In this document: positions 1-64,000 of the stretch, in pieces
Position numbering within the stretch: position 1 is the first letter of the stretch
Layout of the letters: each line of letters starts with the position of its first letter
Assembly: GCA_036012155.1 (NCBI GenBank)
Contig: DASCOT010000236.1
Coordinates: 40,655-104,654, forward strand
Length of the DNA: 64,000 nt
Source: Acidobacteriota bacterium
GTDB lineage: Bacteria > Acidobacteriota > UBA890 > WLXD01
Reading direction: 5' to 3'
Made by a program: the position numbers and the translations under genes
Notes under the pieces: model-generated
Database searches by the model: none
What the model saw: the letters and a program-made list of their open reading frames with translations, nothing else
Told to the model about the DNA's origin: nothing

Positions 1-673
1 GGTCGTGCGCACCCTTGTAGCACGGAACCGTGCCGAGTCGCAGGGAAGCGCAATCTATATCGGTGGCAAGGCGAATCCGCTCATCTACAACAACCTGATC
101 ATCTACAACACCAACAACGGACGTGGAGATCCCCATGCCGTGGAGATCGTCGGTGCCTCTCCCTGGGTGATCAACAACACCATCGCGCGAAGCGACAGCA
201 ACGGCCTGATCTCGCGAGGCGGTGCACCGATCATTCGCAACAACCTGCTGGCATGGAACGGTACACAGGTGGGCGGGAACCGGCGCGGCCGGGGTATCTG
301 TGATTTCAGCGACCGGCTGGCGTCAATCCACTACAACGGATTCCACCGCAATACGATCGCGGCCATCCTGCGCGACGGACGTGACTGGAAAAAGGTCCGC
401 CATCTTCAGAATCAGCGCCCCGATGAGCGGGTACAGTGCAACATCGATGGCAACCCCCGCTTCGCCAGGCGTCCGCCGGCCAATGCCGATTCGGCCAGCT
501 ACGGCGACTTCGAGCTGGCGGGTGCCGGCAAGGCACTCGATCGTGGAGACCCGATCGCGGCGTGCAACGACCACGACGGCACGCGAAACGATCTCGGATT
601 CACGGGCGGGCCGTTCGCCGCGGGAACGGCCGAGATTCCGACCGCGGGCGCCTGCGGAACCGGGCCGAGCTAA
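1..673 (+). CDS. Right-handed parallel beta-helix repeat protein, C-terminal part (5' end outside window)
   Basis: ORF 5..673 translation shows repeated NN(T/L)I / asparagine-ladder-like beta-helix repeats; no upstream stop before window edge so likely 5'-truncated. Confidence 0.5.
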   Translation, partial: VVRTLVARNRAESQGSAIYIGGKANPLIYNNLIIYNTNNGRGDPHAVEIVGASPWVINNTIARSDSNGLISRGGAPIIRNNLLAWNGTQVGGNRRGRGICDFSDRLASIHYNGFHRNTIAAILRDGRDWKKVRHLQNQRPDERVQCNIDGNPRFARRPPANADSASYGDFELAGAGKALDRGDPIAACNDHDGTRNDLGFTGGPFAAGTAEIPTAGACGTGPS

Positions 674-711
674 CCACCAGATTACGGCGGACAACGGTAG
701 GTGGTCGAACC

Positions 712-736
712 GGGAGCTCGCGAACGACGCGGCTCC
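712..736. terminator. GC-rich hairpin (GGGAGCTCGCG-AACGA-CGCGGCTCC) between convergent genes; possible bidirectional terminator
   Basis: Imperfect 9-10 bp stem read directly; no U-tract. Confidence 0.25.
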
Positions 737-772
737 TCGCCCCTGACAGGCCATGGCGGAAGATTGGCGAGC

Positions 773-1825
773 CTACTGAGGCTCCTCGTGCTCGGCCTTA
801 CGGCGAACGACGGAAAAGGCCGTGTCGCCAACCCCCTTGGCCAGGCCGGCGACTGCTTCACCGGCGCCTTTGGCGAGGCCTGCCACGGTCCCGCCAGCGT
901 CTTTGGCCAATCCGGCGACCCCCGAGGCCGTCGCGCTCACTCCCTGGCGCGAAGCGTCCCAGACCGCCTTGGATACCTTGGCGCTACCATTCGCCACCAC
1001 CTCGCCGAGCAGGCGTGTGGCTTGGGTCACCGCCGCGCGGCGCACGACCCCGCGGGGTTGGGCCACCAACGGTGCACAGTAGCCCTTGGCCACCATTCCC
1101 ACGCGCAGGGTCAAGAAAGCGTTGGCGCTACCGATAACGATCGAGTTTGCCACTAGGCCCGCCGCAACTCTCAGTCCGGGTACCTCGCCCGCTAGCGTTG
1201 GAAGCGAGGCCGACAGGATTGGCGCTACTTGCTCACTGACATCAAGGTCCTCGAGAGAACCCGCCACGAAGGCCGTCGTCGCCACATTCGCATACAGATG
1301 GAATAGCTCACGGATGGTCGGGCGTTGGGCGTAGAGGTGCGCCAACTGCCAGACCATTCGCAGCTGGATGCCGAGCACCATGAAAGCATCGAGTCGCCCG
1401 CTCTGCGATACAGCGGTGGCAAGGAAGACTCGCCCGGCGTTTGCCTTCACCAGCCTATCGGCGCACTCACCGATCTCGGCGAGCGCCGCCTCGATCTGCT
1501 CGCGAGACTCGATCGGCCGACTCGACACCAGCGAGCTCGCCGACAATCGCCCCGCGAGCCGTCGCAGGTAGGCGTCGTATTCCGGTCCCTGGGTCGCGGT
1601 CGGCGCGATGAGGGGCTTGCGGAGCCGCAGTAACAACACCAGCGGGGTGATGGTCAGCGCAGCGTAGACGGCTACCAGACTCCAGAGCACTATCTGGCCC
1701 AGCCCCGGCCTGAGGGCCTCGGCCAGCGTCACGACGCCGGCGGTCTGATTGATCACCAGCAGCGCAAACGAGACCAGAACCAGCGCCGACACGATCACCA
1801 ACAAAGTACGCAGCCCTTTGGGCAT
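773..1825 (-). CDS. DUF697/YcjF-like membrane protein (putative)
   Basis: 350-aa ORF with N-terminal TM helices and YcjF-like middle region; C-terminus carries 11-aa VAGLAKGAGEA-type repeats. Confidence 0.45.
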   Translation of the reverse strand: MPKGLRTLLVIVSALVLVSFALLVINQTAGVVTLAEALRPGLGQIVLWSLVAVYAALTITPLVLLLRLRKPLIAPTATQGPEYDAYLRRLAGRLSASSLVSSRPIESREQIEAALAEIGECADRLVKANAGRVFLATAVSQSGRLDAFMVLGIQLRMVWQLAHLYAQRPTIRELFHLYANVATTAFVAGSLEDLDVSEQVAPILSASLPTLAGEVPGLRVAAGLVANSIVIGSANAFLTLRVGMVAKGYCAPLVAQPRGVVRRAAVTQATRLLGEVVANGSAKVSKAVWDASRQGVSATASGVAGLAKDAGGTVAGLAKGAGEAVAGLAKGVGDTAFSVVRRKAEHEEPQ

Positions 1826-1978
1826 GGGAGTCTCCGGCTAGCCGCGGAGAATGAGCTCGCCGCGATCGATCTTGCCGAGGTGCGTGCGGGGAAAGTTCTC
1901 CGGCAACTCTACCTCGCGCGCGTACTCATGCGCCTCGAAGCCACCCCCGAAGGTGATCTGGTGGGCCTCCGCCGCCGG

Positions 1979-2794
1979 TCAGCAGATCCGGTAGTCGCCG
2001 TCCGGAGCGATGGTCGGGAGCCTATAGCGCTTCCTGATCAGAAGCCGGTACAGCCTCGCATCGGTAGTCGCCAGTTTCTCCGGCGTGTTGAGCCTCCACT
2101 CGTGGCGAATCTGGTCGAACCGGCCGGGGAAGTCCTGTAAGCCAAGCAACGATGTCAGCCCCCAGTAGAAGTACTCGGTCGCCTGGCAAGAATAGTCACA
2201 GGTGACATCGTCATAGGTGTACCAGGCCGAATCCGAGTATTGCTCCGGAATCTGCAGGAGATGCCCGCCGCGGGCGATGTCCATCGCCTTGGCGAGCTTG
2301 GTTCCGGCCCGTTCTCCCCAGATCCGTGGATATGCTCGAGCCAGGCCCACGTGTGAGATCAGGTGGAGCACCTCCTCGAGGGAAGCGTCGAATCGACCCT
2401 TGGCGGCCCCTCCGGGGTACGTCTCCGCCGCCGCCACGTCCTGAAGCTCGATGGCATCCGACGTCTCGTCGTCAACCGCCTCGAAGAACGCCTCCGTCTC
2501 GCGTGAATCGGCGAACATCACCATCGAGGCGCGGGCCGCGAGCAACTTTCTCAACACTCGTTTGTTGTCCACAGCACCGTCTGCGTCGTTGTCCAGGTAC
2601 TGAGCCAGCACGTTGGCGACGTGAAGCAGCTTTCCCCTCGGGACCGGTGGGGTGGCGTAGATTCGAACTCCGAAGACGTCTACTTGGCGATCGAAAGCGG
2701 CCGCGAAGCCGGTCGGCGCGTCGTCGGACAAGGCGGTGATTTTGAAAGCACCTGCCGCTCGCACCGGAGTCGCCGACACTAGCATCGTGATCAT
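1979..2794 (-). CDS. Secreted hypothetical protein
   Basis: Long ORF 1979..2905; likely start at MITMLVSATPVRAAG signal peptide; no recognisable family. Confidence 0.4.
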   Translation of the reverse strand: MITMLVSATPVRAAGAFKITALSDDAPTGFAAAFDRQVDVFGVRIYATPPVPRGKLLHVANVLAQYLDNDADGAVDNKRVLRKLLAARASMVMFADSRETEAFFEAVDDETSDAIELQDVAAAETYPGGAAKGRFDASLEEVLHLISHVGLARAYPRIWGERAGTKLAKAMDIARGGHLLQIPEQYSDSAWYTYDDVTCDYSCQATEYFYWGLTSLLGLQDFPGRFDQIRHEWRLNTPEKLATTDARLYRLLIRKRYRLPTIAPDGDYRIC

Positions 2795-2979
2795 CACGGC
2801 GATCCATCGCGGCGCCCGATGGGCGCGGCGATCGGCGAAACTCCCGGTGGGGAAGCAAGCCGAGAATCGCCCCTGCCGACATCGGCCCCCGTTGCTGAAT
2901 GGCACCGCTCTTACTCCCTCCTTTCTCCGATGTGGACCCAGCCGATACCCGTCTTAGGGCGATACGACGTCGGAGATCA

Positions 2980-3006
2980 TTGTACGGGTCGCGGTGACCC
3001 TATAAT
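2980..3006 (+). promoter_or_regulatory. Sigma70-like promoter candidate (TTGTAC -35, about 15-nt spacer, TATAAT -10) upstream of ridA-family gene
   Basis: Perfect TATAAT at 3001-3006 and TTGTAC at 2980-2985 in a divergent intergenic region. Confidence 0.3.
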
Positions 3007-3155
3007 CGACCATTGTCCGTACGCCGCCTCGCAGAGATGGCAGCGTTACCTCAACAAGCCCGAGACGATTCTCAGATGGCATTGCTACTCCGCCAGGACG
3101 CCGGCCACCGCATCACCGGCCAGGAACTGGGGATCGATGGTGGAGAATCCATGCA

Positions 3156-3602
3156 ATGAGCTACCAAGTCATCAACCCCGAGCAGCTTGGGGTGCCAAGC
3201 GGCTGGAACCACGGCATGCTGGGGCCGGCCGGCGGACGCACGCTCTTCGTCGCCGGGCAGACAGCCCGCGATCGCACCGGCAAGGCGCCGGAGGCCGGCT
3301 TCGTGGAACAGTTCGCAAACGCCTTGGACAACACGCTCGCCGTGGTACGCGCCGCCGGTGGGGGGCCGAGCGATATTGGCCGAATGACCGTGTTCGTCAC
3401 CGACATCGACGCGTACCGTAGGAGCTTGAAGGAGCTCGGTGACCACTGGAAGCAGCGTATGGGTCGCCACTTTCCGGCCATGGCCTTGATGGAAGTCACG
3501 CGTCTGGTCGACGAGCGCGCGATGGTAGAGATCGAGGCAACGGCTTTGTTGCCGGAGCCCGCCATACAGCAGGGAGATGGCCCTGGTTCAGCGCTGGCCT
3601 GA
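3156..3602 (+). CDS. RidA/YjgF/TdcF family reactive-intermediate deaminase
   Basis: 148-aa protein with the YjgF/L-PSP family conserved core (GxxARD...VFVTDI...MEVTRL). Confidence 0.85.
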   Translation: MSYQVINPEQLGVPSGWNHGMLGPAGGRTLFVAGQTARDRTGKAPEAGFVEQFANALDNTLAVVRAAGGGPSDIGRMTVFVTDIDAYRRSLKELGDHWKQRMGRHFPAMALMEVTRLVDERAMVEIEATALLPEPAIQQGDGPGSALA

Positions 3603-3928
3603 CCAACCGTTGCAGCAGCAGATTTCAGCGGCACGGGCTAGGACGGCGGCTCGCTGTTCGGCACCGCTGACTACTGGGGAGACCATCTCAGTCGCTTCGA
3701 ATGGGTGCTGATCGCGACGGGGTCGCGTTACTCACGGCACTGTTGGCCGCCGCCAGGAGGTGGCTCTACCGCCGACACTTGGTCCGCGCCGTCTAGTGTC
3801 GCCGATGGCCAAGGCACCGGGGGTGGACCAGGGACCCCACCCCCCGGCGCCTCAGACGGAGGGTCGGCGCAGGGCCCAGGCGCCCCTCGGGCGCTCTTCT
3901 CTTCGGGTCTCCGTCTCGGAGGTCTGCA

Positions 3929-4699
3929 TCAGAGCCCGCCCCCGCCAGCGACGAAGGCGCTCACATCGTCGTCACGGGTAGCCCAGCCAGTTGGCTGGTT
4001 AAAGGCCGTGTCGACCTCCCCGTCGGCGCCGGCCGAATAGCAGACAACAGAGCTCGTGAAGGTGCCACCGTCCGCGGACGAGGGCACATACAGACCGAAT
4101 ACGTTGGCCATGTAGCGATTGCCCCATGGATCGGCCTCGACGCGGCCGCTGATATAGGGGCCTCGCCAGGCGAACAGGTTGTCCGTGCCCTGCTCACCGG
4201 AAACTCCTGGCTCACCCGCCACCGTCGTAACGCCGACGTTGCCCGCAGCCGTGAGATAGCCGCGGCTCGGCGCACCCAGTGGGGTGTTGTGCAACAGATG
4301 ATTGGCAAGCGTATCGACAGTGAAACGGTAGATTGTCCCGGTGTAGTCTGCGGGTTGCTCGAACGGGTCACCCTCAGCCAGTAGCCAGGGAGCGCCTGCA
4401 GGACCCGGCGATTGGCTGTTGAGGGTCGGCTCGTCGCCATCTCCGATCAGCAAGCCCACCGGCACGCCGGCCGGAGCGCTACTGAGGTCCGAGATACGAT
4501 GAGACACCAGATCGCCGGTGTCGAGGATCAATCGCGCCAACGCGGAGCACAAAGTCGTGACCTCGTCCTGCACGCGGGCGAAGCGCGTCAGACGGTTGAG
4601 GTCGCTGACGTTGATCACCACGATCGACAGCACCACCAGCAAGCCGACGAGGAGGACGCTGACCTCGACCAGAGTGAATCCCGCTGCCTGTCGGCTCAT
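3929..4699 (-). CDS. Prepilin-type N-terminal cleavage/methylation domain protein (pseudopilin-like), orphan
   Basis: N-terminus MSRQAAGFTLVEVSVLLVGLLVV = prepilin peptidase motif G/FTLVE followed by hydrophobic helix; 256 aa. Confidence 0.6.
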   Translation of the reverse strand: MSRQAAGFTLVEVSVLLVGLLVVLSIVVINVSDLNRLTRFARVQDEVTTLCSALARLILDTGDLVSHRISDLSSAPAGVPVGLLIGDGDEPTLNSQSPGPAGAPWLLAEGDPFEQPADYTGTIYRFTVDTLANHLLHNTPLGAPSRGYLTAAGNVGVTTVAGEPGVSGEQGTDNLFAWRGPYISGRVEADPWGNRYMANVFGLYVPSSADGGTFTSSVVCYSAGADGEVDTAFNQPTGWATRDDDVSAFVAGGGGL

Positions 4700-5031
4700 G
4701 GACTAGCTCCCTGTGGCGCGGTGCCGGGGTCCACCCTGGCACCCACAGACCAGGCTAGCGGCTCGGCGAGACCCGGCAAAACTGCCCGGGCCGAGCTTGA
4801 CCGCAGCTGCCGAGGGGCGCACGCCCGCCTCCCGAACCTCACGCCCACCGTGGTCGGATACGGCCGCTTGATTTCGGACCGCCACAGCTGCGGTCAGCCA
4901 AGCAGGTAGCGGGTACGCAGGCCGGATCGCGAGGACACCTGCCGGCGGACGCGGTCACGAATCGCGTCGCGTTGGCCCGAGCACCGTGGCCAACGCGGGA
5001 CACGATTTGCGAGGGCCGACGCTGGTACCGG

Positions 5032-5040
5032 CCCCCCCCC
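5032..5040. repeat. Poly(C)9 homopolymer tract in intergenic region
   Basis: ccccccccc at 5032-5040 between pseudopilin gene and phzF-family gene. Confidence 0.6.
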
Positions 5041-5130
5041 ACCGCGCGGCGCTCATACTACTGACCGACGATGTCCGGACCCCTTCAGTGATCACCAGTG
5101 ACTATTGCAGTGCTTTCGTATCAGCACAAA

Positions 5131-6045
5131 TCAGCCCACCGGCAGCGTCAATACACCTGTCAGCACGGTCACGGCGGCCCCCCCGACACGTACCGACTCG
5201 ATGTCCTCGGCAGGGCCGATCACCTCCACATTGGCCGTTCCGGGGCGTCCCATCGTGTGCCCCTGCTGGGCCGTGAATCGGGGCTTCTCAATCAGTCCAT
5301 GACACCAGCAGTACGCCGCCATCGCCCCGGTTGCAGATCCGGTGAACGGGTCTTCGTAGGTATCTGGCGGCAAGCCAAAGTGCCGCGCCGCGGTGTCGCC
5401 GGCATCGGTGAAGCCGCCGAGGCAGAACAGGTGTGGGCTGAAGAAATCCCCCTCTTCGAGGGCGGCTGCAAAAGCGGCCATATCGAGACGCGCTCGCCGG
5501 AGCGCGTCGCCGTCTCGAAGCGGCACCATGAGCATCGGCGTTCCGGTGCTCACCGTTTGTGGCGGCGGGGCGTCCTGATGGCCGTCCTCCTCGTCCAGCC
5601 CGAACAGTGGCAAGATCTCGGCGGCCGCGTAGGAGCGCAGGAACACTGGCCGGCGCTGCGTCATGGTGATCTCGGCAAGATCGTCAACGCCGCGCACGTC
5701 GACTGTGATCGGCCCGTCTCTCAATTCCAGTGTGAGGCGTGTTCCGCCCTCTTCCAACACCAAGCGTCCAGTGTCGATGAGTGCCCTGGTGGTCGCCAGC
5801 GTCGGATGGCCGGCCAGGGGAATCTCCGCCGCCGGCGTGAAATAGCGGGCGCGAAAGTCGGCGACCGCAGATCGCATCACGAACGCGGTCTCCGAGAGGT
5901 TCATCTCGAGGGCGATCGCCTGCATGATCGAGGGATCGAGGTCGTCCGCGTCGAGTACAACGGCGCACGGGTTGCCCTGCAACGGCTCGCGCGTGAACGC
6001 ATCGACCTGCAATACGGGCAGCCGACGCTGCCCTTCACGCGACAC
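5131..6045 (-). CDS. PhzF family phenazine-biosynthesis-like isomerase
   Basis: N-terminal LPVLQVDAFT...GNPCAVV and overall PhzF/DAP-epimerase-fold architecture. Confidence 0.85.
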   Translation of the reverse strand: MSREGQRRLPVLQVDAFTREPLQGNPCAVVLDADDLDPSIMQAIALEMNLSETAFVMRSAVADFRARYFTPAAEIPLAGHPTLATTRALIDTGRLVLEEGGTRLTLELRDGPITVDVRGVDDLAEITMTQRRPVFLRSYAAAEILPLFGLDEEDGHQDAPPPQTVSTGTPMLMVPLRDGDALRRARLDMAAFAAALEEGDFFSPHLFCLGGFTDAGDTAARHFGLPPDTYEDPFTGSATGAMAAYCWCHGLIEKPRFTAQQGHTMGRPGTANVEVIGPAEDIESVRVGGAAVTVLTGVLTLPVG

Positions 6046-6946
6046 GGATGTTCCCCTCGCTGATCATGACCGACGCGCCGCCAACCCGAGCGGCAACGAC
6101 CTCTCCATCCCCAAGCACCGCCTCGATATCCATGCGGCTCGGGCGCCCCATCTCGAAACCCTGTTCCACCACCCAGCGAAGCTCGCCGTCACCCTGACCA
6201 GACCGAGTCGCCAGGTACGCGGCCAGCCCTGTGGCCGCGGACCCGGTCGCCGGATCCTCATCGATACCCACACCGGGCCCGAACATGCGAGCGTGTAGGT
6301 CGGCACCCGGTTGCACGCCTTCCATGGCGAACAGAAACACCTGCGGCGCCCAGGTTCCCTCCAAGGAGCGGCGCCAGGCGCGATGATCCAACCGCGCCTG
6401 GCGCACTGCGTCGATACTGCGCAAAGGCACGAACAGAAAGGGCAGCCCGCACGAAACGGCGCCCAGGCTCAACTCATCGGCTCGTAGCTCGTCGACACTG
6501 AGACTCAGCACCGCCGCAATATCGGGCAACGATATGGAGACCGATCGCTCCTCGGGCGGCTGCGCCGCCGTGAGCTGCGCGAACTCCGGCATGCCATCGG
6601 TGCAGCGAACGTGGACCGGTACCGGGCCGACACCCTCCTCCAGTACCAGCGTGACCTCGGCCTTCGGCGCCGCAATCTCTCCCAACGCGGTGAGCGCGAA
6701 GGCCGTACCGACCGTCGGGTGACCGGCGAAAGGTAGCTCGGTCCGTGGTGTGAAGATGCGCACTTTGCGGGTGTTGGCAGGGTCGTCAGGCGGCAACACG
6801 AACACCGTCTCCGACAGGTTGAACTCGCGCGCGATGCGCTGCATCGTCCGTCCATCGAGGCCCCTGGCATCGGGTAAGACAGCGAGCGGATTGCCACCGA
6901 AGGCAGTGTCTGTAAAGACATCGAGAGTAACGAAGCGATAGTTCAT
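6035..6946 (-). CDS. PhzF family isomerase (second tandem paralogue)
   Basis: [27 protein letters not shown]...; 11-nt overlap with downstream paralogue. Confidence 0.85.
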
Positions 6947-6949
6947 GGC

Positions 6950-7429
6950 TCAGGCGTCGCTGCCGACCCGAAGCACCATCGAGATAGCGCTTGCCGGGCA
7001 AAGGGAACTGTACTCAATGGACTGGAGAATGGCGGCCGGCGCTTGCTCTCGAGGAGCCGCACGAAATCCGAACCTGGGAAAGAAAGCCGCGGCGGTTTCG
7101 GTAAGCAGATAGACGTCGCGGACCCGCCGCGACCGCGCCGCCTCCAGGGCCCGGTGCACCAAAGCCTCGCCGACACCTAGCCCTCGATGCGAAGCGGCGA
7201 CCGCCACCGATCGCAGCACCGCGTCCGGCTCCTGAAGCTCTAGCGCCGCCACCCCAGCCACCGCCTCCCCTGCGCAGGCGATGAAGGCCTCGGGCCAACA
7301 GTCGTCCAGCCCCTCGACCGGCAACTCGCTGGCGCGTAACAGCTCGACCATGGCTTCCCGGTCATGATGCCGCGCCTGCCTGATCCGCACACCGTCCACC
7401 ACGGCCTCCTCTGGAGCGTGCTGCTCCAT
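6950..7429 (-). CDS. GNAT family N-acetyltransferase
   Basis: Acetyl-CoA binding motif region (HRGLGVGEALVHRALEAAR); likely start at MEQHAPEE; upstream of the two phzF genes with a 4-nt gap. Confidence 0.7.
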   Translation of the reverse strand: MEQHAPEEAVVDGVRIRQARHHDREAMVELLRASELPVEGLDDCWPEAFIACAGEAVAGVAALELQEPDAVLRSVAVAASHRGLGVGEALVHRALEAARSRRVRDVYLLTETAAAFFPRFGFRAAPREQAPAAILQSIEYSSLCPASAISMVLRVGSDA

Positions 7430-7557
7430 GACAATGTAGCGTCGCGGGCGTAGCGGCGCACGCGTCGCACTCGGCCCCTCCTGACGCTTCCATTCCTTGG
7501 GTTGACCACTCCGCCGTGGGATTTGCGGCGACAGGCCCTCCGCCTGACAATCGAGCC

Positions 7558-7794
7558 ATGTCTGAGTGGATCGAGATCGCATTGCAGCGGAGCACCATTG
7601 TGCGCGGCCTCAAGTTCGCCGCTGTAGTGGGAGTGGTGCTTGTCGCCATCAACCACGGCGAAGCCATCGTCGCGGGAAACATCGACGGCAAGCGCCTGTT
7701 GAGGATGGCCCTCACCGTTGCCGTGCCGTACCTGGTGTCGACCTTCTCAACCTGCGGAGCCAAGCTAGAAGCGCGGCGCCATCAGGGCCAGTAA
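7558..7794 (+). CDS. NrtS-like small membrane protein (putative nitrate/nitrite transporter NrtS family)
   Basis: MSEWIEIALQRSTIVRGLKFAAVVGVVLVAINHGEAI...VPYLVSTF matches recalled NrtS family pattern. Confidence 0.5.
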   Translation: MSEWIEIALQRSTIVRGLKFAAVVGVVLVAINHGEAIVAGNIDGKRLLRMALTVAVPYLVSTFSTCGAKLEARRHQGQ

Positions 7795-7912
7795 GCCACC
7801 GCACGAGTCTCCGAGGCGCATATGCGAGCCTGCGGGACACCGTGCTATCGTGGATTACTCTGGCTGTCTCCCGCCTGGCCTCCATCCCTCCAAGAGCTCC
7901 CAACTTGACGCC

Positions 7913-9076
7913 ATGAGTGTGATCGAGCCCCGTACATCTGCGCTTACGCCAGCGCTCGGTGAAGCTCGCTGGCGCGCCATGGTCGGGGCCGTCGACGTCT
8001 GTTTCGGTGTTGGCGAAAGGGCTCGCCTGCCGTCGATAGTCAGTGAGCTCGGCGCCCGTCGTCCGCTCATCATCACCGACCCCGGCGTGCGGGCGACGGG
8101 CCTCATCGACGAGCTCGGCGACGCGTTGACACAACTCGGGTGCGCTTGTGCCGTCTTCGATGGTGTCGAGGCGAATCCGAGCACGGCGTGCGTCGAGTCT
8201 GGCGTGACGGCTGCCCGACGGCACGAGATCGACCTGCTTATCGGGTTCGGTGGGGGAAGTCCCATGGATACGGCGAAGGGAGTCAACTTCGTATACAGCA
8301 ACGGCGGCTGTATGGAGGACTATGAGGGAACAGGGAAGGCGCATGCTGAGATGCTGCCGTCGATCGGCGTGCCGACCACCGCCGGAACCGGCAGCGAGGC
8401 GCAATCGTACGCGCTGATCTCGCGGCTGGACGACCATCGAAAGATGGCATGCGGCGATCCGGGAGCCCGTTTTCGAGCCACCGTTCTCGATCCTGGCGTC
8501 ACCGGAACGGTCCCTCGCGACGTACGGGTTGCCACCGGTATCGACGCCATCTCGCATGCCGTCGAAAGCCTTGTCAGCACGCGAGCCAACCCGATCTCGC
8601 GACTCTATAGCCGTGAGGCGTGGCACCTGCTATCGGAGGGCTTCGAGCCGGCGGTGAGCGCACCGGACGAGCTCGAGGCACGGGGCCAGATGCTGCTCGG
8701 CGCGCACCTGGCGGGGGCGGCAATCGAGCGTTCCATGCTCGGCGCCGCACACGCCTGCGCCAACCCGTTGACCGCCCGCTTCGACATCACCCACGGCATC
8801 GCCGTCGGGATCATGCTGCCGCACGTGGTGCGCTACAACCTGGCGAGTGATGCGGCCGCTGCCGAGTACGATGTGCTCGAGGTCAACGACCTTCCCGGAC
8901 TCCTCACCGCAATGCAGGAAAGCAGCGGCGTGGCACTACGGCTTCGCGCCCACGGCGTGCCGCAGGCGAGCCTCGGCAAGCTCGCGGAGGAGGCTGCACA
9001 ACAATGGACCGCCAACTACAACCCGCGTCCGGTGGACGCCCCCGAGCTGTTGAGCATCTATGAGTCGGCATACTGA
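7913..9076 (+). CDS. Iron-containing (group III) alcohol dehydrogenase
   Basis: GGGSPMDTAKG NAD-binding motif and Fe-ADH His-rich region (HAVESL...HACANPL...HG). Confidence 0.85.
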   Translation: MSVIEPRTSALTPALGEARWRAMVGAVDVCFGVGERARLPSIVSELGARRPLIITDPGVRATGLIDELGDALTQLGCACAVFDGVEANPSTACVESGVTAARRHEIDLLIGFGGGSPMDTAKGVNFVYSNGGCMEDYEGTGKAHAEMLPSIGVPTTAGTGSEAQSYALISRLDDHRKMACGDPGARFRATVLDPGVTGTVPRDVRVATGIDAISHAVESLVSTRANPISRLYSREAWHLLSEGFEPAVSAPDELEARGQMLLGAHLAGAAIERSMLGAAHACANPLTARFDITHGIAVGIMLPHVVRYNLASDAAAAEYDVLEVNDLPGLLTAMQESSGVALRLRAHGVPQASLGKLAEEAAQQWTANYNPRPVDAPELLSIYESAY

Positions 9077-10202
9077 GTCCATGAATCGCGCCCGACGCCG
9101 GCGCACGATCAGCTGGATTGCCTGCGCCTGTAGCGTCGTGATGGCGAGCGGCATCGCGCACGGCCGGGCCGACGACGCGTGGCGTGTATTCCGCGGCAAC
9201 GCCGAGCTCACGGGCACGGCCAATATCGAGATTCCGTCGGCGCCGGAGCCACGATGGGTCTTCTCGGCCGAGGACAGCATCGAGTCGAGCGCCGCGATTG
9301 CCGATGGCCGGGTCTTCGTGGGCTCACTCGATGGCCGTTTGTACGCACTGGATCTCGACAGCGGCGCCGAGCTGTGGCGCTTCGAGACCGACATCGAGAT
9401 CCGATCGTCGCCTTCAGTCTTCGGCGACACCGTCTACTTCGGCGATGAATCGGGAACGTTCCACGCGCTCGATGTCGAGAGCGGCGCCGAGCGGTGGTCG
9501 TACCAGACGGGTGGTGGAATCGTCTCGGCAGCAAACTACGCGGACGGGCTGCTGATCTTCGGTTCGTACGACAACCACCTGTACGCTGTGGCGGCCACAG
9601 ACGGCACGCTGGTCTGGAGCATCGAGACCGGCGGCTACGTGAACGGGACACCGGCGATCGTCGGCGACACGGTGATCTCGGTCGGATGCGACGGTGTGCT
9701 GCGGCTCGTGTCATTGCGCGACGGCGCGTTGCTCGGCAGCATCGAGATCGGTGCATACGTCGCCGCGAGCCCGGCAATTAGCCAGGGCGTAGCCTATTTC
9801 GGCACCTATGAGAACCAGGTTCTCGCAGTGAGCCTGGCGGGCGAGCGACGCTGGGCCTACGAGCACCCGAAGCGCAAGTTTCCGTACTATTCATCGGCAG
9901 CGATTACGGATGGCGTGCTGGTGGTCGGCGGGCGCGACAAGATGGTGCACGGGATCGATCCGGCTACGGGAGGGCCACTCTGGACCCACACGAGCGGAGC
10001 GCGCGTCGACTCCTCGCCCGTCATCGTCGGTGATCGGGTCTTTGTAGGCGGAAGCTCCGGCGACCTGGTGGCGCTCGACGTGCGGTCGGGCGAGGTCTTG
10101 TGGCAATTCGAGACCGGGTCGTCGATCGTCGCGTCACCAAGCTTGGCCTCGGGGCGCCTCATAATCGGAACAGAGGACGGCGACCTCTACTGCTTCGGGT
10201 GA
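9060..10202 (+). CDS. Secreted PQQ-repeat (BamB-like) beta-propeller protein
   Basis: Signal peptide then repeated 'DG-LYALD---G-ELWRF-T' PQQ-type blades. Confidence 0.75.
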   Translation: MSRHTESMNRARRRRTISWIACACSVVMASGIAHGRADDAWRVFRGNAELTGTANIEIPSAPEPRWVFSAEDSIESSAAIADGRVFVGSLDGRLYALDLDSGAELWRFETDIEIRSSPSVFGDTVYFGDESGTFHALDVESGAERWSYQTGGGIVSAANYADGLLIFGSYDNHLYAVAATDGTLVWSIETGGYVNGTPAIVGDTVISVGCDGVLRLVSLRDGALLGSIEIGAYVAASPAISQGVAYFGTYENQVLAVSLAGERRWAYEHPKRKFPYYSSAAITDGVLVVGGRDKMVHGIDPATGGPLWTHTSGARVDSSPVIVGDRVFVGGSSGDLVALDVRSGEVLWQFETGSSIVASPSLASGRLIIGTEDGDLYCFG

Positions 10203-10207
10203 GATCG

Positions 10208-11581
10208 ATGGGCCAGGAAGCTCTGCCTGAGACCGACTCTTCGCCCGAGTTCCACGCCGAGCCGGCGACATCCCGGGCACAGCGAGAGGCGACCGACGTC
10301 GGCAGTGTCTTCGTGTCCAACTATCCGCCGTTCTCACAGTGGACGGCCGATCAATTGCCGGCGTACCGGAAGGCACTAGATACTCCTGCCTCCGGCGACG
10401 CCCCGCCCCTGGGGCTGTATCTGCATATCCCGTTCTGCCGCAAGCGCTGTAAGTTCTGCTATTTCCGTGTCTATACGGACAAGAACGCTGATGAGGTCGA
10501 GGTTTACTGCGATGCGATCGCCCAAGAGATCGATCGCTACGCCGGCGCCGCGGCGATCGCCGGACGCCCCTTACGGTTCGTGTACTTCGGCGGCGGAACC
10601 CCGTCCTACGTTGCCGCGAAGCACCTGCGAGAGCTCGTGACCCGGGTGCGGGCGTCGCTACCCTGGGACCAAGTCGACGAAGTCACCTTCGAGTGTGAGC
10701 CCGGCACCCTCAGTCGCACCAAGCTCGAGACCGTTCGCGAGCTCGGGATCACCCGGCTGAGCCTCGGCGTGGAGAACTTCAACGACGAGATTCTGCAGCT
10801 CAATGGCCGCGCTCACGTGAGCAAGGAGATCTTCCGTGTCCTGCCCTGGATTCGGGACCTGGCGTTCGATCAGCTCAACATCGACCTCATCGCCGGAATG
10901 ATCGGCGAGACTTGGGAGAGCTGGCGCGACACCGTGCAGCAGGCGATCGACACCCACCCGGACTCGGTAACCGTCTATCAGTTGGAGTTGCCCTACAACA
11001 CCCGCTTCTCGAAGCAGTTCCTGGAGGGCAGGTTAGCGGTGCCGCTGGCCGACTGGGCGCAGAAACGCGCATGGCACGACTATGCCATCGAGCAGCTGCA
11101 CGCAGCCGGATTCGAGATCTCGAGCGCCTACACCATGGTACGTGCCGACAAGCGATGCGACTTCGTCTATCGCGACGCCTTGTGGCAGGGGGCCGACATG
11201 TTGGGCACCGGCGTGTCCTCGTTCGGACATCTGAGCGGCATCCACGTGCAGAACACCGCGAGCTGGGGCGACTACCTCGAATCGGTAGACAGCGGCAGGC
11301 TGCCGCTCGAGCGCGCCTTTGTCACGAGCCCCGAGGACCGATTGATCCGCGAGACCATCTTGCAACTCAAGCGGGGAGCGCTCAGCCGGGCGCATTTCCT
11401 GGAAAAGTTCGGCGTCGATATTCTGGAGCGCTTCGCCCCGGCATGGGAGCGACTGCGGTCGCACCAGATGTTGCGCGTCAGCGACGACGGTGTCGAGCTG
11501 ACGCGGCAAGGATTGCTGCAGGCTGACGCCTTGTTGCCGGAGCTCTACGACGAGCGTTATCGCGACGCTCGGTACACGTAG
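10208..11581 (+). CDS. Radical SAM HemN/HemW/ChuW-family protein (coproporphyrinogen III oxidase-like)
   Basis: CRKRCKFC (CxxxCxxC) radical SAM cluster motif, GGGTPS, HemN-like C-terminal domain; 457 aa from ATG 10208. Confidence 0.8.
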   Translation: MGQEALPETDSSPEFHAEPATSRAQREATDVGSVFVSNYPPFSQWTADQLPAYRKALDTPASGDAPPLGLYLHIPFCRKRCKFCYFRVYTDKNADEVEVYCDAIAQEIDRYAGAAAIAGRPLRFVYFGGGTPSYVAAKHLRELVTRVRASLPWDQVDEVTFECEPGTLSRTKLETVRELGITRLSLGVENFNDEILQLNGRAHVSKEIFRVLPWIRDLAFDQLNIDLIAGMIGETWESWRDTVQQAIDTHPDSVTVYQLELPYNTRFSKQFLEGRLAVPLADWAQKRAWHDYAIEQLHAAGFEISSAYTMVRADKRCDFVYRDALWQGADMLGTGVSSFGHLSGIHVQNTASWGDYLESVDSGRLPLERAFVTSPEDRLIRETILQLKRGALSRAHFLEKFGVDILERFAPAWERLRSHQMLRVSDDGVELTRQGLLQADALLPELYDERYRDARYT

Positions 11582-11594
11582 TCGGGGCGAACCG

Positions 11595-12890
11595 ATGAGC
11601 CGCCGCGCGACCGGCAATGCCGCTGCGATGGTCATCATGCCGGTGGCCGCACTGCTGACGACTCTGACCGGCACGACGCCGCGACACCAGCCGGGTTACC
11701 TGGCCGAGGCCGCCGCGCAGAGGTCGGGCCCGGCGCACGACTGGCCCCAGTTGCGAGGTCCGAATGCCGACGGCATCTCGCCACAGACCGGCCTCCTGAC
11801 CACCTGGCCCGAGTCGGGGCCGCGCGAGATCTGGCGAGTGCCCCTCGGCAAGGGGTTTTCAGGGATCTCCGTTGTCGGCGAGCGCGCCTTCACGATGTTC
11901 GGGCGAGGCGGCACGTACCTGGGGACCTTCGATACGGCGACCGGCGACGAGTTGTGGCAGCTTCGCATCGACGAGATGTACCGCAACAGCTCGGGCGATG
12001 GGCCGCGATCCACTCCGACAGTCGACGACGGCACCGTCTACGTGATCAGCGGACGGGGGATCATCGCCGCAGTGGACGCCGAGACAGGTGCCACGAGGTG
12101 GCGGCACAATCTGCGCGAGGAGTATCGTGCGGCAGGGCCGAACTGGGGTTTCTCCGCCTCGCCCAAGGTGTACGGCAACCTAATCCTCGTCGAGGCCGGT
12201 GCGCCCGACGCAGCGTTGTTGGCGTTTGACAAGCGTACAGGCGAGGAAGTTTGGCGAGCCACGGGAGATCCGCCAGGGTATTCAACGCCACTGCTGGTGC
12301 AGATCGGCGGTCTACCACAAGCGGTCTTCTTCACCGGCCGTCGCATCGCCGGTGTGAATCCCAGTAGTGGTGCGCTCCTGTGGGATATGCCTTGGGAAAC
12401 TACATTCGGCGTCAACGCGGCAACGCCGGTCTTCGTACCGCCCGATAAGATCTTCGTTTCCTCCGGCTACGGCGTCGGCGCGGCTTTGCTTCGCGTCGTC
12501 CCGGGTAGCGCCGGCGGGGTGGAAACCGTGTGGCGCACCCGCGAGATGAAGAACCAGTTCAGCAGCTCCGTGCTGGTCGACGACTATATCTACGGCTTCG
12601 ACAACTCTATGCTGGAGTGCATCGAGTTGAGCCGGGGTGAGAGGATGTGGCGGGCACGCGGGCACGGACAAGGCTCATTGCTGTACGCAGATGATCACCT
12701 GATTGTCTTGGGTGACCGCGGCTCATTGGCGCTCGTCAAGCTCAGTCCCGGGGAGTACCTCCAGGTCTCAAGGGCGCAGGTGTTCCGCGGCCGGACTTGG
12801 ACTGCACCTACACTGGCAAACGGAGTCCTGTACCTACGCGATGAGCAGGAGCTCGTGGCTCTCGAGATCACCGAGGCGACGATTTCCTGA
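11595..12890 (+). CDS. Secreted PQQ-repeat (BamB-like) beta-propeller protein
   Basis: Signal peptide; repeated PQQ-like blades (GTVYVISGRGIIAAVDAETGATRWRH etc.). Confidence 0.75.
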   Translation: MSRRATGNAAAMVIMPVAALLTTLTGTTPRHQPGYLAEAAAQRSGPAHDWPQLRGPNADGISPQTGLLTTWPESGPREIWRVPLGKGFSGISVVGERAFTMFGRGGTYLGTFDTATGDELWQLRIDEMYRNSSGDGPRSTPTVDDGTVYVISGRGIIAAVDAETGATRWRHNLREEYRAAGPNWGFSASPKVYGNLILVEAGAPDAALLAFDKRTGEEVWRATGDPPGYSTPLLVQIGGLPQAVFFTGRRIAGVNPSSGALLWDMPWETTFGVNAATPVFVPPDKIFVSSGYGVGAALLRVVPGSAGGVETVWRTREMKNQFSSSVLVDDYIYGFDNSMLECIELSRGERMWRARGHGQGSLLYADDHLIVLGDRGSLALVKLSPGEYLQVSRAQVFRGRTWTAPTLANGVLYLRDEQELVALEITEATIS

Positions 12891-12983
12891 ACGAAACAAC
12901 CGAGAGAAAACGGCGGTGCGTTGCGCACCGTCACCGGCGAAGCTGATCCCCGACCCTGGAATCCGATCGTGCGCATCTTGAAG

Positions 12984-15095
12984 ATGACCCTGTGTGCCCT
13001 GTTCTTGGCGGTTCCGATGGCCGCTGTCGCCCAGGCCCCGTCGGCGGACGAGCCAGAGCAGCTGCTGCCGCTCCGCGCTACGGAGTTCATCTTCGTGGAG
13101 GGAAGCCTGCCGCTGGTGCCAACCGCCAATACGATCGCGTCGAAGCTCCCACTGCCGCTTCGCCTGACCCCGAACAACGTCGGCATGGTCACCGCGGCGC
13201 TCTTCGGTGAACAGCAGGCAAACGTTCTCGGCGACGCGCTGATCAACGTCAGCGGTATCAACACCCAGCCCGGGTTCGGCGGCGTCCACGATTTCTTCGT
13301 CGCGCGCGGCTTCGATTCCATCAGCAGCAGCCTGATACTCACCGACGGAGCCCCCGAGCCCGAGGCCACGTTTTACCAGCTCTACAACGTCGAGTTGGTC
13401 GAGGTTCTGAAGGGTCCCGGCGGTTTTCTGTACGGCAGCAACCCGTTGGCCGGGACGGTGAACCTGGTACGCAAGCAGCCGTTTGCCAACAGCGGGCTCC
13501 GTATCAGCACATCGGGAGGCAGCTTCTCGACCTTCGACGGTACGATCGACGCCAACCATGGCACCGCCGATGGGCGCGTCGCGTTCCGCGTCAACGCCCT
13601 GGTGCGTGGTTCCTCCGGGTACCGCGACAATCGTGATAGCAACGCGACGGCGGTCAACCCGGCGCTGACCTGGCAGCTGGCAGATGGGCACTCGCTCAAC
13701 GCCAACTTCGAGTACGCCCGCGCCGACTTCAGCCCCGAGGCCGGAATCCCTCTGCTGTTCAACGAAGCACCGCCCGTACGGCTGGAGAACGACTACAACG
13801 CCGCCAGCGACCGGTCGGAGCAGAATGTCTACCGCTTCCAGCTCGACTACGAAGGTCGTCTCAGCGATAGCGTGCGGATCCGCAACAAGCTCTACTACCG
13901 TGGCCTCGACTGGCTGTCGGACGGCACCTTGCTGGTCGGCGCCTTTCCCGAGGTCTCGCCGGCGTTCGTGCCCACCGGCCGAACGATCGTGGCGCGCTCG
14001 CAGATCCAGCTCGACGATCAGCAGTCGCTGTTGGGTAACCAGTTCGAAGCTATCTTCGACTTCGATACCGGCGACGTGCACCACAGCCTGCTGACCGGCA
14101 TCGAGACCTCGCGCTACGCCGACGAGTTCGCGCTCGATGCTTTCCTGCTCGCCTCGGTAGACCTGTTCGAACCGGTTGAGCCGGGCTCGATGCCGATTCC
14201 CCTGGGAAGCCAGGGCGCTGGAGATGCACGCAGCATCGTGATCGCTCCCTGCGCGATCGACCAGATCACCTTCGCGGACCGGCTGCAAGTTCTCGCTGGC
14301 GCCCGCCTCGACAACATCGATTTTGACGATCAGCGAACCGGACGGTCGAGCAACAGCAGCAAGCTGTCGCCGATGCTTGGAGCAGCGTGGGCAGCGAACG
14401 ATGAGGTATCGATCTACGGCAACTACTCGCGCTCCTATGCGCCGCCGTCACCGCGGGCCTTCGAGGATCTCGTACCCGAAGAAAGCGAACAGGTGGAGCT
14501 TGGCATCAAGCTACGCATCCTCGACGGTCGCGCGCAGGCGACCGCCGCAGTCTATCGCCTAGTCCGCGACAATATCGCGATTCCCGACGACAACGGGTTC
14601 ACACAGCAGATCGGCAATCAGCGCTCGTCGGGCTTCGAGCTCGAACTCGCCGCCGAGCCAGGACGCGGCTTCCGCGGCGTCGTATCGTACGCGTACAACG
14701 ACGCCGAGCTGACAGAGTTCGCCGAGCGTATTACTGGTTTTAGTCCGTTCGGTGTGCCCTTCGAACAAACGCTGGACCACTCGGGCAACCGCCCGGCATT
14801 CGCTCCCGAGCACCTGCTCAACGTCTGGGTCAGCAAGACTCTCGATAGTGGGCTCGGGATCAGCCTCGGCGCCCGCTACATCGGCAACCAGTTCATCGCC
14901 GAAGACAATGCCTTCAACATCGACGAGGCGCTCATCGTCTCGGGCGCGCTGGCCTACGACTGGTCGCGCTACCGGATCAGCGTCAACGTGCAGAACCTCG
15001 CCGACTCAGCCTATTTCGTTCGTGGCTTTGGATCTCAATCGATCACGCCGGGGACCCCGGTAGCTGCGACCCTGCGTCTTGGCTACGAGTTTTGA
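12984..15095 (+). CDS. TonB-dependent outer-membrane receptor
   Basis: Signal peptide, plug domain (GV...VARGF, LKGPGGFLYGSNPLAGTVNLV), long beta-barrel, C-terminal aromatic residue; ORF 12921..15095 with likely start MTLCALFLAV. Confidence 0.85.
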   Translation: MTLCALFLAVPMAAVAQAPSADEPEQLLPLRATEFIFVEGSLPLVPTANTIASKLPLPLRLTPNNVGMVTAALFGEQQANVLGDALINVSGINTQPGFGGVHDFFVARGFDSISSSLILTDGAPEPEATFYQLYNVELVEVLKGPGGFLYGSNPLAGTVNLVRKQPFANSGLRISTSGGSFSTFDGTIDANHGTADGRVAFRVNALVRGSSGYRDNRDSNATAVNPALTWQLADGHSLNANFEYARADFSPEAGIPLLFNEAPPVRLENDYNAASDRSEQNVYRFQLDYEGRLSDSVRIRNKLYYRGLDWLSDGTLLVGAFPEVSPAFVPTGRTIVARSQIQLDDQQSLLGNQFEAIFDFDTGDVHHSLLTGIETSRYADEFALDAFLLASVDLFEPVEPGSMPIPLGSQGAGDARSIVIAPCAIDQITFADRLQVLAGARLDNIDFDDQRTGRSSNSSKLSPMLGAAWAANDEVSIYGNYSRSYAPPSPRAFEDLVPEESEQVELGIKLRILDGRAQATAAVYRLVRDNIAIPDDNGFTQQIGNQRSSGFELELAAEPGRGFRGVVSYAYNDAELTEFAERITGFSPFGVPFEQTLDHSGNRPAFAPEHLLNVWVSKTLDSGLGISLGARYIGNQFIAEDNAFNIDEALIVSGALAYDWSRYRISVNVQNLADSAYFVRGFGSQSITPGTPVAATLRLGYEF

Positions 15096-16369
15096 TGTCT
15101 CCCAAGGCTGATGCCTACGACGTCATCGTCGTTGGTGGTGGCCCGGCAGGTTCGACAACTGCAACGTTGACGGCGGACGGTGGGCGCCGCGTGTTGCTAC
15201 TCGAGCGCGAGCAGTTCCCCCGTTTTCGCATCGGCGAATCGCTCATGCCGGCCACGTACTGGACGCTCGAGCGCCTCGGAGTACTGGAGCAAATGAAGCG
15301 CAGCTACTTCCCCCATAAGCACTCGGTGCAGTTCTTCGCCAGGAGCGGTCGCGCATCGGTGCCCTTCTACTTCTCCGAGACGGAGCCGGGGCCGAGTGCC
15401 CAGACCTGGCAAGTGGACCGTAGCGACTTCGACCAGATGCTGTTGAACAACGCCCGTGAGCACGGCGTGGAAGTGCACGAGCGAGCTCGCGTCACGGATG
15501 TGTTGTTCGACGGCGCGCGCGCCCGTGGTGTCGAGGCGCGCTTCGCTGACGGATCGACCCATCGCCTCGATGCCACCGTTGTGGTCGACGCCACCGGACA
15601 ATCCGCCCTGCTGGCCAAGCGCCTCAAGCTCCGGCAGGTGGATACGAACCTGATGAACTGCTCTTTCTTCACGCGCTACAGAGGTGGATGGCGCGGCGAG
15701 GGCGTTGACGAAGGCGCCACCCTGATCTTCTACACGAGCCAGCCGCGCACGTGGTTCTGGTACATCCCGCTGCCGGACGGGGTTGTCAGCGCCGGCGTCG
15801 TGGGACCGATCGAACGACTCACCAAGGGCCGCGCTAACACCCCGCAGCAGGTCTACGATGAGGAGGCTGCCGATTGTCCGGCGCTCCTGGAGAGAATCGC
15901 CGGCGCCGAGCAACTGCACGACGTACGAGTTCTCAAGGATTTCTCATACGCTAGCCATCGGGTAGCAGGAGACGGCTGGCTGCTGGTCGGCGACGCCTTC
16001 GGCTTCATCGATCCGATCTACTCCTCGGGGGTGTTCCTGGCACTCAAAGGTGCCGAGTTCGCCGCCGAGTCGATCCTCGACGCGTTCAATCACGAGGACA
16101 TCTCGGCCGAACGGCTCGGGCAACACGGCAAGGAGTTCCTTCAGGGCGTCGAAGCGATGCGCAAGCTCGTCTACGCCTACTACTCGGAAGAGTTCAGCTT
16201 CCCGGAGTTCCTGGAGCATTACCCCGACATGAAGGACGACCTGGTGAACCTGTTCATCGGCAACGTATACAGAAAAAATGTCGGCCGACTGCTAGAGTCG
16301 ATGGAGGAATTCTGCGCGTTGCCGGCGTATGAGCCCTTCACACTTCAGGAAACTACCAGCGACCGTTAG
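15092..16369 (+). CDS. FAD-dependent oxidoreductase, flavin-dependent halogenase-like (tryptophan-halogenase family)
   Basis: GGGPAGS dinucleotide-binding motif, GDAFGFIDPIYSSGV, and WFWYIP (WxWxIP) halogenase hallmark; 4-nt overlap with TBDR gene. Confidence 0.75.
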   Translation: MMSPKADAYDVIVVGGGPAGSTTATLTADGGRRVLLLEREQFPRFRIGESLMPATYWTLERLGVLEQMKRSYFPHKHSVQFFARSGRASVPFYFSETEPGPSAQTWQVDRSDFDQMLLNNAREHGVEVHERARVTDVLFDGARARGVEARFADGSTHRLDATVVVDATGQSALLAKRLKLRQVDTNLMNCSFFTRYRGGWRGEGVDEGATLIFYTSQPRTWFWYIPLPDGVVSAGVVGPIERLTKGRANTPQQVYDEEAADCPALLERIAGAEQLHDVRVLKDFSYASHRVAGDGWLLVGDAFGFIDPIYSSGVFLALKGAEFAAESILDAFNHEDISAERLGQHGKEFLQGVEAMRKLVYAYYSEEFSFPEFLEHYPDMKDDLVNLFIGNVYRKNVGRLLESMEEFCALPAYEPFTLQETTSDR

Positions 16370-16419
16370 GGCCACCCGGAGCAACAAGCGCCAAAGCCAT
16401 TGAGAAACGGTCCGACGAG

Positions 16420-16647
16420 GTGCGCATGAGTGGCAACCGCTTGAAACTGTACGGCCTCCTGGTGCTCCTCTATGTGCTCCACACAGATTGGTGGCTCTGG
16501 AGTGACGGTCGTGTCCGGTTCGGGCTCCCCATGGGGCTGCTGTACCACCTTGCCTACATGTTGGCGACAGCGGTGGTGATGTACATGCTCGTCAAGCAAG
16601 CATGGCCAAGCCACCTCGAAATCGATGATGCCGGAGACGATCGATGA
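16420..16647 (+). CDS. DUF3311-like small membrane protein (SSS-symporter-associated)
   Basis: 75-aa two-TM protein immediately upstream of and overlapping an SSS symporter, the typical DUF3311/SSS pairing. Confidence 0.5.
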   Translation: MRMSGNRLKLYGLLVLLYVLHTDWWLWSDGRVRFGLPMGLLYHLAYMLATAVVMYMLVKQAWPSHLEIDDAGDDR

Positions 16648-18113
16648 CACTGGCCATCATCGCTGCCTACATGGTGGTCGTGCTGTCGATCGGAGCCTTC
16701 AGCCACCGTCTGTTCCAACGTACCGGCGAGGACTACTTCCTCGCCACGCGAAGCATTGGTCCGTTTGTTCTGCTGATGTCGCTGTTCGGGACCAATATGA
16801 CGGCATTCGCCCTGCTCGGAGCGTCCGGCGAGGCTTACCATGCGGGAATCGGCGTGTTCGGCTTCATGCCGGCGATATCCGGCCTGGTGATCCCGGCGAT
16901 CTTCTTCTTCATCGGCACGCGTGCTTGGGCGATCGGCAAGCGCCACGGCTACGTCACCCAGGTGCAATTCTTTCGCGACCGTTGGGAATCGGATGCCCTC
17001 GGCCTGCTGCTGTTCGTGGTGCTGGTCGGTCTGGTCATCCCCTACCTGCTCATTGGCGTGATGGCAGGCGGGGTGACGCTCAACCAGGTGACCGGAGGCG
17101 ACGTTCCCGAGTGGGTCGGCGGGCTGGTCATCTGTATCGTCGTGCTGAGCTACGTGACCTTCGGGGGCCTGCGTGGAACCGCTTGGGTAAACACCTTTCA
17201 GACCATCGTCTTCATGATCCTCGGCGCCGCCACCGTCCTCGTCGTATTTCGCAACATGGGTGGCCTTGGCGTGGTGATGAGCAGGATCGGCGCCGAGGCA
17301 CCAGAGCTGTTGGTACGCGAAGGCAACTTCTCGCCGATACGCTGGCTCACCTACTCGTTGATCCCCCTCTCGCCGGCAATGTTCCCGCACATGTTCATGC
17401 ACTGGCTGAGCGCCAAGCGCTTGGAGAACTTCCGGCTCACGGTGATGGTGTACCCACTCTGCATCGCGGCAGTTTGGCTGCCACCGGTGTTGCTCGGAAT
17501 CGCCGGCAGGCTCGACTTTCCGGGCCTGGTCGGTGGGCAATCGAACTCCATCCTCGTGCGGATGATCACCATGCACGCACCGGGGGTCCTCGCTGGGCTC
17601 CTCGCTGCCGGCGTGTTCGCCGCGGTGATGTCGTCGCTCGACTCGCAGGTGTTGTCGCTGGGGACGATGTTCACCGAGGACATCGTGCGCCACTACGGCC
17701 ATGCCGACGGCCTCACGGATCGGCAGCAGATCCTCTCCGGCCGGTTGTTCGTGGCAGGAATCCTGGCGTTTACCTACACGCTGTTCTTGTTCTCGAACCG
17801 GAGCATCTTCGACCTGGCGACATGGTCGTTCACCGGTTTCGCGGCGTTGGCACCGATCGCGGTCAGCGCGCTGTTTTGGCGGCGCAGCACCAAACAGGGC
17901 GCCACCGCCTGCGTTGGCACGGTAGTGGTCCTGTGGAGCTACTTCTTCTACCAGGGATGGGGCGACCGGACCTACACCGTCGGCGGAAGCGGTGTCATGG
18001 CCGTGGCGGTCATTCTGGCGGCATCCAGCGTGGCGATGGTGGTCGTATCTTTGCTGACCAAGCCTCCCGACGATGAGCACGTCAACCGCTTCATCGCGCC
18101 ACCGGCCGGCTAG
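16644..18113 (+). CDS. Sodium:solute symporter (SSS) family transporter
   Basis: 489-aa polytopic membrane protein with SSS family features (DYFLATRSIGPF..., GG-GTAWVNTFQ). Confidence 0.85.
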   Translation: MTLAIIAAYMVVVLSIGAFSHRLFQRTGEDYFLATRSIGPFVLLMSLFGTNMTAFALLGASGEAYHAGIGVFGFMPAISGLVIPAIFFFIGTRAWAIGKRHGYVTQVQFFRDRWESDALGLLLFVVLVGLVIPYLLIGVMAGGVTLNQVTGGDVPEWVGGLVICIVVLSYVTFGGLRGTAWVNTFQTIVFMILGAATVLVVFRNMGGLGVVMSRIGAEAPELLVREGNFSPIRWLTYSLIPLSPAMFPHMFMHWLSAKRLENFRLTVMVYPLCIAAVWLPPVLLGIAGRLDFPGLVGGQSNSILVRMITMHAPGVLAGLLAAGVFAAVMSSLDSQVLSLGTMFTEDIVRHYGHADGLTDRQQILSGRLFVAGILAFTYTLFLFSNRSIFDLATWSFTGFAALAPIAVSALFWRRSTKQGATACVGTVVVLWSYFFYQGWGDRTYTVGGSGVMAVAVILAASSVAMVVVSLLTKPPDDEHVNRFIAPPAG

Positions 18114-18140
18114 CCGATCGTGTACCGCGCGGCACACTAG

Positions 18141-19439
18141 ATGCGGATCGCCTACATAACGGCCGGCGCGGCAGGGATGTACTGCGGCAGCTGTCTGCAT
18201 GACAACACGTTGGCGGCGGCGTTGCAGAAGGACGGACACGAGGCCGCGCTGGTCCCCATGTACACCCCCATCCGTACCGACGAGGACGACGTGAGTATCG
18301 ACCGCGTCTTCTATGGTGCGGTCAACGTATACTTGGAGCAGCGCTGGAAGTTCTTCCGGCACAGCCCCGCCATCCTGCACTGGCTACTCGATCGACCGGC
18401 CCTGCTCAGAAACGTCTCGCGCCTGGCGGGATCAAGCGCCACCCAGGGTAAAGAGCTCGGGGCACTGGCCTTGTCGGTGCTACGCGGCGAAGACGGCCGT
18501 CAGCGAAGCGAGCTCGAACGTCTGGTCGCGTGGCTACGCGATGACTTCAAGCCGCAGATCGTTCACATTACCAACGCTTTGTTGCTGGGCTTGGCGCGGA
18601 CGCTCAAGCGCGAGCTTCAGGTGCCAGTGCTATGCGGCGTGCAGGGGGAGGACCTCTTCATCGACGAGATGGTGGAGCCTTACAGGACGCGTTTCGTAGC
18701 GGAGCTGCGAACGCACGCCATCGATGTCGACGGGTTTCTGGCACCGAATCGCTACTACGCCGACCATGTGCGGAGCTACCTGGCGACGTCAGCCGAGAAA
18801 ATTCGCGTAGTGCCCCTGGGGATCACCCTGCCGGGGCACGAGATGCGGATTCGGTCTGCCGACGAGCCGTACACGATCGGCTTCCTTGCCAGGCTCTGTC
18901 CGGAAAAAGGACTGCATCGGCTGGTTTCGGCCTTCAGCCAGTTGGCGGGACGCGAGACACACCCAGACGTGCGCTTGCGTGTTGCCGGGTACATGGCTGC
19001 GCGCGACGCCGCGTACGTCGACGAGCAGCAACGTCTTATAGCCGACTGGGGGCTGGCCGACCGTGTCGATTGGATCGGCGAGGTCGATCGCGATGCCAAG
19101 ATGCGATTCCTGAGCTCGATCGACGTGCTGTGCCTTCCGACAGTCTACCGAGAGTCGAAGGGGTTGCCCGTGCTGGAGGCAATGGCCAGCGCCGTGCCGG
19201 TGATCGTACCGGCACACGGCAGTTTTCCGGAGTTGATCGAATGGACCGGCGGCGGGGTACTGGTGGATCCGGAGGGGAATGAGGCGCTGGTAGATGCGCT
19301 CAGCGCGTTGATGCGCGATCCTGAGCGAGGCCAGGAGCTCGGCCGGACTGGCCGCCAGGCAGTCCACCGTGAGTTCTCGGCCGAGGCCATGGCTGCAGCA
19401 ACGCTGCGCGAGTACGAGCGCTGGGTATGCACGAGCTGA
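18141..19439 (+). CDS. Glycosyltransferase family 4
   Basis: C-terminal GT4 core (ESKGLPVLEAMASAVPVIVPAHGSFPELIE) with the conserved E-x7-E region. Confidence 0.8.
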   Translation: MRIAYITAGAAGMYCGSCLHDNTLAAALQKDGHEAALVPMYTPIRTDEDDVSIDRVFYGAVNVYLEQRWKFFRHSPAILHWLLDRPALLRNVSRLAGSSATQGKELGALALSVLRGEDGRQRSELERLVAWLRDDFKPQIVHITNALLLGLARTLKRELQVPVLCGVQGEDLFIDEMVEPYRTRFVAELRTHAIDVDGFLAPNRYYADHVRSYLATSAEKIRVVPLGITLPGHEMRIRSADEPYTIGFLARLCPEKGLHRLVSAFSQLAGRETHPDVRLRVAGYMAARDAAYVDEQQRLIADWGLADRVDWIGEVDRDAKMRFLSSIDVLCLPTVYRESKGLPVLEAMASAVPVIVPAHGSFPELIEWTGGGVLVDPEGNEALVDALSALMRDPERGQELGRTGRQAVHREFSAEAMAAATLREYERWVCTS

Positions 19440-19846
19440 CGATTCAACGAAAAGTCGAGTTCTCAGACACCGACATGGCCGGTATCGTGCATTTCTCTCG
19501 GCTGATCGTGTTCATGGAGAATGCCGAGCACGCCTTCATCGAGGCCCTCGGTGCGAGCGTCCACATGGACCACGACGGCATTCGTCTCGGCTGGCCGCGG
19601 GTCGCAGTCGAGGCACAGTTCAAGTCGCCGGCGCGCTTCAACGACGTGGTCGACATCCACCTGCGCGTGCTGAGCAAGAAGAGCAAGGCAATAACGTACG
19701 GGTTCTCGATTCGCGTTGGCGAGCGTCTCGTCGGCACGGGCTCGATGACCTCGGTGTGCTGCGCAATGGAGGAATCGGGTCCACGGGCCATCGAGATCCC
19801 GGCGTTCATTGCGGATCAAATCCAGGAAGCCGGGAGCATCGAATAG
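19427..19846 (+). CDS. Hotdog-fold acyl-CoA thioesterase (4HBT/YbgC-like)
   Basis: 139-aa protein, EFSDTDMAGIVHFSRL N-terminal catalytic region typical of 4HBT thioesterases; overlaps GT4 stop. Confidence 0.7.
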   Translation: MHELTIQRKVEFSDTDMAGIVHFSRLIVFMENAEHAFIEALGASVHMDHDGIRLGWPRVAVEAQFKSPARFNDVVDIHLRVLSKKSKAITYGFSIRVGERLVGTGSMTSVCCAMEESGPRAIEIPAFIADQIQEAGSIE

Positions 19847-19884
19847 AAGTCCACCAGCCCGGCACGAGGGTACGGAGAGGTCGG

Positions 19885-20553
19885 TTGGACCTGCAGGTCG
19901 CACACGTCGCAAAGGAGTTCGAGATCGCTGGCACGGCCGTGCCAGTGCTCGAAGACGTGTCGTTCGACGTCGCGGCCGGGAGCTCGATCGCGATCATGGG
20001 CCCGTCCGGCTCGGGCAAGAGCACGGTGCTGCACATCATCGGCACGCTCGAGCCACCGACTGACGGCGATGTGAGGATCGGCAGCCACGACCCGTTTGCG
20101 CTGAGCGAGCCGGCGATGGCGCGCTTCCGCAACGAATCAATCGGCTTCGTGTTTCAAGATCATCACCTGCTACCACAGTACAGCGTGCTCGAGAACACGC
20201 TGATCCCGACGCTGGCGTTCTCCGGCAAGCCCGCAGGCGAGGAGCGCGCTCGGCAACTGCTGGAGCGCGTCGGGCTGGCGCACCGGCTCGATCATCGACC
20301 GGCGCAGCTGTCGGGTGGGGAGCGTCAGCGGGTAGCGATTGCCCGAGCGCTGATCAACCGACCAGCGCTGCTGCTATGCGATGAGCCCACCGGAAATCTC
20401 GATCATCGAACCGCCGACGCGGCAGCGGAATTGTTGCTCGAACTGCACGAGCAGGAATCCAACGTTCTGGTAGTGGTCACCCATAGCGCGGAGCTGGCGC
20501 AACGCTTCGGACGCCGGCTGGAGTTGCGGGAAGGTCGATGCTACGAGGCCTGA
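19885..20553 (+). CDS. ABC transporter ATP-binding protein (LolD/MacB-type)
   Basis: Walker A GPSGSGKST, signature LSGGERQRVAIARAL, Walker B LLLCDEPTGNLD; probable TTG start at 19885. Confidence 0.85.
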   Translation: MDLQVAHVAKEFEIAGTAVPVLEDVSFDVAAGSSIAIMGPSGSGKSTVLHIIGTLEPPTDGDVRIGSHDPFALSEPAMARFRNESIGFVFQDHHLLPQYSVLENTLIPTLAFSGKPAGEERARQLLERVGLAHRLDHRPAQLSGGERQRVAIARALINRPALLLCDEPTGNLDHRTADAAAELLLELHEQESNVLVVVTHSAELAQRFGRRLELREGRCYEA

Positions 20554-23500
20554 TCCACCATTGGCGCGTCAACGTTGCTGTGGCGCTGGCCGTAGCGGTA
20601 TGCACCGCAGTGCTGACCGGAGCTCTGCTGGTGGGCGATTCGGTTCGCGCCAGCCTCCGTGACCTCACCCTTGACCGGCTGGGGCACATCGACACGTCGC
20701 TGGTCGCGGAGCGTTTCTTCCGCGCCGAGATCGTCGACGAGCTCGTGGCGCTCCCTGCGTTCACCACTGAGTTCGAACGCGTGGCGGGCGCCATTCTGCT
20801 CCGCGGCAACGCCGTCCATGCCGACAGCCGCGCCCGAGCGTCGCAGATCAATGTGTTTGGCATCGACGACACCTTCATCGATTTGTTCGACGAACCGACG
20901 ACCTCGGCGGTCTTCCATAGCCAGGCAGGCTCGGGCCGGCCGGTGATGAGCTTCTCTCGCACCGGCGGGCAGCTGTTCCCGTCCATCGTCATCAACACAT
21001 CGCTGCAGCGCGAACTCGGCGCCGAGGTTGGCGACCAGCTGCTGGTGCGCTTCCGGCTCGGCAGCGAGGTGCCTCGCGACACGCTGTTGGGTAGCCGTGA
21101 GGCGGAGGACATCGTCGGCACGATACGTACGAGTCTCGTCGAGATCGTTCCCGATCGCGGAATCGGCCGCTTCGACCTCAATCCACATCAGGCCTCGCCG
21201 CTGAGCGCCTTCTTGTCACTCGGCGACCTGCAGCGTGCCGTCGAGCAGCAGGGACACATCAACTCCCTGTTGCTGGATCGCCGCGACGACAGCGGTACCG
21301 ACCCCCTGCCGCTGCTGGCCACCGCACTGAGCCTCGCCGACTTCGGCATCGAGCTACGCTCGATCGAGGGTCCCGCGAATGCCGAGCTCATCGAGATCGA
21401 GAGCCAGGAGTTCGTCCTTCGACCAGCGCTCGTCGAGACCATCGAGGCCACGGCGCGCGATCTCCAGGCGCCGGTACAGCGCCTGCAGGCTTATATGTCG
21501 AACGGCTTGCATCTCGACGGTCGCCAAGTTCCCTACTCGATGGTACTGGCCGCAGACGTCGTCGGTGGTGCGGACGGCTCCATGCCGTTCGGACGCCTGG
21601 AGCTGCTCGACGGAACGACGGCGCCTAGGTTGGCCGCAGACGAGATTCTGCTCAACGAGTGGACCGCGACCGAGCTCGACGCATCGGCGGGCGATGAGCT
21701 TCGCATGAGCTACTACGTCGTCGGAATCGATGAGCAGCTGCACACCGAGGAGGCCCTCTTCCGGGTGGCCGGAACCGTTGCGATGCGCGGGCTCGCGGTC
21801 GACGCCGATCTCACTCCGGACTATCCGGGCATCGAGGGTGTCGACAACATCGCCGACTGGGAGCCGCCCTTCCCGGTCGACTTGAACTCCATCCGAGACG
21901 TCGACGAAGAGTACTGGGATGCCTACCGAGGCACTCCGAAGTCCTTCGTCGCTGCGGATACTGGCCGCCGCTTGTGGAGCACGCGCTATGGCGCCACCAC
22001 TTCGGTTCGGGTGGCGGGGCCCGTGAATTCCGACGTGACGACCTTCACCTCTGAGCTGGGCTCGATGCTCCTGGAGCAACTCGATCCAAGCGACTATGGG
22101 TTCCGGTTTGTCGACATCAAGAGCCAGGGCCTCGATGCGGCGGCCGGGGCAACCGATTTCGGTCAGCTGTTCGTCGCATTCAGCTTCTTCCTCATCGTGT
22201 CGGCATTGATGATCGTCAGCCTGCTGTTCAGCCTCGGCATCGAGCAGCGCGGCCGGGAGATCGGGCTGCTTCTGGCGGTTGGTTACCCGCCCGCGCAGGT
22301 ACGCGGCGGGTTCCTCGCCGAGGGGGCACTGGTGGCGGCGGTGGGCGGCGCTGTCGGACTGGTGGCCGCGGTGGTGTATGGAAACCTGATGCTCTGGGGC
22401 TTGCGCACAATCTGGCTAGCTGCCGTCGGCTCGCCGTTGCTGTACCTGCACGTGTTGCCGGCCACTCTGGCGATCGGCCTCGCTATCTCGGCCATTGCAG
22501 CAGTCGGGTCGATTTGGATGACGGTGCGGCGCCTGCGGCGCATGCCGCCAACTCGACTGCTGGCGGGGCTGACTCGGATGCCCGACGCGGCCCGAGAGCA
22601 ACCGCGCCGCCGTTGGTTGGCGCCGACCTGCTTCGCTGCCGCCATCGCCCTACTCGCCTACGCGCTCGCCAGCGACCAGGCGTCCAATCCGGGGATCGCA
22701 TTCGGGATCGGCGCGCTGCTGCTCACCGCGGGACTGGCGGCGTTCGCGACCTGGTGTCGGCGGGCGCGAGGGCGCCTGCGCAGCCCCCGCTTCGCGGCGG
22801 TCAACATGGCTGTTCGAAGCAGCTCATGGAGCCCGAGCCGAAGCATCCTGAGCGTGGCGCTCGTCGCATCGGCATGCTTCGTCATCGTCACCGTGGCCGG
22901 CAACACGCGCGACCCCTCCCGCGAGACACACGTCATCGAGGAAGGCGCCGGCGGTTACGAGCTCATGGCGATTGCCGACGTACCGTTGCACCAGAATCTC
23001 AACGATGCCAGCGGGCGATTCGACCTGGGCTTCGACGCCACCGCCGAGACGCAACTGGAAGATGTGGGAATCTCCCAGCTTCGGCTCGTTCCTGGAGACG
23101 ACGCCAGCTGCCTGAACCTCTATCAGCCGCGTCGACCACGGCTGCTCGGCGTCACGGACGCGCTCATCGACCGCGGTGGCTTCCGCTTCGCAGCCACCAG
23201 CAGCACGCTGACGGTGAATGCCAACCCCTGGGAGCTACTGCGCACCGACCTGGGCCCGGGAGTCGTTCCGGCGATCGGTGATGCCAACTCGATGCAGTGG
23301 ATTCTCAAGTTACCCGTCGACAGCGAGCTGACCATCGAGGACGAGCGTGGCGAGCCACTCACGCTACGACTGGTGGGGACCGTTCAAGAGAGCATCTTTC
23401 AGAGTGAGCTGCTGATCTCGGAGGCCAACCTGCTGCGTTACTTCCCCAGCCGAAGTGGCTTTTCGTATTTCCTCATCGACGCGCCCGAGGGGAGCGACCT

Positions 23501-23981
23501 CGAGGTTGCAGCGGCGCTCGAGGACCGGCTCGAACGGTTTGGTTTCGACGTCACGCGCACGGCAGATCGGATCGCCGGGTTCCTCGTAGTGCAGAACACA
23601 TACCTATCGACCTTTCAGGCACTGGGCGGGTTGGGGCTACTTCTCGGTACCATCGGGCTCGGCCTCGTTCTGGTACGCAACGTGATCGAGCGGCGCGGCG
23701 AGCTCGCCACGCTGCGCGCCTTCGGGTTCCGGCGCTCGTTTCTGTCGCGAATGGTGCTCGCCGAGAGCGCCTTCCTGCTCGCCGTTGGCACGATGATCGG
23801 TAGCGTATCGGCGCTGCTGGCAATCGCTCCGCGGTTTGCGCTGGCTGCAGCCGAGCTGCCGTGGAATACGCTGTTGCCGACGCTTGGCGCGGTGCTGGTG
23901 GTCGGCATGACGGCAAGCCTGGTCGCGGTGATCGGTACCTTGCGTGTCCCGCTCTTGCCAGCGCTCAAGGCCGAGCGCTAG
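20538..23981 (+). CDS. ABC transporter permease, FtsX/MacB-like, unusually large (1147 aa) with extended extracytoplasmic domains
   Basis: N-terminal TM then MacB-like periplasmic domain, FtsX four-helix bundles mid-protein and at C-terminus; overlaps ATPase gene. Confidence 0.8.
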   Translation: MLRGLIHHWRVNVAVALAVAVCTAVLTGALLVGDSVRASLRDLTLDRLGHIDTSLVAERFFRAEIVDELVALPAFTTEFERVAGAILLRGNAVHADSRARASQINVFGIDDTFIDLFDEPTTSAVFHSQAGSGRPVMSFSRTGGQLFPSIVINTSLQRELGAEVGDQLLVRFRLGSEVPRDTLLGSREAEDIVGTIRTSLVEIVPDRGIGRFDLNPHQASPLSAFLSLGDLQRAVEQQGHINSLLLDRRDDSGTDPLPLLATALSLADFGIELRSIEGPANAELIEIESQEFVLRPALVETIEATARDLQAPVQRLQAYMSNGLHLDGRQVPYSMVLAADVVGGADGSMPFGRLELLDGTTAPRLAADEILLNEWTATELDASAGDELRMSYYVVGIDEQLHTEEALFRVAGTVAMRGLAVDADLTPDYPGIEGVDNIADWEPPFPVDLNSIRDVDEEYWDAYRGTPKSFVAADTGRRLWSTRYGATTSVRVAGPVNSDVTTFTSELGSMLLEQLDPSDYGFRFVDIKSQGLDAAAGATDFGQLFVAFSFFLIVSALMIVSLLFSLGIEQRGREIGLLLAVGYPPAQVRGGFLAEGALVAAVGGAVGLVAAVVYGNLMLWGLRTIWLAAVGSPLLYLHVLPATLAIGLAISAIAAVGSIWMTVRRLRRMPPTRLLAGLTRMPDAAREQPRRRWLAPTCFAAAIALLAYALASDQASNPGIAFGIGALLLTAGLAAFATWCRRARGRLRSPRFAAVNMAVRSSSWSPSRSILSVALVASACFVIVTVAGNTRDPSRETHVIEEGAGGYELMAIADVPLHQNLNDASGRFDLGFDATAETQLEDVGISQLRLVPGDDASCLNLYQPRRPRLLGVTDALIDRGGFRFAATSSTLTVNANPWELLRTDLGPGVVPAIGDANSMQWILKLPVDSELTIEDERGEPLTLRLVGTVQESIFQSELLISEANLLRYFPSRSGFSYFLIDAPEGSDLEVAAALEDRLERFGFDVTRTADRIAGFLVVQNTYLSTFQALGGLGLLLGTIGLGLVLVRNVIERRGELATLRAFGFRRSFLSRMVLAESAFLLAVGTMIGSVSALLAIAPRFALAAAELPWNTLLPTLGAVLVVGMTASLVAVIGTLRVPLLPALKAER

Positions 23982-24015
23982 TGGCCGGTAGCACAGTCGG
24001 CAGCAGTGGCGGCCG

Positions 24016-24345
24016 GTGAACGAGGGCGAGCAGAGTGCCTGGCACGAGGTATGGGAGATCGTGCGCCAGATCCCCGCCGGACGGGTGATGAACTACGGGC
24101 AAGTAGCGGTGCTTCACTCCCGGCCGCTGACCGCGCGTGCCGTCGGCTGGGCCATGCACGATTGTCCGGACGATGTGCCGTGGCACCGCGTGGTGAACGT
24201 ACGCGGAGAATGCTCGGCGGATCGCGTAACGGGAGCGACAGGTGGACTCCAGCGGCGTCGGCTCGAGGCAGAGAGTGTGTGCTTCGGGAGCGACGGGCGG
24301 GTAGACATGGCCCGCTACCGGTGGCTACCGGACGAGGAGATCTAG
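24016..24345 (+). CDS. Alkyltransferase-like (ATL) protein, MGMT DNA-binding domain lacking the active-site cysteine
   Basis: 109 aa; Ogt C-domain fold with PWHRVVN in place of PCHRV (Cys to Trp), as in recalled ATL proteins. Confidence 0.7.
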   Translation: MNEGEQSAWHEVWEIVRQIPAGRVMNYGQVAVLHSRPLTARAVGWAMHDCPDDVPWHRVVNVRGECSADRVTGATGGLQRRRLEAESVCFGSDGRVDMARYRWLPDEEI

Positions 24346-24381
24346 GTCGCCAGGCGCCTAGCCAGGCGGAAGGGACAGGCG

Positions 24382-25800
24382 CTACGGGCCCGAGCTGCCG
24401 GCCGCAGACAGCGCCGTGTCGAACGTACGAACCAAGGCATCGATGTCGTCGGGACCGGTGCGATAGTTGCAGACGCAAGCTCGAACAACCTCCGACCCCG
24501 AGGGTAGGCGAATCGTCGAGGCCCAGGCTTGTCCAGAAGCAATCACCCGCGCTACCAGCTCGGAAGCCGTGGCGCCGCCGGATTCGATCCGCGGATGGCT
24601 GAAGCAGACAAGCGGTAGTGGCGTGCGATTGCACAACAGCCACCCTGATTCCCGCAGTCGTTCTCGCAGGCGATCACCCATGGCAGCCTGATGCTCGACG
24701 CGCTCGGCGTAGCCTGGCAGCCCGACCTCGGCCAGAGCCATGAACACCTTGAGCCCGATGAACCGACGACTCCACTGCCACGACACCGTATACGGGTCGT
24801 CGGCTCCCGCAGGGCTGGGCGGCACATACGTCGCCTGAACGTCGAATGCGGCGCGCACCGCTTCGGGCCGGCGACTGAAGAACATACCCGCGGCCATCGG
24901 CACCGACAGCCATTTGTGGGCGTCCCAGGTCATCGAATCGGCCCGTTCGATGCCGACAAGCGCCGGGCGCAGGCGCTCCGACAACAGCGCGCCTCCTCCC
25001 CAGGCGGCGTCGGCGTGCATCCAAACATGCTGCTCACGCGCCACCTCGAGGATCGATTCCAGCGGATCGATGACCCCCGTCGAGGTGGTGCCGGCGGTCG
25101 CGACCACCAGAAACGGTTGCTCGCCCCGTGCTCGGTCGCGCCGCAGCTGGTCACGCAACGCCGCGACGTCCATCCGGAAATCATCGTCTACCGGTACCCG
25201 GCGCACCGCCCTCCGACCCAGCCCGGAGGCCACGGCGATCTTCACGAAGGTGTCGTGCGCCTGCCCGGAGAGATAGAGCGTGGGTTGCGCCGGCAGCGCT
25301 CGCAGCCCCGTCTCCGGAAGGTCCGGGAACGCCGCAACCAACGCCGCCAGCGTGGCGGTGCCGTTGGCCTCGGCGCCGCCGCTGGTGAAGTGGGCCATGC
25401 CGCCGTCCAGGTCCAGACCGACCAGGCCGCCCAGCGCGCCGAGCACCAGACGTTCCATCTCCTGCGCCGCCGGCGAGTGCTCCCAGGCAGCAAGCTGTGG
25501 ATTGAACATCGCCACCAACGCGTCGGCGACCACCGTGATCGGGGGCACGGCGGGATTGAACAGCCCGAAGTAGCGTGGGTGGGTTACCTGCACGGTGTCC
25601 GCGGCCAGCCGCTCGACGATCCGTTCGACGAGCTCGTCCGGCGAGCTCGGCCTCGAGAGGTCGAAGAGACCGCTGATCCGTGCGCGCACCTCGGCGACAG
25701 TTTGCGGCTCGGAAACCGGCCCGGCGGCAATCTGCTCGCCCATTGCCGATACCACCTGACGCAAGCGTAGGAGCGTCGCCAGCACCTCGCTGTCAGGCAT
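24382..25800 (-). CDS. PLP-dependent decarboxylase (fold-type I, group II amino-acid decarboxylase family)
   Basis: SMTWDAHKWLSVP lysine motif, HVWMHADAAWGGG, 472 aa. Confidence 0.85.
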   Translation of the reverse strand: MPDSEVLATLLRLRQVVSAMGEQIAAGPVSEPQTVAEVRARISGLFDLSRPSSPDELVERIVERLAADTVQVTHPRYFGLFNPAVPPITVVADALVAMFNPQLAAWEHSPAAQEMERLVLGALGGLVGLDLDGGMAHFTSGGAEANGTATLAALVAAFPDLPETGLRALPAQPTLYLSGQAHDTFVKIAVASGLGRRAVRRVPVDDDFRMDVAALRDQLRRDRARGEQPFLVVATAGTTSTGVIDPLESILEVAREQHVWMHADAAWGGGALLSERLRPALVGIERADSMTWDAHKWLSVPMAAGMFFSRRPEAVRAAFDVQATYVPPSPAGADDPYTVSWQWSRRFIGLKVFMALAEVGLPGYAERVEHQAAMGDRLRERLRESGWLLCNRTPLPLVCFSHPRIESGGATASELVARVIASGQAWASTIRLPSGSEVVRACVCNYRTGPDDIDALVRTFDTALSAAGSSGP

Positions 25801-26635
25801 GCACAGCAGCCCTCAGGTGCGCCGCCTCCCATGCGAGCATCGCGACCTTGCGCACCGGATCCCAGCGATAGTCACCAAAGTCACCACTGGCGCGCAGCAC
25901 ACGATGACAGGGAATCAGACGCGCAATTCGGTTGTTGCCGACAGCGCTGGCCACGGCGCGATGCGCACCGGGCCTACCGATCGCTGTTGCCACGTCGCCG
26001 TACGAAACGGCGGATCCTTGCGGTATCTCCAGCAGCGCCCGCCATACCTGAATCTGGAAATTGGTGCCGCGCAGCAGCAATCGAAGCGGCGCGTCGTGGC
26101 GATCGAAAGCAAACGCCAGGTGCGCCGCCATCGCCGTGCCGGCATCGTCTCGTAGCAACGCCGCCGCGTACCAGTCGGCGGCAAGATCGTCCACCGCCGC
26201 ATCGCTTCCCCGGTCGTCGATGAACGCCAGCGCCGCAATCCCACGATCGCTCGCGGCGATCAGGAACTCGCCGAAGGTGGAGTCGTGCAATCCATATCGC
26301 AGTTCCAAACCGGCACCGCCCGACTTGTACTCACCGGGAGTCACCGCCTCGGCACTAACGAACAGGTCGTGGAGTCTGGACGGCCCCGAAAGTCCGGTCT
26401 CGAACGATGCCTCGAGCACCGAGGCCGATTCACGCAACACCCTCTTGGCGTGCTGCACCGTGACGAACTGCAGAAACCGCTTCGGTGACACACCGGCCCA
26501 GCGCCGGAACAGGCGCTGAAAATGGAACTTGCTCAACCCGACGTGGCCTGCCACGTCGTCTAGCTGCGGCTGATCATAGGCATGAAACCGCAGGTATCGG
26601 ATGGCCTCCTGGATGCGACGATAGTCTGCGCTCAT
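25793..26635 (-). CDS. AraC-family HTH fused to methylated-DNA-protein-cysteine methyltransferase (Ada-like regulator)
   Basis: N-terminal AraC HTH (DVAGHVGLSKFHFQRLFRRWAGVSP), C-terminal MGMT domain with IPCHRVL active site; start at MSADYRRIQ. Confidence 0.8.
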   Translation of the reverse strand: MSADYRRIQEAIRYLRFHAYDQPQLDDVAGHVGLSKFHFQRLFRRWAGVSPKRFLQFVTVQHAKRVLRESASVLEASFETGLSGPSRLHDLFVSAEAVTPGEYKSGGAGLELRYGLHDSTFGEFLIAASDRGIAALAFIDDRGSDAAVDDLAADWYAAALLRDDAGTAMAAHLAFAFDRHDAPLRLLLRGTNFQIQVWRALLEIPQGSAVSYGDVATAIGRPGAHRAVASAVGNNRIARLIPCHRVLRASGDFGDYRWDPVRKVAMLAWEAAHLRAAVHA

Positions 26636-26848
26636 CGGGTTCCTCTCGGATCTTGTTGTCAGCGAGAAGCCTACGCTACGACCGACCTGAACAGGTCGCG
26701 ACCCGATAGTTGCGCTTGTCGAAAGTTCATCGAAACACGAAATGCTGAAACTTCTTGCGCCATTTTGGCGAATAAATAGGTGACGGGGGCAACCGAACCC
26801 GGTGGTCGCGCGTCTAACAAAGGGAAGAAGGCAAACGGCAACTACGAA

Positions 26849-26891
26849 GCCCGGGTCGTCGGGCCGGAGCACGGGGGGCTCGACGACCCGG
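26849..26891 (+). other. Perfect 12-bp stem / 19-nt loop hairpin (CCCGGGTCGTCG...CGACGACCCGGG) in leader before small ORF
   Basis: Exact inverted repeat read directly; lies 18 nt upstream of ATG 26910. Confidence 0.6.
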
Positions 26892-26909
26892 GAATTGAAA
26901 GGCAAGCAG

Positions 26910-27056
26910 ATGCTGAACCAAATCTTCCCGCTGTCGCTCGCCGCACTGGCGCTCTGGTCGGGCTGGACAGTCATCCGAACGGCGGTCGAGTTGCGTCGCG
27001 AGCTCGCTGTCGCGGTCGTTCGTCGCTCGCCCCGGGGCGCCAGCAGATCCCGCTAG
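26910..27056 (+). CDS. Small putative membrane protein (48 aa)
   Basis: GAAAGG RBS-like then ATG; hydrophobic segment IFPLSLAALALWSGWTVI; no homology recognised. Confidence 0.25.
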   Translation: MLNQIFPLSLAALALWSGWTVIRTAVELRRELAVAVVRRSPRGASRSR

Positions 27057-27164
27057 CATCGCCGCTCGTAACGCTGCCCGTCTGCAGCTCGTCGAGCCGA
27101 TCCACCAGCGTCGCCACCGCCACCTTGATGGCGTTGATGGGCTCGCCTGCTAAAGTCTCGCCCC

Positions 27165-27416
27165 ATGGCGCGCTACGAGGTTGAGCTCTGCGACGACACG
27201 GTCATCGAGGCGGACGACGCACGCTTTCTCTGCGACGGCAAGTTTGTGGAGCTCTTACCGCGCAAAGCCGCCTCGATCGACGGTGAGCCGGCCACGGTAG
27301 TGATCAACAGCTCACAGGTGCTCGCAATCGAACACAAGAAGATCGGCTTCAGCGGCGGCTATCGGTTTGGCGGCGACAAGGACTCCTCCTTCGCCAAGAC
27401 CGAAGGATCGATCTGA
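27165..27416 (+). CDS. Hypothetical small protein (83 aa)
   Basis: ORF only; no family recognised. Confidence 0.3.
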   Translation: MARYEVELCDDTVIEADDARFLCDGKFVELLPRKAASIDGEPATVVINSSQVLAIEHKKIGFSGGYRFGGDKDSSFAKTEGSI

Positions 27417-27468
27417 GCCGCGCGCCGCAGATAGTGCGCGACCCAGCCTGCCGGTCAATTGCCACAGA

Positions 27469-28422
27469 TCAGCGCTGGCTGACGAACCGCACCTCGAACA
27501 GTCGTGGCCAGAGCTTGCCGGTCACGAATGTGCGTCCGCTTGCCGCGTCGTAGGCAATACCGTTGAGCACCGCTTCGGGATCGCGAACCAGCGCATCATC
27601 GATAATGCCCGACATGTCGATCCTGCCCAGCACCTCACCCGTGCGCGGAGAGATCCGCAGGATATCGTCGCTATGCCAGACGTTGGCGTAGATTTCTCCG
27701 TCGATGTATTCGAGCTCGTTGATCTGGTCTATCGGGCGCCCTTGGTCACGCACCTCGATCTGGCGCACTGGGGCGACGGTCTCGGGATCGAGGAAATAGA
27801 TCTGCGCGCTCCCGTCGCTCAGGATGAGCTGTACACCGTCGTGGGTCAGGCCCCACCCCTGCGTGAACTGCCGGAACTGCCCCAACACGGTGAGGCTCTC
27901 GAGGTCGTATACGAAACCCGTGCCCGACTGCCATGTGAGCTGGTAGATGCGCTGCCCGAAGATGACGATCCCTTCCCCGAAGAACATCGGGGCCAGATCG
28001 ACCGACTCGACCACCCGGCCGCTCTCCAGCTCGACCTTACGCAGCGACGATTCACCACGCCGGCCGGTACCTTCGTAGAGATAACCGTTGTGAAACACTA
28101 GACCCTGAGTAAACGCTCCCGGATCGTGCGGGTAAGTCCTCACTACCTCATAGGTCTGTCGGCGCGTGCCGCCGGCCGCTTGGGCGCCCGAGGTGGTCTC
28201 TGCATCGACAGGGGCCGCCGGCCGCGCGCTTGCAGCGGGCGCCGACGCATCGACGCCTGCCAACATCGGCTCGTCACCGCTGCCCGCGGCGCTTGAACAG
28301 CCCGCGGCAGCGGCGCTGATCGCGAGGAGCAGGCCGCAGGCGCGCCAGGGGCGACCCTTCCCGAGTGGGCCTATCTCTCCGGTCGAAGATGCCCGGCTCA
28401 CGTCAGTGCGACACAGATTCAT
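27469..28422 (-). CDS. Glutaminyl-peptide cyclotransferase (plant/bacterial beta-propeller type), lipoprotein
   Basis: YEVVRTYPHDPGAFTQGL...YEGTG core of glutamine cyclotransferase; lipobox LLLAISAAAAGC; start likely MNLC. Confidence 0.8.
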   Translation of the reverse strand: MNLCRTDVSRASSTGEIGPLGKGRPWRACGLLLAISAAAAGCSSAAGSGDEPMLAGVDASAPAASARPAAPVDAETTSGAQAAGGTRRQTYEVVRTYPHDPGAFTQGLVFHNGYLYEGTGRRGESSLRKVELESGRVVESVDLAPMFFGEGIVIFGQRIYQLTWQSGTGFVYDLESLTVLGQFRQFTQGWGLTHDGVQLILSDGSAQIYFLDPETVAPVRQIEVRDQGRPIDQINELEYIDGEIYANVWHSDDILRISPRTGEVLGRIDMSGIIDDALVRDPEAVLNGIAYDAASGRTFVTGKLWPRLFEVRFVSQR

Positions 28423-28480
28423 GAAGCCCAGTATGCCGCCTCGATCAACGGCTTGCCTAACCATCCGAGCCGAGTCTCGG

Positions 28481-28846
28481 CTAGGCGACTCGCTCTAGAC
28501 GCGCCCAAAGATGCTCCCTGAGGCCAACGGCACGGGCGCCGAGGCGATCGGCAACCCGGCATAGAGCCCGCGGGGAACGCTCCGTGTACATGGCGCGGAA
28601 CATTCCCTGCGTCAGCAACAAGCACTCGCCAACAAACTGCTCGACGAATCGCTCCTCCCCATCCAGACGGGCGCCCGCGGCTTCGATTTCCACGCTCGCC
28701 TCGTCGAGGACTCTTGCCACGGCCACATAGCAACCGTCGACGTCGAGCTGCGCCGTTGCCGGAATAATCCCCGAGCTTGCATCGCGCTCCAGGCATATGC
28801 GGCACTGCGCGATGCGCCAATGGGCGCCTGAGAACAAGCTCGCCAT
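28481..28846 (-). CDS. Hypothetical protein
   Basis: 121-aa ORF in otherwise empty interval; no family recognised. Confidence 0.2.
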   Translation of the reverse strand: MASLFSGAHWRIAQCRICLERDASSGIIPATAQLDVDGCYVAVARVLDEASVEIEAAGARLDGEERFVEQFVGECLLLTQGMFRAMYTERSPRALCRVADRLGARAVGLREHLWARLERVA

Positions 28847-29011
28847 GGACCAAGTCCGTCACTCGGGCGGGCGGATCATGACCTGATCGCCCGTACGCAG
28901 CAGATGAGACGGGCCGCCCTGCTTGATTTCCGCTGGCGGCAGGCGAGAATTGCGTGAACGCGCATCCGCAGCGTAGGGTGCCTGGCGTCAGCCGACACTC
29001 GGAGGAAACTC

Positions 29012-30061
29012 ATGCCCAGTCAGCCGGCCGCAGCAATAAAGACCCCCATCGTCACGCGGCCCAACCAGATCGTCACGATCGAGCGACACATTCTCGATCA
29101 CCAGGCACAGCACCCCGACGCCAGCGGCGCCCTGTCGCGATTGCTCTATGACATTGCGCTCACCGGCAAGCTCATTGCCCGCGAGGTCAACAAAGCAGGG
29201 CTGGTCGACATCCTCGGCGAGACCGGCACGACCAACGTGCAGGGTGAACGGGTGCAGAAGCTCGACGAGTTCGCCAACGAGTGCTTTATCAAGAACTTCG
29301 ATCACGGTGGCATGCTGTGTCTCATGGGCTCGGAAGAAGTGGACGACCCCATTGCCATTCCTGACAAGTTCGCCACCGGTGAGTACGTGTTGTTGTTCGA
29401 TCCGTTGGACGGGTCTTCGAACATCGATGCCAATGTATCGATTGGCTCGATCTGGTCGATCTACCGCCGTACCACGGAGCCCGGACACGGCAGCTTGGTG
29501 GACCTGTTGCGCAAGGGATCCGAACAGGTAGCAGCCGGGTACATCCTCTATGGCTCGAGCACCATGCTGATCTACACCACGGGTGACGGAGTATACGGCT
29601 TCACGCTCGATCCGAGCATTGGCGAGTTCTTGCTCTCGCATCCGCGAATCCAGATTCCGAAAAAGGGCAAAACCTACAGCGTCAACGAGGGCTACCGGAA
29701 CGTCTTCTTCGAATCGACCCGGCGCTTCCTCGACTACCTGCAAGAGGAGGACGAGGCAACGGGGCGGCCCTATTCGGGTCGTTACATCGGCTCGATGGTG
29801 GCCGACGTGCATCGCACGCTTCTGTACGGCGGGCTGTTCATGTACCCGGCCACGCAAAAGGCACCGGGCGGCAAGCTGCGCCTGATGTACGAGGCCAACC
29901 CCATGGGGCTGGTCATCGAACGAGCCGGCGGCATGGCGTCGACCGGGACAGAGCGCATCCTGGACGTGCAATCCACCGAGTTGCATGAGCGCGTACCGCT
30001 CTACATGGGGTCGGAGGAGGACGTAAAGCTGGCGGTCGAGTTCGAGACCGGAGTTCGCTAG
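29012..30061 (+). CDS. fbp: Fructose-1,6-bisphosphatase class 1
   Basis: FBPase class I fold throughout ([13 protein letters not shown] metal-binding motif, [11 protein letters not shown]); GGAGGA RBS. Confidence 0.9.
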
Positions 30062-30245
30062 CCGGCCCGGCAAGAACTCGCATGGGGCTGGGCTCGGCGC
30101 GGGTCACCTATTGACAGCCAGGCGTAAAGGGTAGGACCCTCCACGCCATACCTAATATTTCCTGACCTCCTATTCATCCGCGCAATGCTCTCATCCCGCG
30201 CGGTAACCAACCGAGGGTGCGCGTACGCCCCGGTTACAGGCCGAC

Positions 30246-31289
30246 ATGAAGCCGGATCTGCCCATCGGCTACGTAGGCTTCGGTGCCTACGTGCCGCCGA
30301 CGGTCCTCACCAACAACGACCTCGAGCGGATCGTCGACACCAGCGACGAGTGGATCCAGCGGCGCACCGGTATCCGTGAGCGCCACATTCTGGCGCAGGA
30401 TGAGACCATCCTCGACATGGCGGTGGCTGCTGCGCGGCAGGCGCTCGACGACGCACAGATAGCGCCAGAGCAGATCGGCGACATCCGAGTCGGGGTAAAC
30501 ACCTGGGCACGCTTCCCCAGTCTTGCAACGCAGGTACAGGCCGCCATCGGCGCCTTCAACGCATCGGCCGCCGACGTCTCTGCTGGCTGCGCCGGCTTTA
30601 TCTACGCGGTCGAAGAAGCGTACAACAAGATCTGGGTCTCGAAGGTACGCGACGGGGAGGACCTGATCTCGCTGGTGATCGGCGTGGATGGCCTCTCGCA
30701 CATCACCAACTGGACAGACCGCGGCACGTGCGTGTTGCTCGGCGACGGTGCCGGCGCCGTGGTTCTCCGCCAAGTAGATCGCGGCGGGATCCTGGCGATT
30801 CACACCCACGCCGACGGACGCTACGGTGACTACCTCTATTCCGACTCGGTGCTCGAGACACAATGGGACCCGCGTGTCCCTGAGTCGTTCTCGAACAAAC
30901 AGAGCGGCGTTCGACCCTACCTGCACATGAGCGGCCGCAAGGTGTACGGCGTGGCGGTGCGCACGATGGTCAACGACATCCACACCGTGGTGGACAAGTA
31001 CAACCGCGACAACCCCGACCCGGTGAGCCTCGAGGACATCAACTTCGTCTACCCTCATCAGGCCAACCTGCGCATTATCGAGAGCGTGGCCAGCAAACTC
31101 GGGTTGCCGCTCGACCGCGTCTACACGAATGGCATCGTCCACTTCGGCAACACGTCGACAGCATCGATTCCGCTCGGATACCTCGATCCCGCCGCGCGAG
31201 CCAACGGCGCGCCGCAACACGGGATCGAGATCGACGTCGCCTTCGGCGCCGGGTTCGCCTCCGGAGCGATCCTCCGCGAGGTCGCCTAG
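30246..31289 (+). CDS. 3-oxoacyl-ACP synthase III (KAS III/FabH-like)
   Basis: Thiolase-fold KAS III: active-site Cys in GCAGFIYA, His/Asn region HQANLRII...NTSTASIP. Confidence 0.8.
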   Translation: MKPDLPIGYVGFGAYVPPTVLTNNDLERIVDTSDEWIQRRTGIRERHILAQDETILDMAVAAARQALDDAQIAPEQIGDIRVGVNTWARFPSLATQVQAAIGAFNASAADVSAGCAGFIYAVEEAYNKIWVSKVRDGEDLISLVIGVDGLSHITNWTDRGTCVLLGDGAGAVVLRQVDRGGILAIHTHADGRYGDYLYSDSVLETQWDPRVPESFSNKQSGVRPYLHMSGRKVYGVAVRTMVNDIHTVVDKYNRDNPDPVSLEDINFVYPHQANLRIIESVASKLGLPLDRVYTNGIVHFGNTSTASIPLGYLDPAARANGAPQHGIEIDVAFGAGFASGAILREVA

Positions 31290-31327
31290 GGCTCGTATCG
31301 ACAGGACCCTCCAACCGCGGGTGCCTC

Positions 31328-31371
31328 GGCTATATAGAATGCTAGATTGAAACCTAGGATCCTATATAGCC
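31328..31371. promoter_or_regulatory. Perfect 10-bp inverted repeat GGCTATATAG-N24-CTATATAGCC in AT-rich patch; candidate PadR operator/promoter
   Basis: Read directly; 31 nt upstream of padR start; contains TAGAAT/TATATA -10-like hexamers. Confidence 0.45.
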
Positions 31372-31401
31372 GTAGACAAGGTCATCGAGGAACACCGACC
31401 C

Positions 31402-31719
31402 ATGAAGATCATGTTCACCTATCCCACGGCGATGGCCCTTGCAGCCATCTCCCATGGCCATCGCTACGGCTTCGACATCATGGACGCCACCGGACTTCCG
31501 GACGGCACCGTGTACCCGATCCTGCGGCGCCTGGAGACACGAGGATTCCTTGTGGGGCTCTGGGAGGACGAGGAAGCAGCCTACGGCGACGGCAGGCCGC
31601 CACGACGCTACTACGAGCTCACCGCAGCGGGTCTGGAGGCACTGAGCGCGGCGCTGCAACGGTTCCCGCGCGTCGTCGAGCTATTCCCTGGCGCCGCCAA
31701 GCACCGCGCCACGATCTGA
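31402..31719 (+). CDS. PadR family transcriptional regulator
   Basis: 105 aa winged-helix PadR with the YPILRRLE recognition-helix motif. Confidence 0.85.
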
Positions 31720-31730
31720 GGAGATCGCCC

Positions 31731-34421
31731 GTGACTTCCCCACCCCATCGGTACCGCGCTGTCGAACTGCCGACCGTCTATCGGCACGTGCTGTGGTGGG
31801 CTGCTCGGTTGGTTCCACGCCTGCGGCGTCCCAGCTGGAGGCGCGAGTGGGAGGCCGAGATGACCTACGCCTACAGCCGCGCGGTGGCCGATGAGCGTGG
31901 CACGAAGCACCTGTTCGCCCGCGCCTTGTGGGCACACATCGACGCCCTCTGGGTATGGAAAGAGGAGTTCACCATGAGACGCGCGCTCGCCGATGTACGC
32001 CTTGCCCTGCGCAGCCTCCGTCACAGTCCGCTGTTCGCCGGCGCCGCAGTTCTCACACTGGCCCTCGGTATTGGCGCCAACACGGCGATCTTCTCAGTGG
32101 TCAACGCGGTCTTGCTGAAGCCGTTGCCGTTCCCGGAACCGGACAGGCTGGTGATGGTGCTGTACGAGGCGCCCGGCATCGGCTTCCCGAGGGTGCCGTT
32201 TTCGGAAGGTTCGTACGTTTTCGTGAATGACAACCAGCAGGCGTTCGAGTCACTCGGAATGCACACCGAGGAGCGCGTGAACATCGTTGGAGATGAGGAG
32301 CCGGAGCAGGTAGCAGGCGCGCGGATCACGCCTTCGGTGCTGCACGCGCTGCGGGTGTTGCCGTCGATCGGCCGCCCGTTTACCGACGCCGACGCCGCTC
32401 CTGGAGCAGAGCCTGTCGCCCTACTCGCGCGCCAGCTGTGGGAGCGCCGATACGGTGCGGACGAGTCGATCGTCGGCCAAACCGTGGAGCTCGACGGCAT
32501 CATGCGCCGCATCGTCGGCATCATGCCGGAAGGGTTCATGTATCCGTCCGAGGAGACCCGTGTGTGGCGACCGCTCGAGCTCGACCCCGCCAACCTCGAC
32601 GAGGGATCATTCAACGTACCCGGCATCGGCCGCCTGGCGCCCGGGGTGACCCTCGAGATGGCTTTCGAAGAATAGGCTGCCCTGGTAGCTCGGTTCAGCG
32701 AGGCGCTGCCCGACACCTTCTCGGAGGCGACACTCGAGCAGGCGCGCTTCGCGCCACTGCTCACGCCACTCAAGGAAATGGTCGTTGGTGATATCAGGCG
32801 GGCACTGTGGGTCGTTCTGGGCACCGTCGGCCTTGTCCTGTTGATCGCCTGCGCCAACGTTGCCAACCTCTTCCTGGTACGAGCTGAATCCAGACGGCGT
32901 GAGGTAACGCTGCGAGCCGCTCTGGGCGCCCGCCGAGTCGACTTGGCACGGTTCTTCCTGACCGAGAGCATGTTGCTGTCGTGCGGCGGCGGTATCGTCG
33001 GGCTTGGCGCGGCGCTGGCAGCGGTGCGCGGCTTCTCCAGCGCCACCCCGGTATCGATCCCGCGAGTCAACGCGATCACTGTCGATACCACGGTCTTGTT
33101 GTTCACTCTCAGCACGTCGTTGATTGCCGGCCTGCTATTTGGCTGCGTGCCCTTGCTTCGCAGCCGCAGCGGCGACATTGCCATGCGGCTTCGAGAGGGC
33201 AGCCGCGGTGCCACGACGGGAAGCCGAGCGCTTGGAATGCGCAATGTGCTGGTCGTGGCGCAAGTGGCACTCGCACTGGTGCTGTTGGTTGGATCAGGCC
33301 TCATGATCCGCAGCTTCCGCGCGTTGCGCAGCGTGGATCCTGGTTTCGAGTCCGCGGACGTGCTGACGGTGCGGCTCGCTCCGCCGGGCGCCGAATACCC
33401 GCACGCGGAGCAGCGGGCCGTTTTCTGGGAAGCGATCCTCGAGCGCGTCGCGACGATACCGCGCGTCGTATCCGTATCGGCAACGTCTCACTTGCCGCTC
33501 AGTGGCAGGATCTCGTCAGGCGACATCAGCATTGAAGATCATCCGAGACAAGACGATGCACTGCCGCCGCTCGCCGACCGCCGAGCCGTTCCCCCCGACT
33601 TCTTCGCCACCCTGGGTATCCCGGTGCTCGAGGGTCGCGAGTTCGTCGCCACGGACGCCGCCGACAACTACCGTGCCGCGGTTGTGAGCGAGTCACTGGC
33701 GCGCCACTGGTGGCCCAACGAGAGTGCCCTGGGCAAGCGCATTGGCGAGAGTGAAGAGGAGGAGTGGTATCAGATCGTCGGTGTGGTGGGGGACGTGCGA
33801 CACGAATCCCTCGAGAAGCCGACGGCAGAGACCGCGTACTTCCCTTTGCGGTCGGGGCCTATCGATGAGATCAGCGTCCCGGGCGGGATGGATCTGGTAG
33901 TGAGAGCCGTTGGCGATCCTGACGCGCTCGCGACGGCCGTCCGCAACGCGATATGGGAAATCGATCCACGGCTGCCGATCGCCAACATGCAACCATTGGA
34001 TCGAATCGTCAGCGATTCGCTGTCGCGTACCTCGTTCACCCTGCTGATGCTCGGCATCGCCGCCGGAGTGGCCCTGCTGCTCGGAGCCATAGGGATCTAC
34101 GGCGTGATCTCCTACATCGTCAGCCAGCGCACTCAGGAGATTGGCGTGCGCATCGCGCTGGGATCCTCGCGAGGCGGCGTTCAGGCGATGGTCGTTCGTC
34201 GGGGCCTCGTTCTGGCCGCCGTCGGGATTGTCATCGGCCTGGGGGCGGCAGTCGCGGTAAGTCGTGTGTTGACGTCGCTGCTGTACGAGGTCAATAGCAA
34301 CGACCCGACGACCTACGCCGGCGTCGCAGCGGTCCTCGGACTGGTGGCGCTGGTCGCCAGCTGGCTGCCGGCAATTCGTGCCTCGAGCGTCGACCCGGTC
34401 GTTGCATTGCGGGCCGATTGA
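31731..34421 (+). pseudogene. ADOP-family (duplicated FtsX/MacB-like) ABC permease with permease-prefix domain, interrupted by in-frame TAG at 32673-32675
   Basis: Two same-frame ORFs (31347..32675, 32778..34421) with continuous ADOP homology across the stop ([32 protein letters not shown]...; ...[31 protein letters not shown]...); AGGAGA-N6-GTG start at 31731. Confidence 0.65.
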
Positions 34422-34431
34422 GGGCAGCTCT

Positions 34432-35883
34432 TCAGCTCAGACCGAAGGCATACAGCGTGCCTCGAGTGCGTACGTAGATTCGACCGTCAGCTATCGCTGG
34501 AGTGGCGTAGCAAAGGTCGTCAAGATCCGACACGGTGATCGGATCGAGGCCGCCATCCGGCTCGAGCACCGAGAGCATCCCGAGCTCCGACAGCATAAAG
34601 ACCTTGCCGTCGGCGGCGATCGGCGACGCATAGTACTGGTCTACAGCACCCTTGAGGCGACCCTGCTTGATCACCTCGCCGGTCTGCGGATCGAACGACG
34701 TGACGATGCCGCCATCGTTCACCATGTACAGCACGTTGTTGTAGATGAGCGGCGAGGGTAGCTGCGGGACGGCGCGGTTGTACTCCCAGATCAGGTTCTC
34801 ATCGGTCATGTCACCGCGACCGCCCATGCGGATCGCCAACATGCCGTTGCGACTTTCCAGAGCGGCTCGCAGGTAGGCCCATTCCTCCGAATCGAGCGAG
34901 CCGTCGACGTCCAGGTCGGCCAGACCGAACCAATTCCGAGCGCGGTTCTGGGGCATTTCCTCGGGGTTGATCACGCCGTCGCCATCGACGTCACGTTCTG
35001 CGACAACCTCGCCGAATGGGCGCAGAAACACCTGATTGCCCGGCTGGTTGATCGGCGCCCCGTAGCCGTTGATGTATGCGATGTCATCGAGGATTACCGG
35101 CGTCGACTTCATCTCGAACGAGAGTCCGCGTACCCACCAGATCTTCTCGCCGGTGTCCGGATCATAGGAGTCGAGCAGGAAGGAGCCTGGCAAGATCAGC
35201 TGCGTTTCGCCCTCCGGCGACTCCCATAGCACTGGCGTGGAGTGGCCGCTCTTGGCCTCGGGCCGCTGAACTTCCCAGAGGACCTCGCCGGTGTCCTTAT
35301 GTACGGCGACCATGAACGACCCTACGTTCTGGTCGCATACGAGGATCACTTTGTCCCCAACGAGTACTGGTGAGGCGCCCATTCCGTAGATGTTGTTGAA
35401 CGGACCGAGCGGCACGTGCCAGCGCTCCTCGCCCTCGAACGTGTACGACATCAGGCCGAAGTCGGGAAAGAACACGTAGATCGAGCCATCACCAACGGCG
35501 GGGCTCGGCGCGGCGGCGTTGCTTCGGTAGTCGTAAAACTCGGTTCGAGGTCGCGGAGCCTGGCGTTGCCAGAGCACCTCACCGCTCTCGCGATCGAGCG
35601 CTATGGTCATCAGGTGGTCATTGTCGGTAGCCGTCAGGAAGATGCGCCGCTCCGAGAGGATCGGCGACGAGTGGCCCGGGGCCAGCTCGGTCTTCCAAAT
35701 AACGTTGGTGTCGGGCCCGAAGCTGGTGGGAAGCGCGCCGGTGTCGACAACGCCGGAGCCGTTCGGACCGCGGAACCGAGTCCAGGCCTCGGTCTCGTCC
35801 ATCTGCGCCGGACCGGCGCTGGTCTCGAATGGGAGGGTAGCCAACAGCAGCAGCGCTGCGAGAGTCGTGCGCATCGAGGTCAT
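34432..35883 (-). CDS. Secreted PQQ-repeat beta-propeller protein with EF-hand-like calcium-binding insertion
   Basis: Signal peptide MTSMRTTLAALLLLATLP; PQQ-like blades; DVDGDGVINPEE and DLDVDGSLDSEE EF-hand loops. Confidence 0.7.
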   Translation of the reverse strand: MTSMRTTLAALLLLATLPFETSAGPAQMDETEAWTRFRGPNGSGVVDTGALPTSFGPDTNVIWKTELAPGHSSPILSERRIFLTATDNDHLMTIALDRESGEVLWQRQAPRPRTEFYDYRSNAAAPSPAVGDGSIYVFFPDFGLMSYTFEGEERWHVPLGPFNNIYGMGASPVLVGDKVILVCDQNVGSFMVAVHKDTGEVLWEVQRPEAKSGHSTPVLWESPEGETQLILPGSFLLDSYDPDTGEKIWWVRGLSFEMKSTPVILDDIAYINGYGAPINQPGNQVFLRPFGEVVAERDVDGDGVINPEEMPQNRARNWFGLADLDVDGSLDSEEWAYLRAALESRNGMLAIRMGGRGDMTDENLIWEYNRAVPQLPSPLIYNNVLYMVNDGGIVTSFDPQTGEVIKQGRLKGAVDQYYASPIAADGKVFMLSELGMLSVLEPDGGLDPITVSDLDDLCYATPAIADGRIYVRTRGTLYAFGLS

Positions 35884-35966
35884 CCGTTGTTGCCAGAGAC
35901 GCCGGCAGCGGTGCGCGCCGAAGACACCAGCCGTTGCTGGGAGCAGGTTGACTGTATCATCGTGCA

Positions 35967-36245
35967 ATGGGTAGCCGCAGGATGCTGTTTGTGGCGGTCG
36001 GAGCGCTCGTCGCCGGCCTGTTGGCGCTGATCGTGTACTCGAGCCTGGGCCTCGCACGGGTCACGGGCGAGATCTGCTTTACCTTCAACGGACGCACCGA
36101 GTGCCGTGTGGCCTCGGGATCGACCCGCGAAGAGGCGATCCGCACAGCGGCCGAGATGGCCTGCTCGACGATGGCGGCGGGCATGACCGATCGCATCAAC
36201 TGCACGCAGTCGCGACCAACCCGCACCAGCTGGAACGTCGAGTAG
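35967..36245 (+). CDS. Small membrane-anchored Cys-containing hypothetical protein
   Basis: 92 aa, single TM, 4 Cys; no family recognised. Confidence 0.3.
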   Translation: MGSRRMLFVAVGALVAGLLALIVYSSLGLARVTGEICFTFNGRTECRVASGSTREEAIRTAAEMACSTMAAGMTDRINCTQSRPTRTSWNVE

Positions 36246-36282
36246 GCAACCAGCAGGCCGTGCAGTGACTGTGGCGGGGCTG

Positions 36283-37917
36283 CTACTGGCCCCCGCCGGT
36301 GCGCAGTAGCGCGCTGAGGTCGCGGCCGTCGAGGTCGGCGGGGGCATCGATTCCAAGCAAGCCGGCCAGGGTCGGGGCGATGTCAACGGTGGCGGCGCGC
36401 TCGTGGTGCTCGCCAGCCGCCACACCGGGCCCGGCGACGATCATCGGCACGTGGGAGTCGTAGTCGAACACCGTTCCGTGGGTCGTACCCATCGATTGAT
36501 CGTCCAAGAAGTAATCGTGGAACTGGACAACCAGGTCGGGACTCCGACCCGGAAAGTAGTTGTTCCGATATCGCTGCGTCTGCAGATCGGCGGACGGGGC
36601 CTCGTCCATCAGCTCGGCCGACGTCCAAACACGCTCGACCATCGGACAGGCGCTCAGAATCGCGGCCAACTCCGCCTCCACGTCCGCCTTGTCGAGCTCC
36701 TGCGCGGCGATCACCGCTTCGTCGAGGTAGTAGCTCGACTCGATCCACGCATGGTCGCCGAGCCGCTCGCGTAATCGCGCGCCCGCCTGCTGGACGCAGA
36801 GAAGGTCGGCACCGTCGAGTCGCTCCCCCTCCACCCCGCGGCGCGCAACGTATTCCGGCATCACCTGAACGCCATGATCAGCACTCAGCGCGAACAGCAC
36901 GTGGTCAAGACCGACGCGCTCGTCGATGAACTCCAGGAGCTCGGCGAGACGGCGATCGAGATTCACCAGGATGTCGAGGGTCTCCGGGGCGTTGGGCCCG
37001 TACGAATGTCCCACGTAGTCGAGCGAGGAGAACGACAGGCCAAGAAGATCGACACTGCCATCGGCCCCGAGATCCTCGTTGACGATCAAGGCTTGAGCCA
37101 GCTCGGCCAGATACCAGTCGCCCCACGGACTGTTCGGAATCCGCCCGTAGAAAGATGCGCCCGGTATCGGACTCGACCAACCGAGCACGTGCGGGAAAGC
37201 GCGTGCAAAGGCCCCGGTGTCGACATGCTCGACATCGACCTCGGGCCAGAGGCGCGCGTCGGTGAGTGGCTCCCAGGGGGTACCGTAGAAGCGGTTGAGC
37301 CGTTCCTCCCGGTTGAACTGGACCAGCCAATCAGGGAGCGAGGTCCCGTAGAAGCTGCTGCTCGTCCAGAAACCGTAGGTGCCGTCATACCAGAAGGCAC
37401 CGTCGGCGCCCTGCCCCCCCAGCATGATCGCCGAGCGATCCTTGATGCTGGCCGTGAGCACCTTCGAGCGTGGGTCCGCCGCCTTCATCCAGTCGCCAAT
37501 CGCCGTCCCCTCCAGCAACAGCGGCGAGCGCTGGCCCGCCGGCCCGCCAGAGTAAACTGAGACGTTCTGCAGCCGGTCGTACCAGTCGTTGCCGACGATA
37601 CCCGAGCGCGCCGGCTCGAGACCCGTCGAGATCGTCGCGTGCCCCGGAGCGGTCGCGGTCATCGAGTGGTTCTGATGCGCGTCGGTGAACACGGCGCCGG
37701 AATCGAGCAGGTGAGCTAGACCGCCGGTGAATAGCGATCGGAATCGCACCAGATAGTCGTACCGCGCCTGGTCGATGGAGATGATCACCACCAGCGAGGG
37801 ATCATCGCCGCGCGGCAGCGGCGCCAGTACAGGCGCCGCCGTCGACGCACAGTGCGCCACTGAGAGTGGCAGCACACAGGCGAGCAAGCAGCGCAGGGCT
37901 AGCGGTTTTCGACGCAA
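36283..37917 (-). CDS. Alkaline phosphatase superfamily protein (nucleotide pyrophosphatase/phosphodiesterase-like), secreted
   Basis: Signal peptide; VVIISIDQARYDY metal-binding N-terminal motif typical of type I phosphodiesterase/NPP family. Confidence 0.8.
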   Translation of the reverse strand: MRRKPLALRCLLACVLPLSVAHCASTAAPVLAPLPRGDDPSLVVIISIDQARYDYLVRFRSLFTGGLAHLLDSGAVFTDAHQNHSMTATAPGHATISTGLEPARSGIVGNDWYDRLQNVSVYSGGPAGQRSPLLLEGTAIGDWMKAADPRSKVLTASIKDRSAIMLGGQGADGAFWYDGTYGFWTSSSFYGTSLPDWLVQFNREERLNRFYGTPWEPLTDARLWPEVDVEHVDTGAFARAFPHVLGWSSPIPGASFYGRIPNSPWGDWYLAELAQALIVNEDLGADGSVDLLGLSFSSLDYVGHSYGPNAPETLDILVNLDRRLAELLEFIDERVGLDHVLFALSADHGVQVMPEYVARRGVEGERLDGADLLCVQQAGARLRERLGDHAWIESSYYLDEAVIAAQELDKADVEAELAAILSACPMVERVWTSAELMDEAPSADLQTQRYRNNYFPGRSPDLVVQFHDYFLDDQSMGTTHGTVFDYDSHVPMIVAGPGVAAGEHHERAATVDIAPTLAGLLGIDAPADLDGRDLSALLRTGGGQ

Positions 37918-37951
37918 GGAGACAGCTTCGCGAGTCTGGATCGGGATGCGG

Positions 37952-40276
37952 CTAGAAGTCGAACGACCGTGTCATCTTGGCGATCACGGCCTGGTCCAGT
38001 AGACCATAGAACTCCGGATCGTAGCGCACCGTCGACTTGTAGACCAGAAACAGATCGTCGCCAGTGCGGTGGATGAAGTTCAGCCGCGCGAAGATCGAGA
38101 GCCGCTCGGCAATGCTGTTGTATTGCACCAGGGCGCTCGTCAGCCAGCGCTCAGTGAAGTTATACGATGCCCCCATGCTGGCCACGTGGGTGTCAAAGGC
38201 GTCTGTGGGCAGCTCGATGCGGTTGAAGTCGTAGCGCGGCGACAGCGACAGCTTCTCGTTGAACCGCATGCTCATGCTACCGCCGTAGGAACTCCGCGTG
38301 CCGCCGAAGAAGCCGCCGCCGCTGGCGTTGACGCGACCGCTTAGCCGTCTCGCCCGGTACGACTCGAACGACACGCGCCACTCATTGCTGAGGTAGTCGC
38401 CGGCGCCGATCTCCGCCTGATCCGATACCTCGAACGGCTCTCGGATACGCTCGAAGGAGCGCTGTACCATGACGCTTGCCGAATCGCCCGACTCCAGTTG
38501 ATAGCGGGTCCAGAGAGTATGTTCCCGGGTCTCGGGGTTGCCGTTGATGTCGGTGACGTACTCGAGCACGGTGAAGAACATCATCTGCCGCATCCACGAC
38601 CAGCTTGGTCGAGGCTTCCAGCCAAGGCGATAGCTCTGCCGCACCATGTCGTGCCGCCGGACAAAGCCCATGTCGGTGGCGAAGTCGGGATCGACGTAAC
38701 TAACGCTCGCCTGGGCGCTCCACAGATCGCTGTCCCAACCCGCGTCAAGAGCGCCCACGTACTGCACTTTGTCGACTTCGGAATCGCGCGCCTGCGCAAC
38801 GTAACCACGCACGCTCATGTGGTCGAAGAACCGGAAGCTGGCGTCGATACCACCGACACGATTGTGCTCACCGCCACCCTGAACGTTGGTCAGGATCACG
38901 CCAACCGACGAGCGATCGAAGATGTCCTGCTTGAGCCGCAACGTGGTGTGGTTGTTTCCGGTGTAGCCGATCTCGCGGTTGTCGCCCGTCTGAGCGTTGA
39001 TGAAGCCGATGCTCGTGTTGCCGATCTTTCCGGTCAATTTCGCGCCGTACCGCATGGCGACCGGAGTTCCATCGAATAGCCCGATATTGCGCGAGTGATA
39101 GAGCAGCGCTCCGCTGTCCCCGCCCCCTCCTCGACCTCCGCTGCTGCCAAGAGCGAACTTGTCCGACCCCTCCAGAAAGAACTCCCGTCGCTCCGGGAAG
39201 AACAACGGGAAGCGGGTGAGATTGACGCGCTCCTCGTCGTCCTCGACCTGGGCGAAGTCGGTGTTGACCGTCAAGTCGGCGGTCAAGTTCGGGGACAGCT
39301 GGACCTTGAAATCCTCGATGCCGTAGTCGCCGGAGCGCTCGGTGAGCGGTAGGTCGGTGGCGTTGAGAGCTGAATAGCCGCCGGTCAGGTAGGGCTTCAC
39401 CCGATAGCGACCGGTGAGCCTGAGCCCCTTCAGACCGAGCAAATGGCCGCCCTGCGAAACATTGCGGAAGTTGAAGCCGCGGCGGTAGTTGCTCCAGTTG
39501 ACCTCCTCGTTCGTCCTCCGAATCTCACGGCTGAAATCGATGCCCCAGACATGCCCGCCGGCGGCAAACCGCATCGCCTTGAAGGGGATCTGCAACTCCG
39601 CTTCCCAGCCGTTCGGCGTGATCCTGGCTGCAGCCTCCCACCTCTCGTCCCACCGCGAATTGATGCTGCGCTCGCCCTGCAGCGTAGCGTCGTACTTGGT
39701 GCCGAGAGGGTTGACGCGAAACAGGAACCCATTGCGATGGTCGTGGAACGTGTCGATCAACACGGCGATGCTGTCGTCGGTTTCCAGGCGGCTATCACGG
39801 CGTAGGTCGGAGGCAACGACGCGATCTGGCTCGTCGTACATCACGAAGCCCAGATAGAGGTTGTCGTCGTCGAACAGAATGCGAACCTCGGTGCGCTGCG
39901 AGGGCACTCCACCCTCGACCGGCTCACGTTGTAGAAAGTCGGTCACCACCTCCGCCAGCGCCCACACGTCGTCATCGACCAGACCGTCGATAAGGGGGGC
40001 CACCGGCGCTTCCGTCGCCGCCATTCGTTTGCCGCCCGGGCCGATCTCCGCTTCCTCCTCGGGCGTCGGTGCACGCGCTGACTCGACCGCAGCCGGATCG
40101 GCGGCAGCTTCGAGGGCTTCGCGTAGCTCGCGCTTGGAGTCGTCACGCTGCTGCTTGCCTCGCTCCTGCGACTCAGCTAGAGCGCCAGCGGGCATTGCCA
40201 ATAGGATCACTGCTGCGCTCGCCAGCATGACCATCACCAGCCCGAGATCGCGGCGCAACCTATGCGTAATCGTCAA
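37952..40276 (-). CDS. DUF5916/carbohydrate-binding family 9-like domain outer-membrane-associated protein
   Basis: 774 aa; CBM9-like N-terminal region (PLIDG-LDD--W) followed by long beta-rich region characteristic of DUF5916. Confidence 0.7.
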   Translation of the reverse strand: MTITHRLRRDLGLVMVMLASAAVILLAMPAGALAESQERGKQQRDDSKRELREALEAAADPAAVESARAPTPEEEAEIGPGGKRMAATEAPVAPLIDGLVDDDVWALAEVVTDFLQREPVEGGVPSQRTEVRILFDDDNLYLGFVMYDEPDRVVASDLRRDSRLETDDSIAVLIDTFHDHRNGFLFRVNPLGTKYDATLQGERSINSRWDERWEAAARITPNGWEAELQIPFKAMRFAAGGHVWGIDFSREIRRTNEEVNWSNYRRGFNFRNVSQGGHLLGLKGLRLTGRYRVKPYLTGGYSALNATDLPLTERSGDYGIEDFKVQLSPNLTADLTVNTDFAQVEDDEERVNLTRFPLFFPERREFFLEGSDKFALGSSGGRGGGGDSGALLYHSRNIGLFDGTPVAMRYGAKLTGKIGNTSIGFINAQTGDNREIGYTGNNHTTLRLKQDIFDRSSVGVILTNVQGGGEHNRVGGIDASFRFFDHMSVRGYVAQARDSEVDKVQYVGALDAGWDSDLWSAQASVSYVDPDFATDMGFVRRHDMVRQSYRLGWKPRPSWSWMRQMMFFTVLEYVTDINGNPETREHTLWTRYQLESGDSASVMVQRSFERIREPFEVSDQAEIGAGDYLSNEWRVSFESYRARRLSGRVNASGGGFFGGTRSSYGGSMSMRFNEKLSLSPRYDFNRIELPTDAFDTHVASMGASYNFTERWLTSALVQYNSIAERLSIFARLNFIHRTGDDLFLVYKSTVRYDPEFYGLLDQAVIAKMTRSFDF

Positions 40277-40529
40277 GCGTCTTCACGGCCTCTGGCGGGG
40301 GCTGACGGCGACCTGGGAGCAGCGCCTGCGTCCAATCAACTCTAGCGATCTGCCAACGGGCGGACAATGCAAAAAGCGCCGACTGGCATGTTCTTTCCCT
40401 CGTCTTGACGCTTCTTTACATGACCACGACTCGGCACGCCTGCGAACGACTGCCGTTCCGCGACTTTGGGGCTCGGGCGTGGCAGAGTCTAGGCAGCAAC
40501 TATCCGTCTGTCACAAACCGGATCAAGCG

Positions 40530-42584
40530 ATGAACCGCACCCCACTAGCCACCCTTTCATTGGTCATTGCCCTGCTCTCGTTGACCGCGTCGATGCCGGC
40601 CAACGAGCAAACGGCGACGCCGCCACCGGCAAGCATCGAGCTCAACCCCGAGCACGTAACGATCGAAGTCGGGGGCGAAGCTCAGGTGACCGCGGTAGTG
40701 CGCGATAGCGACGGCAACGTGTTGGAAGACGTGCAGATCGTCTACCTGTCACGCGCGCGGCGCAGCGTCGGCGTCAACCCGGCCGGCAAGATCGAGGCCT
40801 ACAAGCCGGGCGATGCCGAGGTGGTAGCCATCGTTCCGAGCTCGCCGGATGCTGATCCGCGCGGCGACGACAATGCGCTGCGCGCTGTGGTCGCCGTCCA
40901 CGTACCGGTCCCACCGCTCGCGTCCATCGCCTTCGCCGATATGCCCGGGCGATATTACGCCGGGACGACCGTGCGTCCGGGGTTCGACGCGGTGGACGTT
41001 TCGGGTGCCAACCGCGCCGATGTCTCGCCGGCGCTAGACAGCAGCGACCCGTCGATCGTCGAGATCGATCACGTCGGATCGATGCGCCTCGTCGGTCATG
41101 GCACGGCCGTCATCACCGCCCGTGCCGAGGAGATTAGCGACCGTCTGGAAGTAACGGTCGCCGCGGACCCGACGGCATCGTTACGGCTGACGTCGAGCGC
41201 CAGCGAGGTTCGCACCGGCGAAGTCGTGCACCTCGAGGCCACGCCACTCGGCAGCGACGGCCAGCCCGTTCCGGAAATGCCAGTGATCTACGCGTTCCGA
41301 GCTCGTACGGATCAGCACGGCATCGGAGAGCCGTCCTCTGGGTTGGTCACCGCCGACGGGCGTTTCGTCGCCGACCTCCCAGGCGAGTACACGATCCTTG
41401 CGAGCGCAGGCCAACACTGGGCTTCGACAGCCGTGGTAGCAACGCCACGCAACGTCAAACGAGAGATCGAGCTAGTCGGCCACGGGCGCGTTGCAGACCG
41501 CAAGACCTCCGACCTGTGGGTCTGGGAGGCGCCGGACGGCGGTGACTACGCGCTCACCGGGACCTGGGGCGCGGCGGGGCACGCCTACGTTTGGGACGTC
41601 ACCGACCCAGGCAATATCCAGCTCATCGACATGGTCAAGGTCGACGCCCGCACCGTCAACGACGTCAAGGTCTCCGAGGATGGAAGGATCGCGGTGATCA
41701 GCCGGGAAGGCGCCTCGAACCGGCGCAACGGGTTGGTCATTCTCGACGTTTCGAGCCCGCGCGACGGGGTCAAGGTGCTGGCACGCTACGACGACCAGAT
41801 GACCGGCGGTGTACACAACGTCTACATCTACGACGATCACATCTACGCCCTTTCGAGTGGGCGTCGTTATGACGTTCTCAACATCGAAGATCCTCGCAAC
41901 CCGTATCGTGTCGGACGCTTCGAGCTCGACTCACCCGGCCGGTCAATTCATGACGTTTGGGTGATCGACGGAGTCGCGGTGTCGTCGAACTGGGACGACG
42001 GTGTGGTCCTCGTCGACGTCGGTGGCGGCGGCAAGGGAGGCTCTCCCACGAACCCGGTGGAAATGGCCCGGTACGCGTATCCGAGCGGCTGGAACCACGC
42101 CGCCTGGCCGTTCAAGAGCTCGAGCGGCAAGTTCTACGTCATTGCCGGCGACGAGGCCTTCCCGCGGGAGCTGAACCCGATGGGCCTGGATCGCTTCGAA
42201 GGGCCGCCGGTACAAGCTGCTGGATGGATCCACTTCATCGAGTTCGACGATCTCGAAAACCCGCGCGAGGTGGCCCGATACCAAGTACCGTTCGGCGGCA
42301 CCCACAATTTCTGGGTCGACGGCGACACTCTCTACGTCGCCTATTACAACGCCGGACTACGGGTCGTCGACATCTCCGGTGAGCTACTCGGCGACCTGTA
42401 CCGTCAGGGGCGCGAGATCGGTTACTTCCTGGCTGACGATCCCCAAGGCTTCAAGCCCAACGCGCGGCGTACCTGGGGCACGATGACCCACAAGGGGAAC
42501 ATCTTCTTCGCGGACAACAACTCCGGGCTGTGGGCGGTGCGGTTGAAGCCCGATGACGACGCAACCACAGCCGGGCCAGAGTGA
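40530..42584 (+). CDS. Secreted Big-2 Ig-like domains + LVIVD-repeat beta-propeller protein
   Basis: Signal peptide MNRTPLATLSLVIALLSLTA; Ig-like repeats; LVILDVSSP / LRVVDISG LVIVD-type repeats. Confidence 0.7.
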   Translation: MNRTPLATLSLVIALLSLTASMPANEQTATPPPASIELNPEHVTIEVGGEAQVTAVVRDSDGNVLEDVQIVYLSRARRSVGVNPAGKIEAYKPGDAEVVAIVPSSPDADPRGDDNALRAVVAVHVPVPPLASIAFADMPGRYYAGTTVRPGFDAVDVSGANRADVSPALDSSDPSIVEIDHVGSMRLVGHGTAVITARAEEISDRLEVTVAADPTASLRLTSSASEVRTGEVVHLEATPLGSDGQPVPEMPVIYAFRARTDQHGIGEPSSGLVTADGRFVADLPGEYTILASAGQHWASTAVVATPRNVKREIELVGHGRVADRKTSDLWVWEAPDGGDYALTGTWGAAGHAYVWDVTDPGNIQLIDMVKVDARTVNDVKVSEDGRIAVISREGASNRRNGLVILDVSSPRDGVKVLARYDDQMTGGVHNVYIYDDHIYALSSGRRYDVLNIEDPRNPYRVGRFELDSPGRSIHDVWVIDGVAVSSNWDDGVVLVDVGGGGKGGSPTNPVEMARYAYPSGWNHAAWPFKSSSGKFYVIAGDEAFPRELNPMGLDRFEGPPVQAAGWIHFIEFDDLENPREVARYQVPFGGTHNFWVDGDTLYVAYYNAGLRVVDISGELLGDLYRQGREIGYFLADDPQGFKPNARRTWGTMTHKGNIFFADNNSGLWAVRLKPDDDATTAGPE

Positions 42585-42639
42585 GCCGCACCAACCGGCA
42601 CCACTTCGCCGGTAGCCGGACGAGTACGAGCGCGTGTGC

Positions 42640-43818
42640 TCAGACCGTTCCGGCGCGCTTCAGATCATCCAGCCGATAGAACGTTCCGCGCCAGTAGATA
42701 CCGCCACGCCACAGCGCCAGCGCAGCAGCCCTGGCAAAGCACACCTGCGCCAGGAGCACCCCCAGCGGCAACAACGGAACGGTCCATAGTCGCAGGCTGG
42801 TCTCTCTCAACATGCCGATCTGCACCGCCATGATGGTGGCCATGGCGGTGACGTTGAGCCATCTCGTCGCACCGTCGGTGACCAACGGGGCGACGAACGG
42901 CCACGCCACCATGACGATCTGCGCCAATCCGCCCGCGACAAGTAAGAGCAGCGAGTAGTTGACCGCCCCCATCGTGTTCTTCTCCAGACCGCGGAACGCT
43001 TCCGTCAGGCTCGAGTACCACTCGACGTGGAGAAACGGCCCGGCGACAGCGCAATGCGGCGCCGCTCCGCCGGCCTTCAGGTTGGCTGCCAGCCGCACAT
43101 CGTCGAGCGGATCCATCGCCAGCGCCGTATGCTCTCCGGCACGCTCGTAGGACGCTCGACGGACCAGGTTGAAGCTGCCGAACCCTACTGCCGCAGAGCT
43201 CTGCGGGTCGCCGACGCGCCAGGGTCGAAAGTAGCCGTTGAACAGCAGCGCGAACGCGGCCACGAACAACTCCAGAGCCGGGCTCGTCACGCGGACATCG
43301 GCCGGCATGGTCAGGTGATCGTAGCCTTGGGCGACGAGATGGGCGACGGCGCGAGCAACCACGGTACGCTCGAAGACGACGTCCGCGTCGGTGAACAGCA
43401 GCAGCTCTCCCGCCGCCATCTCGGCACCTCGCTGCAGCGCGTGGCTCTTGCCGATCCATCCGGCCGGCAGCTCGACAACATGGATGACGTGGAGTTGGGG
43501 ATGCAACGCGGCCAAGTTGTCGAGCACGTCACCGGTATCGTCGTCCGACCGATCATCGACGGCGATCACCTCGAGGTTCGGGTAGTCGAGTTCCAACACC
43601 GAGCTCAGGGCAGGCTCGATCGTCGTGCCCTCGTTGCGCGCCGCAACCACCACGCTGACGCGCGGCAATGCGGTCAGCGCCCCTGTCTCGGGCACCGGCA
43701 TGTCACGCACGAAGCTCATGGTGGCGCGGCCACGGAGCGCGTCGATCGTGAAGGCGGCCCAGGCCACGCAGGTCGCCAACGCAAGAGCTAGGAGGCCCAG
43801 ATCGATGGGCGACGACAT
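42640..43818 (-). CDS. Membrane-bound glycosyltransferase family 2 (HpnI/ceramide-glucosyltransferase-like)
   Basis: VSVVVAARNE...IAVDDRSDDDT...LLFTDADV GT2 DxD-type motifs flanked by TM helices. Confidence 0.7.
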   Translation of the reverse strand: MSSPIDLGLLALALATCVAWAAFTIDALRGRATMSFVRDMPVPETGALTALPRVSVVVAARNEGTTIEPALSSVLELDYPNLEVIAVDDRSDDDTGDVLDNLAALHPQLHVIHVVELPAGWIGKSHALQRGAEMAAGELLLFTDADVVFERTVVARAVAHLVAQGYDHLTMPADVRVTSPALELFVAAFALLFNGYFRPWRVGDPQSSAAVGFGSFNLVRRASYERAGEHTALAMDPLDDVRLAANLKAGGAAPHCAVAGPFLHVEWYSSLTEAFRGLEKNTMGAVNYSLLLLVAGGLAQIVMVAWPFVAPLVTDGATRWLNVTAMATIMAVQIGMLRETSLRLWTVPLLPLGVLLAQVCFARAAALALWRGGIYWRGTFYRLDDLKRAGTV

Positions 43819-43820
43819 CG

Positions 43821-44789
43821 TTAGTCGACGCCGCGCCAGTCGCGTAGAAACTGCAGCAGGACGGCCGCAGAGTTGTCGGCGGCCAGCCGCCCGAAGGTGC
43901 GGATCTGGTTGGCTCCGGCACCGCCGCCAGCCAGGTCAGACAGTGAGCGAAAGGCCAGAAACCTCGTACCGTTGATCGCCGCCACCTGGGCCACGGCCGC
44001 CGTCTCCATGTCCACCGCGTCGGCTTCGAACGTATCCCATATCCACTCGCGAAACGCCGTGTTGTCGAGGAACGTGGGTCCCGAAACGCCGTTGCCGCCG
44101 ACGACCAGATGCGGTGTCCTCTCGAGGCACTCACCGGAGTCGGCACAACGTCTGAGCGTCAGCTCGCCAGCGAGCTCGCGAGCCCGCGCCAGCATGCGCT
44201 CGTCGACCGCGAACCAAAACTGCCGCGAACGACGTTGGGAGTCGATTCGTGCTCCCGGCATGAGTTGTCCGCGAGGGAACATCATGCCGAAATTGGTGAA
44301 CTCCTGGGCACGACCGCCGGTATCCCAGCCGCCGTTCGTCTGGCGAGCGAACACCATTTCCTGATGCTGGCCCCAGCGCGACGGAACGGTCACATCGCCA
44401 ATGTTCAGCCCCGGGTTTGCTCCACCGGCGATACCCGAAAAGACAATCGCTCCGACCTCGAAGTGGTCGACGACCGCCTGCGTCGCCGCCGCCGCATTCA
44501 CCATGCTGACGCCGGCCAGCAACATCACCACGGGGTGCCCTTCGAGGCTCCCCACATGGTGGGTCCGCCCGGCGATCTCGATCCTGCTGTCGATGCGCGA
44601 CGCCGCCAGCAGCTTCTCGAGCTCCGGCTCGACAGCGCACATGATCACGATGCGGACCGGCTCCCGGGCAACGAAGGACGACCGGGCGCCACTCGGCCCA
44701 CCAGTCGGCGGCTCGGCTACTCGTACGTTGGCGCAAGACGTGCCCGCGCACGCCAGCAAGAGCCACGCGACAGCGAGCCGACTGCGCAC
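43821..44789 (-). CDS. PNP/UDP/MTAN-family nucleoside phosphorylase-fold protein, predicted lipoprotein
   Basis: VRIVIMCAVEPELE...FSGIAGG phosphorylase family 1 fold; candidate GTG start with lipobox LLLAC; 3-nt gap to GT2 gene. Confidence 0.6.
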   Translation of the reverse strand: MRSRLAVAWLLLACAGTSCANVRVAEPPTGGPSGARSSFVAREPVRIVIMCAVEPELEKLLAASRIDSRIEIAGRTHHVGSLEGHPVVMLLAGVSMVNAAAATQAVVDHFEVGAIVFSGIAGGANPGLNIGDVTVPSRWGQHQEMVFARQTNGGWDTGGRAQEFTNFGMMFPRGQLMPGARIDSQRRSRQFWFAVDERMLARARELAGELTLRRCADSGECLERTPHLVVGGNGVSGPTFLDNTAFREWIWDTFEADAVDMETAAVAQVAAINGTRFLAFRSLSDLAGGGAGANQIRTFGRLAADNSAAVLLQFLRDWRGVD

Positions 44790-44839
44790 CAGAACAGGCC
44801 TCCTGGCCGTCGCCACCCCGGCGAACGAGGCGGGCTGAA

Positions 44840-45766
44840 CTACTGCGCCGTTACTGAATCGCCTTCGGCAGCAGATCCCTCGACGAGTCGGCAAATCGCC
44901 GACTGCCCGAGTACACGGGTGACTTCGAGCAGGCCAACGCGATCGGTGATCCGGTCGAGGACGTTGCCCTGCGCGTCCTTGATCTCGTCGACGACGCTCA
45001 TGACGGCGAACCGTTGGCCGACCGCAATACCGAAGTTCTGACCGCGATCGATGTAGTAGTCGTCGCCGCGATTTCCGACGATGCTGGCCGGCGGCATCAC
45101 CGGCTTGAGACCCTCGAAGCTACTCGCCTGATCGACGATCTCTTCGACGGCTTCTTCGATCGCCGGGCGAAGAGCCTCTTGCGCCAAACCCTCGTCGAAA
45201 TTTTGTTCGAAGTCGACGTTGTTGATCTGAATGCCAACGAGGCGCTTCTTTCCCTCGCCTTCGGCCACCACCAGGATCTCGGCAGTCACCGTGTTCACCA
45301 CGCGCACGTCGACAATGCTCTCGGCCTCGGTGAAACGCCCGCCGATTCCGCCGATTCCGACACGCTTGCTCTCGACCGAGAACTGGGTGATCGAGCCCGT
45401 CACCATGAGCTGGACACCGAGAACCTTGCCGAGCTCTGCAGCCGTCGATGCGTTGACGGGTCCGCTAGCCCCGAGGTCCTGCTCGGCCAGTATCGCCTCG
45501 AGCTCTCGGCGTTCGATCACCGAGAACCGCCCTGAGCGCACCAGTTGGGTGGCGAGCTCGTCGGCAGCGGCCGCCCCGAGACGGTCACCCCAGTACCCCC
45601 GAGTGCTGTTGTTGTAGAAGTTCATCACCGCGACACGCACCTTGCTCTGGGCCTGGACGGGAGCAGGAGCGACAACAGAAAACGCGATAAGGAACGCGAC
45701 GGCGACGGCGGCGAGTCGGGACAAGTGATTGCTCACGGGTGCCTCTCTGGTTGGAGCGGATCTCAT
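44840..45766 (-). CDS. CsgG/HfaB family outer-membrane lipoprotein
   Basis: Signal peptide, KVRVAVMNF...ELATQLVRSGRFSVIERRELEAIL hallmark of CsgG family. Confidence 0.8.
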   Translation of the reverse strand: MRSAPTREAPVSNHLSRLAAVAVAFLIAFSVVAPAPVQAQSKVRVAVMNFYNNSTRGYWGDRLGAAAADELATQLVRSGRFSVIERRELEAILAEQDLGASGPVNASTAAELGKVLGVQLMVTGSITQFSVESKRVGIGGIGGRFTEAESIVDVRVVNTVTAEILVVAEGEGKKRLVGIQINNVDFEQNFDEGLAQEALRPAIEEAVEEIVDQASSFEGLKPVMPPASIVGNRGDDYYIDRGQNFGIAVGQRFAVMSVVDEIKDAQGNVLDRITDRVGLLEVTRVLGQSAICRLVEGSAAEGDSVTAQ

Positions 45767-45852
45767 GAGCTCAGTGTATTGCAGATAGTCGCCCCGTTGC
45801 AGCTATGTCGAGGCACCGAGTATGTCGAGGCACCAGGCCACCGGCGCCGCGC

Positions 45853-46275
45853 TCAGCGAGCCGCGGACGTGCTAAACGGAATCGTGCCGCGGATCGGATG
45901 GCCGTCACCGCTCGAAGTTCGCCAGGTAACGGCGTGGTCACCCGGTTCCAGATCGCTCAGAACTTCGGCATAGAGCGAGTTCTCGTCGCCAGCCTGCAGC
46001 TCGCCGAGCTCCTCGGCATCGTGGCAACTCAGGACAATCCGGCTAACCGCCAGCTCCGGCGCCAGCGAGAACCAGAGACGGATCTCCGCGGGCCGCTCGT
46101 CGAGCACAGTGTCCTGCTCGGGTGCACTGCCGGTCAGGCGTAAGTGCGGGGCGGTCGGAGCTGCTGCGAGCAGGGTCGGGATAGCGAACGCTACTAGCAG
46201 AGCCAGGATGCGGCTATCCCAGCGCCCATGATCGCTGCGGCGCTCATTCTCGGAGTGTTCGTGCGTGTGAGTCAT
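45853..46275 (-). CDS. CopC-domain copper-binding protein (His-rich N-terminus)
   Basis: HTHEHSE His-rich leader, TM/signal, CopC-like beta-sandwich region; start uncertain (46275 or 46404). Confidence 0.55.
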   Translation of the reverse strand: MTHTHEHSENERRSDHGRWDSRILALLVAFAIPTLLAAAPTAPHLRLTGSAPEQDTVLDERPAEIRLWFSLAPELAVSRIVLSCHDAEELGELQAGDENSLYAEVLSDLEPGDHAVTWRTSSGDGHPIRGTIPFSTSAAR

Positions 46276-46400
46276 CGGTAATCTCTCGGCGCACATTGCA
46301 TTCGTCCTCAGTGTCGAAACGTACGGCGGTGCATAGATGAAACGTACGGCGCCGGCTAGAAGGACACAACCCGGCTGCCTCTGGCAACGTGTGCGGGTCG

Positions 46401-47810
46401 TCACTGAATACCGACGCGCCCGCGCACCGACTCAATCAACTTGGCGGAGTCGTAGCCGACTCCCCCCTTGAACACCAGCTTCACGTTGCGAATATCGCGC
46501 GGGTTGGCGACGGGATTGCCATCAAGCACCACCAGGTCCGCTTGCTTTCCGACTTCGACGGAGCCGACCTCGTCGTAGATACCGAGCACCTTGGCGCCGT
46601 TGGCGCTGACGATCCGTATCGCCTCGACGGGCGTGAAGTCGGTCTCGAGCAGGAGCTCGAAATTTCGCTGGTCACCGAAGCCTGGGAGCGCCGCTCCGTA
46701 CCCGGTCGGATCGACGCCCGCCGCCAGCACGCCACCGGACTCAACGAACATGTAGTCGTACTGCAGCGCCTTGAGGAACAGCTCGGGCGCTATCGACCCG
46801 CTCTCCTCGATGCGCGCCGCCCCCGCCACGACCTCCTCGAGCGCCCCGGGCGCCAGCGCCTCGCGGGCCCGCGGGTCGAGCTCCGTGCGACCCTTGACGA
46901 ACATCTCGTACACCACCGGCGTGGTGGTCATCGGAACGCCAGCCGCAACCATCTCCCTGAAGGTAGTCTTCACCTGCTGGCTCGAGAGATCGAGCTCGGT
47001 AACACTCTGCATCAGGTTCCGGGAGCAGGCGTCAGGGGAGCGCGTCTCGTCGTAGTCGCTGTTAGTCAGGAGACCGTGCTCGATGTTGTCGATACCTGCC
47101 TCGACCGCCTCTCGAAAGCTGACCGAGCAGAGGTGAGCGGTCACCTTGATGCCATGCTTGTGCGCCTCGTCGATCGCTGCGGCGAGCTCGTCGCGACTGA
47201 TCCAGGTGTAGGCCTTGAACCAGTCGACGCCCTCCTCGGCCCAGTAACTCACGACGCGGCGTGCATGCTCCGGGTCAGAAAGCCGCGCCATCGTCATCGA
47301 GCCCTGGTCCCCCGTCAGGTAGGGGCCGGTCACGAACATCCGCGGGCCCGGGACCTCACCCGCCTCGATCGCCTTCTTGAGGTTGATCTCCGCATAGGGA
47401 TACTCGCTGCCGGTCGTACGAATCGTCGTTACTCCCGCGGCCAGGTACAGACGGGGGCCTGTAAAGCTCATCTGCACGGCGCGTCGCGACGTCGTGTAGT
47501 AGCTGTGGTCGTGCAACCCGACAAGGCCGGGAATCACGGTGTGACCGTCCAGCTCCACCACCTCGATGGCAGCTCCCAGGTCGACGGAATCGGCATCATC
47601 GATCCTGGCGATGAGCCCGTCGCGGATGAGGATCGTCTGATCCTCCATCGCCGGCGCACCGGTGCCATCGACCACTCGCACATGGGTCAGCGCCACTCCA
47701 CGGGCCTGCACGGCGCCGTACTCGAGGACTTCCTCTGAGAGCTCCTGCGGCATCGACGCCGCGGCGATGAGGGCGACTGTTGCTCCGGCAACGACGAGTA
47801 ATTTCTTCAT
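46401..47810 (-). CDS. Amidohydrolase family protein (metal-dependent hydrolase), secreted
   Basis: Signal peptide; HxH metal-binding HDHS, TIM-barrel amidohydrolase layout. Confidence 0.8.
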   Translation of the reverse strand: MKKLLVVAGATVALIAAASMPQELSEEVLEYGAVQARGVALTHVRVVDGTGAPAMEDQTILIRDGLIARIDDADSVDLGAAIEVVELDGHTVIPGLVGLHDHSYYTTSRRAVQMSFTGPRLYLAAGVTTIRTTGSEYPYAEINLKKAIEAGEVPGPRMFVTGPYLTGDQGSMTMARLSDPEHARRVVSYWAEEGVDWFKAYTWISRDELAAAIDEAHKHGIKVTAHLCSVSFREAVEAGIDNIEHGLLTNSDYDETRSPDACSRNLMQSVTELDLSSQQVKTTFREMVAAGVPMTTTPVVYEMFVKGRTELDPRAREALAPGALEEVVAGAARIEESGSIAPELFLKALQYDYMFVESGGVLAAGVDPTGYGAALPGFGDQRNFELLLETDFTPVEAIRIVSANGAKVLGIYDEVGSVEVGKQADLVVLDGNPVANPRDIRNVKLVFKGGVGYDSAKLIESVRGRVGIQ

Positions 47811-47828
47811 GGCTCCTACCGTATTGGC

Positions 47829-50129
47829 TCAGTGGCGATCGTGTGGGGCCTGCGGGGCCGAGCTCACCGGGGCGTCGTCCTCGACCGTGAAAACCATCTT
47901 CATGCCCGATTCGAGGTGCTCGGCGATATGGCAGTAAACCATCCATCGTCCCGGATTGGACAGCTCCAATAGCAGATCGGTAGTGGAGGCCACCGGTAGC
48001 AGCACGGTGTCTTTCCACGCCAGGTTGTCATTGGCCACCCCGTCCTGCTGCAAGACAAGGAAACGCTGCCCGTGAAAGTGCATCGGATGCTGCATGGCGT
48101 GGAACGACCCCCGGTCGTTGGTGATGCGAATCTTGACCACATCGCCGACCCGAAACTTCCAGTCGTCGATGTCGGTATTGTGGTTGCCGGTCACGGGGTC
48201 GATCAACTGCCACTCGATCTGCTCGCCGGTGCTCACCCAGTTCATCATCGGCATGGTTCCGGCCCACTCCGCAGGGTTGAAATACACGCGGTCCAGGGCC
48301 ATCAGTTGATCGACGACAAGGGGCAGCTCTCCCGCCTCGAGCCGCAAGACAAGCTGGCGATCCGGCGGACGCTCGAAATGGTCGCGGTAGGCACCGATTT
48401 CCGCTGCAACCTCGGCATGGGCGCGCAGCGTAGCGTGGCTCGAGGCGAGGTCGACGTCGACCGGATCGTCACCCACCCGAACGAATCCGACCTCCTTGGA
48501 CTCCGTGAAGAATGCTCCGGCGCGGTGGTTGATCCCCTGAACGGTATTGACCACGCGCACGAGACCGCTTTCCGCGAAGCGCACTTCGACAACGTAGCGC
48601 TCGGCCGGCGCGATAACCAAGGAGTCGGCCCACACCTGGCGCTCGAATCGCGACACATCGGTGGCGATTACCTTCATCGGCAGCGTGGTGCTTCCGCCTT
48701 CCGGGCGGAAGCTCAGGTTGAACGTCCGCGTGTTGGCCACATTGGTAAAAAAGAAGCGCACTACTTCGCCACGTCTTGCTTCGAGCTCGTAGCGTGGCTC
48801 GCCGTTGACCAGCGGCAGGTTGCCGAATCGGCCCATGAGCATGAAGTTGGCCGACTCGGTGCCATAGGGGACGAACCCCTGCTCACCGAGAAGAAGATCG
48901 TCGAGCATGAGCACCTGTTCGGTGTTCACCGGCCCATATGCGTCGCTCGCCGGCGGGTCGACAAGCATGTTTCCGTAGAGCCCCAGATCCTGGGCGATGT
49001 CCTCGCGGTGATGCGGGTGGTACCAGTAGATTCCGGCATCGCGAAAGTACACTTGATAGCGAAAGCCCTCGCCGGGAAGAACAGCATCCTGGGTCACCCC
49101 CGGTACACCGTCGAACCGGTTGTCGAGCCGCACGCCGTGCCAATGGATTGCCGTCGGCAACGCGGTCCGATTCTCGAAATTGACGAAAATCGTCGCCTTC
49201 TCCGGAACGTGGATCAACGGGCCGGGCGATTGACCATTGAAGCCGTACATGAAATAGGTTCGGCTGCCCAGCTGTCGGCGAACGAGGCCAGCCTCGAGAT
49301 CGAGGGTGCCACCATCACCAAGACGAACGATCTGGGTGGGCGTGGCCAGCGGCACCGCTCGAGGATCGGCTACCGGAGGGAGCCACGGCGCCACCTCAGG
49401 GCGCAATCCCGCTACGCCCGGCACCATCGGAACCACAGGGTGCATCGGCGGCACCACCGACTCCATACGCATTGCATCCGGGTGCTCGCCGCCAGCAGCG
49501 TGGTCGGCAGCTCCTTCCGCCATTGCCAACGCCAGTGGCGCCTGGGTGATCAGGTCTTCGGGGCCCATGCGCGAGCTCGGCGATCTGCCGCGCAGAACCA
49601 GTCGTCCACTGCGGGTCGCGGCATCGGCCGACGATTCCGCACTGACCCAGATCGAGAACTTATTGTGCGTGACTTCACCGAGATCGGTCAGCCCGTTGCG
49701 TACCTCGCCTAGTCGGGTCACCGGATCCAACATCGGCGTCGTGACCCAGGCGATATAGGCCACCGCGCCGAGCTCGGCGGGATCCGGGAGCCCTTCTGCC
49801 AGAAGTGTGAGGTGGTAGCGTTGCCGACCCTCGGCGGTTACCGCGATACCGAACGGTGAGAGCACCCGCCCCAGCTCGACCAGGCCACGAGCATCGCCGG
49901 CTCGCAACGTCGGAAAGAGCTCCATACAGTGCAGCTCCGCCGAGGTGGCGATGGTGGTTTCGACGAAATCGCATCGCAGCCCGGTTGCCGACGCCGCGGC
50001 GGCGTCTGCGTCTAGCGGCCTAGCCTGTTGCGTGGCGGCGCTACCCGTAGCCGACGTCGAGATCGTCCCGGTCGTCGCCACGAGGATAACTGCCGCCGCC
50101 AACCACGCCCGTATGCGGTACGGCTTCAT
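47829..50129 (-). CDS. Multicopper oxidase (CopA/CueO-like) with about 250-aa N-terminal extension
   Basis: HWHG, HPHH, HPMHFHG, and C-terminal HCHIAEHLESGM copper-ligand motifs; signal peptide. Confidence 0.8.
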   Translation of the reverse strand: MKPYRIRAWLAAAVILVATTGTISTSATGSAATQQARPLDADAAAASATGLRCDFVETTIATSAELHCMELFPTLRAGDARGLVELGRVLSPFGIAVTAEGRQRYHLTLLAEGLPDPAELGAVAYIAWVTTPMLDPVTRLGEVRNGLTDLGEVTHNKFSIWVSAESSADAATRSGRLVLRGRSPSSRMGPEDLITQAPLALAMAEGAADHAAGGEHPDAMRMESVVPPMHPVVPMVPGVAGLRPEVAPWLPPVADPRAVPLATPTQIVRLGDGGTLDLEAGLVRRQLGSRTYFMYGFNGQSPGPLIHVPEKATIFVNFENRTALPTAIHWHGVRLDNRFDGVPGVTQDAVLPGEGFRYQVYFRDAGIYWYHPHHREDIAQDLGLYGNMLVDPPASDAYGPVNTEQVLMLDDLLLGEQGFVPYGTESANFMLMGRFGNLPLVNGEPRYELEARRGEVVRFFFTNVANTRTFNLSFRPEGGSTTLPMKVIATDVSRFERQVWADSLVIAPAERYVVEVRFAESGLVRVVNTVQGINHRAGAFFTESKEVGFVRVGDDPVDVDLASSHATLRAHAEVAAEIGAYRDHFERPPDRQLVLRLEAGELPLVVDQLMALDRVYFNPAEWAGTMPMMNWVSTGEQIEWQLIDPVTGNHNTDIDDWKFRVGDVVKIRITNDRGSFHAMQHPMHFHGQRFLVLQQDGVANDNLAWKDTVLLPVASTTDLLLELSNPGRWMVYCHIAEHLESGMKMVFTVEDDAPVSSAPQAPHDRH

Positions 50130-50445
50130 GGAGGCACCTTACGTGGCATCGAGCCCATATCGCAATTCCGCCCGCTGCCGAGACCGCCTCGATGTACCGT
50201 GTCAGCGTCGTCGCTCACCGCCCGAAGGACAGTCGGCCATCTTCATGCCGCGCATTGGCCTAAATGGGGCAGCAACAAGCCGTGGCGCGGCCTCGGCGCG
50301 CGGGGAGACCGTCTGCAATTCGCCGCCGGGTGCCGCGCTCTGAGCAGCCGCTGTGGCATCGCCAGCGCCGATCTCGTCGGCTCTCGTCGGCCCGTCGAGG
50401 GTGGCGCGCGGCCCACTCCATACCTCCTGAGGCGGAACCGTTACG

Positions 50446-50637
50446 GTGATGTGCACCGACCCATGGGGCACGGCTTGGGTCTACCACACCGACGGCAAGC
50501 ACTTCGTCCTCGCGTCACTCGGTTCCGATGGCGCCCGCGGCCCCAAGCCGCCGCAGAACTGGAGGAACGACGTCTTCGAGCCGGATTTGATCCTACGTGA
50601 TGGCAGCCTCATCCAGGCTCCGCAGACCAGATCGTAG
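50446..50637 (+). pseudogene. Type II secretion pseudopilin GspG C-terminal remnant (N-terminal prepilin helix absent)
   Basis: DPWGTAWVYHTDGKHFVLASLGSDGARG resembles GspG C-terminus (DPWGNPY-Y-----F-L-SLGADG-EGG); in-frame stop 18 nt upstream, no prepilin motif found in any frame nearby. Confidence 0.35.
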
Positions 50638-50659
50638 CAAGGCGCTCCGATGCGACCGG

Positions 50660-51454
50660 CTAGGAGACAGGTTCTGCCGCCCCCGCCGCCGGCTCGACGA
50701 CCCGTCCGTCGAAGAGGTGAACGGTCCGACGGGTAACTTCCCGCCACCGCGGATCGTGCGTCACAAGGCAGATCGTCGACCCGGCCTCGTGCAGCTCGGC
50801 GAGCATCTGGATCACCACACTGGCCTGGTCCGAATTGAGATTGCCGGTGGGCTCGTCGGCGAGCAAGATCTGCGGCCCCCCAACCACCGCGCGCGCGACG
50901 GCGACCCGCTGTTGATGGCCGCCTGAGAGCTGACTCGGATAGGAACCGGCCTTCGCCGCCATACCGACGCGCTCCAAGGCCTCCGTTACACGGTCCCGCC
51001 GCTCACCACCGGGCAATCCGAGGTAGCTCAAGGGCAGGTCGACGTTCTCGAACGCCGTCATGTCGCCGATCAAGTTAAAGCTCTGGAAGATGAAGCCGAT
51101 CTCTCGATTGCGCGTACGCGCCCGCTGGGAGGCCGGCATTTCCTCTACGGCACGCCCATTCAGCAAGTAGCTACCCGCTGTGGGCGTGTCCAGGAGGCCG
51201 AGAATTGACAGCAGCGTCGTCTTGCCGCTCCCGGAGGGTCCGTCTACACCGATGAATTCGCCGCGCTCAATCTCCAAATCGACCCCTTGCAGGGCGATGT
51301 TGCGCGATACCCCCCGACCGAATGCTCGGTCGACTCCGCGGAGTCGAATCAAGGCGCCGCCGTCGGCGTCGCCGGCTGGCCCGCCGGAAGATACGGTAAA
51401 GTCCGCCTGCGCGGATCGCCCCCGGCCGAAGAGTCGCGCAAGACGAGCGAGCAT
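50660..51454 (-). CDS. ABC transporter ATP-binding protein (MacB/LolD-type), no adjacent permease
   Basis: GPSGSGKTT Walker A, LSGGHQQRVAVARA signature, LLADEPTGNL Walker B. Confidence 0.8.
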   Translation of the reverse strand: MLARLARLFGRGRSAQADFTVSSGGPAGDADGGALIRLRGVDRAFGRGVSRNIALQGVDLEIERGEFIGVDGPSGSGKTTLLSILGLLDTPTAGSYLLNGRAVEEMPASQRARTRNREIGFIFQSFNLIGDMTAFENVDLPLSYLGLPGGERRDRVTEALERVGMAAKAGSYPSQLSGGHQQRVAVARAVVGGPQILLADEPTGNLNSDQASVVIQMLAELHEAGSTICLVTHDPRWREVTRRTVHLFDGRVVEPAAGAAEPVS

Positions 51455-51698
51455 CGGATCCTCCTGTGAAGAACTGCGGTTCGCCGGCTGGCTAGGTCGG
51501 AAAGCGCGAACCGCGCGCGACCCTCCCTAGTTAGACGCAGCTTCGAGGGCCAGCGTTTCGTTTGGCTTTGCCTACCACCCGCGTCGACCCGCCGCCCCGC
51601 AAGCTCCCATCCGCTGAGCAGCACACCGTTCACAGCGGCATCGGCCTCCGCGTCGCTCTGGCCGATCGCACGAAGGGGCAACTTGCCAGCAGATCGTG

Positions 51699-51717
51699 TC
51701 ATACGTATGATTCATAC
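51699..51717. promoter_or_regulatory. Overlapping AT-rich palindromes TCATACGTATGA / GTATGATTCATAC; candidate TetR operator
   Basis: Perfect 12-bp palindrome read directly, 87 nt upstream of tetR-family gene start. Confidence 0.4.
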
Positions 51718-51803
51718 GAACGTTTGACTTCCGATGGCAGATTCACCAACGGAGACGCCGCCGAGCGACCCCCTGCAGGATAGCCGGCGCACCCACGCAC
51801 GCG

Positions 51804-52493
51804 ATGAGCACCGCCGCACCGACCACGAAGGACCGCCTGCTCGATGCCGCCGAGCAACTGTTTGGTGACAAGGGCATCACCGCGACATCGCTGCGCGACG
51901 TCACGGCCCTGGCCAACGCCAACCTGGCGTCGGTCAACTATCACTTCGGCAGCAAGGACTCGCTACTGGCCGCAGTCTTCGAGCGTCGGTTCGGACCCAT
52001 GAACGACCGCCGATTGGAGATCCTCTCTGAGTTCCAGGCCGAGGCCGACGATCGTCAGGTGCCGCTCGAGAAGATTCTCTGGGCTTGGCTGGAGCCACCG
52101 TTCCACATGCGCCACGAGGCCGGCGACGCGGGCGAACGCTACATGCGCGTGGTCAGCCGCGTCTATGCCGACCCCACTCACTCGATCCACGAACTCTTCT
52201 TGCGACAGTTCGAGACGGTGCGGGAGCGCTTCCACGACGCCCTCGCCGCTGCCCTGCCGACCATCAGCCCATACGAGATCACGCGCCGTATGCACTACTG
52301 CATCGGTTCCCTGGCACACACGTTTTGCTGGTGCCAGCAGATTCCCAGTCTATGCTCGACCGCAGGGCCTCAGACCGATGAGGTGCTCCACTCACTCGTC
52401 GCCTTCGCCGCCGCAGGAATGCGGGCTCCTGCGGACTCCGACGTACTCCACGAGCTCATCGGCAGCGCCAACGCGACGGAGTCTTCCCGGTGA
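51804..52493 (+). CDS. TetR/AcrR family transcriptional regulator
   Basis: N-terminal HTH LLDAAEQLFGDKGITATSLRDVTALANANLASVNYHFGSKDSLL. Confidence 0.85.
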   Translation: MSTAAPTTKDRLLDAAEQLFGDKGITATSLRDVTALANANLASVNYHFGSKDSLLAAVFERRFGPMNDRRLEILSEFQAEADDRQVPLEKILWAWLEPPFHMRHEAGDAGERYMRVVSRVYADPTHSIHELFLRQFETVRERFHDALAAALPTISPYEITRRMHYCIGSLAHTFCWCQQIPSLCSTAGPQTDEVLHSLVAFAAAGMRAPADSDVLHELIGSANATESSR

Positions 52494-53953
52494 TTCGAGT
52501 CGCCCTTGCCGCGGCCTTGCTGGTGCCCGGCATCAGCTGCGTTTCCGCTCCCCCCACGACGCAGCCCACCACCGACATTGCCGTGCCGGCGGAGTTCGGC
52601 CAGCCAGCCGCCGCTGAATCCACCGGTGTCCGTGCCAATTGGTGGAACGACTTCGGCGAGCATGGCTTGGCTGCCGCGGTGGACCAAGCGCTGCAGTACA
52701 ACACCGATCTTCTGGCAGCCGCGGCGCGCGTGGCGGGAGCGGAGGCCAGCGCACGAATCGCTGGCGCTGATCTAGGCCCACAGCTCGGAGCCAGTGCCCT
52801 GGGCACCCGCCGCAAACAGAACTTCGTCGGATTCCCCATTCCCGGCAACAACGACCGCGTGCTCAGCACCACATCGACGAATTACGGCGTGTCGCTCGAG
52901 CTCTCCTGGGAAGCCGACCTCTGGGGCCGTCTCGGCGCCCAGGCTCGCGAGGGCCTGGCCAACTACCAGGCGAGTGAGGCGGAGTATGCCGGGGCACTGC
53001 TCTCGATCGCCGCCCAGACAACCAAGGCGTGGTTCGCGGTGGCCGAGGCCCAGCAGCAGGTCGCTCTCGCGGAGCGCACGGTTGCCAGCTTCACGCGCTC
53101 GTCGGAGCAGGTTCGCGCGCGGTTCGAGCGCGGCGTCCGCCCGGCACTTGATCTGCGGTTGGCGATGGCACAGGCGTCAGCGGCTGGCGCAACGCTACTG
53201 GCCCGGCGTCAGCAGGTCGACGCCGCCGGCCGCCAGCTACAGGTACTGCTTGGCGTCTATCCTGGCGGCGAGTACGAGTTCCCGGCAACGCTCATCGGCA
53301 CTCCCGCCCCCGTGCCATCCGGGCTGCCAGCGGATCTGGTGGCGCGCCGGCCCGACCTCGCCGCCGCCGAGCGGCGTCTCGTCGCAGCGGACCAGCGCCT
53401 CCGCGGAGCGCGCGCCGCGCTCTATCCACGACTCAGCCTCACTACCTCCGGCGGCACGTCGAGCAACCAGTTGGGTGACCTCGTGAAGGGAGATTTCTCG
53501 GTGTGGAGCCTCATCGGCAACCTCGTGGCCCCCCTGCTCCAGGGCGGTAGGCTGCGCGCCGGAGTCGACCTCGCACAGGCCGGCATCGACGAGGCGACCG
53601 CGACCTACGTGGGCACCGCACTGCGTGCCTATGCAGAAGTCGAATCCGCATTGGCGGCAGAGACACTACTTGCCGATCAGGTGCGCCAACTGGCGGCGGC
53701 GTCGGAGCAATCGGGCTCCGCCGAGCGGCTCGCTGGCGAGCGCTATCGAAACGGATTGGAGGGCTACGTAACAGTGCTCGAGGCACAGCGTCGGACCTTC
53801 GATGCCGAGAGCGCGGTGCTCTCCGGGCACCGCCAACGTCTCGACAACCGCGTTGATCTATACCTGGCGCTGGGCGGCGGATTCCACGTCGAGCGCTCCC
53901 GCGCCTCGACCACATCCACTCCGCCCGAGCTCCCCTCGGAGAATCAGCGATGA
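52490..53953 (+). CDS. RND efflux outer-membrane factor (NodT/TolC family)
   Basis: Lipoprotein-like signal, repeated coiled-coil/beta-barrel halves typical of OMF. Confidence 0.85.
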   Translation: MIRVALAAALLVPGISCVSAPPTTQPTTDIAVPAEFGQPAAAESTGVRANWWNDFGEHGLAAAVDQALQYNTDLLAAAARVAGAEASARIAGADLGPQLGASALGTRRKQNFVGFPIPGNNDRVLSTTSTNYGVSLELSWEADLWGRLGAQAREGLANYQASEAEYAGALLSIAAQTTKAWFAVAEAQQQVALAERTVASFTRSSEQVRARFERGVRPALDLRLAMAQASAAGATLLARRQQVDAAGRQLQVLLGVYPGGEYEFPATLIGTPAPVPSGLPADLVARRPDLAAAERRLVAADQRLRGARAALYPRLSLTTSGGTSSNQLGDLVKGDFSVWSLIGNLVAPLLQGGRLRAGVDLAQAGIDEATATYVGTALRAYAEVESALAAETLLADQVRQLAAASEQSGSAERLAGERYRNGLEGYVTVLEAQRRTFDAESAVLSGHRQRLDNRVDLYLALGGGFHVERSRASTTSTPPELPSENQR

Positions 53954-55161
53954 GCCGCCGGATCGTCATCGGATTGAAGATCACCCTGCCCATCCTCGTG
54001 CTCGCGATCGCCGGTGCGACGGCGGCCAGCCTGGCAGGAATGCGCGCTCAACCCGAGCAACGAGCCTCGGCGCCGCTGCCGCCCCTTGTCCGCGTCCATA
54101 CGGTTGCGTCGCAGGAGCACCGCATGGTGGTGGAGAGCCAGGGCACCGTACGCCCGCGCACCGAGAGCCGGGTCGTGCCCGAGGTTTCCGGGCAGGTGGT
54201 GTGGGTCGCCCCGGACTTCGTGTCCGGCGGCTTCTTCGAGGCCGACTCGCCGCTGCTGCGTATCGATGCCCACGACTACGAGCAGGCCCGAATTCGTGCT
54301 CGCGCCGAGGTCGCGGCATCCAGGCTGCGTCAGGCGCAGGCACAAGCGGAGGCCGAGATCGCCGTGCGCGAATGGAGGGACCTGGGCGAGGGAGAGCCGC
54401 CGGCGCTGACCGCCCATGTGCCGCAGCTGGAGAACGCCCGCGCCGCGCTAGCGGCCGCCGAGGCCAACCTGGTGCAGGCGGAGCGCAATCTCGAGCGCAC
54501 CGAGCTCCGCGCTCCGTTCGCTGGGCGGGTGCGTGAGAAGACCGTCGACGTCGGCCAGTTTGTTACTGCCGGGGCCGCGGTCGGGTCGATCTACGCGATC
54601 GACTTTGCCGAGATTCGATTGCCCCTGCCTGACGACGAGCTGGCCTTCCTCGCGGAGCTTCCGTTGGTCTACCGGGGCGAGTCGCAGCGCCTCGGTCCCC
54701 GGGTGACCATACGGGCGGATTTCGCCGGCCGGACCCACGAGTGGCAGGGCCGCCTGGTGCGGACGGAGGGCGAGATCGACCCCGCGAGCCGCATGGTCCA
54801 CGCGGTCGCCCAGGTAAGGAATCCCTACGGCCGCGGCACGGATCCCCAGCGGCCGCCGCTCGCCGTCGGCATGTATGTTCGTGCCGAGATCGAAGGCGCG
54901 ACCGCCAACGGTGTCGTCCTGCTACCGCGCTCCGCGGTGCGTGTTGACGGCCGGGTGCTCGTCGTCGATGCGCAGCATCGCTTGCGATTCCGCCAGATCG
55001 AGATCCTGCGAGCGACACGGGACACCCTCGTGGTGGCCTCCGGGTTGCGCGATGGCGAGCGGGTCGTGCTGTCGGCGCTGGACGCCGTGACCAACGGCAT
55101 GGTGGTACGCGTCGAGGCAGCGGCCGCCGAGGGGTCGCGCCCCGGGCAGACGGGCCAGTGA
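53950..55161 (+). CDS. RND efflux periplasmic adaptor (membrane fusion protein)
   Basis: N-terminal TM, coiled-coil hairpin, beta-barrel and MP domains; stop-start overlap with neighbours. Confidence 0.85.
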   Translation: MSRRIVIGLKITLPILVLAIAGATAASLAGMRAQPEQRASAPLPPLVRVHTVASQEHRMVVESQGTVRPRTESRVVPEVSGQVVWVAPDFVSGGFFEADSPLLRIDAHDYEQARIRARAEVAASRLRQAQAQAEAEIAVREWRDLGEGEPPALTAHVPQLENARAALAAAEANLVQAERNLERTELRAPFAGRVREKTVDVGQFVTAGAAVGSIYAIDFAEIRLPLPDDELAFLAELPLVYRGESQRLGPRVTIRADFAGRTHEWQGRLVRTEGEIDPASRMVHAVAQVRNPYGRGTDPQRPPLAVGMYVRAEIEGATANGVVLLPRSAVRVDGRVLVVDAQHRLRFRQIEILRATRDTLVVASGLRDGERVVLSALDAVTNGMVVRVEAAAAEGSRPGQTGQ

Positions 55162-58100
55162 GCGGCGCGATCGCCTGGTTCGCCCGCAACCGCGTCGCTG
55201 CGAACCTGCTCATGGCGTTCGTTCTCGGCGCCGGTGTGATGACGGTCAGCAGGGTGCCGCAGGAGGTCTTCCCGGAGTTCGCCCTCGACCTTATCCAGGT
55301 AACCGTGCCCTATCTGGGCGCCGCCCCCGAAGAGGTCGAGCAGGGGGTCAACGTAAGGATCGAGGAGGCAGTCCAGGGCATCGACGGCATCAAGAAAGTG
55401 ACCTCCACGGCCGCGGAGGGCAACGGCACCGTGATGATCGAGCTCGAAATCGACGCCGATGCGCGCAAGGTTCTCGACGACATCAAGACCAACGTCGATG
55501 CTATCGAGACCTTCCCGCAGGAGACCGAGAAGCCGATCATCCGCGAGCTCACCAACCGTCGGCAGGTGGTCGATGTGGCGATCTTCGGCGACACCGATGA
55601 GCTCTCGCTCAAGCACCTCGCCGAGCGCGTGCGCGACGAGATCGCGGCATTGCCCGAGATCACGCAGGTAGAGGTCGCCAACGCGCGCCCCTACGAGGTA
55701 ACGATCGAGATCTCTGAGGACGCGCTGCGCCGCCACGGCATCACCTTCGATTTCGTAGCCAACGCGGTGCGACGATCGTCGATGGATCTGCCCGGCGGGT
55801 CGGTCAAGACCGACGGTGGCGAGATTCTGCTGCGCACCATGGGCCAGGCCTATACGGGGGATGAGTTCGACAGGCTGGTGCTGTTGACGAGGCCGGATGG
55901 CACACACCTTCAGCTGGGCGATATCGCCAGGGTGGTTGACGGATTCGCCGACACCGACCAGATCTCACGCTTCGACGGCAAGCCGGCGATGCTGGTGAAG
56001 GTCTACCGTACCGGTCGCCAACGGGCTCTCGACGTGGCGGGCGCGGTCAACGGCTACGTCGAGGGAGCACGCGACCGGATGCCAGCGGGCATTGCGCTGA
56101 CCACCTGGCAGGACCAGTCGCGGGTGCTGCGAGATCGTCTCGATATGCTGCTCCGGAATGGCCGCGTCGGGTTCGCGCTCGTCTTCCTGTCGCTGGCTCT
56201 GTTCCTGCGACTGCGACTGGCGTTCTGGGTGAGCCTGGGCATACCGGTCAGCTTCCTGGGGGCGATCTGGCTGATGCCGGGGTTGGACGTGTCGGTGAAC
56301 CTGATGTCGTTGTTCGCTTTCATCCTCGTGCTCGGAATGGTCGTTGATGACGCCATCGTGGTGGGCGAGAACATCTACACGCATCAGCAACGGCACGACG
56401 ATCCCCTTCGCGCGGCGATCGAGGGCACGCGCGAGGTTTCCAAACCGGTGGTTTTCGCGATTCTCACCAGCATGGCTGCGTTCGCACCGCTGCTCGCGGT
56501 GCCCGGTGTGATCGGCAAGATCATGGTGACTGCGCCGCTCATCGTGATCTCGTGCCTGACGTTCTCGTTGGTCGAGTCGCTGTTCATCTTGCCGGCGCAT
56601 CTGTCGCACCGACGGCGCCGCCCGGCAAAGGAGCGCGGCCTCTGGTTTCGCTTGCAGCGCAAGATCTCGGGGGGATTGCACTGGCTCATCGAGAATGTCT
56701 ACGAGCCGGCTCTTCAGGTGGGGTTGCGTTGGCGCTATCTCACTGTTGCGATCGGCGTAGCGACGCTGCTCGTCACGCTGGGTCTAGTTAGCGCCGGCTT
56801 CGTGCGCTTCATCTTCATGCCCGACATCGAGGCCGACTTCGTCATCATGTCGCTGACGATGCCGCAGGGCACACCGGTAGAGGTCACGTCCTCGACCGTC
56901 CGACATATCGAGGAAAGCTCCGAGCGCTTGCGGCAGGAGATCATCGACGACTTCGGCAACGACGCCTTCGTGCACACGTTCGCGGCGATCGGTGCCCAGC
57001 CGATGCAGGCGGCCCAACGCTCGGGGTTCGGCAATGTCGAGATCAGCGGCTCGACGGCCCACCTCGCTGAGGTAACCATCGAGCTCACCCCCGCCGAAAG
57101 CCGCGAAACGGTGTCCAGTGAGTGGGTCGCCAACCGATGGCGCGACCTCACCGGGACCATTCCGGACGCCGTCAGGGTCAACGTCACCGCGTCGTTGTTC
57201 ACAGTCGGAGACGACATCAACATCCAGTTCACCGGCCTCGATCTCGACGCCCTCACCGCTGCGGCGGACATGCTCAAGGATCGTCTCGGCGACTACGACG
57301 GCGTTTACGAGATCAGCGATACCTTCGTGGAAGGCAAGCGCGAGCTGAAGCTCGACATCAAGCCGCAGGCCGAGATCCTCGGATTGACGCTGTCTGACCT
57401 CGGTCGGCAGGTGCGCCAGGCGTTCTACGGCGAAGAAGCGCAGCGCATCCAGCGCGGCCGCGATGACGTTCGCGTAATGGTGCGGTATCCGCAGCAACAG
57501 CGTCGCTCGATCGGCAATCTCGAGGCGATGCGGATCCGCACACCGGGTGGCGCAGAGGTGCCATTCGGTCAGGTGGCAACGGTCGAGCAGGGTCGCGGGT
57601 ACTCGACCATCGAACGGGTGGATCGAAGTCGCGCAGTGAGCGTTACCGCGTCGGTCAACCGTGCCGTCGCTACGCCCGGAAGTATCAACACCGACCTGGC
57701 GAGTACGGTGCTGCCGCAGATCGCCGCTGCCATTCCTGACGTCCGGTTCTCGTTCGAAGGGCAAGCCGCGGAGCAGCGTGACACCACGGGAGGCTTGGTG
57801 CGGGGCTTCGCACTGGCGCTGATCGCCATCTTCGGACTGCTGGCCATCCCGCTGCGCTCCTATGTGCAACCGCTGATCATCATGGCCGCGATCCCCTTCG
57901 GGCTCGTGGGCGCGGTTTGGGGCCACATCATCGTGGGGCTCGACCTGACCATCCTGTCGATGTTCGGTGTCGTTGCTCTCGCCGGTGTCGTGGTCAACGA
58001 CAGCCTGGTCCTGGTGGACTACATCAATCGTCTACTCGAAACCGCCGACGATGTGCGGGGCGCGGTGCTGGAAGCCGGCCGAGCAAGGTTCAGGCCGATC

Positions 58101-58379
58101 CTGTTGACCTCGCTGACGACCTTCGCCGGGCTGCTACCGATGATCCTGGAGAAGAGCTTGCAGGCGCAGTTCTTGATTCCGATGGCCGTATCGCTGGCGT
58201 TCGGCGTGCTCTTTGCCACCTTTGTCATCCTCGCCCTCGTCCCGTGCAGCTACATGATCGTCGACGACGTTCAGAGGCTCCCGGAGAGGTTGCGTGACTG
58301 GCGGCAGCGGAGCGCCGCTGATCTCGGCGAGCCCAGCGAGGACGTGATCGTAGGCCGTCGAAACCCCGCCGCTGGTTGA
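55158..58379 (+). CDS. RND efflux transporter permease (AcrB/CzcA/HAE family)
   Basis: 1073 aa, 12-TM architecture with two large periplasmic loops, conserved TM4 D-containing segment. Confidence 0.9.
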   Translation: MSGAIAWFARNRVAANLLMAFVLGAGVMTVSRVPQEVFPEFALDLIQVTVPYLGAAPEEVEQGVNVRIEEAVQGIDGIKKVTSTAAEGNGTVMIELEIDADARKVLDDIKTNVDAIETFPQETEKPIIRELTNRRQVVDVAIFGDTDELSLKHLAERVRDEIAALPEITQVEVANARPYEVTIEISEDALRRHGITFDFVANAVRRSSMDLPGGSVKTDGGEILLRTMGQAYTGDEFDRLVLLTRPDGTHLQLGDIARVVDGFADTDQISRFDGKPAMLVKVYRTGRQRALDVAGAVNGYVEGARDRMPAGIALTTWQDQSRVLRDRLDMLLRNGRVGFALVFLSLALFLRLRLAFWVSLGIPVSFLGAIWLMPGLDVSVNLMSLFAFILVLGMVVDDAIVVGENIYTHQQRHDDPLRAAIEGTREVSKPVVFAILTSMAAFAPLLAVPGVIGKIMVTAPLIVISCLTFSLVESLFILPAHLSHRRRRPAKERGLWFRLQRKISGGLHWLIENVYEPALQVGLRWRYLTVAIGVATLLVTLGLVSAGFVRFIFMPDIEADFVIMSLTMPQGTPVEVTSSTVRHIEESSERLRQEIIDDFGNDAFVHTFAAIGAQPMQAAQRSGFGNVEISGSTAHLAEVTIELTPAESRETVSSEWVANRWRDLTGTIPDAVRVNVTASLFTVGDDINIQFTGLDLDALTAAADMLKDRLGDYDGVYEISDTFVEGKRELKLDIKPQAEILGLTLSDLGRQVRQAFYGEEAQRIQRGRDDVRVMVRYPQQQRRSIGNLEAMRIRTPGGAEVPFGQVATVEQGRGYSTIERVDRSRAVSVTASVNRAVATPGSINTDLASTVLPQIAAAIPDVRFSFEGQAAEQRDTTGGLVRGFALALIAIFGLLAIPLRSYVQPLIIMAAIPFGLVGAVWGHIIVGLDLTILSMFGVVALAGVVVNDSLVLVDYINRLLETADDVRGAVLEAGRARFRPILLTSLTTFAGLLPMILEKSLQAQFLIPMAVSLAFGVLFATFVILALVPCSYMIVDDVQRLPERLRDWRQRSAADLGEPSEDVIVGRRNPAAG

Positions 58380-58414
58380 GTCTCGGTCTTGTCCCGCGGG
58401 TTCCAGCGCTAGCG

Positions 58415-59332
58415 TCAGCAACCACGCAGAGCCAACAGCAGGATCGCCAGCACCACGACGATACCGCCGACAATGAGAGTCGTCCGGTTCCGCGCCGTAG
58501 CTTGCACGCGCGCGGCGGCTCCTTCGCCGATCCTTCCCTGCAGAGCGGGCACCCGCAGCTCGAGGTCATCCAGCGCTGCAACCAAAGCGCGTGGGTCAGC
58601 GAAGCGCTCGCGCGGGTTCTCTGCGAGACAACGCAGAATCAACGGGTCGATCTCGGGCGGCACTTCGCCGCGTACCTGACTCGGAATACGAAACCCGCCA
58701 ACCGGCAGAGTTCCGGTGAGCAGCTCGTAGCCAACGACACCCAACGAGTACACGATCGATTGTTGATCCGGCGCAGCGTCAGGGGTAGCCATGCGCTCGG
58801 GCGCCAGGTAGCGCACCGCTCCGAGCGAGTGCAGCGTTGCGGTGGAGCCTGCATCCATTCCCGCCGGCGCCATCGGCATGCCGACGTCGATGACCTTCAC
58901 AGCGTGACCTTCGCCGTGGACGAGGATGCGATCCGGATCGACGCCTTCACAAGGCAAGCCCTTGCCGTGCGCATGTCCAAGGGCTCTGGCGGTGCCACGC
59001 AGCACGTCGATCACGTCGTGCGTGTCGAGGCGCCGGTGCGCCAGTACCTTGCGAAGCGACGAGCCCTTCACGAACTCCATCGCGGCGTAGGCGCGGTCCT
59101 CGTGCTCACCGCAATCGAGCACGTCGACGACGTTCTCGTGGTCGAGATCTCTGGTAGCCGTCAGGATCTCGAGACGTCGAGCGCGCACGGCTTCCGGCTC
59201 GCCGGCCGGTTACAGCAGGATGGCAACGGCGCCTCCGCCATCGCCAGCCGCCTTATAGACCTCGCTCTGCCCGCCTTCGTCGAGCCTCGCCTCGACCTTG
59301 TAGCCACCGATCCTCTCGGGTATCTCAGTCAT
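58415..59332 (-). pseudogene. Ser/Thr protein kinase-like gene with in-frame TAA at 59210-59212 and degenerate catalytic motifs (pseudokinase-like)
   Basis: Minus-strand translation MTEIPERIGGYKVEARLDEGGQSEVYKA...AVAILL*PAGEPEAV..HENVV...YAAMEFVKG...DVG...APE: kinase N-lobe and C-lobe in one frame split by TAA; HRD replaced, DFG is DVG; start ATG overlaps FHA gene stop. Confidence 0.6.
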
Positions 59333-60629
59333 CGATCTCGATCACCAGGGTCACAGCACCGACCCGCAGCTTGTCGAAGTCATTCAAGACGACGCTATCG
59401 CTATCCACGGGCTCATCGTTGAGCCGCGTCCCGTGAGTGCTGCCGAGGTCTCGAACGCGGAATTCATCATCTTCCTACAGGATGGACAAATGTCGCTTGC
59501 TGGCAGCCGGGTCGGAGAGGACGAGGTCACATTCGGGATCGCGCCCCACCACGAGGTCGCCGGCACCGAGCTCGAGTGAGTCCTCGCGACCGGTTCCCTC
59601 ACTAACGACAAGTCGAGCCGGCGGCGGAGAGCCTGGGTCGCGAGTCGAGCGATCGGGCGGCGAGATCTCGAGGGTGCGGATCGGGAACGGAATGACGATG
59701 TCGTTGCGACGGAACTGTTCCCAGATTTGGGTGCGCAGAGCGCTCTCGATCCGCCGCAGCGGGCCCATGTCGTCCACCCAGGAGCGCAGCTCATAGGTGA
59801 TCGAGCTCTCGTCGAAGTTGTTCACGTAGACCTCGGCGCTCGGTCGCGCCAGCACACCGTCTACCTGACCGGCGGCCGCGAGCATCGCCGCCTTGACCTT
59901 GTGGGGCGGGGTGAGGAAATGCGCCCCGACATAGATCCGAGACATGTGTAGCGGATGTGGATACAGATAGTTGGTGAGGGTCTCCCTCGCCATGTTGGCG
60001 TTGGGGAAGATCACCGTGTCGTTCTGGCGCGTACGGATCGACGTGGTGCGCCAGGTGATCTGCGTTACCCGTCCCTCGTGCTCCCCCACCTGAATCCAAT
60101 CGTTGATACGGAACGGCCGCTCGAGCGCGATCACGACCCCGGCAAAGAAGTTTGTCAGGATCGGCTGCAGCGCCAGACCCAGGACCAAGGAGGTAACGGC
60201 GCTGGTGGCGAGCAGCGGCCCGACATTCGTATCCGGAAACGCCACCGTCACGATGGCCGCTCCGGAAACGGCGTAGATAAAGAAGCGCGTGACCCGCGGC
60301 AACAGCGGCGGCACCTCGATGTCCCATTGGCGCCTCAGCAGGACCTCGTAGCCGAGGTAGGTAACACCGCGGATCACCATCACGATGAGGAAGAACCAGA
60401 TGATCGCTGCCAACACGCCGACGCCGCGATCCATGTCGCCGACTCCCGCCACGTTGGCAATCGCAACGCCGAGAGCAAACGCCACTAGCGAGACGGGCAG
60501 TCCGAGCGCTCGCATGGCCGGGTAGCGGCGGCGCAGAGCAAGAAGCGCGACGTAGACCACCGCTGCGGGCACGCCTCCGGCGACCAACGTCGCCGCCAGG
60601 CTCCCACTGAAGTCGCTCGGCATGAGCAC
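59325..60629 (-). pseudogene. MscS-family mechanosensitive channel fused to C-terminal FHA domain, interrupted by in-frame TAG at 59475-59477
   Basis: MscS core (TM helices, beta domain) then FHA start LVVGRDPECDLVLSDPAASKRHLSIL, TAG, then same-frame FRVRDLGSTHGTRLNDEPV...VTLVIEIDD completing the FHA domain. Confidence 0.65.
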
Positions 60630-60701
60630 CTTCCCTCGCAGGCCGTGGTGGATGTGGTGGACGTGTAGCGGCGCGATTCTAGAGCGTCCGGCGTCTGGAC
60701 A

Positions 60702-60733
60702 CTACTCGCTGCGCGACGCTACTCGCTGTGCGA
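60702..60733. repeat. Tandem 17-bp direct repeat CTACTCGCTG(C/T)GCGA x2 upstream of MscS-FHA operon
   Basis: Read directly in 117-nt intergenic region 60630-60745. Confidence 0.5.
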
Positions 60734-60745
60734 GGACAGCTCGGC

Positions 60746-61720
60746 TCAGTCGAGCAGGCCGTGCTCGCCCATCCAAGACTCGTTGAGCTTCGACAGGTAA
60801 CGCTCACCGGAGTCAGGCAGCAAGGTCACCACCAGTGCGTCATCGGCGGCGCCGCGCGCTACGCGCCGTGCCCCGACGACCGCCGCCCCGCCTGACGAAC
60901 CGGTAAAGATCGCCTCGGTACGGGCCAACTCGAGGACAGCACGATAGGCGTCCGGATCGTCCACCGTGATCACCTCGTCGATGTAATCCCACCACACGGT
61001 CTCGGGCATGAAGTCCTCGCCGATACCGTCGATCAGATACTGGTGGATCTGCTCCTCCGGCGGCATCTCACCGTGGTCTTTGTAGTAGGCGTAGATCGAA
61101 CCCACGGTGTCCACACCCACGACTCGGACATCGGCGTTCTGCTCCTTCAGATACTTGGCCGTGCCGCTGATCGTGCCGCCGGTTCCCATCCCGGTGACCC
61201 AGTGGGTGATGCGCCCCTCGGTCTGTCGCCAGATCTCCGGGCCGGTCGTGAGGTAGTGAGCCTGTGGATTCGCCTGGTTGTAGTACTGGTAGGGCAGATA
61301 GGCGCCCTCTTCGTCGCGCAGCCGCTCGGCGACCTTGTAGTAGGAACGCGGATCGTCGGCGTCCACCTCGGTAGGACAGAGGATCACCTCCACACCGAAA
61401 GCCTGCAGCAGCGCCACCTTCTCCTTGGGAATCTTGTCGGCCGCGGTACAGACCATCCGGTAGCCCTTGAGGATGGCGGCCATGGCCAGGCCCAGGCCGG
61501 TATTGCCGGAGGTCGGCTCGACGATCGTGCCGCCCGGCTGTAGCTGCCCGGATTCTTCCCCGGCGGCGATCAGCGGCGGCCCGATACGGTCCTTGACGCT
61601 CGATCCCGGGTTGAACGATTCGATCTTGGCGACGAGCTCCGCACCTTGCGGCCAGAAGCGCCGCAGGCGCACCAACGGCGTGTCACCGAGCGCTCCCAGG
61701 ATGTCGTCGAGAATCTCCAC
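60746..61720 (-). CDS. Cysteine synthase / cystathionine beta-synthase family PLP enzyme (CysK/CysM-like)
   Basis: PLP-lysine motif NPGSSVKDRIG, glycine-rich loop PTSGNTGLGLAM; probable GTG start at 61720 giving 324 aa. Confidence 0.75.
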   Translation of the reverse strand: MEILDDILGALGDTPLVRLRRFWPQGAELVAKIESFNPGSSVKDRIGPPLIAAGEESGQLQPGGTIVEPTSGNTGLGLAMAAILKGYRMVCTAADKIPKEKVALLQAFGVEVILCPTEVDADDPRSYYKVAERLRDEEGAYLPYQYYNQANPQAHYLTTGPEIWRQTEGRITHWVTGMGTGGTISGTAKYLKEQNADVRVVGVDTVGSIYAYYKDHGEMPPEEQIHQYLIDGIGEDFMPETVWWDYIDEVITVDDPDAYRAVLELARTEAIFTGSSGGAAVVGARRVARGAADDALVVTLLPDSGERYLSKLNESWMGEHGLLD

Positions 61721-61806
61721 CAGCTCGCTGCTCCAAGTACCGCCGGCGGCGGAAGTTGCGGGTATAGTGGCCCCCTGACCACACTCCCGCCAGGCAACGG
61801 CCAGGG

Positions 61807-62175
61807 TTGGGGGCAAGTTACCACGTCAGCCGGGAGCGCATTGTCGTGCGCAACCCACCGAGCGACATCGGTCCGGCGGAGTTGATCGAGCGCCTTGGCG
61901 GACCAAAGGAGACGATCATTCTCGACGTGCGCTCCGCCTGGGAATATCGTCGGGGGCACCTGCCCGGAGCCCGGCGCACCCCGCTCTGGAAGGCACTCCT
62001 GGCATCAACCGCTGCGTCGTTGCGAGGCTCCACCGAGATCGTCGCCTATTGCGATCTGGGTCCACGAGCCTGGCTGGCGCGCGCGTTCCTGGAGCGCCGT
62101 GGCATCGGCGTTCGACTGTTGCGCGGCCACATGTCGCGCTGGCGACGGCGGCGGTTACCGCTCGCGGACAAGTAG
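61807..62175 (+). CDS. Rhodanese-like domain sulfurtransferase
   Basis: ILDVRSAWEYRRGHLPGA and active-site loop CDLGPRA (Cys-containing CX4-5R loop). Confidence 0.6.
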   Translation: MGASYHVSRERIVVRNPPSDIGPAELIERLGGPKETIILDVRSAWEYRRGHLPGARRTPLWKALLASTAASLRGSTEIVAYCDLGPRAWLARAFLERRGIGVRLLRGHMSRWRRRRLPLADK

Positions 62176-62185
62176 CCGGTGGCGG

Positions 62186-62797
62186 CTAGTCGAGCAGCCC
62201 GAGGTTGCGAAGTTGTTCCGGCGGGCAGCCTCTCCAGCGCGAGACGTACTCGTTGCCCATGTACTCGAGGTCCTCGATGCCCATCTTGCTGGTCCAGAAC
62301 CCAGTCGCCGTAAGATCGCGGAAGGCGTTGAAGAAGGCCACGCCGTGGCGCAGCTCGTGTGGCGCACCGGCCGGCCAGGCGATGGCATCGAGCAGTTGCT
62401 CCCGCTGCGTCGCGCCGCAGGCGACAAGGCGCTCCCCGTAGCGATCATGCGCCTGGCGGTCGAGCCAGGCGAGCCCGCCGCGCATTGCTACCTGGCGCTC
62501 CGGCTGGTCGGCCATCATGAAATCCATGAACTCCGGCACGCCCGCCTCTGTGGCGCTTCCAGAGCGCTCATCAGCGGGAATGATGATGTCGACCAGCTGC
62601 TCCACCGTAGCGTACTCGTGCGCCGTGAAGAACTGCGGCACGTAGCTGTCCCCGCGCTGCGCGGCCTCCTGCAGGGCGGCCGCCGCGCGCTCGCTCGCCA
62701 GCACGGCCTGGGCCGGTGACCATGCCAAGCTGGCCGTCGCGGATGCGAGCAGGCCGAGTGCCTCGCGGCGGCTCAGGTCAGGCGTCCGTCGACCCAT
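62186..62797 (-). CDS. Gluconate 2-dehydrogenase subunit 3-like protein with Tat signal
   Basis: Twin-arginine motif SRREALGLLASATASLAWSP; family-typical small subunit preceding a GMC flavoprotein. Confidence 0.65.
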   Translation of the reverse strand: MGRRTPDLSRREALGLLASATASLAWSPAQAVLASERAAAALQEAAQRGDSYVPQFFTAHEYATVEQLVDIIIPADERSGSATEAGVPEFMDFMMADQPERQVAMRGGLAWLDRQAHDRYGERLVACGATQREQLLDAIAWPAGAPHELRHGVAFFNAFRDLTATGFWTSKMGIEDLEYMGNEYVSRWRGCPPEQLRNLGLLD

Positions 62798-64000
62798 CAG
62801 AGATTGCCTCGCTGCATCTCATCGGCAATGTACTCGCCAGTGCGCATGGCGAGGGCGAGAATCGTCCACGTGGGGTTCTTGTTGGCCTGCGACACGAATG
62901 GCCCGCCGTCGGCGACAAACACGTTCGGCGCGTCGTGTGCCTGGCAGAACGCATTGAGTGCCGAGGTGCCCGGATCATCGCCCATGCGCACAACCCCGAG
63001 CTCGTGGATGATGCGGCCTCCCGGCTCGATCCCGTAGCCTTCCGACGCATCCGGCATCGGCGTCAACGGCGTGCCGCCCATAGTGTGGATGATCTCGCGG
63101 AAGGTCTCCTGCATGTGCCGTACTTGGCGGATCTCGTGCTCGCTCCACTGGAAGTGAAACTTCAACACCGGGATACCCCAGCGATCGACCGCCTCCGGGT
63201 CGATCTCGCAGTAGCAATCGTCGTTGGTGACCATCTCGCCGCGACCCGCGAAACCGATCGTAGCGCCGTAGTACTCGCGATACATGTTCTTCAGGTCTCG
63301 TCCGTAGCCGCCACCCCCCGGATAACGGTGAATGCCGGACATGAACCCGTACCTGGGCAGCGCGCGACCACCGCCCATCTCGACGTGATAGCCGCGCGGA
63401 AAGTCGAGCCGACGGTTATCGAGCCACCAGGGCATGTACAGGTGCGAGCCCGCGGCACCGTCCTCGTTGTGCGGGACACCTCCCGCAAGCGCTGGAATGA
63501 ACCCCCGTACGCTAGTGCCCGTGCTGTCGGTAAGGTACTTGCCAACGACGCCACTGGAGTTAGCCAGACCGTTGGGAAACAGACCCGACTTCGAGTTCAG
63601 CAACAGCCGCGCCGACTCACAGGCGCTCGCCGCAAGCACCACGATGCGGGCGCGGACTTGCTCGTCGCGCCCGGTGCGCTTGTCGACATATGCGACCCCG
63701 CTCGCCCGTCCCTGTCCGTCGACCGTCACCTCACGTGCCATTGCGTCGGTGATCACCTGGAGCCGACCGGTGGCCAGCGCCGGAGGCAGCAAGACCGAAG
63801 GTGTGGAGAAGTTGGAGCCCGTCGCGCAGTCGCGACGACATTGGCCACAGTAGTGGCACGCCGGGCGGCCATTGAGTGGCCGCGTCAAGATCGACTTCCG
63901 AGACGCAACGCACGGGATGTTGAGCCCGACGCAGGCGCGCTGAACGAGCTGTTCCCAGCAACGGGGCTCGGGAGGTGGCTGGAAGATCCCGTCAGGATCG
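62797..64000 (-). CDS. GMC family FAD-dependent oxidoreductase (5' end beyond window)
   Basis: GMC C-terminal signature HELGVVRMGDDPGTSALNAFCQAHDAPNVFVADGGPFVSQANKNPTWT; upstream frame stays open to position 64000. Confidence 0.8.
   Translation of the reverse strand, partial: DPDGIFQPPPEPRCWEQLVQRACVGLNIPCVASRKSILTRPLNGRPACHYCGQCRRDCATGSNFSTPSVLLPPALATGRLQVITDAMAREVTVDGQGRASGVAYVDKRTGRDEQVRARIVVLAASACESARLLLNSKSGLFPNGLANSSGVVGKYLTDSTGTSVRGFIPALAGGVPHNEDGAAGSHLYMPWWLDNRRLDFPRGYHVEMGGGRALPRYGFMSGIHRYPGGGGYGRDLKNMYREYYGATIGFAGRGEMVTNDDCYCEIDPEAVDRWGIPVLKFHFQWSEHEIRQVRHMQETFREIIHTMGGTPLTPMPDASEGYGIEPGGRIIHELGVVRMGDDPGTSALNAFCQAHDAPNVFVADGGPFVSQANKNPTWTILALAMRTGEYIADEMQRGNL

What the first reader, a model, noticed from the sequence alone, without database searches (positions are those of the whole stretch)
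59325..60629. MscS-FHA fusion gene interrupted by in-frame TAG inside the FHA domain
The MscS channel with a C-terminal FHA (phosphothreonine-binding) domain is itself an unusual architecture. The FHA domain is cut after ...SKRHLSIL by TAG 59475-59477 and resumes in the same frame with FRVRDLGSTHGTRLN...VTLVIEIDD, so a single codon is replaced. The gene is translationally overlapped (ATGACTGA) with a kinase gene that also carries a premature stop.
Basis: seen in the sequence. Interest (0 to 1): 0.55.

Follow-up and report, generated by a model that had tools for sequence, protein, structure and literature searches.

The report
Nonsense-truncated MscS-FHA channel and pseudokinase operon
A two-gene operon for a stretch-activated membrane channel with a phosphothreonine-binding tail, plus its membrane-bound dead-kinase partner, carries one real single-base stop mutation in each gene, so this is ordinary recent gene decay and not unusual decoding.

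Summary
On the minus strand, the MscS+FHA gene (60623..59325) has an in-frame TAG at 59475-59477 inside the FHA domain. The overlapping kinase-like gene (59332..58415) has an in-frame TAA at 59210-59212.

Intact orthologues (79-89% identical, 430 aa) have TGG (Trp; W in 104 of 116 homologues) and TAT/TAC (Tyr) at those codons, so each stop is a one-base change. Both stops occur in 25 contigs from about 12 NCBI, ENA and Logan assemblies that are at least 99.4% identical, so they are not assembly errors.

Readthrough has no support:
- TAG ends 17 of 47 genes in the window.
- The two stops are different codons.
- The RNA downstream is unstructured.
- The FHA remnant shows decay: Gly-to-Asp in the conserved NG motif and a unique 6-nt duplication.

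Pairwise dN/dS is not raised, so the mutations are recent. The most likely effect is loss of the FHA/pseudokinase regulatory part, with the channel core still translatable as 382 aa.

The MscS-FHA plus pseudokinase pair is common in Acidobacteriota and is broken independently in several relatives. A third fixed nonsense codon (TAG 32673-32675) interrupts a permease gene in the same window. Interest is low.

The parts
59325..60623 (-). Ancestral MscS-FHA reading frame (432 codons plus stop), from ATG 60623 to TGA 59325-59327, now interrupted at codon 383.
   Evidence: Translation; Pfam PF00924, PF21082 and PF00498; intact 430-aa orthologues P0001, P0003, P0004 and P0005.
59475..60623 (-). The part that can still be translated: a 382-aa MscS channel core with a non-foldable stub of the FHA domain. 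NCBI annotates it as HJO05654.1, 'mechanosensitive ion channel'.
   Evidence: ORF list; cluster members P0241, P0242 and P0002, all 382 aa; MS_channel_2nd at residues 157-221 and MS_channel_3rd at 240-313 are complete.
59475..59477 (-). In-frame TAG (codon 383). The ancestral codon is TGG (Trp), so this is a G-to-A transition at the second codon position.
   Evidence: DNA alignment with L002 and L003; TGG in all 5 orthologues; W in 104 of 116 homologues. In the AlphaFold model of orthologue P0001 the residue lies within beta-strand 379-384.
59340..59600 (-). FHA domain region (Pfam Yop-YscD_cpl/FHA, residues about 344-430), split by the TAG.
   Evidence: In the orthologue model the FHA region has pLDDT 92-97, with strands at 336-428, six of which lie after the stop position.
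59328..59474 (-). Untranslated FHA remnant (49 codons), still open in frame. It carries Gly-to-Asp (GAT 59415-59417) at the conserved NG motif.
   Evidence: G in 109 of 116 homologues at that column.
59394..59405 (-). Lineage-specific 6-nt tandem duplication (GATAGC GATAGC) inside the FHA remnant. It adds 2 codons found in none of the 5 orthologues and, at most, one of 116 homologues.
58415..59332 (-). Ancestral membrane-anchored pseudokinase reading frame (305 codons). Its ATG overlaps the MscS-FHA stop (ATGACTGA, 59332-59325), and it ends in a hydrophobic C-terminal segment.
   Evidence: Pfam Pkinase 73.6 bits; intact 305-aa orthologues. The beta3 Lys, HRD Asp and DFG Asp are absent.
59210..59212 (-). 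In-frame TAA (codon 41 of the pseudokinase). The ancestral codon is TAT/TAC (Tyr).
   Evidence: The 40-aa plus 257-aa split is called in L001, L010, L012, L014, L015, L016 and L019.
58415..59188 (-). The 257-aa ORF that remains from GTG 59188. NCBI annotates it as HJO05652.1, 'protein kinase'. It lacks the N-terminal strands of the N-lobe.
59278..59278 (-). Polymorphic site in the pseudokinase N-terminal fragment: window GAA (Glu), L001 and orthologues CAA (Gln).
59584..59584 (-). Polymorphic site in the FHA region: window GAG (Glu), L001 and orthologues GGG (Gly).
60421..60421 (-). Polymorphic site in the transmembrane region: window GTC (Val), 8 other population loci and the orthologues GGC (Gly).

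Best explanation
Both stops are genuine single-base nonsense mutations: TGG to TAG at Trp383 of the MscS-FHA channel, and TAY to TAA at Tyr41 of its partner pseudokinase. They are present in every sampled contig of a nearly clonal Acidobacteriota population.

The ancestral unit is a conserved, translationally coupled two-gene module. It pairs an MscS-type channel carrying a C-terminal FHA (phosphothreonine-binding) domain with a membrane-anchored, catalytically dead kinase-fold protein.

Shown:
- Translation of the channel gene now stops inside an FHA beta-strand, leaving a 382-aa product with a complete channel core.
- Fewer than half of the FHA strands remain.
- The partner gene is cut at codon 41.

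Inferred:
- The FHA stub cannot fold, so the phospho-dependent regulatory part is lost.
- The pseudokinase loses translational coupling, because ribosomes now terminate 143 nt upstream of its ATG.
- The channel core may still work as an unregulated MscS.
- In the intact module, FHA probably docks on phosphorylated Thr of the pseudokinase's activation-loop-like segment (T164 and T166 are invariant), with phosphorylation supplied by another kinase.

The event is recent relative to species divergence.
For: - Ancestral codons: TGG in 5 of 5 orthologues and W in 104 of 116 homologues; TAT/TAC in 3 of 3 full-length pseudokinase orthologues.
- Population support: the truncated 382-aa protein exists as three variants on 25 contigs from NCBI, ENA and Logan assemblies. 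Twelve loci align to the window at 99.4-100%, and all carry the TAG and, where covered, the TAA.
- No intact allele of this species is among the homologues; the best intact hit is 89% identical.
- TAG is a normal terminator here: it ends 17 of 47 genes in the window.
- Decay in the FHA region: the window lineage's unique replacements cluster there (6 of 8, against 10 of 43 in five other lineages; Fisher p=0.008). There is also G403D at the NG motif and a unique 6-nt duplication after the stop.
- Structure: in the orthologue model the FHA region has pLDDT 92-97, the stop falls in strand 379-384, and six strands follow it.
- The module is conserved down to about 45% identity, with an overlapping pseudokinase gene.
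- The same module is broken independently in relatives: an IS insertion in L030, an internal deletion in P0015, and pseudokinase truncations in L005 and L006.
Against: - Pairwise dN/dS involving the window (0.09-0.13 for the channel, 0.12-0.19 for the pseudokinase) is no higher than between intact orthologues. Long-term relaxation is therefore not shown.
- Both frames remain open and free of frameshifts after the stops.
- The excess of FHA-region changes rests on 8 substitutions.
- Some assemblies may share raw reads, so the number of independent samples is lower than the number of contigs.
- No expression or protein data exist, so low-level readthrough, and activity or inactivity of the truncated channel, cannot be tested here.
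Confidence: 0.8

Rival explanations
1. The stops are sequencing or assembly errors, and the real genes are intact.
For: The source is a metagenome-assembled genome. Some related long-read MAGs carry frameshifted copies of this gene that could be indel errors (P0012).
Against: The same two substitutions appear in 25 contigs built by different assemblers and deposited in NCBI, ENA and Logan. These include three protein variants that differ elsewhere but all end at the same TAG. They are substitutions, not homopolymer indels.
Confidence: 0.02
2. The stops are read through or recoded (amber suppression, pyrrolysine-like decoding or programmed readthrough), so full-length MscS-FHA and pseudokinase are still made.
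For: Both frames stay open after the stops with no frameshift. Pairwise dN/dS of the downstream pseudokinase part is still low, at 0.10-0.16. A third in-frame TAG sits in the permease gene.
Against: - Two different stop codons (TAG and TAA) would each need suppression.
- TAG terminates 17 of 47 genes in the window.
- The ancestral codons differ from each other: Trp, Tyr and, in the permease, Gln.
- No orthologue has a stop at either site.
- The RNA downstream of the TAG folds no better than shuffled sequence, z=-0.04.
- There is no tRNA gene in the window.
- The FHA remnant carries a Gly-to-Asp change at a 94%-conserved Gly and a unique 2-codon insertion.
- Low dN/dS is expected for any recent pseudogene.
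Confidence: 0.04
3. The whole operon is dead. The truncated 382-aa channel is unstable or not expressed, so the channel itself is also a pseudogene and not an FHA-less but working MscS.
For: A partly folded 45-residue FHA stub on each of seven subunits could trigger degradation or misassembly. In relatives the channel gene itself is destroyed (IS insertion in L030; internal deletion in P0015). One of only two unique core changes (G68V) is a derived transmembrane-region polymorphism.
Against: The stop lies in the last 12% of the gene and leaves every MscS domain complete. Only 2 lineage-specific replacements fall in the 340 core residues, against 6 in the roughly 90 FHA residues. Solved MscS channels of about 280 aa function without any C-terminal extension (and general knowledge of E. 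coli MscS).
Confidence: 0.35
4. Loss of the FHA/pseudokinase regulation was positively selected (an adaptive knock-out) and not fixed by drift.
For: Two hits fall in the two functionally linked genes of one operon. The same module is lost repeatedly in related lineages.
Against: An unrelated permease gene in the same 64 kb also carries a fixed nonsense codon. A further nonsense variant segregates in the neighbouring PALP gene. All 5 population SNPs are non-synonymous or nonsense. This pattern fits weak purifying selection in a clonal lineage. With 3 nonsense hits among about 50 genes, two falling in adjacent genes has a chance of roughly 0.1 (my estimate).
Confidence: 0.15

Closest known systems
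MscS-family mechanosensitive channels (E. coli MscS, MscK, MscM, YnaI; PF00924)
   Same: The channel core, residues about 68-316, aligns to solved MscK, MscS and MscM chains at E 1e-16 to 1e-19. The Pfam beta-domain and C-terminal domain are complete. The orthologue model shows N-terminal helices followed by beta and alpha/beta domains.
   Different: It carries a C-terminal FHA domain on a linker of about 25 residues. No solved chain combines the two, and no NCBIfam equivalog passes its cut-off. In this window the FHA is cut by a stop.
FHA-domain regulators controlled by Hanks-type kinases (M. tuberculosis GarA, C. glutamicum OdhI, FhaB/FipA)
   Same: These are the best sequence matches for residues 331-425, at E about 1e-10. 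The GR and SxxH signature residues are conserved.
   Different: Those are small soluble proteins. Here the FHA is fused to a channel, and its genomic partner is a catalytically dead kinase-fold protein.
Rv1747, the M. tuberculosis ABC transporter with FHA domains regulated by PknF
   Same: It is a membrane transporter with FHA domain(s), encoded next to a Ser/Thr kinase-family gene. Its FHA matches at E=3e-5. The link to kinase regulation comes from my knowledge of that system.
   Different: The transporter class is different, and the partner there (PknF) is an active kinase. Here the beta3 Lys, HRD Asp and DFG Asp are missing.
Bacterial unitary pseudogenes created by single nonsense mutations
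   Same: One-base changes from sense codons that are conserved in all orthologues, present in every sampled contig of the population, and still otherwise intact.
   Different: Nothing essential. The only particular features are that two linked genes of one module are both hit, and that the channel-gene stop spares the channel core.

Membership tests
MscS mechanosensitive channel family | Match to the MscS beta-domain profile (PF00924) above Pfam's gathering score | tested here: met
   75 bits against a cut-off of 20.2, covering profile positions 2-66 of 68.
MscS mechanosensitive channel family | MscS C-terminal alpha/beta domain (PF21082), and homology of the core to solved MscS, MscK and MscM structures | tested here: met
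   29.8 bits against a cut-off of 21; PDB hits 7uw5, 7dlu and 2vv5 at E 1e-17 to 1e-19 over residues 68-316.
MscS mechanosensitive channel family | Heptameric assembly and tension-gated conductance | not testable with these tools
   Needs electrophysiology or an osmotic down-shock rescue assay.
FHA domain (PF00498) | Profile match and the signature residues Gly-Arg, Ser-x-x-His and Asn | tested here: met
   60.6 bits against a cut-off of 20.7 across the masked stop. G360-R361, S375 and H378 lie upstream of the stop and N402 downstream. All are invariant or nearly so in 116 homologues.
FHA domain (PF00498) | An uninterrupted reading frame that encodes the whole 11-strand beta-sandwich | tested here: not met
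   TAG at codon 383 lies inside the strand at residues 379-384, and six strands follow it in the orthologue model.
Hanks-type Ser/Thr protein kinase | Protein kinase fold (PF00069 match) | tested here: met
   73.6 bits against a cut-off of 31.7, residues 11-213.
Hanks-type Ser/Thr protein kinase | Catalytic residues: beta3 Lys (VAIK), HRD Asp and DFG Asp | tested here: not met
   The window has VAILL, CEGVDPDR and DVG. The same loss is seen in orthologues and in partners only 31-35% identical; only the L007/L002 sequence keeps the Lys. It is therefore a pseudokinase.
Programmed stop-codon readthrough or recoding (including pyrrolysine) | The stop codon is conserved at the site in orthologues | tested here: not met
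   TGG in 5 of 5 orthologues and W in 104 of 116 homologues; TAT/TAC at the pseudokinase site.
Programmed stop-codon readthrough or recoding (including pyrrolysine) | The codon is rare or absent as an ordinary terminator, or a stimulatory RNA structure lies downstream | tested here: not met
   TAG ends 17 of 47 genes in the window. The 136-nt stretch spanning the TAG and mostly downstream of it folds at z=-0.04 against shuffles.
Programmed stop-codon readthrough or recoding (including pyrrolysine) | Dedicated suppressor tRNA and decoding machinery in the genome | not testable with these tools
   There is no tRNA in the 64-kb window, and the rest of the genome is not available here.
Unitary pseudogene by nonsense mutation | Orthologues are intact, and the mutation is a one-base change found throughout the population | tested here: met
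Unitary pseudogene by nonsense mutation | Relaxed selective constraint after the stop | tested here: inconclusive
   Pairwise dN/dS is not raised. There is, however, an FHA-specific excess of unique replacements (p=0.008), G403D, and a 6-nt duplication.

The most novel reading that the evidence does not exclude
The most novel reading that the evidence does not exclude has two parts. First, the MscS-FHA plus membrane-pseudokinase pair would be a widespread, uncharacterised phospho-switch that gates a mechanosensitive channel, with FHA docking on phosphorylated T164/T166 of the pseudokinase. Second, this lineage would be a natural 'regulation-off' mutant whose truncated channel still works, or the UAG would be partly read through to give both FHA-less and FHA-bearing subunits in one heptamer.
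Probability: 0.05. Interest if true: 0.6.

Novelty: new member of a known kind. Interest (0 to 1): 0.25.

Why it matters
As found, it matters mainly for annotation. NCBI lists the fragments as ordinary proteins (HJO05654.1, HJO05652.1, HJO05634.1), although they are nonsense-truncated remnants.

Two modest points go beyond that:
- The intact module, an MscS channel with an FHA tail translationally coupled to a membrane pseudokinase, is abundant in Acidobacteriota. I found no study of it and no solved structure, so it is a candidate link between Ser/Thr phospho-signalling and osmotic-release channels.
- This clade offers several natural knock-outs of the module (nonsense, IS insertion, deletions) that could guide experiments.

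The density of nonsense alleles (three present in all sampled contigs plus one segregating, all within 64 kb) suggests weak purifying selection in this clonal lineage.

Tried and rejected
- **Assembly error.** Rejected, because 25 contigs from different assemblers carry the stops.
- **Stop-codon reassignment.** Rejected on terminator usage: TGA 28, TAG 17, TAA 2.
- **Recoding signal.** The RNA fold downstream of the TAG is unremarkable, and there is no tRNA in the window.
- **Long-standing pseudogene.** Pairwise NG86 dN/dS does not show it.
- **Window-wide screen for other in-frame stops** flanked by coding-like GC patterns. It recovered the permease TAG at 32673. A candidate at TGA 1979-1981 proved to be a normal stop, because homologues of about 290 aa end there. 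Suspicious ORF junctions at 9-11.6 kb, 19.4-20.5 kb, 34.4-37.9 kb and 43.8-46.4 kb have complete Pfam domains and are separate intact genes.
- **Literature.** Searches on MscS with FHA, and on the sample accessions, found nothing relevant.
- **Promoter and terminator scan** of the operon gave nothing above shuffled expectation.
Full report
**1. The observation**

On the minus strand a reading frame opens at GTG 60629 / ATG 60623 and runs to TAG at 59475-59477 (...DPAASKRHLSIL*). It continues in the same frame with EDDEFRVRDLGSTHGTRLNDEPV...VTLVIEIDD to TGA at 59325-59327.

With the stop masked, Pfam finds MS_channel_2nd (PF00924, 75 bits), MS_channel_3rd (PF21082, 29.8 bits) and one FHA domain (PF00498, 60.6 bits; residues 360-424) that spans the stop. 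Taken separately, the piece before the stop matches FHA profile positions 2-25 and the piece after it matches positions 30-67.

The next gene starts at ATG 59332 within ATGACTGA. It is a protein-kinase-fold gene (PF00069, 73.6 bits) with an in-frame TAA at 59210-59212, codon 41.

**2. What the stops replace**

A search of 5.8 billion protein clusters returned intact proteins of about 430 aa that are 89, 84, 82 and 79% identical (P0001, P0003, P0004, P0005). It also returned a 382-aa protein, 99% identical, that ends at the same ...HLSIL (P0002).

The orthologous loci (L002-L008, Acidobacteriota MAGs) have an intact 430-aa MscS-FHA gene. In L002, L003, L004, L007 and L008 it is followed by an intact 305-aa kinase-fold gene with the same 8-nt overlap.

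In codon alignments the TAG column is TGG in all five orthologues. The TAA column is TAT or TAC in all three full-length pseudokinase orthologues. Across 116 homologues the TAG column is Trp in 104. Each stop is therefore a one-base nonsense mutation of a conserved sense codon.

**3. Are they real?**

- The truncated channel protein exists as three variants (P0002, P0241 = NCBI HJO05654.1, P0242). All are 382 aa. They sit on 25 contigs from NCBI metagenome assemblies (GCA_024712185.1, GCA_024712125.1, GCA_024712105.1, GCA_024712145.1, GCA_024711865.1), Logan assemblies (SRR4465032, SRR13782123, SRR13782125, SRR13782127, SRR28208100) and ENA assemblies (ERZ27245254, ERZ23491264).
- Twelve fetched loci align to the window at 99.4-100% identity. 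All carry the TAG and, where they reach that far, the TAA.
- No intact allele from this species appeared among the homologues.
- Some assemblies may share raw data. Even so, different assemblers and at least three haplotypes agree, so an assembly or sequencing artefact is excluded for practical purposes.

**4. Is the stop decoded?**

Nothing suggests it.

- TAG terminates 17 of 47 genes in the window, against TGA 28 and TAA 2.
- The two stops are different codons, and they replace different amino acids.
- The 136-nt RNA stretch spanning the TAG and mostly downstream of it folds no better than shuffled sequence (z=-0.04).
- The window has no tRNA gene.
- The FHA remnant has acquired changes the family does not tolerate. 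One is Gly-to-Asp in the NG motif, where 109 of 116 homologues have Gly. The other is a 6-nt tandem duplication (GATAGCGATAGC, 59394-59405), which adds two residues absent from all five orthologues and, at most, present in one of 116 homologues.

**5. Age and selective regime**

Pairwise Nei-Gojobori dN/dS between the window and its orthologues is 0.09-0.13 for the channel gene and 0.12-0.19 for the pseudokinase. Orthologue-orthologue pairs give the same range. The neighbouring genes serve as controls: PALP is about 0.05 and AcrB about 0.10. With dS of about 0.65-1.0 to the nearest intact relative, the nonsense mutations are recent on that scale.

There is a local signal, however. Of the 8 amino-acid changes unique to the window lineage at otherwise invariant columns, 6 fall in the FHA region. 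In the five other lineages the figure is 10 of 43 (one-sided Fisher p=0.008, or 0.02 without the stop itself). That fits constraint being lost on the FHA part and kept on the channel core, but the numbers are small.

Within the population only five SNPs were seen in up to 7 kb across 12 loci. All are non-synonymous or nonsense. They comprise three in these two genes, one in AcrB, and a GAG-to-TAG change in the neighbouring PALP gene in one assembly.

**6. What the module is**

MscS-FHA is not a rare architecture here. Of the 120 best homologues, 116 have PF00924 plus PF00498 at about 430 aa, mostly from Acidobacteriota and Thermoanaerobaculia metagenomes.

In two of three distant members examined (45-47% identical; L021, L022), a kinase-fold gene follows directly and overlaps the channel gene's stop. 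In the third (L023) a toxin-antitoxin insertion separates them.

The partner lacks the beta3 lysine, the HRD aspartate and the DFG aspartate, both in the window clade and in the distant members. It ends in a hydrophobic C-terminal segment, and it keeps an APE motif and two invariant threonines (T164, T166) in the activation-loop-like segment. It is therefore a membrane-anchored pseudokinase.

An AlphaFold2 model of orthologue P0001 (mean pLDDT 87) shows the helical membrane part, the MscS beta and alpha/beta domains, a low-confidence linker (about residues 311-330), and a confident FHA beta-sandwich (pLDDT 92-97). The stop position lies inside strand 379-384, with six strands after it.

No solved structure combines MscS and FHA. 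The best matches are MscK, MscS and MscM for the core, and GarA, OdhI and FhaB for the FHA. I found no paper on the fusion.

**7. Most likely mechanism**

Shown:
- The channel gene now encodes 382 aa with a complete MscS core and an FHA stub.
- The pseudokinase is cut at codon 41.

Inferred:
- The stub cannot fold, so FHA function is lost.
- Ribosomes now terminate 143 nt before the pseudokinase ATG, which removes translational coupling.
- In the intact system FHA probably binds phospho-threonine on the pseudokinase, phosphorylated in trans, and so couples Ser/Thr signalling to channel behaviour.
- The truncated channel may still act as an unregulated MscS. Equally, it may be unstable. I cannot separate these two outcomes.

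**8. Context: a decaying module in a lineage with many nonsense alleles**

Relatives have broken the same module independently:
- In L030 (protein 92% identical), an IS3-type element cuts the channel gene after residue 258. The FHA and pseudokinase are absent from the next 4 kb.
- P0015 is an L006-like gene with an out-of-frame internal deletion.
- L005 and L006 have pseudokinase genes truncated near residue 167.

Within the window, a PadR-linked FtsX/MacB-type permease (about 31722-34421, plus strand) has an in-frame TAG at 32673-32675 where the orthologue P0121 has Gln. That split is present on 21 contigs.

A screen for further in-frame stops found none. The candidate at TGA 1979-1981 is a normal terminator.

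**9. Verdict**

This is a real, recent pair of nonsense mutations, present in every sampled contig, in a conserved but uncharacterised MscS-FHA/pseudokinase operon. It is ordinary gene decay, not recoding. Interest is low. The residual value lies in the uncharacterised module itself and in correcting annotation.

Noticed in passing
window 31722-34421 (+), TAG at 32673-32675: This is a third nonsense-interrupted gene. It is a PadR-linked FtsX/MacB_PCD permease of about 900 aa, cut by an in-frame TAG where the 81%-identical orthologue P0121 has Gln (implying CAG to TAG). The split is present on 21 contigs from several samples. NCBI annotates the downstream fragment as HJO05634.1.
   Followed up: partly
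window 61519 (PALP/cysteine-synthase-like gene 60746-61720, minus strand); locus L017: One assembly of the same population (GCA_024712145.1) has GAG to TAG at codon 68 of the neighbouring PALP gene, splitting it into 67 and 245 aa. This is a segregating nonsense allele.
   Followed up: partly
window 56475-63623 compared with loci L001 and L010-L020: The population is nearly clonal across about 12 assemblies (99.4-100% identity). All five SNPs found are non-synonymous or nonsense and none is synonymous. This is a hint of weak purifying selection, but the sample is far too small to test it.
   Followed up: partly
L030 4001-5963; L005 5286-6802; L006 5286-5792; protein P0015: The same module is inactivated independently in related lineages: an IS3-type insertion after residue 258 of the channel (L030), an out-of-frame internal deletion (P0015), and pseudokinase genes truncated near residue 167 (L005, which also has a deletion into AcrB, and L006).
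   Followed up: partly
window 58415-59332 (-); L021 4733-5407; L022 4783-5796: The partner of MscS-FHA is a conserved membrane-anchored pseudokinase with no beta3 Lys, HRD Asp or DFG Asp. It has two invariant threonines in its activation-loop-like segment (T164, T166), which are candidate docking sites for the FHA domain.
   Followed up: partly
window 1838-1981 (-): A 46-codon open, coding-like stretch follows the TGA of the gene at 1979-2905, in the same frame. Homologues of about 290 aa end at that TGA, so it is a normal stop and not a fourth interrupted gene.
   Followed up: yes
window 58415-59188, 59475-60623, 32778-34421: Public annotation names the fragments as ordinary proteins and does not mark them as pseudogenes: HJO05652.1 'protein kinase', HJO05654.1 'mechanosensitive ion channel' and HJO05634.1 'ABC transporter permease'.
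   Followed up: no
window 25796-26974 (-): This is an Ada-like gene combining an AraC-type HTH domain with an O6-methylguanine-DNA methyltransferase domain, and it appears intact. Two of the three fixed nonsense changes are GC-to-AT transitions (TGG to TAG shown; CAG to TAG inferred from the orthologue's Gln). No link to this gene was tested.
   Followed up: no

What the first reader, a model, noticed from the sequence alone, without database searches (positions are those of the whole stretch)
58415..59332. Adjacent Ser/Thr kinase gene has in-frame TAA and degenerate catalytic motifs
The N-lobe (IGGYKVEARLDEGGQSEVYKA...AVAILL) and C-lobe (HENVV...YAAMEFVKG...DVG...APE) lie in one frame separated by TAA 59210-59212. 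In addition the beta3 Lys is Leu, the HRD motif is missing, and DFG is DVG, so even without the stop it reads as a pseudokinase. Together with the FHA partner this suggests an FHA-kinase signalling pair gating a mechanosensitive channel that is decaying or being regulated by readthrough.
Basis: seen in the sequence. Interest (0 to 1): 0.5.

Follow-up and report, generated by a model that had tools for sequence, protein, structure and literature searches.

The report
Broken pseudokinase partner of FHA-MscS channel
The kinase-like gene really has a premature stop, and so does the phosphothreonine-binding tail of the mechanosensitive-channel gene upstream; both are recent knock-outs, fixed across this species, of a widely conserved two-gene module whose kinase partner is normally catalytically dead.

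Summary
On the minus strand, 59332..58415 is one kinase-fold reading frame broken by TAA at 59212..59210. The beta3 Lys is Leu39, HRD is CEG and DFG is DVG.

Intact 305-aa orthologues have an invariant Tyr at the stop, so it is not a gene boundary. The upstream, 8-nt-overlapping MscS-FHA gene is also broken, by TAG at 59477..59475, which replaces a nearly invariant Trp inside the FHA domain.

Both stops occur in at least 23 contigs from at least 10 public datasets, so they are real and fixed in this species. TAG and TGA end ordinary genes here, so the genetic code is standard.

The degenerate catalytic motifs are not decay. All close orthologues share them under purifying selection (dN/dS 0.11-0.23). 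In 62 of 62 metagenomic loci an MscS-FHA gene is followed by a kinase-like gene. Short tail-anchored partners are pseudokinases. Long receptor-type partners mostly keep K/HRD/N/DFG.

Verdict: this is a recently inactivated copy of an apparently undescribed FHA-MscS plus pseudokinase module. Decay is supported. Readthrough is not. The stop itself is ordinary; the module is moderately interesting.

The parts
58415..59332 (-). Tail-anchored pseudokinase gene. It would encode 305 aa if read through and is interrupted at codon 41. The ATG is at 59332..59330 and the terminal TGA at 58417..58415.
   Evidence: Translation. Pfam Pkinase matches across the stop. Intact 305-aa orthologues are 66-81% identical.
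59210..59212 (-). In-frame TAA replacing Tyr41, which is TAT or TAC in the orthologues.
   Evidence: Tyr41 is invariant in 6 orthologues. The same stop is present in at least 23 contigs.
59216..59218 (-). Leu39 at the beta3 VAIK-lysine position.
   Evidence: This position is K, T or L in close orthologues, so the Lys is not conserved in the clade.
59264..59284 (-). Degenerate glycine-rich loop, LDEGGQS.
58919..58957 (-). Degenerate catalytic loop LPCEGVDPDRILV. HRD is CEG, the catalytic-loop Lys is Asp, and the Asn is Arg.
   Evidence: The same sequence is found in orthologues P0001-P0004.
58880..58888 (-). DVG in place of DFG. The Asp is retained.
58835..58843 (-). Activation-loop Thr164-Ala-Thr166, a candidate phospho-acceptor and FHA docking site.
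   Evidence: The two Thr align with the TQT of PknA in the profile alignment to PDB 4x3f. T164 and T166 are invariant in 6 orthologues. Thr is found at these columns in 44 and 37 of 62 partners.
58430..58486 (-). C-terminal hydrophobic helix (RTTLIVGGIVVVLAILLLA), followed by only LRGC. This is a tail anchor.
   Evidence: The same architecture is seen in the short partners of 62 loci.
58415..59188 (-). Residual 257-aa ORF from GTG 59188. This is what gene callers report, and it lacks beta1-beta3 of the N-lobe.
59325..60623 (-). MscS-like channel gene with a C-terminal FHA domain. It would encode 432 aa if read through and is interrupted at codon 383. The ATG is at 60623 and the terminal TGA at 59327..59325.
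   Evidence: Pfam finds MS_channel_2nd, MS_channel_3rd and FHA. Intact orthologues are 430 aa.
59475..59477 (-). In-frame TAG replacing Trp383, which is TGG in five orthologues.
   Evidence: Trp is nearly invariant in 26 homologues.
59358..59552 (-). FHA domain, split by the TAG. Arg361, Ser375 and His378 lie upstream of the stop. Ser395, Thr399 and Asn402 lie downstream.
59325..59332 (-). 8-nt overlap between the end of the MscS-FHA gene and the start of the pseudokinase gene (ATGACTGA), an arrangement that allows translational coupling.
   Evidence: The same overlap is called in L002-L004 and L087-L091.

Best explanation
The locus is a two-gene module. The first gene is an MscS-type mechanosensitive channel whose cytoplasmic C-terminus ends in an FHA (phosphothreonine-binding) domain. 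The second overlaps it by 8 nt and encodes a 305-aa kinase-fold protein anchored in the membrane by a C-terminal helix.

Shown:
- In this clade the kinase-fold protein is a conserved pseudokinase. It has no HRD Asp and no catalytic-loop Asn, and its beta3 Lys is variable. It is kept under purifying selection.
- In the species sampled by the window, both genes have been knocked out by single-base nonsense substitutions at conserved codons: TGG to TAG at Trp383 in the FHA domain, and TAY to TAA at Tyr41 of the pseudokinase.
- Both alleles are fixed across all public contigs of the species.
- They are recent relative to the divergence from the nearest intact orthologues.
- They have been followed by further non-synonymous changes at conserved residues.

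Inferred for the intact module:
- The seven FHA domains under the MscS heptamer dock on the tail-anchored partner. The most likely site is a phosphorylated activation-loop Thr (T164/T166). This Thr would be autophosphorylated in the long, catalytically intact receptor-kinase versions and phosphorylated in trans by another Ser/Thr kinase in the pseudokinase versions.
- This docking alters channel gating or localisation.

Inferred for this species:
- The TAG removes half of the FHA domain but leaves the channel core (382 aa).
- The TAA leaves a 40-aa peptide.
- So the regulatory pair is lost, and the channel is either unregulated or also on the way to loss.
For: Anatomy and stops.

Intact orthologues have Tyr and Trp at the two stop sites.

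The stops are real and fixed. The exact 33-nt contexts are present in L001 and L092. The exact 257-aa residual ORF is on at least 23 contigs from at least 10 datasets, and the contigs that extend far enough upstream also show the 382-aa and 40-aa gene calls.

The code is standard. TAG and TGA terminate many well-supported ORFs in the window, and there is no tRNA in the window.

The pseudokinase state is conserved and selected. Pairwise dN/dS is 0.11-0.23 for the pseudokinase and 0.07-0.15 for MscS-FHA among intact orthologues. Pairs that include the window give the same range, so the window branch is not accelerated.

There has been decay since the stops. The only three SNPs inside the two genes among 11 contigs are all non-synonymous (MscS G68V, MscS G347E, pseudokinase Q19E). 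At each of the three the window carries the derived allele; Gly347 is conserved in all five orthologues, Gly68 in four of five, while codon 19 is Gln or Lys. L092 keeps the ancestral residues yet already has both stops.

The module has been lost independently in relatives. In L093 an IS3-family insertion leaves MscS residues 1-246 and no FHA or pseudokinase. In L085/L086 the pseudokinase is cut at residue 167.

The module is conserved. There is synteny in L002-L004 and L087-L091 and in Thermoanaerobaculia. In the metagenome scan, 62 of 62 loci have a kinase-like ORF starting within a few tens of nt of the MscS-FHA end.

Architecture tracks catalytic state. All 41 short partner ORFs (39 tail-anchored plus two 218-aa ORFs with no TM found) lack at least one catalytic residue. 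Six of the 10 long receptor-type partners keep all four.

The FHA pThr-pocket residues are invariant or nearly so in 26 homologues. T164/T166 align with the activation-loop TQT of PknA.
Against: No experiment or expression data exist for this module. The FHA-pseudokinase contact, its dependence on phosphorylation and any effect on gating are inferred from gene linkage, conserved residues and analogy.

The evidence for relaxed selection after the stops rests on only three SNPs.

The broken genes contain no frameshift or second stop, and the window branch shows no excess dN. This fits a very recent knock-out, but it would also fit continued use by readthrough.

The window holds three nonsense-interrupted genes and I saw no frameshifted gene. 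That is a slightly odd spectrum for plain decay, although frameshifts were not screened systematically.
Confidence: 0.8

Rival explanations
1. Programmed readthrough or nonsense suppression. Under this reading the TAA and TAG are decoded at some frequency, full-length FHA-MscS and pseudokinase are still made, and the stops tune expression.
For: Both ORFs are otherwise intact, with no frameshift or second stop. The window branch shows no raised dN/dS. The nonsense alleles are fixed in every contig of the species. A third gene in the window, an ADOP permease, carries a fixed in-frame TAG. No frameshifted gene was noticed in the window.
Against: - TAA is read by both release factors and is the least leaky stop.
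- The stops replace three different conserved residues: Tyr, Trp and Gln.
- Orthologues have sense codons at these sites, so no recoding site is conserved.
- No significant structure lies downstream (z-scores -0.6 to -1.6).
- TAG and TGA are normal terminators in the window.
- There is no suppressor tRNA in the window.
- Derived non-synonymous changes at conserved Gly residues arose after the stops.
- Relatives lose the module outright.
Confidence: 0.05
2. Sequencing or assembly artefact. Under this reading the stops are errors in one assembly and the real genes are intact.
For: Single-base substitutions can arise in low-coverage or long-read assemblies. Some related long-read contigs do show likely errors, for example L086, where MscS is called at 267 aa against 430 aa in L085.
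Against: The identical stop contexts are present in short-read scaffolds, Logan unitig assemblies and NCBI metagenome assemblies from at least 10 samples and several accession series. These contigs differ from the window at a few SNPs, so they are not copies of a single assembly.
Confidence: 0.01
3. Two separate genes. Under this reading the TAA is a normal terminator of a small upstream gene, and the C-lobe ORF is an independent gene.
For: Gene callers report a 40-aa ORF and a 257-aa ORF.
Against: One Pfam Pkinase match spans the stop. All orthologues have a single 305-aa ORF with Tyr at that codon. The 257-aa product would lack beta1-beta3 of the kinase fold.
Confidence: 0.01
4. Adaptive shedding rather than neutral decay. 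Under this reading, loss of the FHA-pseudokinase brake was selected, and the 382-aa channel core remains a working, now unregulated, MscS.
For: The TAG lies after the complete channel core: the TM region, beta-domain and C-terminal domain are all upstream. Both hits fall on the regulatory parts. The alleles are fixed species-wide. Relatives also lose the regulatory part (L085: pseudokinase only).
Against: The window haplotype has since gained G68V at a Gly conserved in 4 of 5 orthologues in the channel's membrane part. In L093 the loss also removes the channel's C-terminal domain. The low diversity of the species means fixation could simply reflect clonality.
Confidence: 0.25

Closest known systems
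Mycobacterium tuberculosis PknA / PknB kinase domains (PDB 4x3f, 1mru and others)
   Same: These are the closest solved relatives by sequence profile (E about 1e-31). They share the fold, APE, the alphaC Glu and the activation-loop TxT. From my own knowledge, not tested here: the phosphorylated PknB activation loop recruits the FHA protein GarA (Villarino et al. 2005).
   Different: The window protein lacks the beta3 Lys, the HRD Asp and the catalytic-loop Lys and Asn. It has no PASTA or other extracellular domain and is tail-anchored with 3-4 residues outside the membrane.
EssB/YukC pseudokinase with the FHA domains of EssC/YukB (type VIIb secretion)
   Same: This is a membrane-anchored bacterial pseudokinase whose cytoplasmic pseudokinase domain binds the FHA domains of a membrane partner encoded nearby (PMC9600267).
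   Different: It belongs to a different family. Pfam finds only Pkinase and PK_Tyr_Ser-Thr in the window protein, with no YukC-type match. The partner is an FtsK-like ATPase, not an ion channel. YukC also has a sizeable extracellular domain.
Rv1747 ABC transporter (two FHA domains) with the kinase PknF in one operon
   Same: This is a membrane transporter that carries FHA domains, is encoded next to a Hanks-type kinase and is regulated by Thr phosphorylation (PMC3138270).
   Different: PknF is catalytically active. The FHA-bearing protein is an ABC exporter, not an MscS channel. The long partners found resemble this case more than the window's pseudokinase does.
MviN (Rv3910) pseudokinase domain with FhaA
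   Same: A catalytically dead kinase domain on a membrane protein is phosphorylated in trans by PknB and then recruits an FHA protein. This is from my own knowledge (Gee et al. 2012) and was not checked here.
   Different: In MviN the pseudokinase is fused to the transporter and the FHA protein is separate. Here the FHA domain is fused to the channel and the pseudokinase is separate.
The seven bacterial pseudokinase families of the bacterial STK atlas (CP1, DYD, DLHK, GLW, ActPs1-3)
   Same: These are conserved bacterial Pkinase-homologous families that lack the VAIK Lys, the HRD Asp and/or the DFG Asp (bioRxiv 10.1101/2025.01.12.632604).
   Different: The text of that paper does not mention mechanosensitive channels or MscS, and its only mention of FHA concerns the CCM1 family. 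I could not test whether the window clade falls in one of these families, because their profiles are not available here.
MscS-family channels with an added C-terminal regulatory domain (for example the cyclic-nucleotide-binding bCNG channels)
   Same: They have an MscS core with an extra cytoplasmic ligand-binding domain that modulates gating. This is from my own knowledge.
   Different: Here the added domain is an FHA domain and comes with a dedicated partner protein. I found no paper describing this in the library.

Membership tests
Catalytically active Hanks-type Ser/Thr kinase | Sequence homology to the Pkinase domain above the curated threshold | tested here: met
   PF00069 scores 73.6 bits against a cut-off of 31.7, E 2.2e-20. 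PknA/PknB match at E about 1e-31.
Catalytically active Hanks-type Ser/Thr kinase | beta3 VAIK lysine | tested here: not met
   Leu39. The position is K, T or L in close orthologues.
Catalytically active Hanks-type Ser/Thr kinase | HRD catalytic Asp and catalytic-loop Asn | tested here: not met
   The loop reads LPCEGVDPDRILV: Asp is Gly130 and Asn is Arg135.
Catalytically active Hanks-type Ser/Thr kinase | DFG metal-binding Asp | tested here: met
   DVG: Asp149 is kept and Phe is Val.
Catalytically active Hanks-type Ser/Thr kinase | GxGxxG glycine-rich loop | tested here: not met
   DEGGQS.
Bacterial pseudokinase (kinase fold lacking at least one of Lys/Asp/Asp) | Kinase fold, missing catalytic residues, and conservation under purifying selection | tested here: met
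   Motifs. dN/dS is 0.11-0.23 among intact orthologues. ATP binding was not testable.
MscS-FHA-linked tail-anchored pseudokinase clade (defined here) | Gene starts at or overlaps the end of an MscS-FHA gene | tested here: met
   8-nt overlap in the window. Partner present in 62 of 62 loci, with starts mostly within -16 to +47 nt of the MscS-FHA end.
MscS-FHA-linked tail-anchored pseudokinase clade (defined here) | About 305-350 aa, with a C-terminal TM helix followed by no more than about 5 residues | tested here: met
   TM at residues 283-301, then LRGC. 38 of the 39 short partners with a TM have 1-5 residues after it, and one has 30.
MscS-FHA-linked tail-anchored pseudokinase clade (defined here) | Uninterrupted reading frame | tested here: not met
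   TAA at codon 41. The window copy is a nonsense pseudogene of this clade.
EssB/YukC (T7SSb pseudokinase) | Match to the YukC/EssB family and a T7SS gene neighbourhood | tested here: not met
   Pfam returns only Pkinase and PK_Tyr_Ser-Thr. The neighbours are PALP, MscS-FHA and AcrB. The relationship is a functional analogy only.
Programmed stop-codon readthrough / recoding site | Stop codon conserved in orthologues | tested here: not met
   Orthologues have TAT/TAC and TGG.
Programmed stop-codon readthrough / recoding site | Stimulatory downstream RNA structure or a leaky stop context | tested here: not met
   z-scores are -1.56 and -1.17. The stops are TAA and TAG, not TGA.
Programmed stop-codon readthrough / recoding site | Full-length protein actually made | not testable with these tools
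   This needs proteomics or ribosome profiling of the organism.
Altered genetic code (TAG or TAA reassigned) | The codon is not used as a terminator in well-supported genes | tested here: not met
   About 20 ORFs with a coding signature in the window end in TAG, including the ACP_syn_III homologue.
MscS-family mechanosensitive channel | MscS beta-domain and C-terminal domain after TM helices | tested here: met
   PF00924 at E 5e-21 and PF21082 at E 8e-7. Channel activity was not testable.
Phosphothreonine-binding FHA domain | Conserved Gly-Arg, Ser-x-x-His and Ser/Thr...Asn pocket residues | tested here: met
   G360, R361, H378, S395, G398, T399 and N402 are invariant and S375 nearly so in 26 homologues. 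In the window the TAG separates the two halves of the pocket.

The most novel reading that the evidence does not exclude
The three fixed nonsense codons in otherwise intact genes (two TAG, one TAA in 64 kb) are tolerated because this species has efficient nonsense suppression or leaky termination. Under this reading, low levels of full-length FHA-MscS and pseudokinase are still made, and the stops act as expression dimmers on a phospho-regulated channel gate.
Probability: 0.05. Interest if true: 0.75.

Novelty: new variant of a known kind. Interest (0 to 1): 0.4.

Why it matters
The stop codon itself is an ordinary, recent pseudogenisation and would not surprise a specialist.

What the check uncovered around it is more useful. 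An MscS channel with a C-terminal FHA domain is always followed by a membrane-anchored Hanks-type partner (62 of 62 loci). This partner occurs in two forms: a long receptor kinase with intact catalytic residues, and a short tail-anchored pseudokinase.

I found no description of this pairing in the searchable literature and no curated NCBIfam model that reaches its cut-off.

If the inferred mechanism holds, it would be a direct link between Ser/Thr phospho-signalling and mechanosensitive-channel gating in bacteria. It would also be a clean natural series for studying how a kinase becomes a scaffold.

The natural knock-outs give ready-made loss-of-function comparisons. These are the double nonsense in this species, the IS insertion in L093 and the truncation in L085.

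Tried and rejected
- The genome-contig scan with the pseudokinase alignment used generic kinase patterns (YLAPERM, VYSLGV).
- The profile search of 1.84 billion representatives was dominated by multi-kinase-domain proteins whose scores add up. It yielded only five further family representatives and no usable family size.
- Cluster look-up gave no names, so taxonomy stays uncertain. The nearest named relatives of the channel are Acidobacteriota/Thermoanaerobaculia. Those of the ADOP permease include Gemmatimonadota.
- My first GC3-based screen for other in-frame stops was too strict and missed the two known ones. The relaxed screen found the ADOP case along with many false candidates, such as 36772, which is an antisense frame.
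- The in-frame 46-codon spacer at 1838-1981 was looked at and left unresolved.
- I considered and rejected a genetic-code change, selenocysteine or pyrrolysine (wrong codon, or TAG used as a terminator), an assembly artefact and a two-gene boundary.
- I did not run structure prediction. Sequence evidence for the fold was already decisive, and the tools do not offer complex prediction.

Full report
**1. The observation**

On the minus strand, 59332..58415 translates as one frame: MTEIPERIGGYKVEARLDEGGQSEVYKAAGDGGGAVAILL*PAGEPEAVRARRLEIL...LRGC*. The internal stop is TAA at 59212..59210.

Pfam Pkinase matches residues 11-213 in a single stretch that runs across the stop (E 2.2e-20, 73.6 bits against a cut-off of 31.7).
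- Leu39 sits at the VAIK lysine position.
- The catalytic loop reads LPCEGVDPDRILV where PknA/PknB have HRDxKPxN.
- DFG is DVG.

The glycine-rich loop is also degenerate (DEGGQS). The alphaC Glu55, the Asp of DVG and APE are kept.

**2.

The gene upstream (60623..59325, minus strand) is an MscS-type channel with a C-terminal FHA domain: MS_channel_2nd at E 5e-21 and FHA at E 2e-16. Its last 8 nt overlap the pseudokinase start (ATGACTGA). It carries its own in-frame TAG at 59477..59475, in the middle of the FHA domain (HLSIL*EDDEFRVRDLGSTHGT).

**3. Not a gene boundary**

A protein search found uninterrupted 305-aa orthologues at 66-81% identity (P0001-P0004). All have Tyr at the stop position (IKLYP or VTLYP). 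At the DNA level these codons are TAT or TAC, so TAA is one substitution away.

Orthologous channel genes are 430 aa and have TGG (Trp) where the window has TAG. That Trp is nearly invariant in 26 homologues.

**4. The stops are real and fixed**

Near-identical contigs carry both stops in exactly the same 33-nt contexts: L001, a short-read scaffold, and L092, a Logan assembly of SRR28208100.

The exact 257-aa residual ORF is on at least 23 contigs. They come from at least 10 datasets in several accession series: three GCA_0247 metagenome assemblies, six ERZ assemblies and two SRR runs. Every contig long enough to show it has the same 382-aa + 40-aa + 257-aa gene calls. These contigs differ from the window at a few SNPs, so they are not copies of one assembly. 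A sequencing artefact is excluded.

**5. The code is standard and there are no readthrough signals**

In the window about 20 ORFs with a coding signature end in TAG and about 30 end in TGA. ARAGORN finds no tRNA in the window. The 100 nt after each stop fold no better than shuffles (z -1.56, -1.17 and -0.64).

TAA is the stop least prone to readthrough (established knowledge). The stops replace three different conserved residues: Tyr, Trp, and Gln in the ADOP gene described in section 9.

**6. The degenerate motifs are the family state, not decay**

All close orthologues share PCEG and DVG. More distant partners from Thermoanaerobaculia loci have HGH or HGE. Five further family representatives all lack the HRD Asp.

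Nei-Gojobori dN/dS among intact orthologues is 0.11-0.23 for the pseudokinase, 0.07-0.15 for MscS-FHA and about 0.05 for the neighbouring PALP gene. Pairs that include the window fall in the same ranges.

A three-taxon split of dN (window, L087, L003) gives window branches of about 0.06 for the pseudokinase and 0.03 for the channel. These are no longer than its relatives' branches (computed from the values). So the protein family is functional, and the window's stops are recent.

**7. Decay after the stops, and parallel losses**

Over window 55415-62188, eleven contigs show only six clean SNPs. The three that fall inside the two broken genes are all non-synonymous: MscS G68V, MscS G347E and pseudokinase Q19E.

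At each of these the window has the derived allele. Gly347 is conserved in all five orthologues and Gly68 in four of five; pseudokinase codon 19 is Gln or Lys, so L092's Gln matches only L087 and L090. L092 keeps the ancestral residues but already has both stops. With dN/dS about 0.12, the chance that three of three SNPs are non-synonymous is roughly 0.02. Under neutrality it is about 0.4. This is my own estimate and the sample is small.

Relatives have lost the module in other ways:
- In L093 (92% identical channel) an IS3-family element leaves only MscS residues 1-246, with no FHA domain and no pseudokinase.
- In L085/L086 the pseudokinase stops at residue 167 and unrelated DNA follows.

**8. 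The module at large**

The pair, with its 8-nt overlap, is kept even where the flanking genes differ (L090, L091).

A metagenome scan with the MscS-FHA alignment returned 80 loci. All 62 that have at least 600 nt downstream contain a kinase-like ORF. In the 51 complete ORFs the start lies mostly between -16 and +47 nt of the channel gene's end.

Among those 51 complete partner ORFs:
- 41 are short. Of these, 39 are 309-347 aa with a TM helix followed by 1-5 residues (30 in one case), and two are 218-aa ORFs in which no TM helix was found. All 41 lack at least one catalytic residue, and 40 of the 41 lack the HRD Asp.
- 10 are long (620-683 aa, with a TM helix near residue 300 and 290-360 residues beyond it). 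Six of these keep the Lys, HRD, Asn and DFG.

The likely history, which is an inference, is a receptor kinase paired with an FHA-channel, followed by loss of the outer domain and of catalysis while the partner protein was retained.

The FHA pThr-pocket residues (Gly-Arg361, Ser375, His378, Ser395, Thr399, Asn402) are invariant or nearly so. The partner's Thr164 and Thr166 are invariant in the six orthologues. They align with the TQT of the PknA activation loop.

On this basis I propose that the FHA domain docks on a phosphorylated activation loop, autophosphorylated in the active forms and phosphorylated in trans in the pseudokinase forms. A phospho-independent contact, as reported for YukC-YukB (PMC9600267), is the alternative. 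None of this has been tested experimentally.

**9. Context**

A third gene in the window, an ADOP-type MacB_PCD/FtsX permease, has an in-frame TAG at 32673-32675 where an 81% identical orthologue has Gln. Its split form is on 21 contigs.

The other apparent gaps in the gene map hold intact genes: RidA-like, GNAT, ABC ATPase, Ada/MGMT, PNP and CopC, identified by reading the translations. That makes about 3 of roughly 58 genes nonsense-interrupted. I did not screen for frameshifts systematically.

**10. Comparison with known systems, and verdict**

The closest solved relatives are PknA and PknB. Functional analogues are:
- EssB/YukC with EssC/YukB;
- Rv1747 with PknF (PMC3138270);
- MviN with FhaA and PknB with GarA (the last two from memory, not checked here).

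The bacterial STK atlas lists seven pseudokinase families but does not mention MscS. No NCBIfam model reaches its cut-off for either protein. Literature searches found no paper on an FHA-MscS/kinase pair.

The finding as stated is a confirmed, ordinary and recent pseudogenisation. The module it belongs to is a new variant of the known FHA/Hanks-kinase pairing. It deserves moderate interest.

Noticed in passing
window 32673-32675 (+), within the gene at about 31965-34421: A third nonsense-interrupted gene. It is an ADOP-type permease (MacB_PCD + FtsX, 815 aa if read through) with an in-frame TAG where an 81% identical orthologue has Gln. The split form (271 + 547 aa) is on 21 public contigs, so it is also fixed in the species.
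   Followed up: partly
loci L112-L191 (metagenome scan): The partners of MscS-FHA fall into two classes. The first is short pseudokinases: 39 tail-anchored ORFs of 309-347 aa plus two 218-aa ORFs without a detected TM helix. The second is long receptor-type proteins of 620-683 aa with an Ala/Pro-rich linker and a helical, TPR-like outer domain. Six of the 10 long ones keep all catalytic residues and none of the 41 short ones does.
   Followed up: partly
L093:10001-12000: In a 92% identical relative, an IS3-family element (HTH_Tnp_1 + rve) truncates the MscS gene after residue 246. The FHA domain and the pseudokinase are absent. A second transposase (IS481-like) lies about 2 kb upstream.
   Followed up: partly
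L085:6001-7239 and L086: In another relative the pseudokinase ends at residue 167 (...GSTNIFT). It is followed by about 730 nt without a called gene and then a DUF5916 gene instead of AcrB. This is a rearrangement or deletion.
   Followed up: no
window 50446-50637 (+): A 63-aa ORF (MMCTDPWGTAWVYHTDGKHFVLASLGSDGARG...) looks like the C-terminal part of a GspG-type pseudopilin without its N-terminal leader and helix. It may be a gene remnant in a 520-nt gap between two minus-strand genes. The resemblance is judged by eye only.
   Followed up: no
window 1838-1981 (-): A 46-codon stretch with coding-like GC3 lies in frame between two minus-strand ORFs of 324 aa and 354 aa. It is bounded by TGA (1981..1979) and TAG (1840..1838). 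It may be ordinary spacing or another read-through-looking junction.
   Followed up: no
window, whole: TAG terminates roughly 40% of the ORFs with a coding signature, which seems high for a 65% G+C genome where TGA usually dominates. All three disrupted genes found carry nonsense substitutions, and no frameshifted gene was noticed, although frameshifts were not screened systematically.
   Followed up: partly
window 55415-62188 against L001, L092, L103-L111: The species is almost clonal across at least 10 samples, with six clean SNPs in 6.8 kb. L105 has a cluster of mismatches at 60800-60846 that looks like a scaffold-junction artefact.
   Followed up: partly
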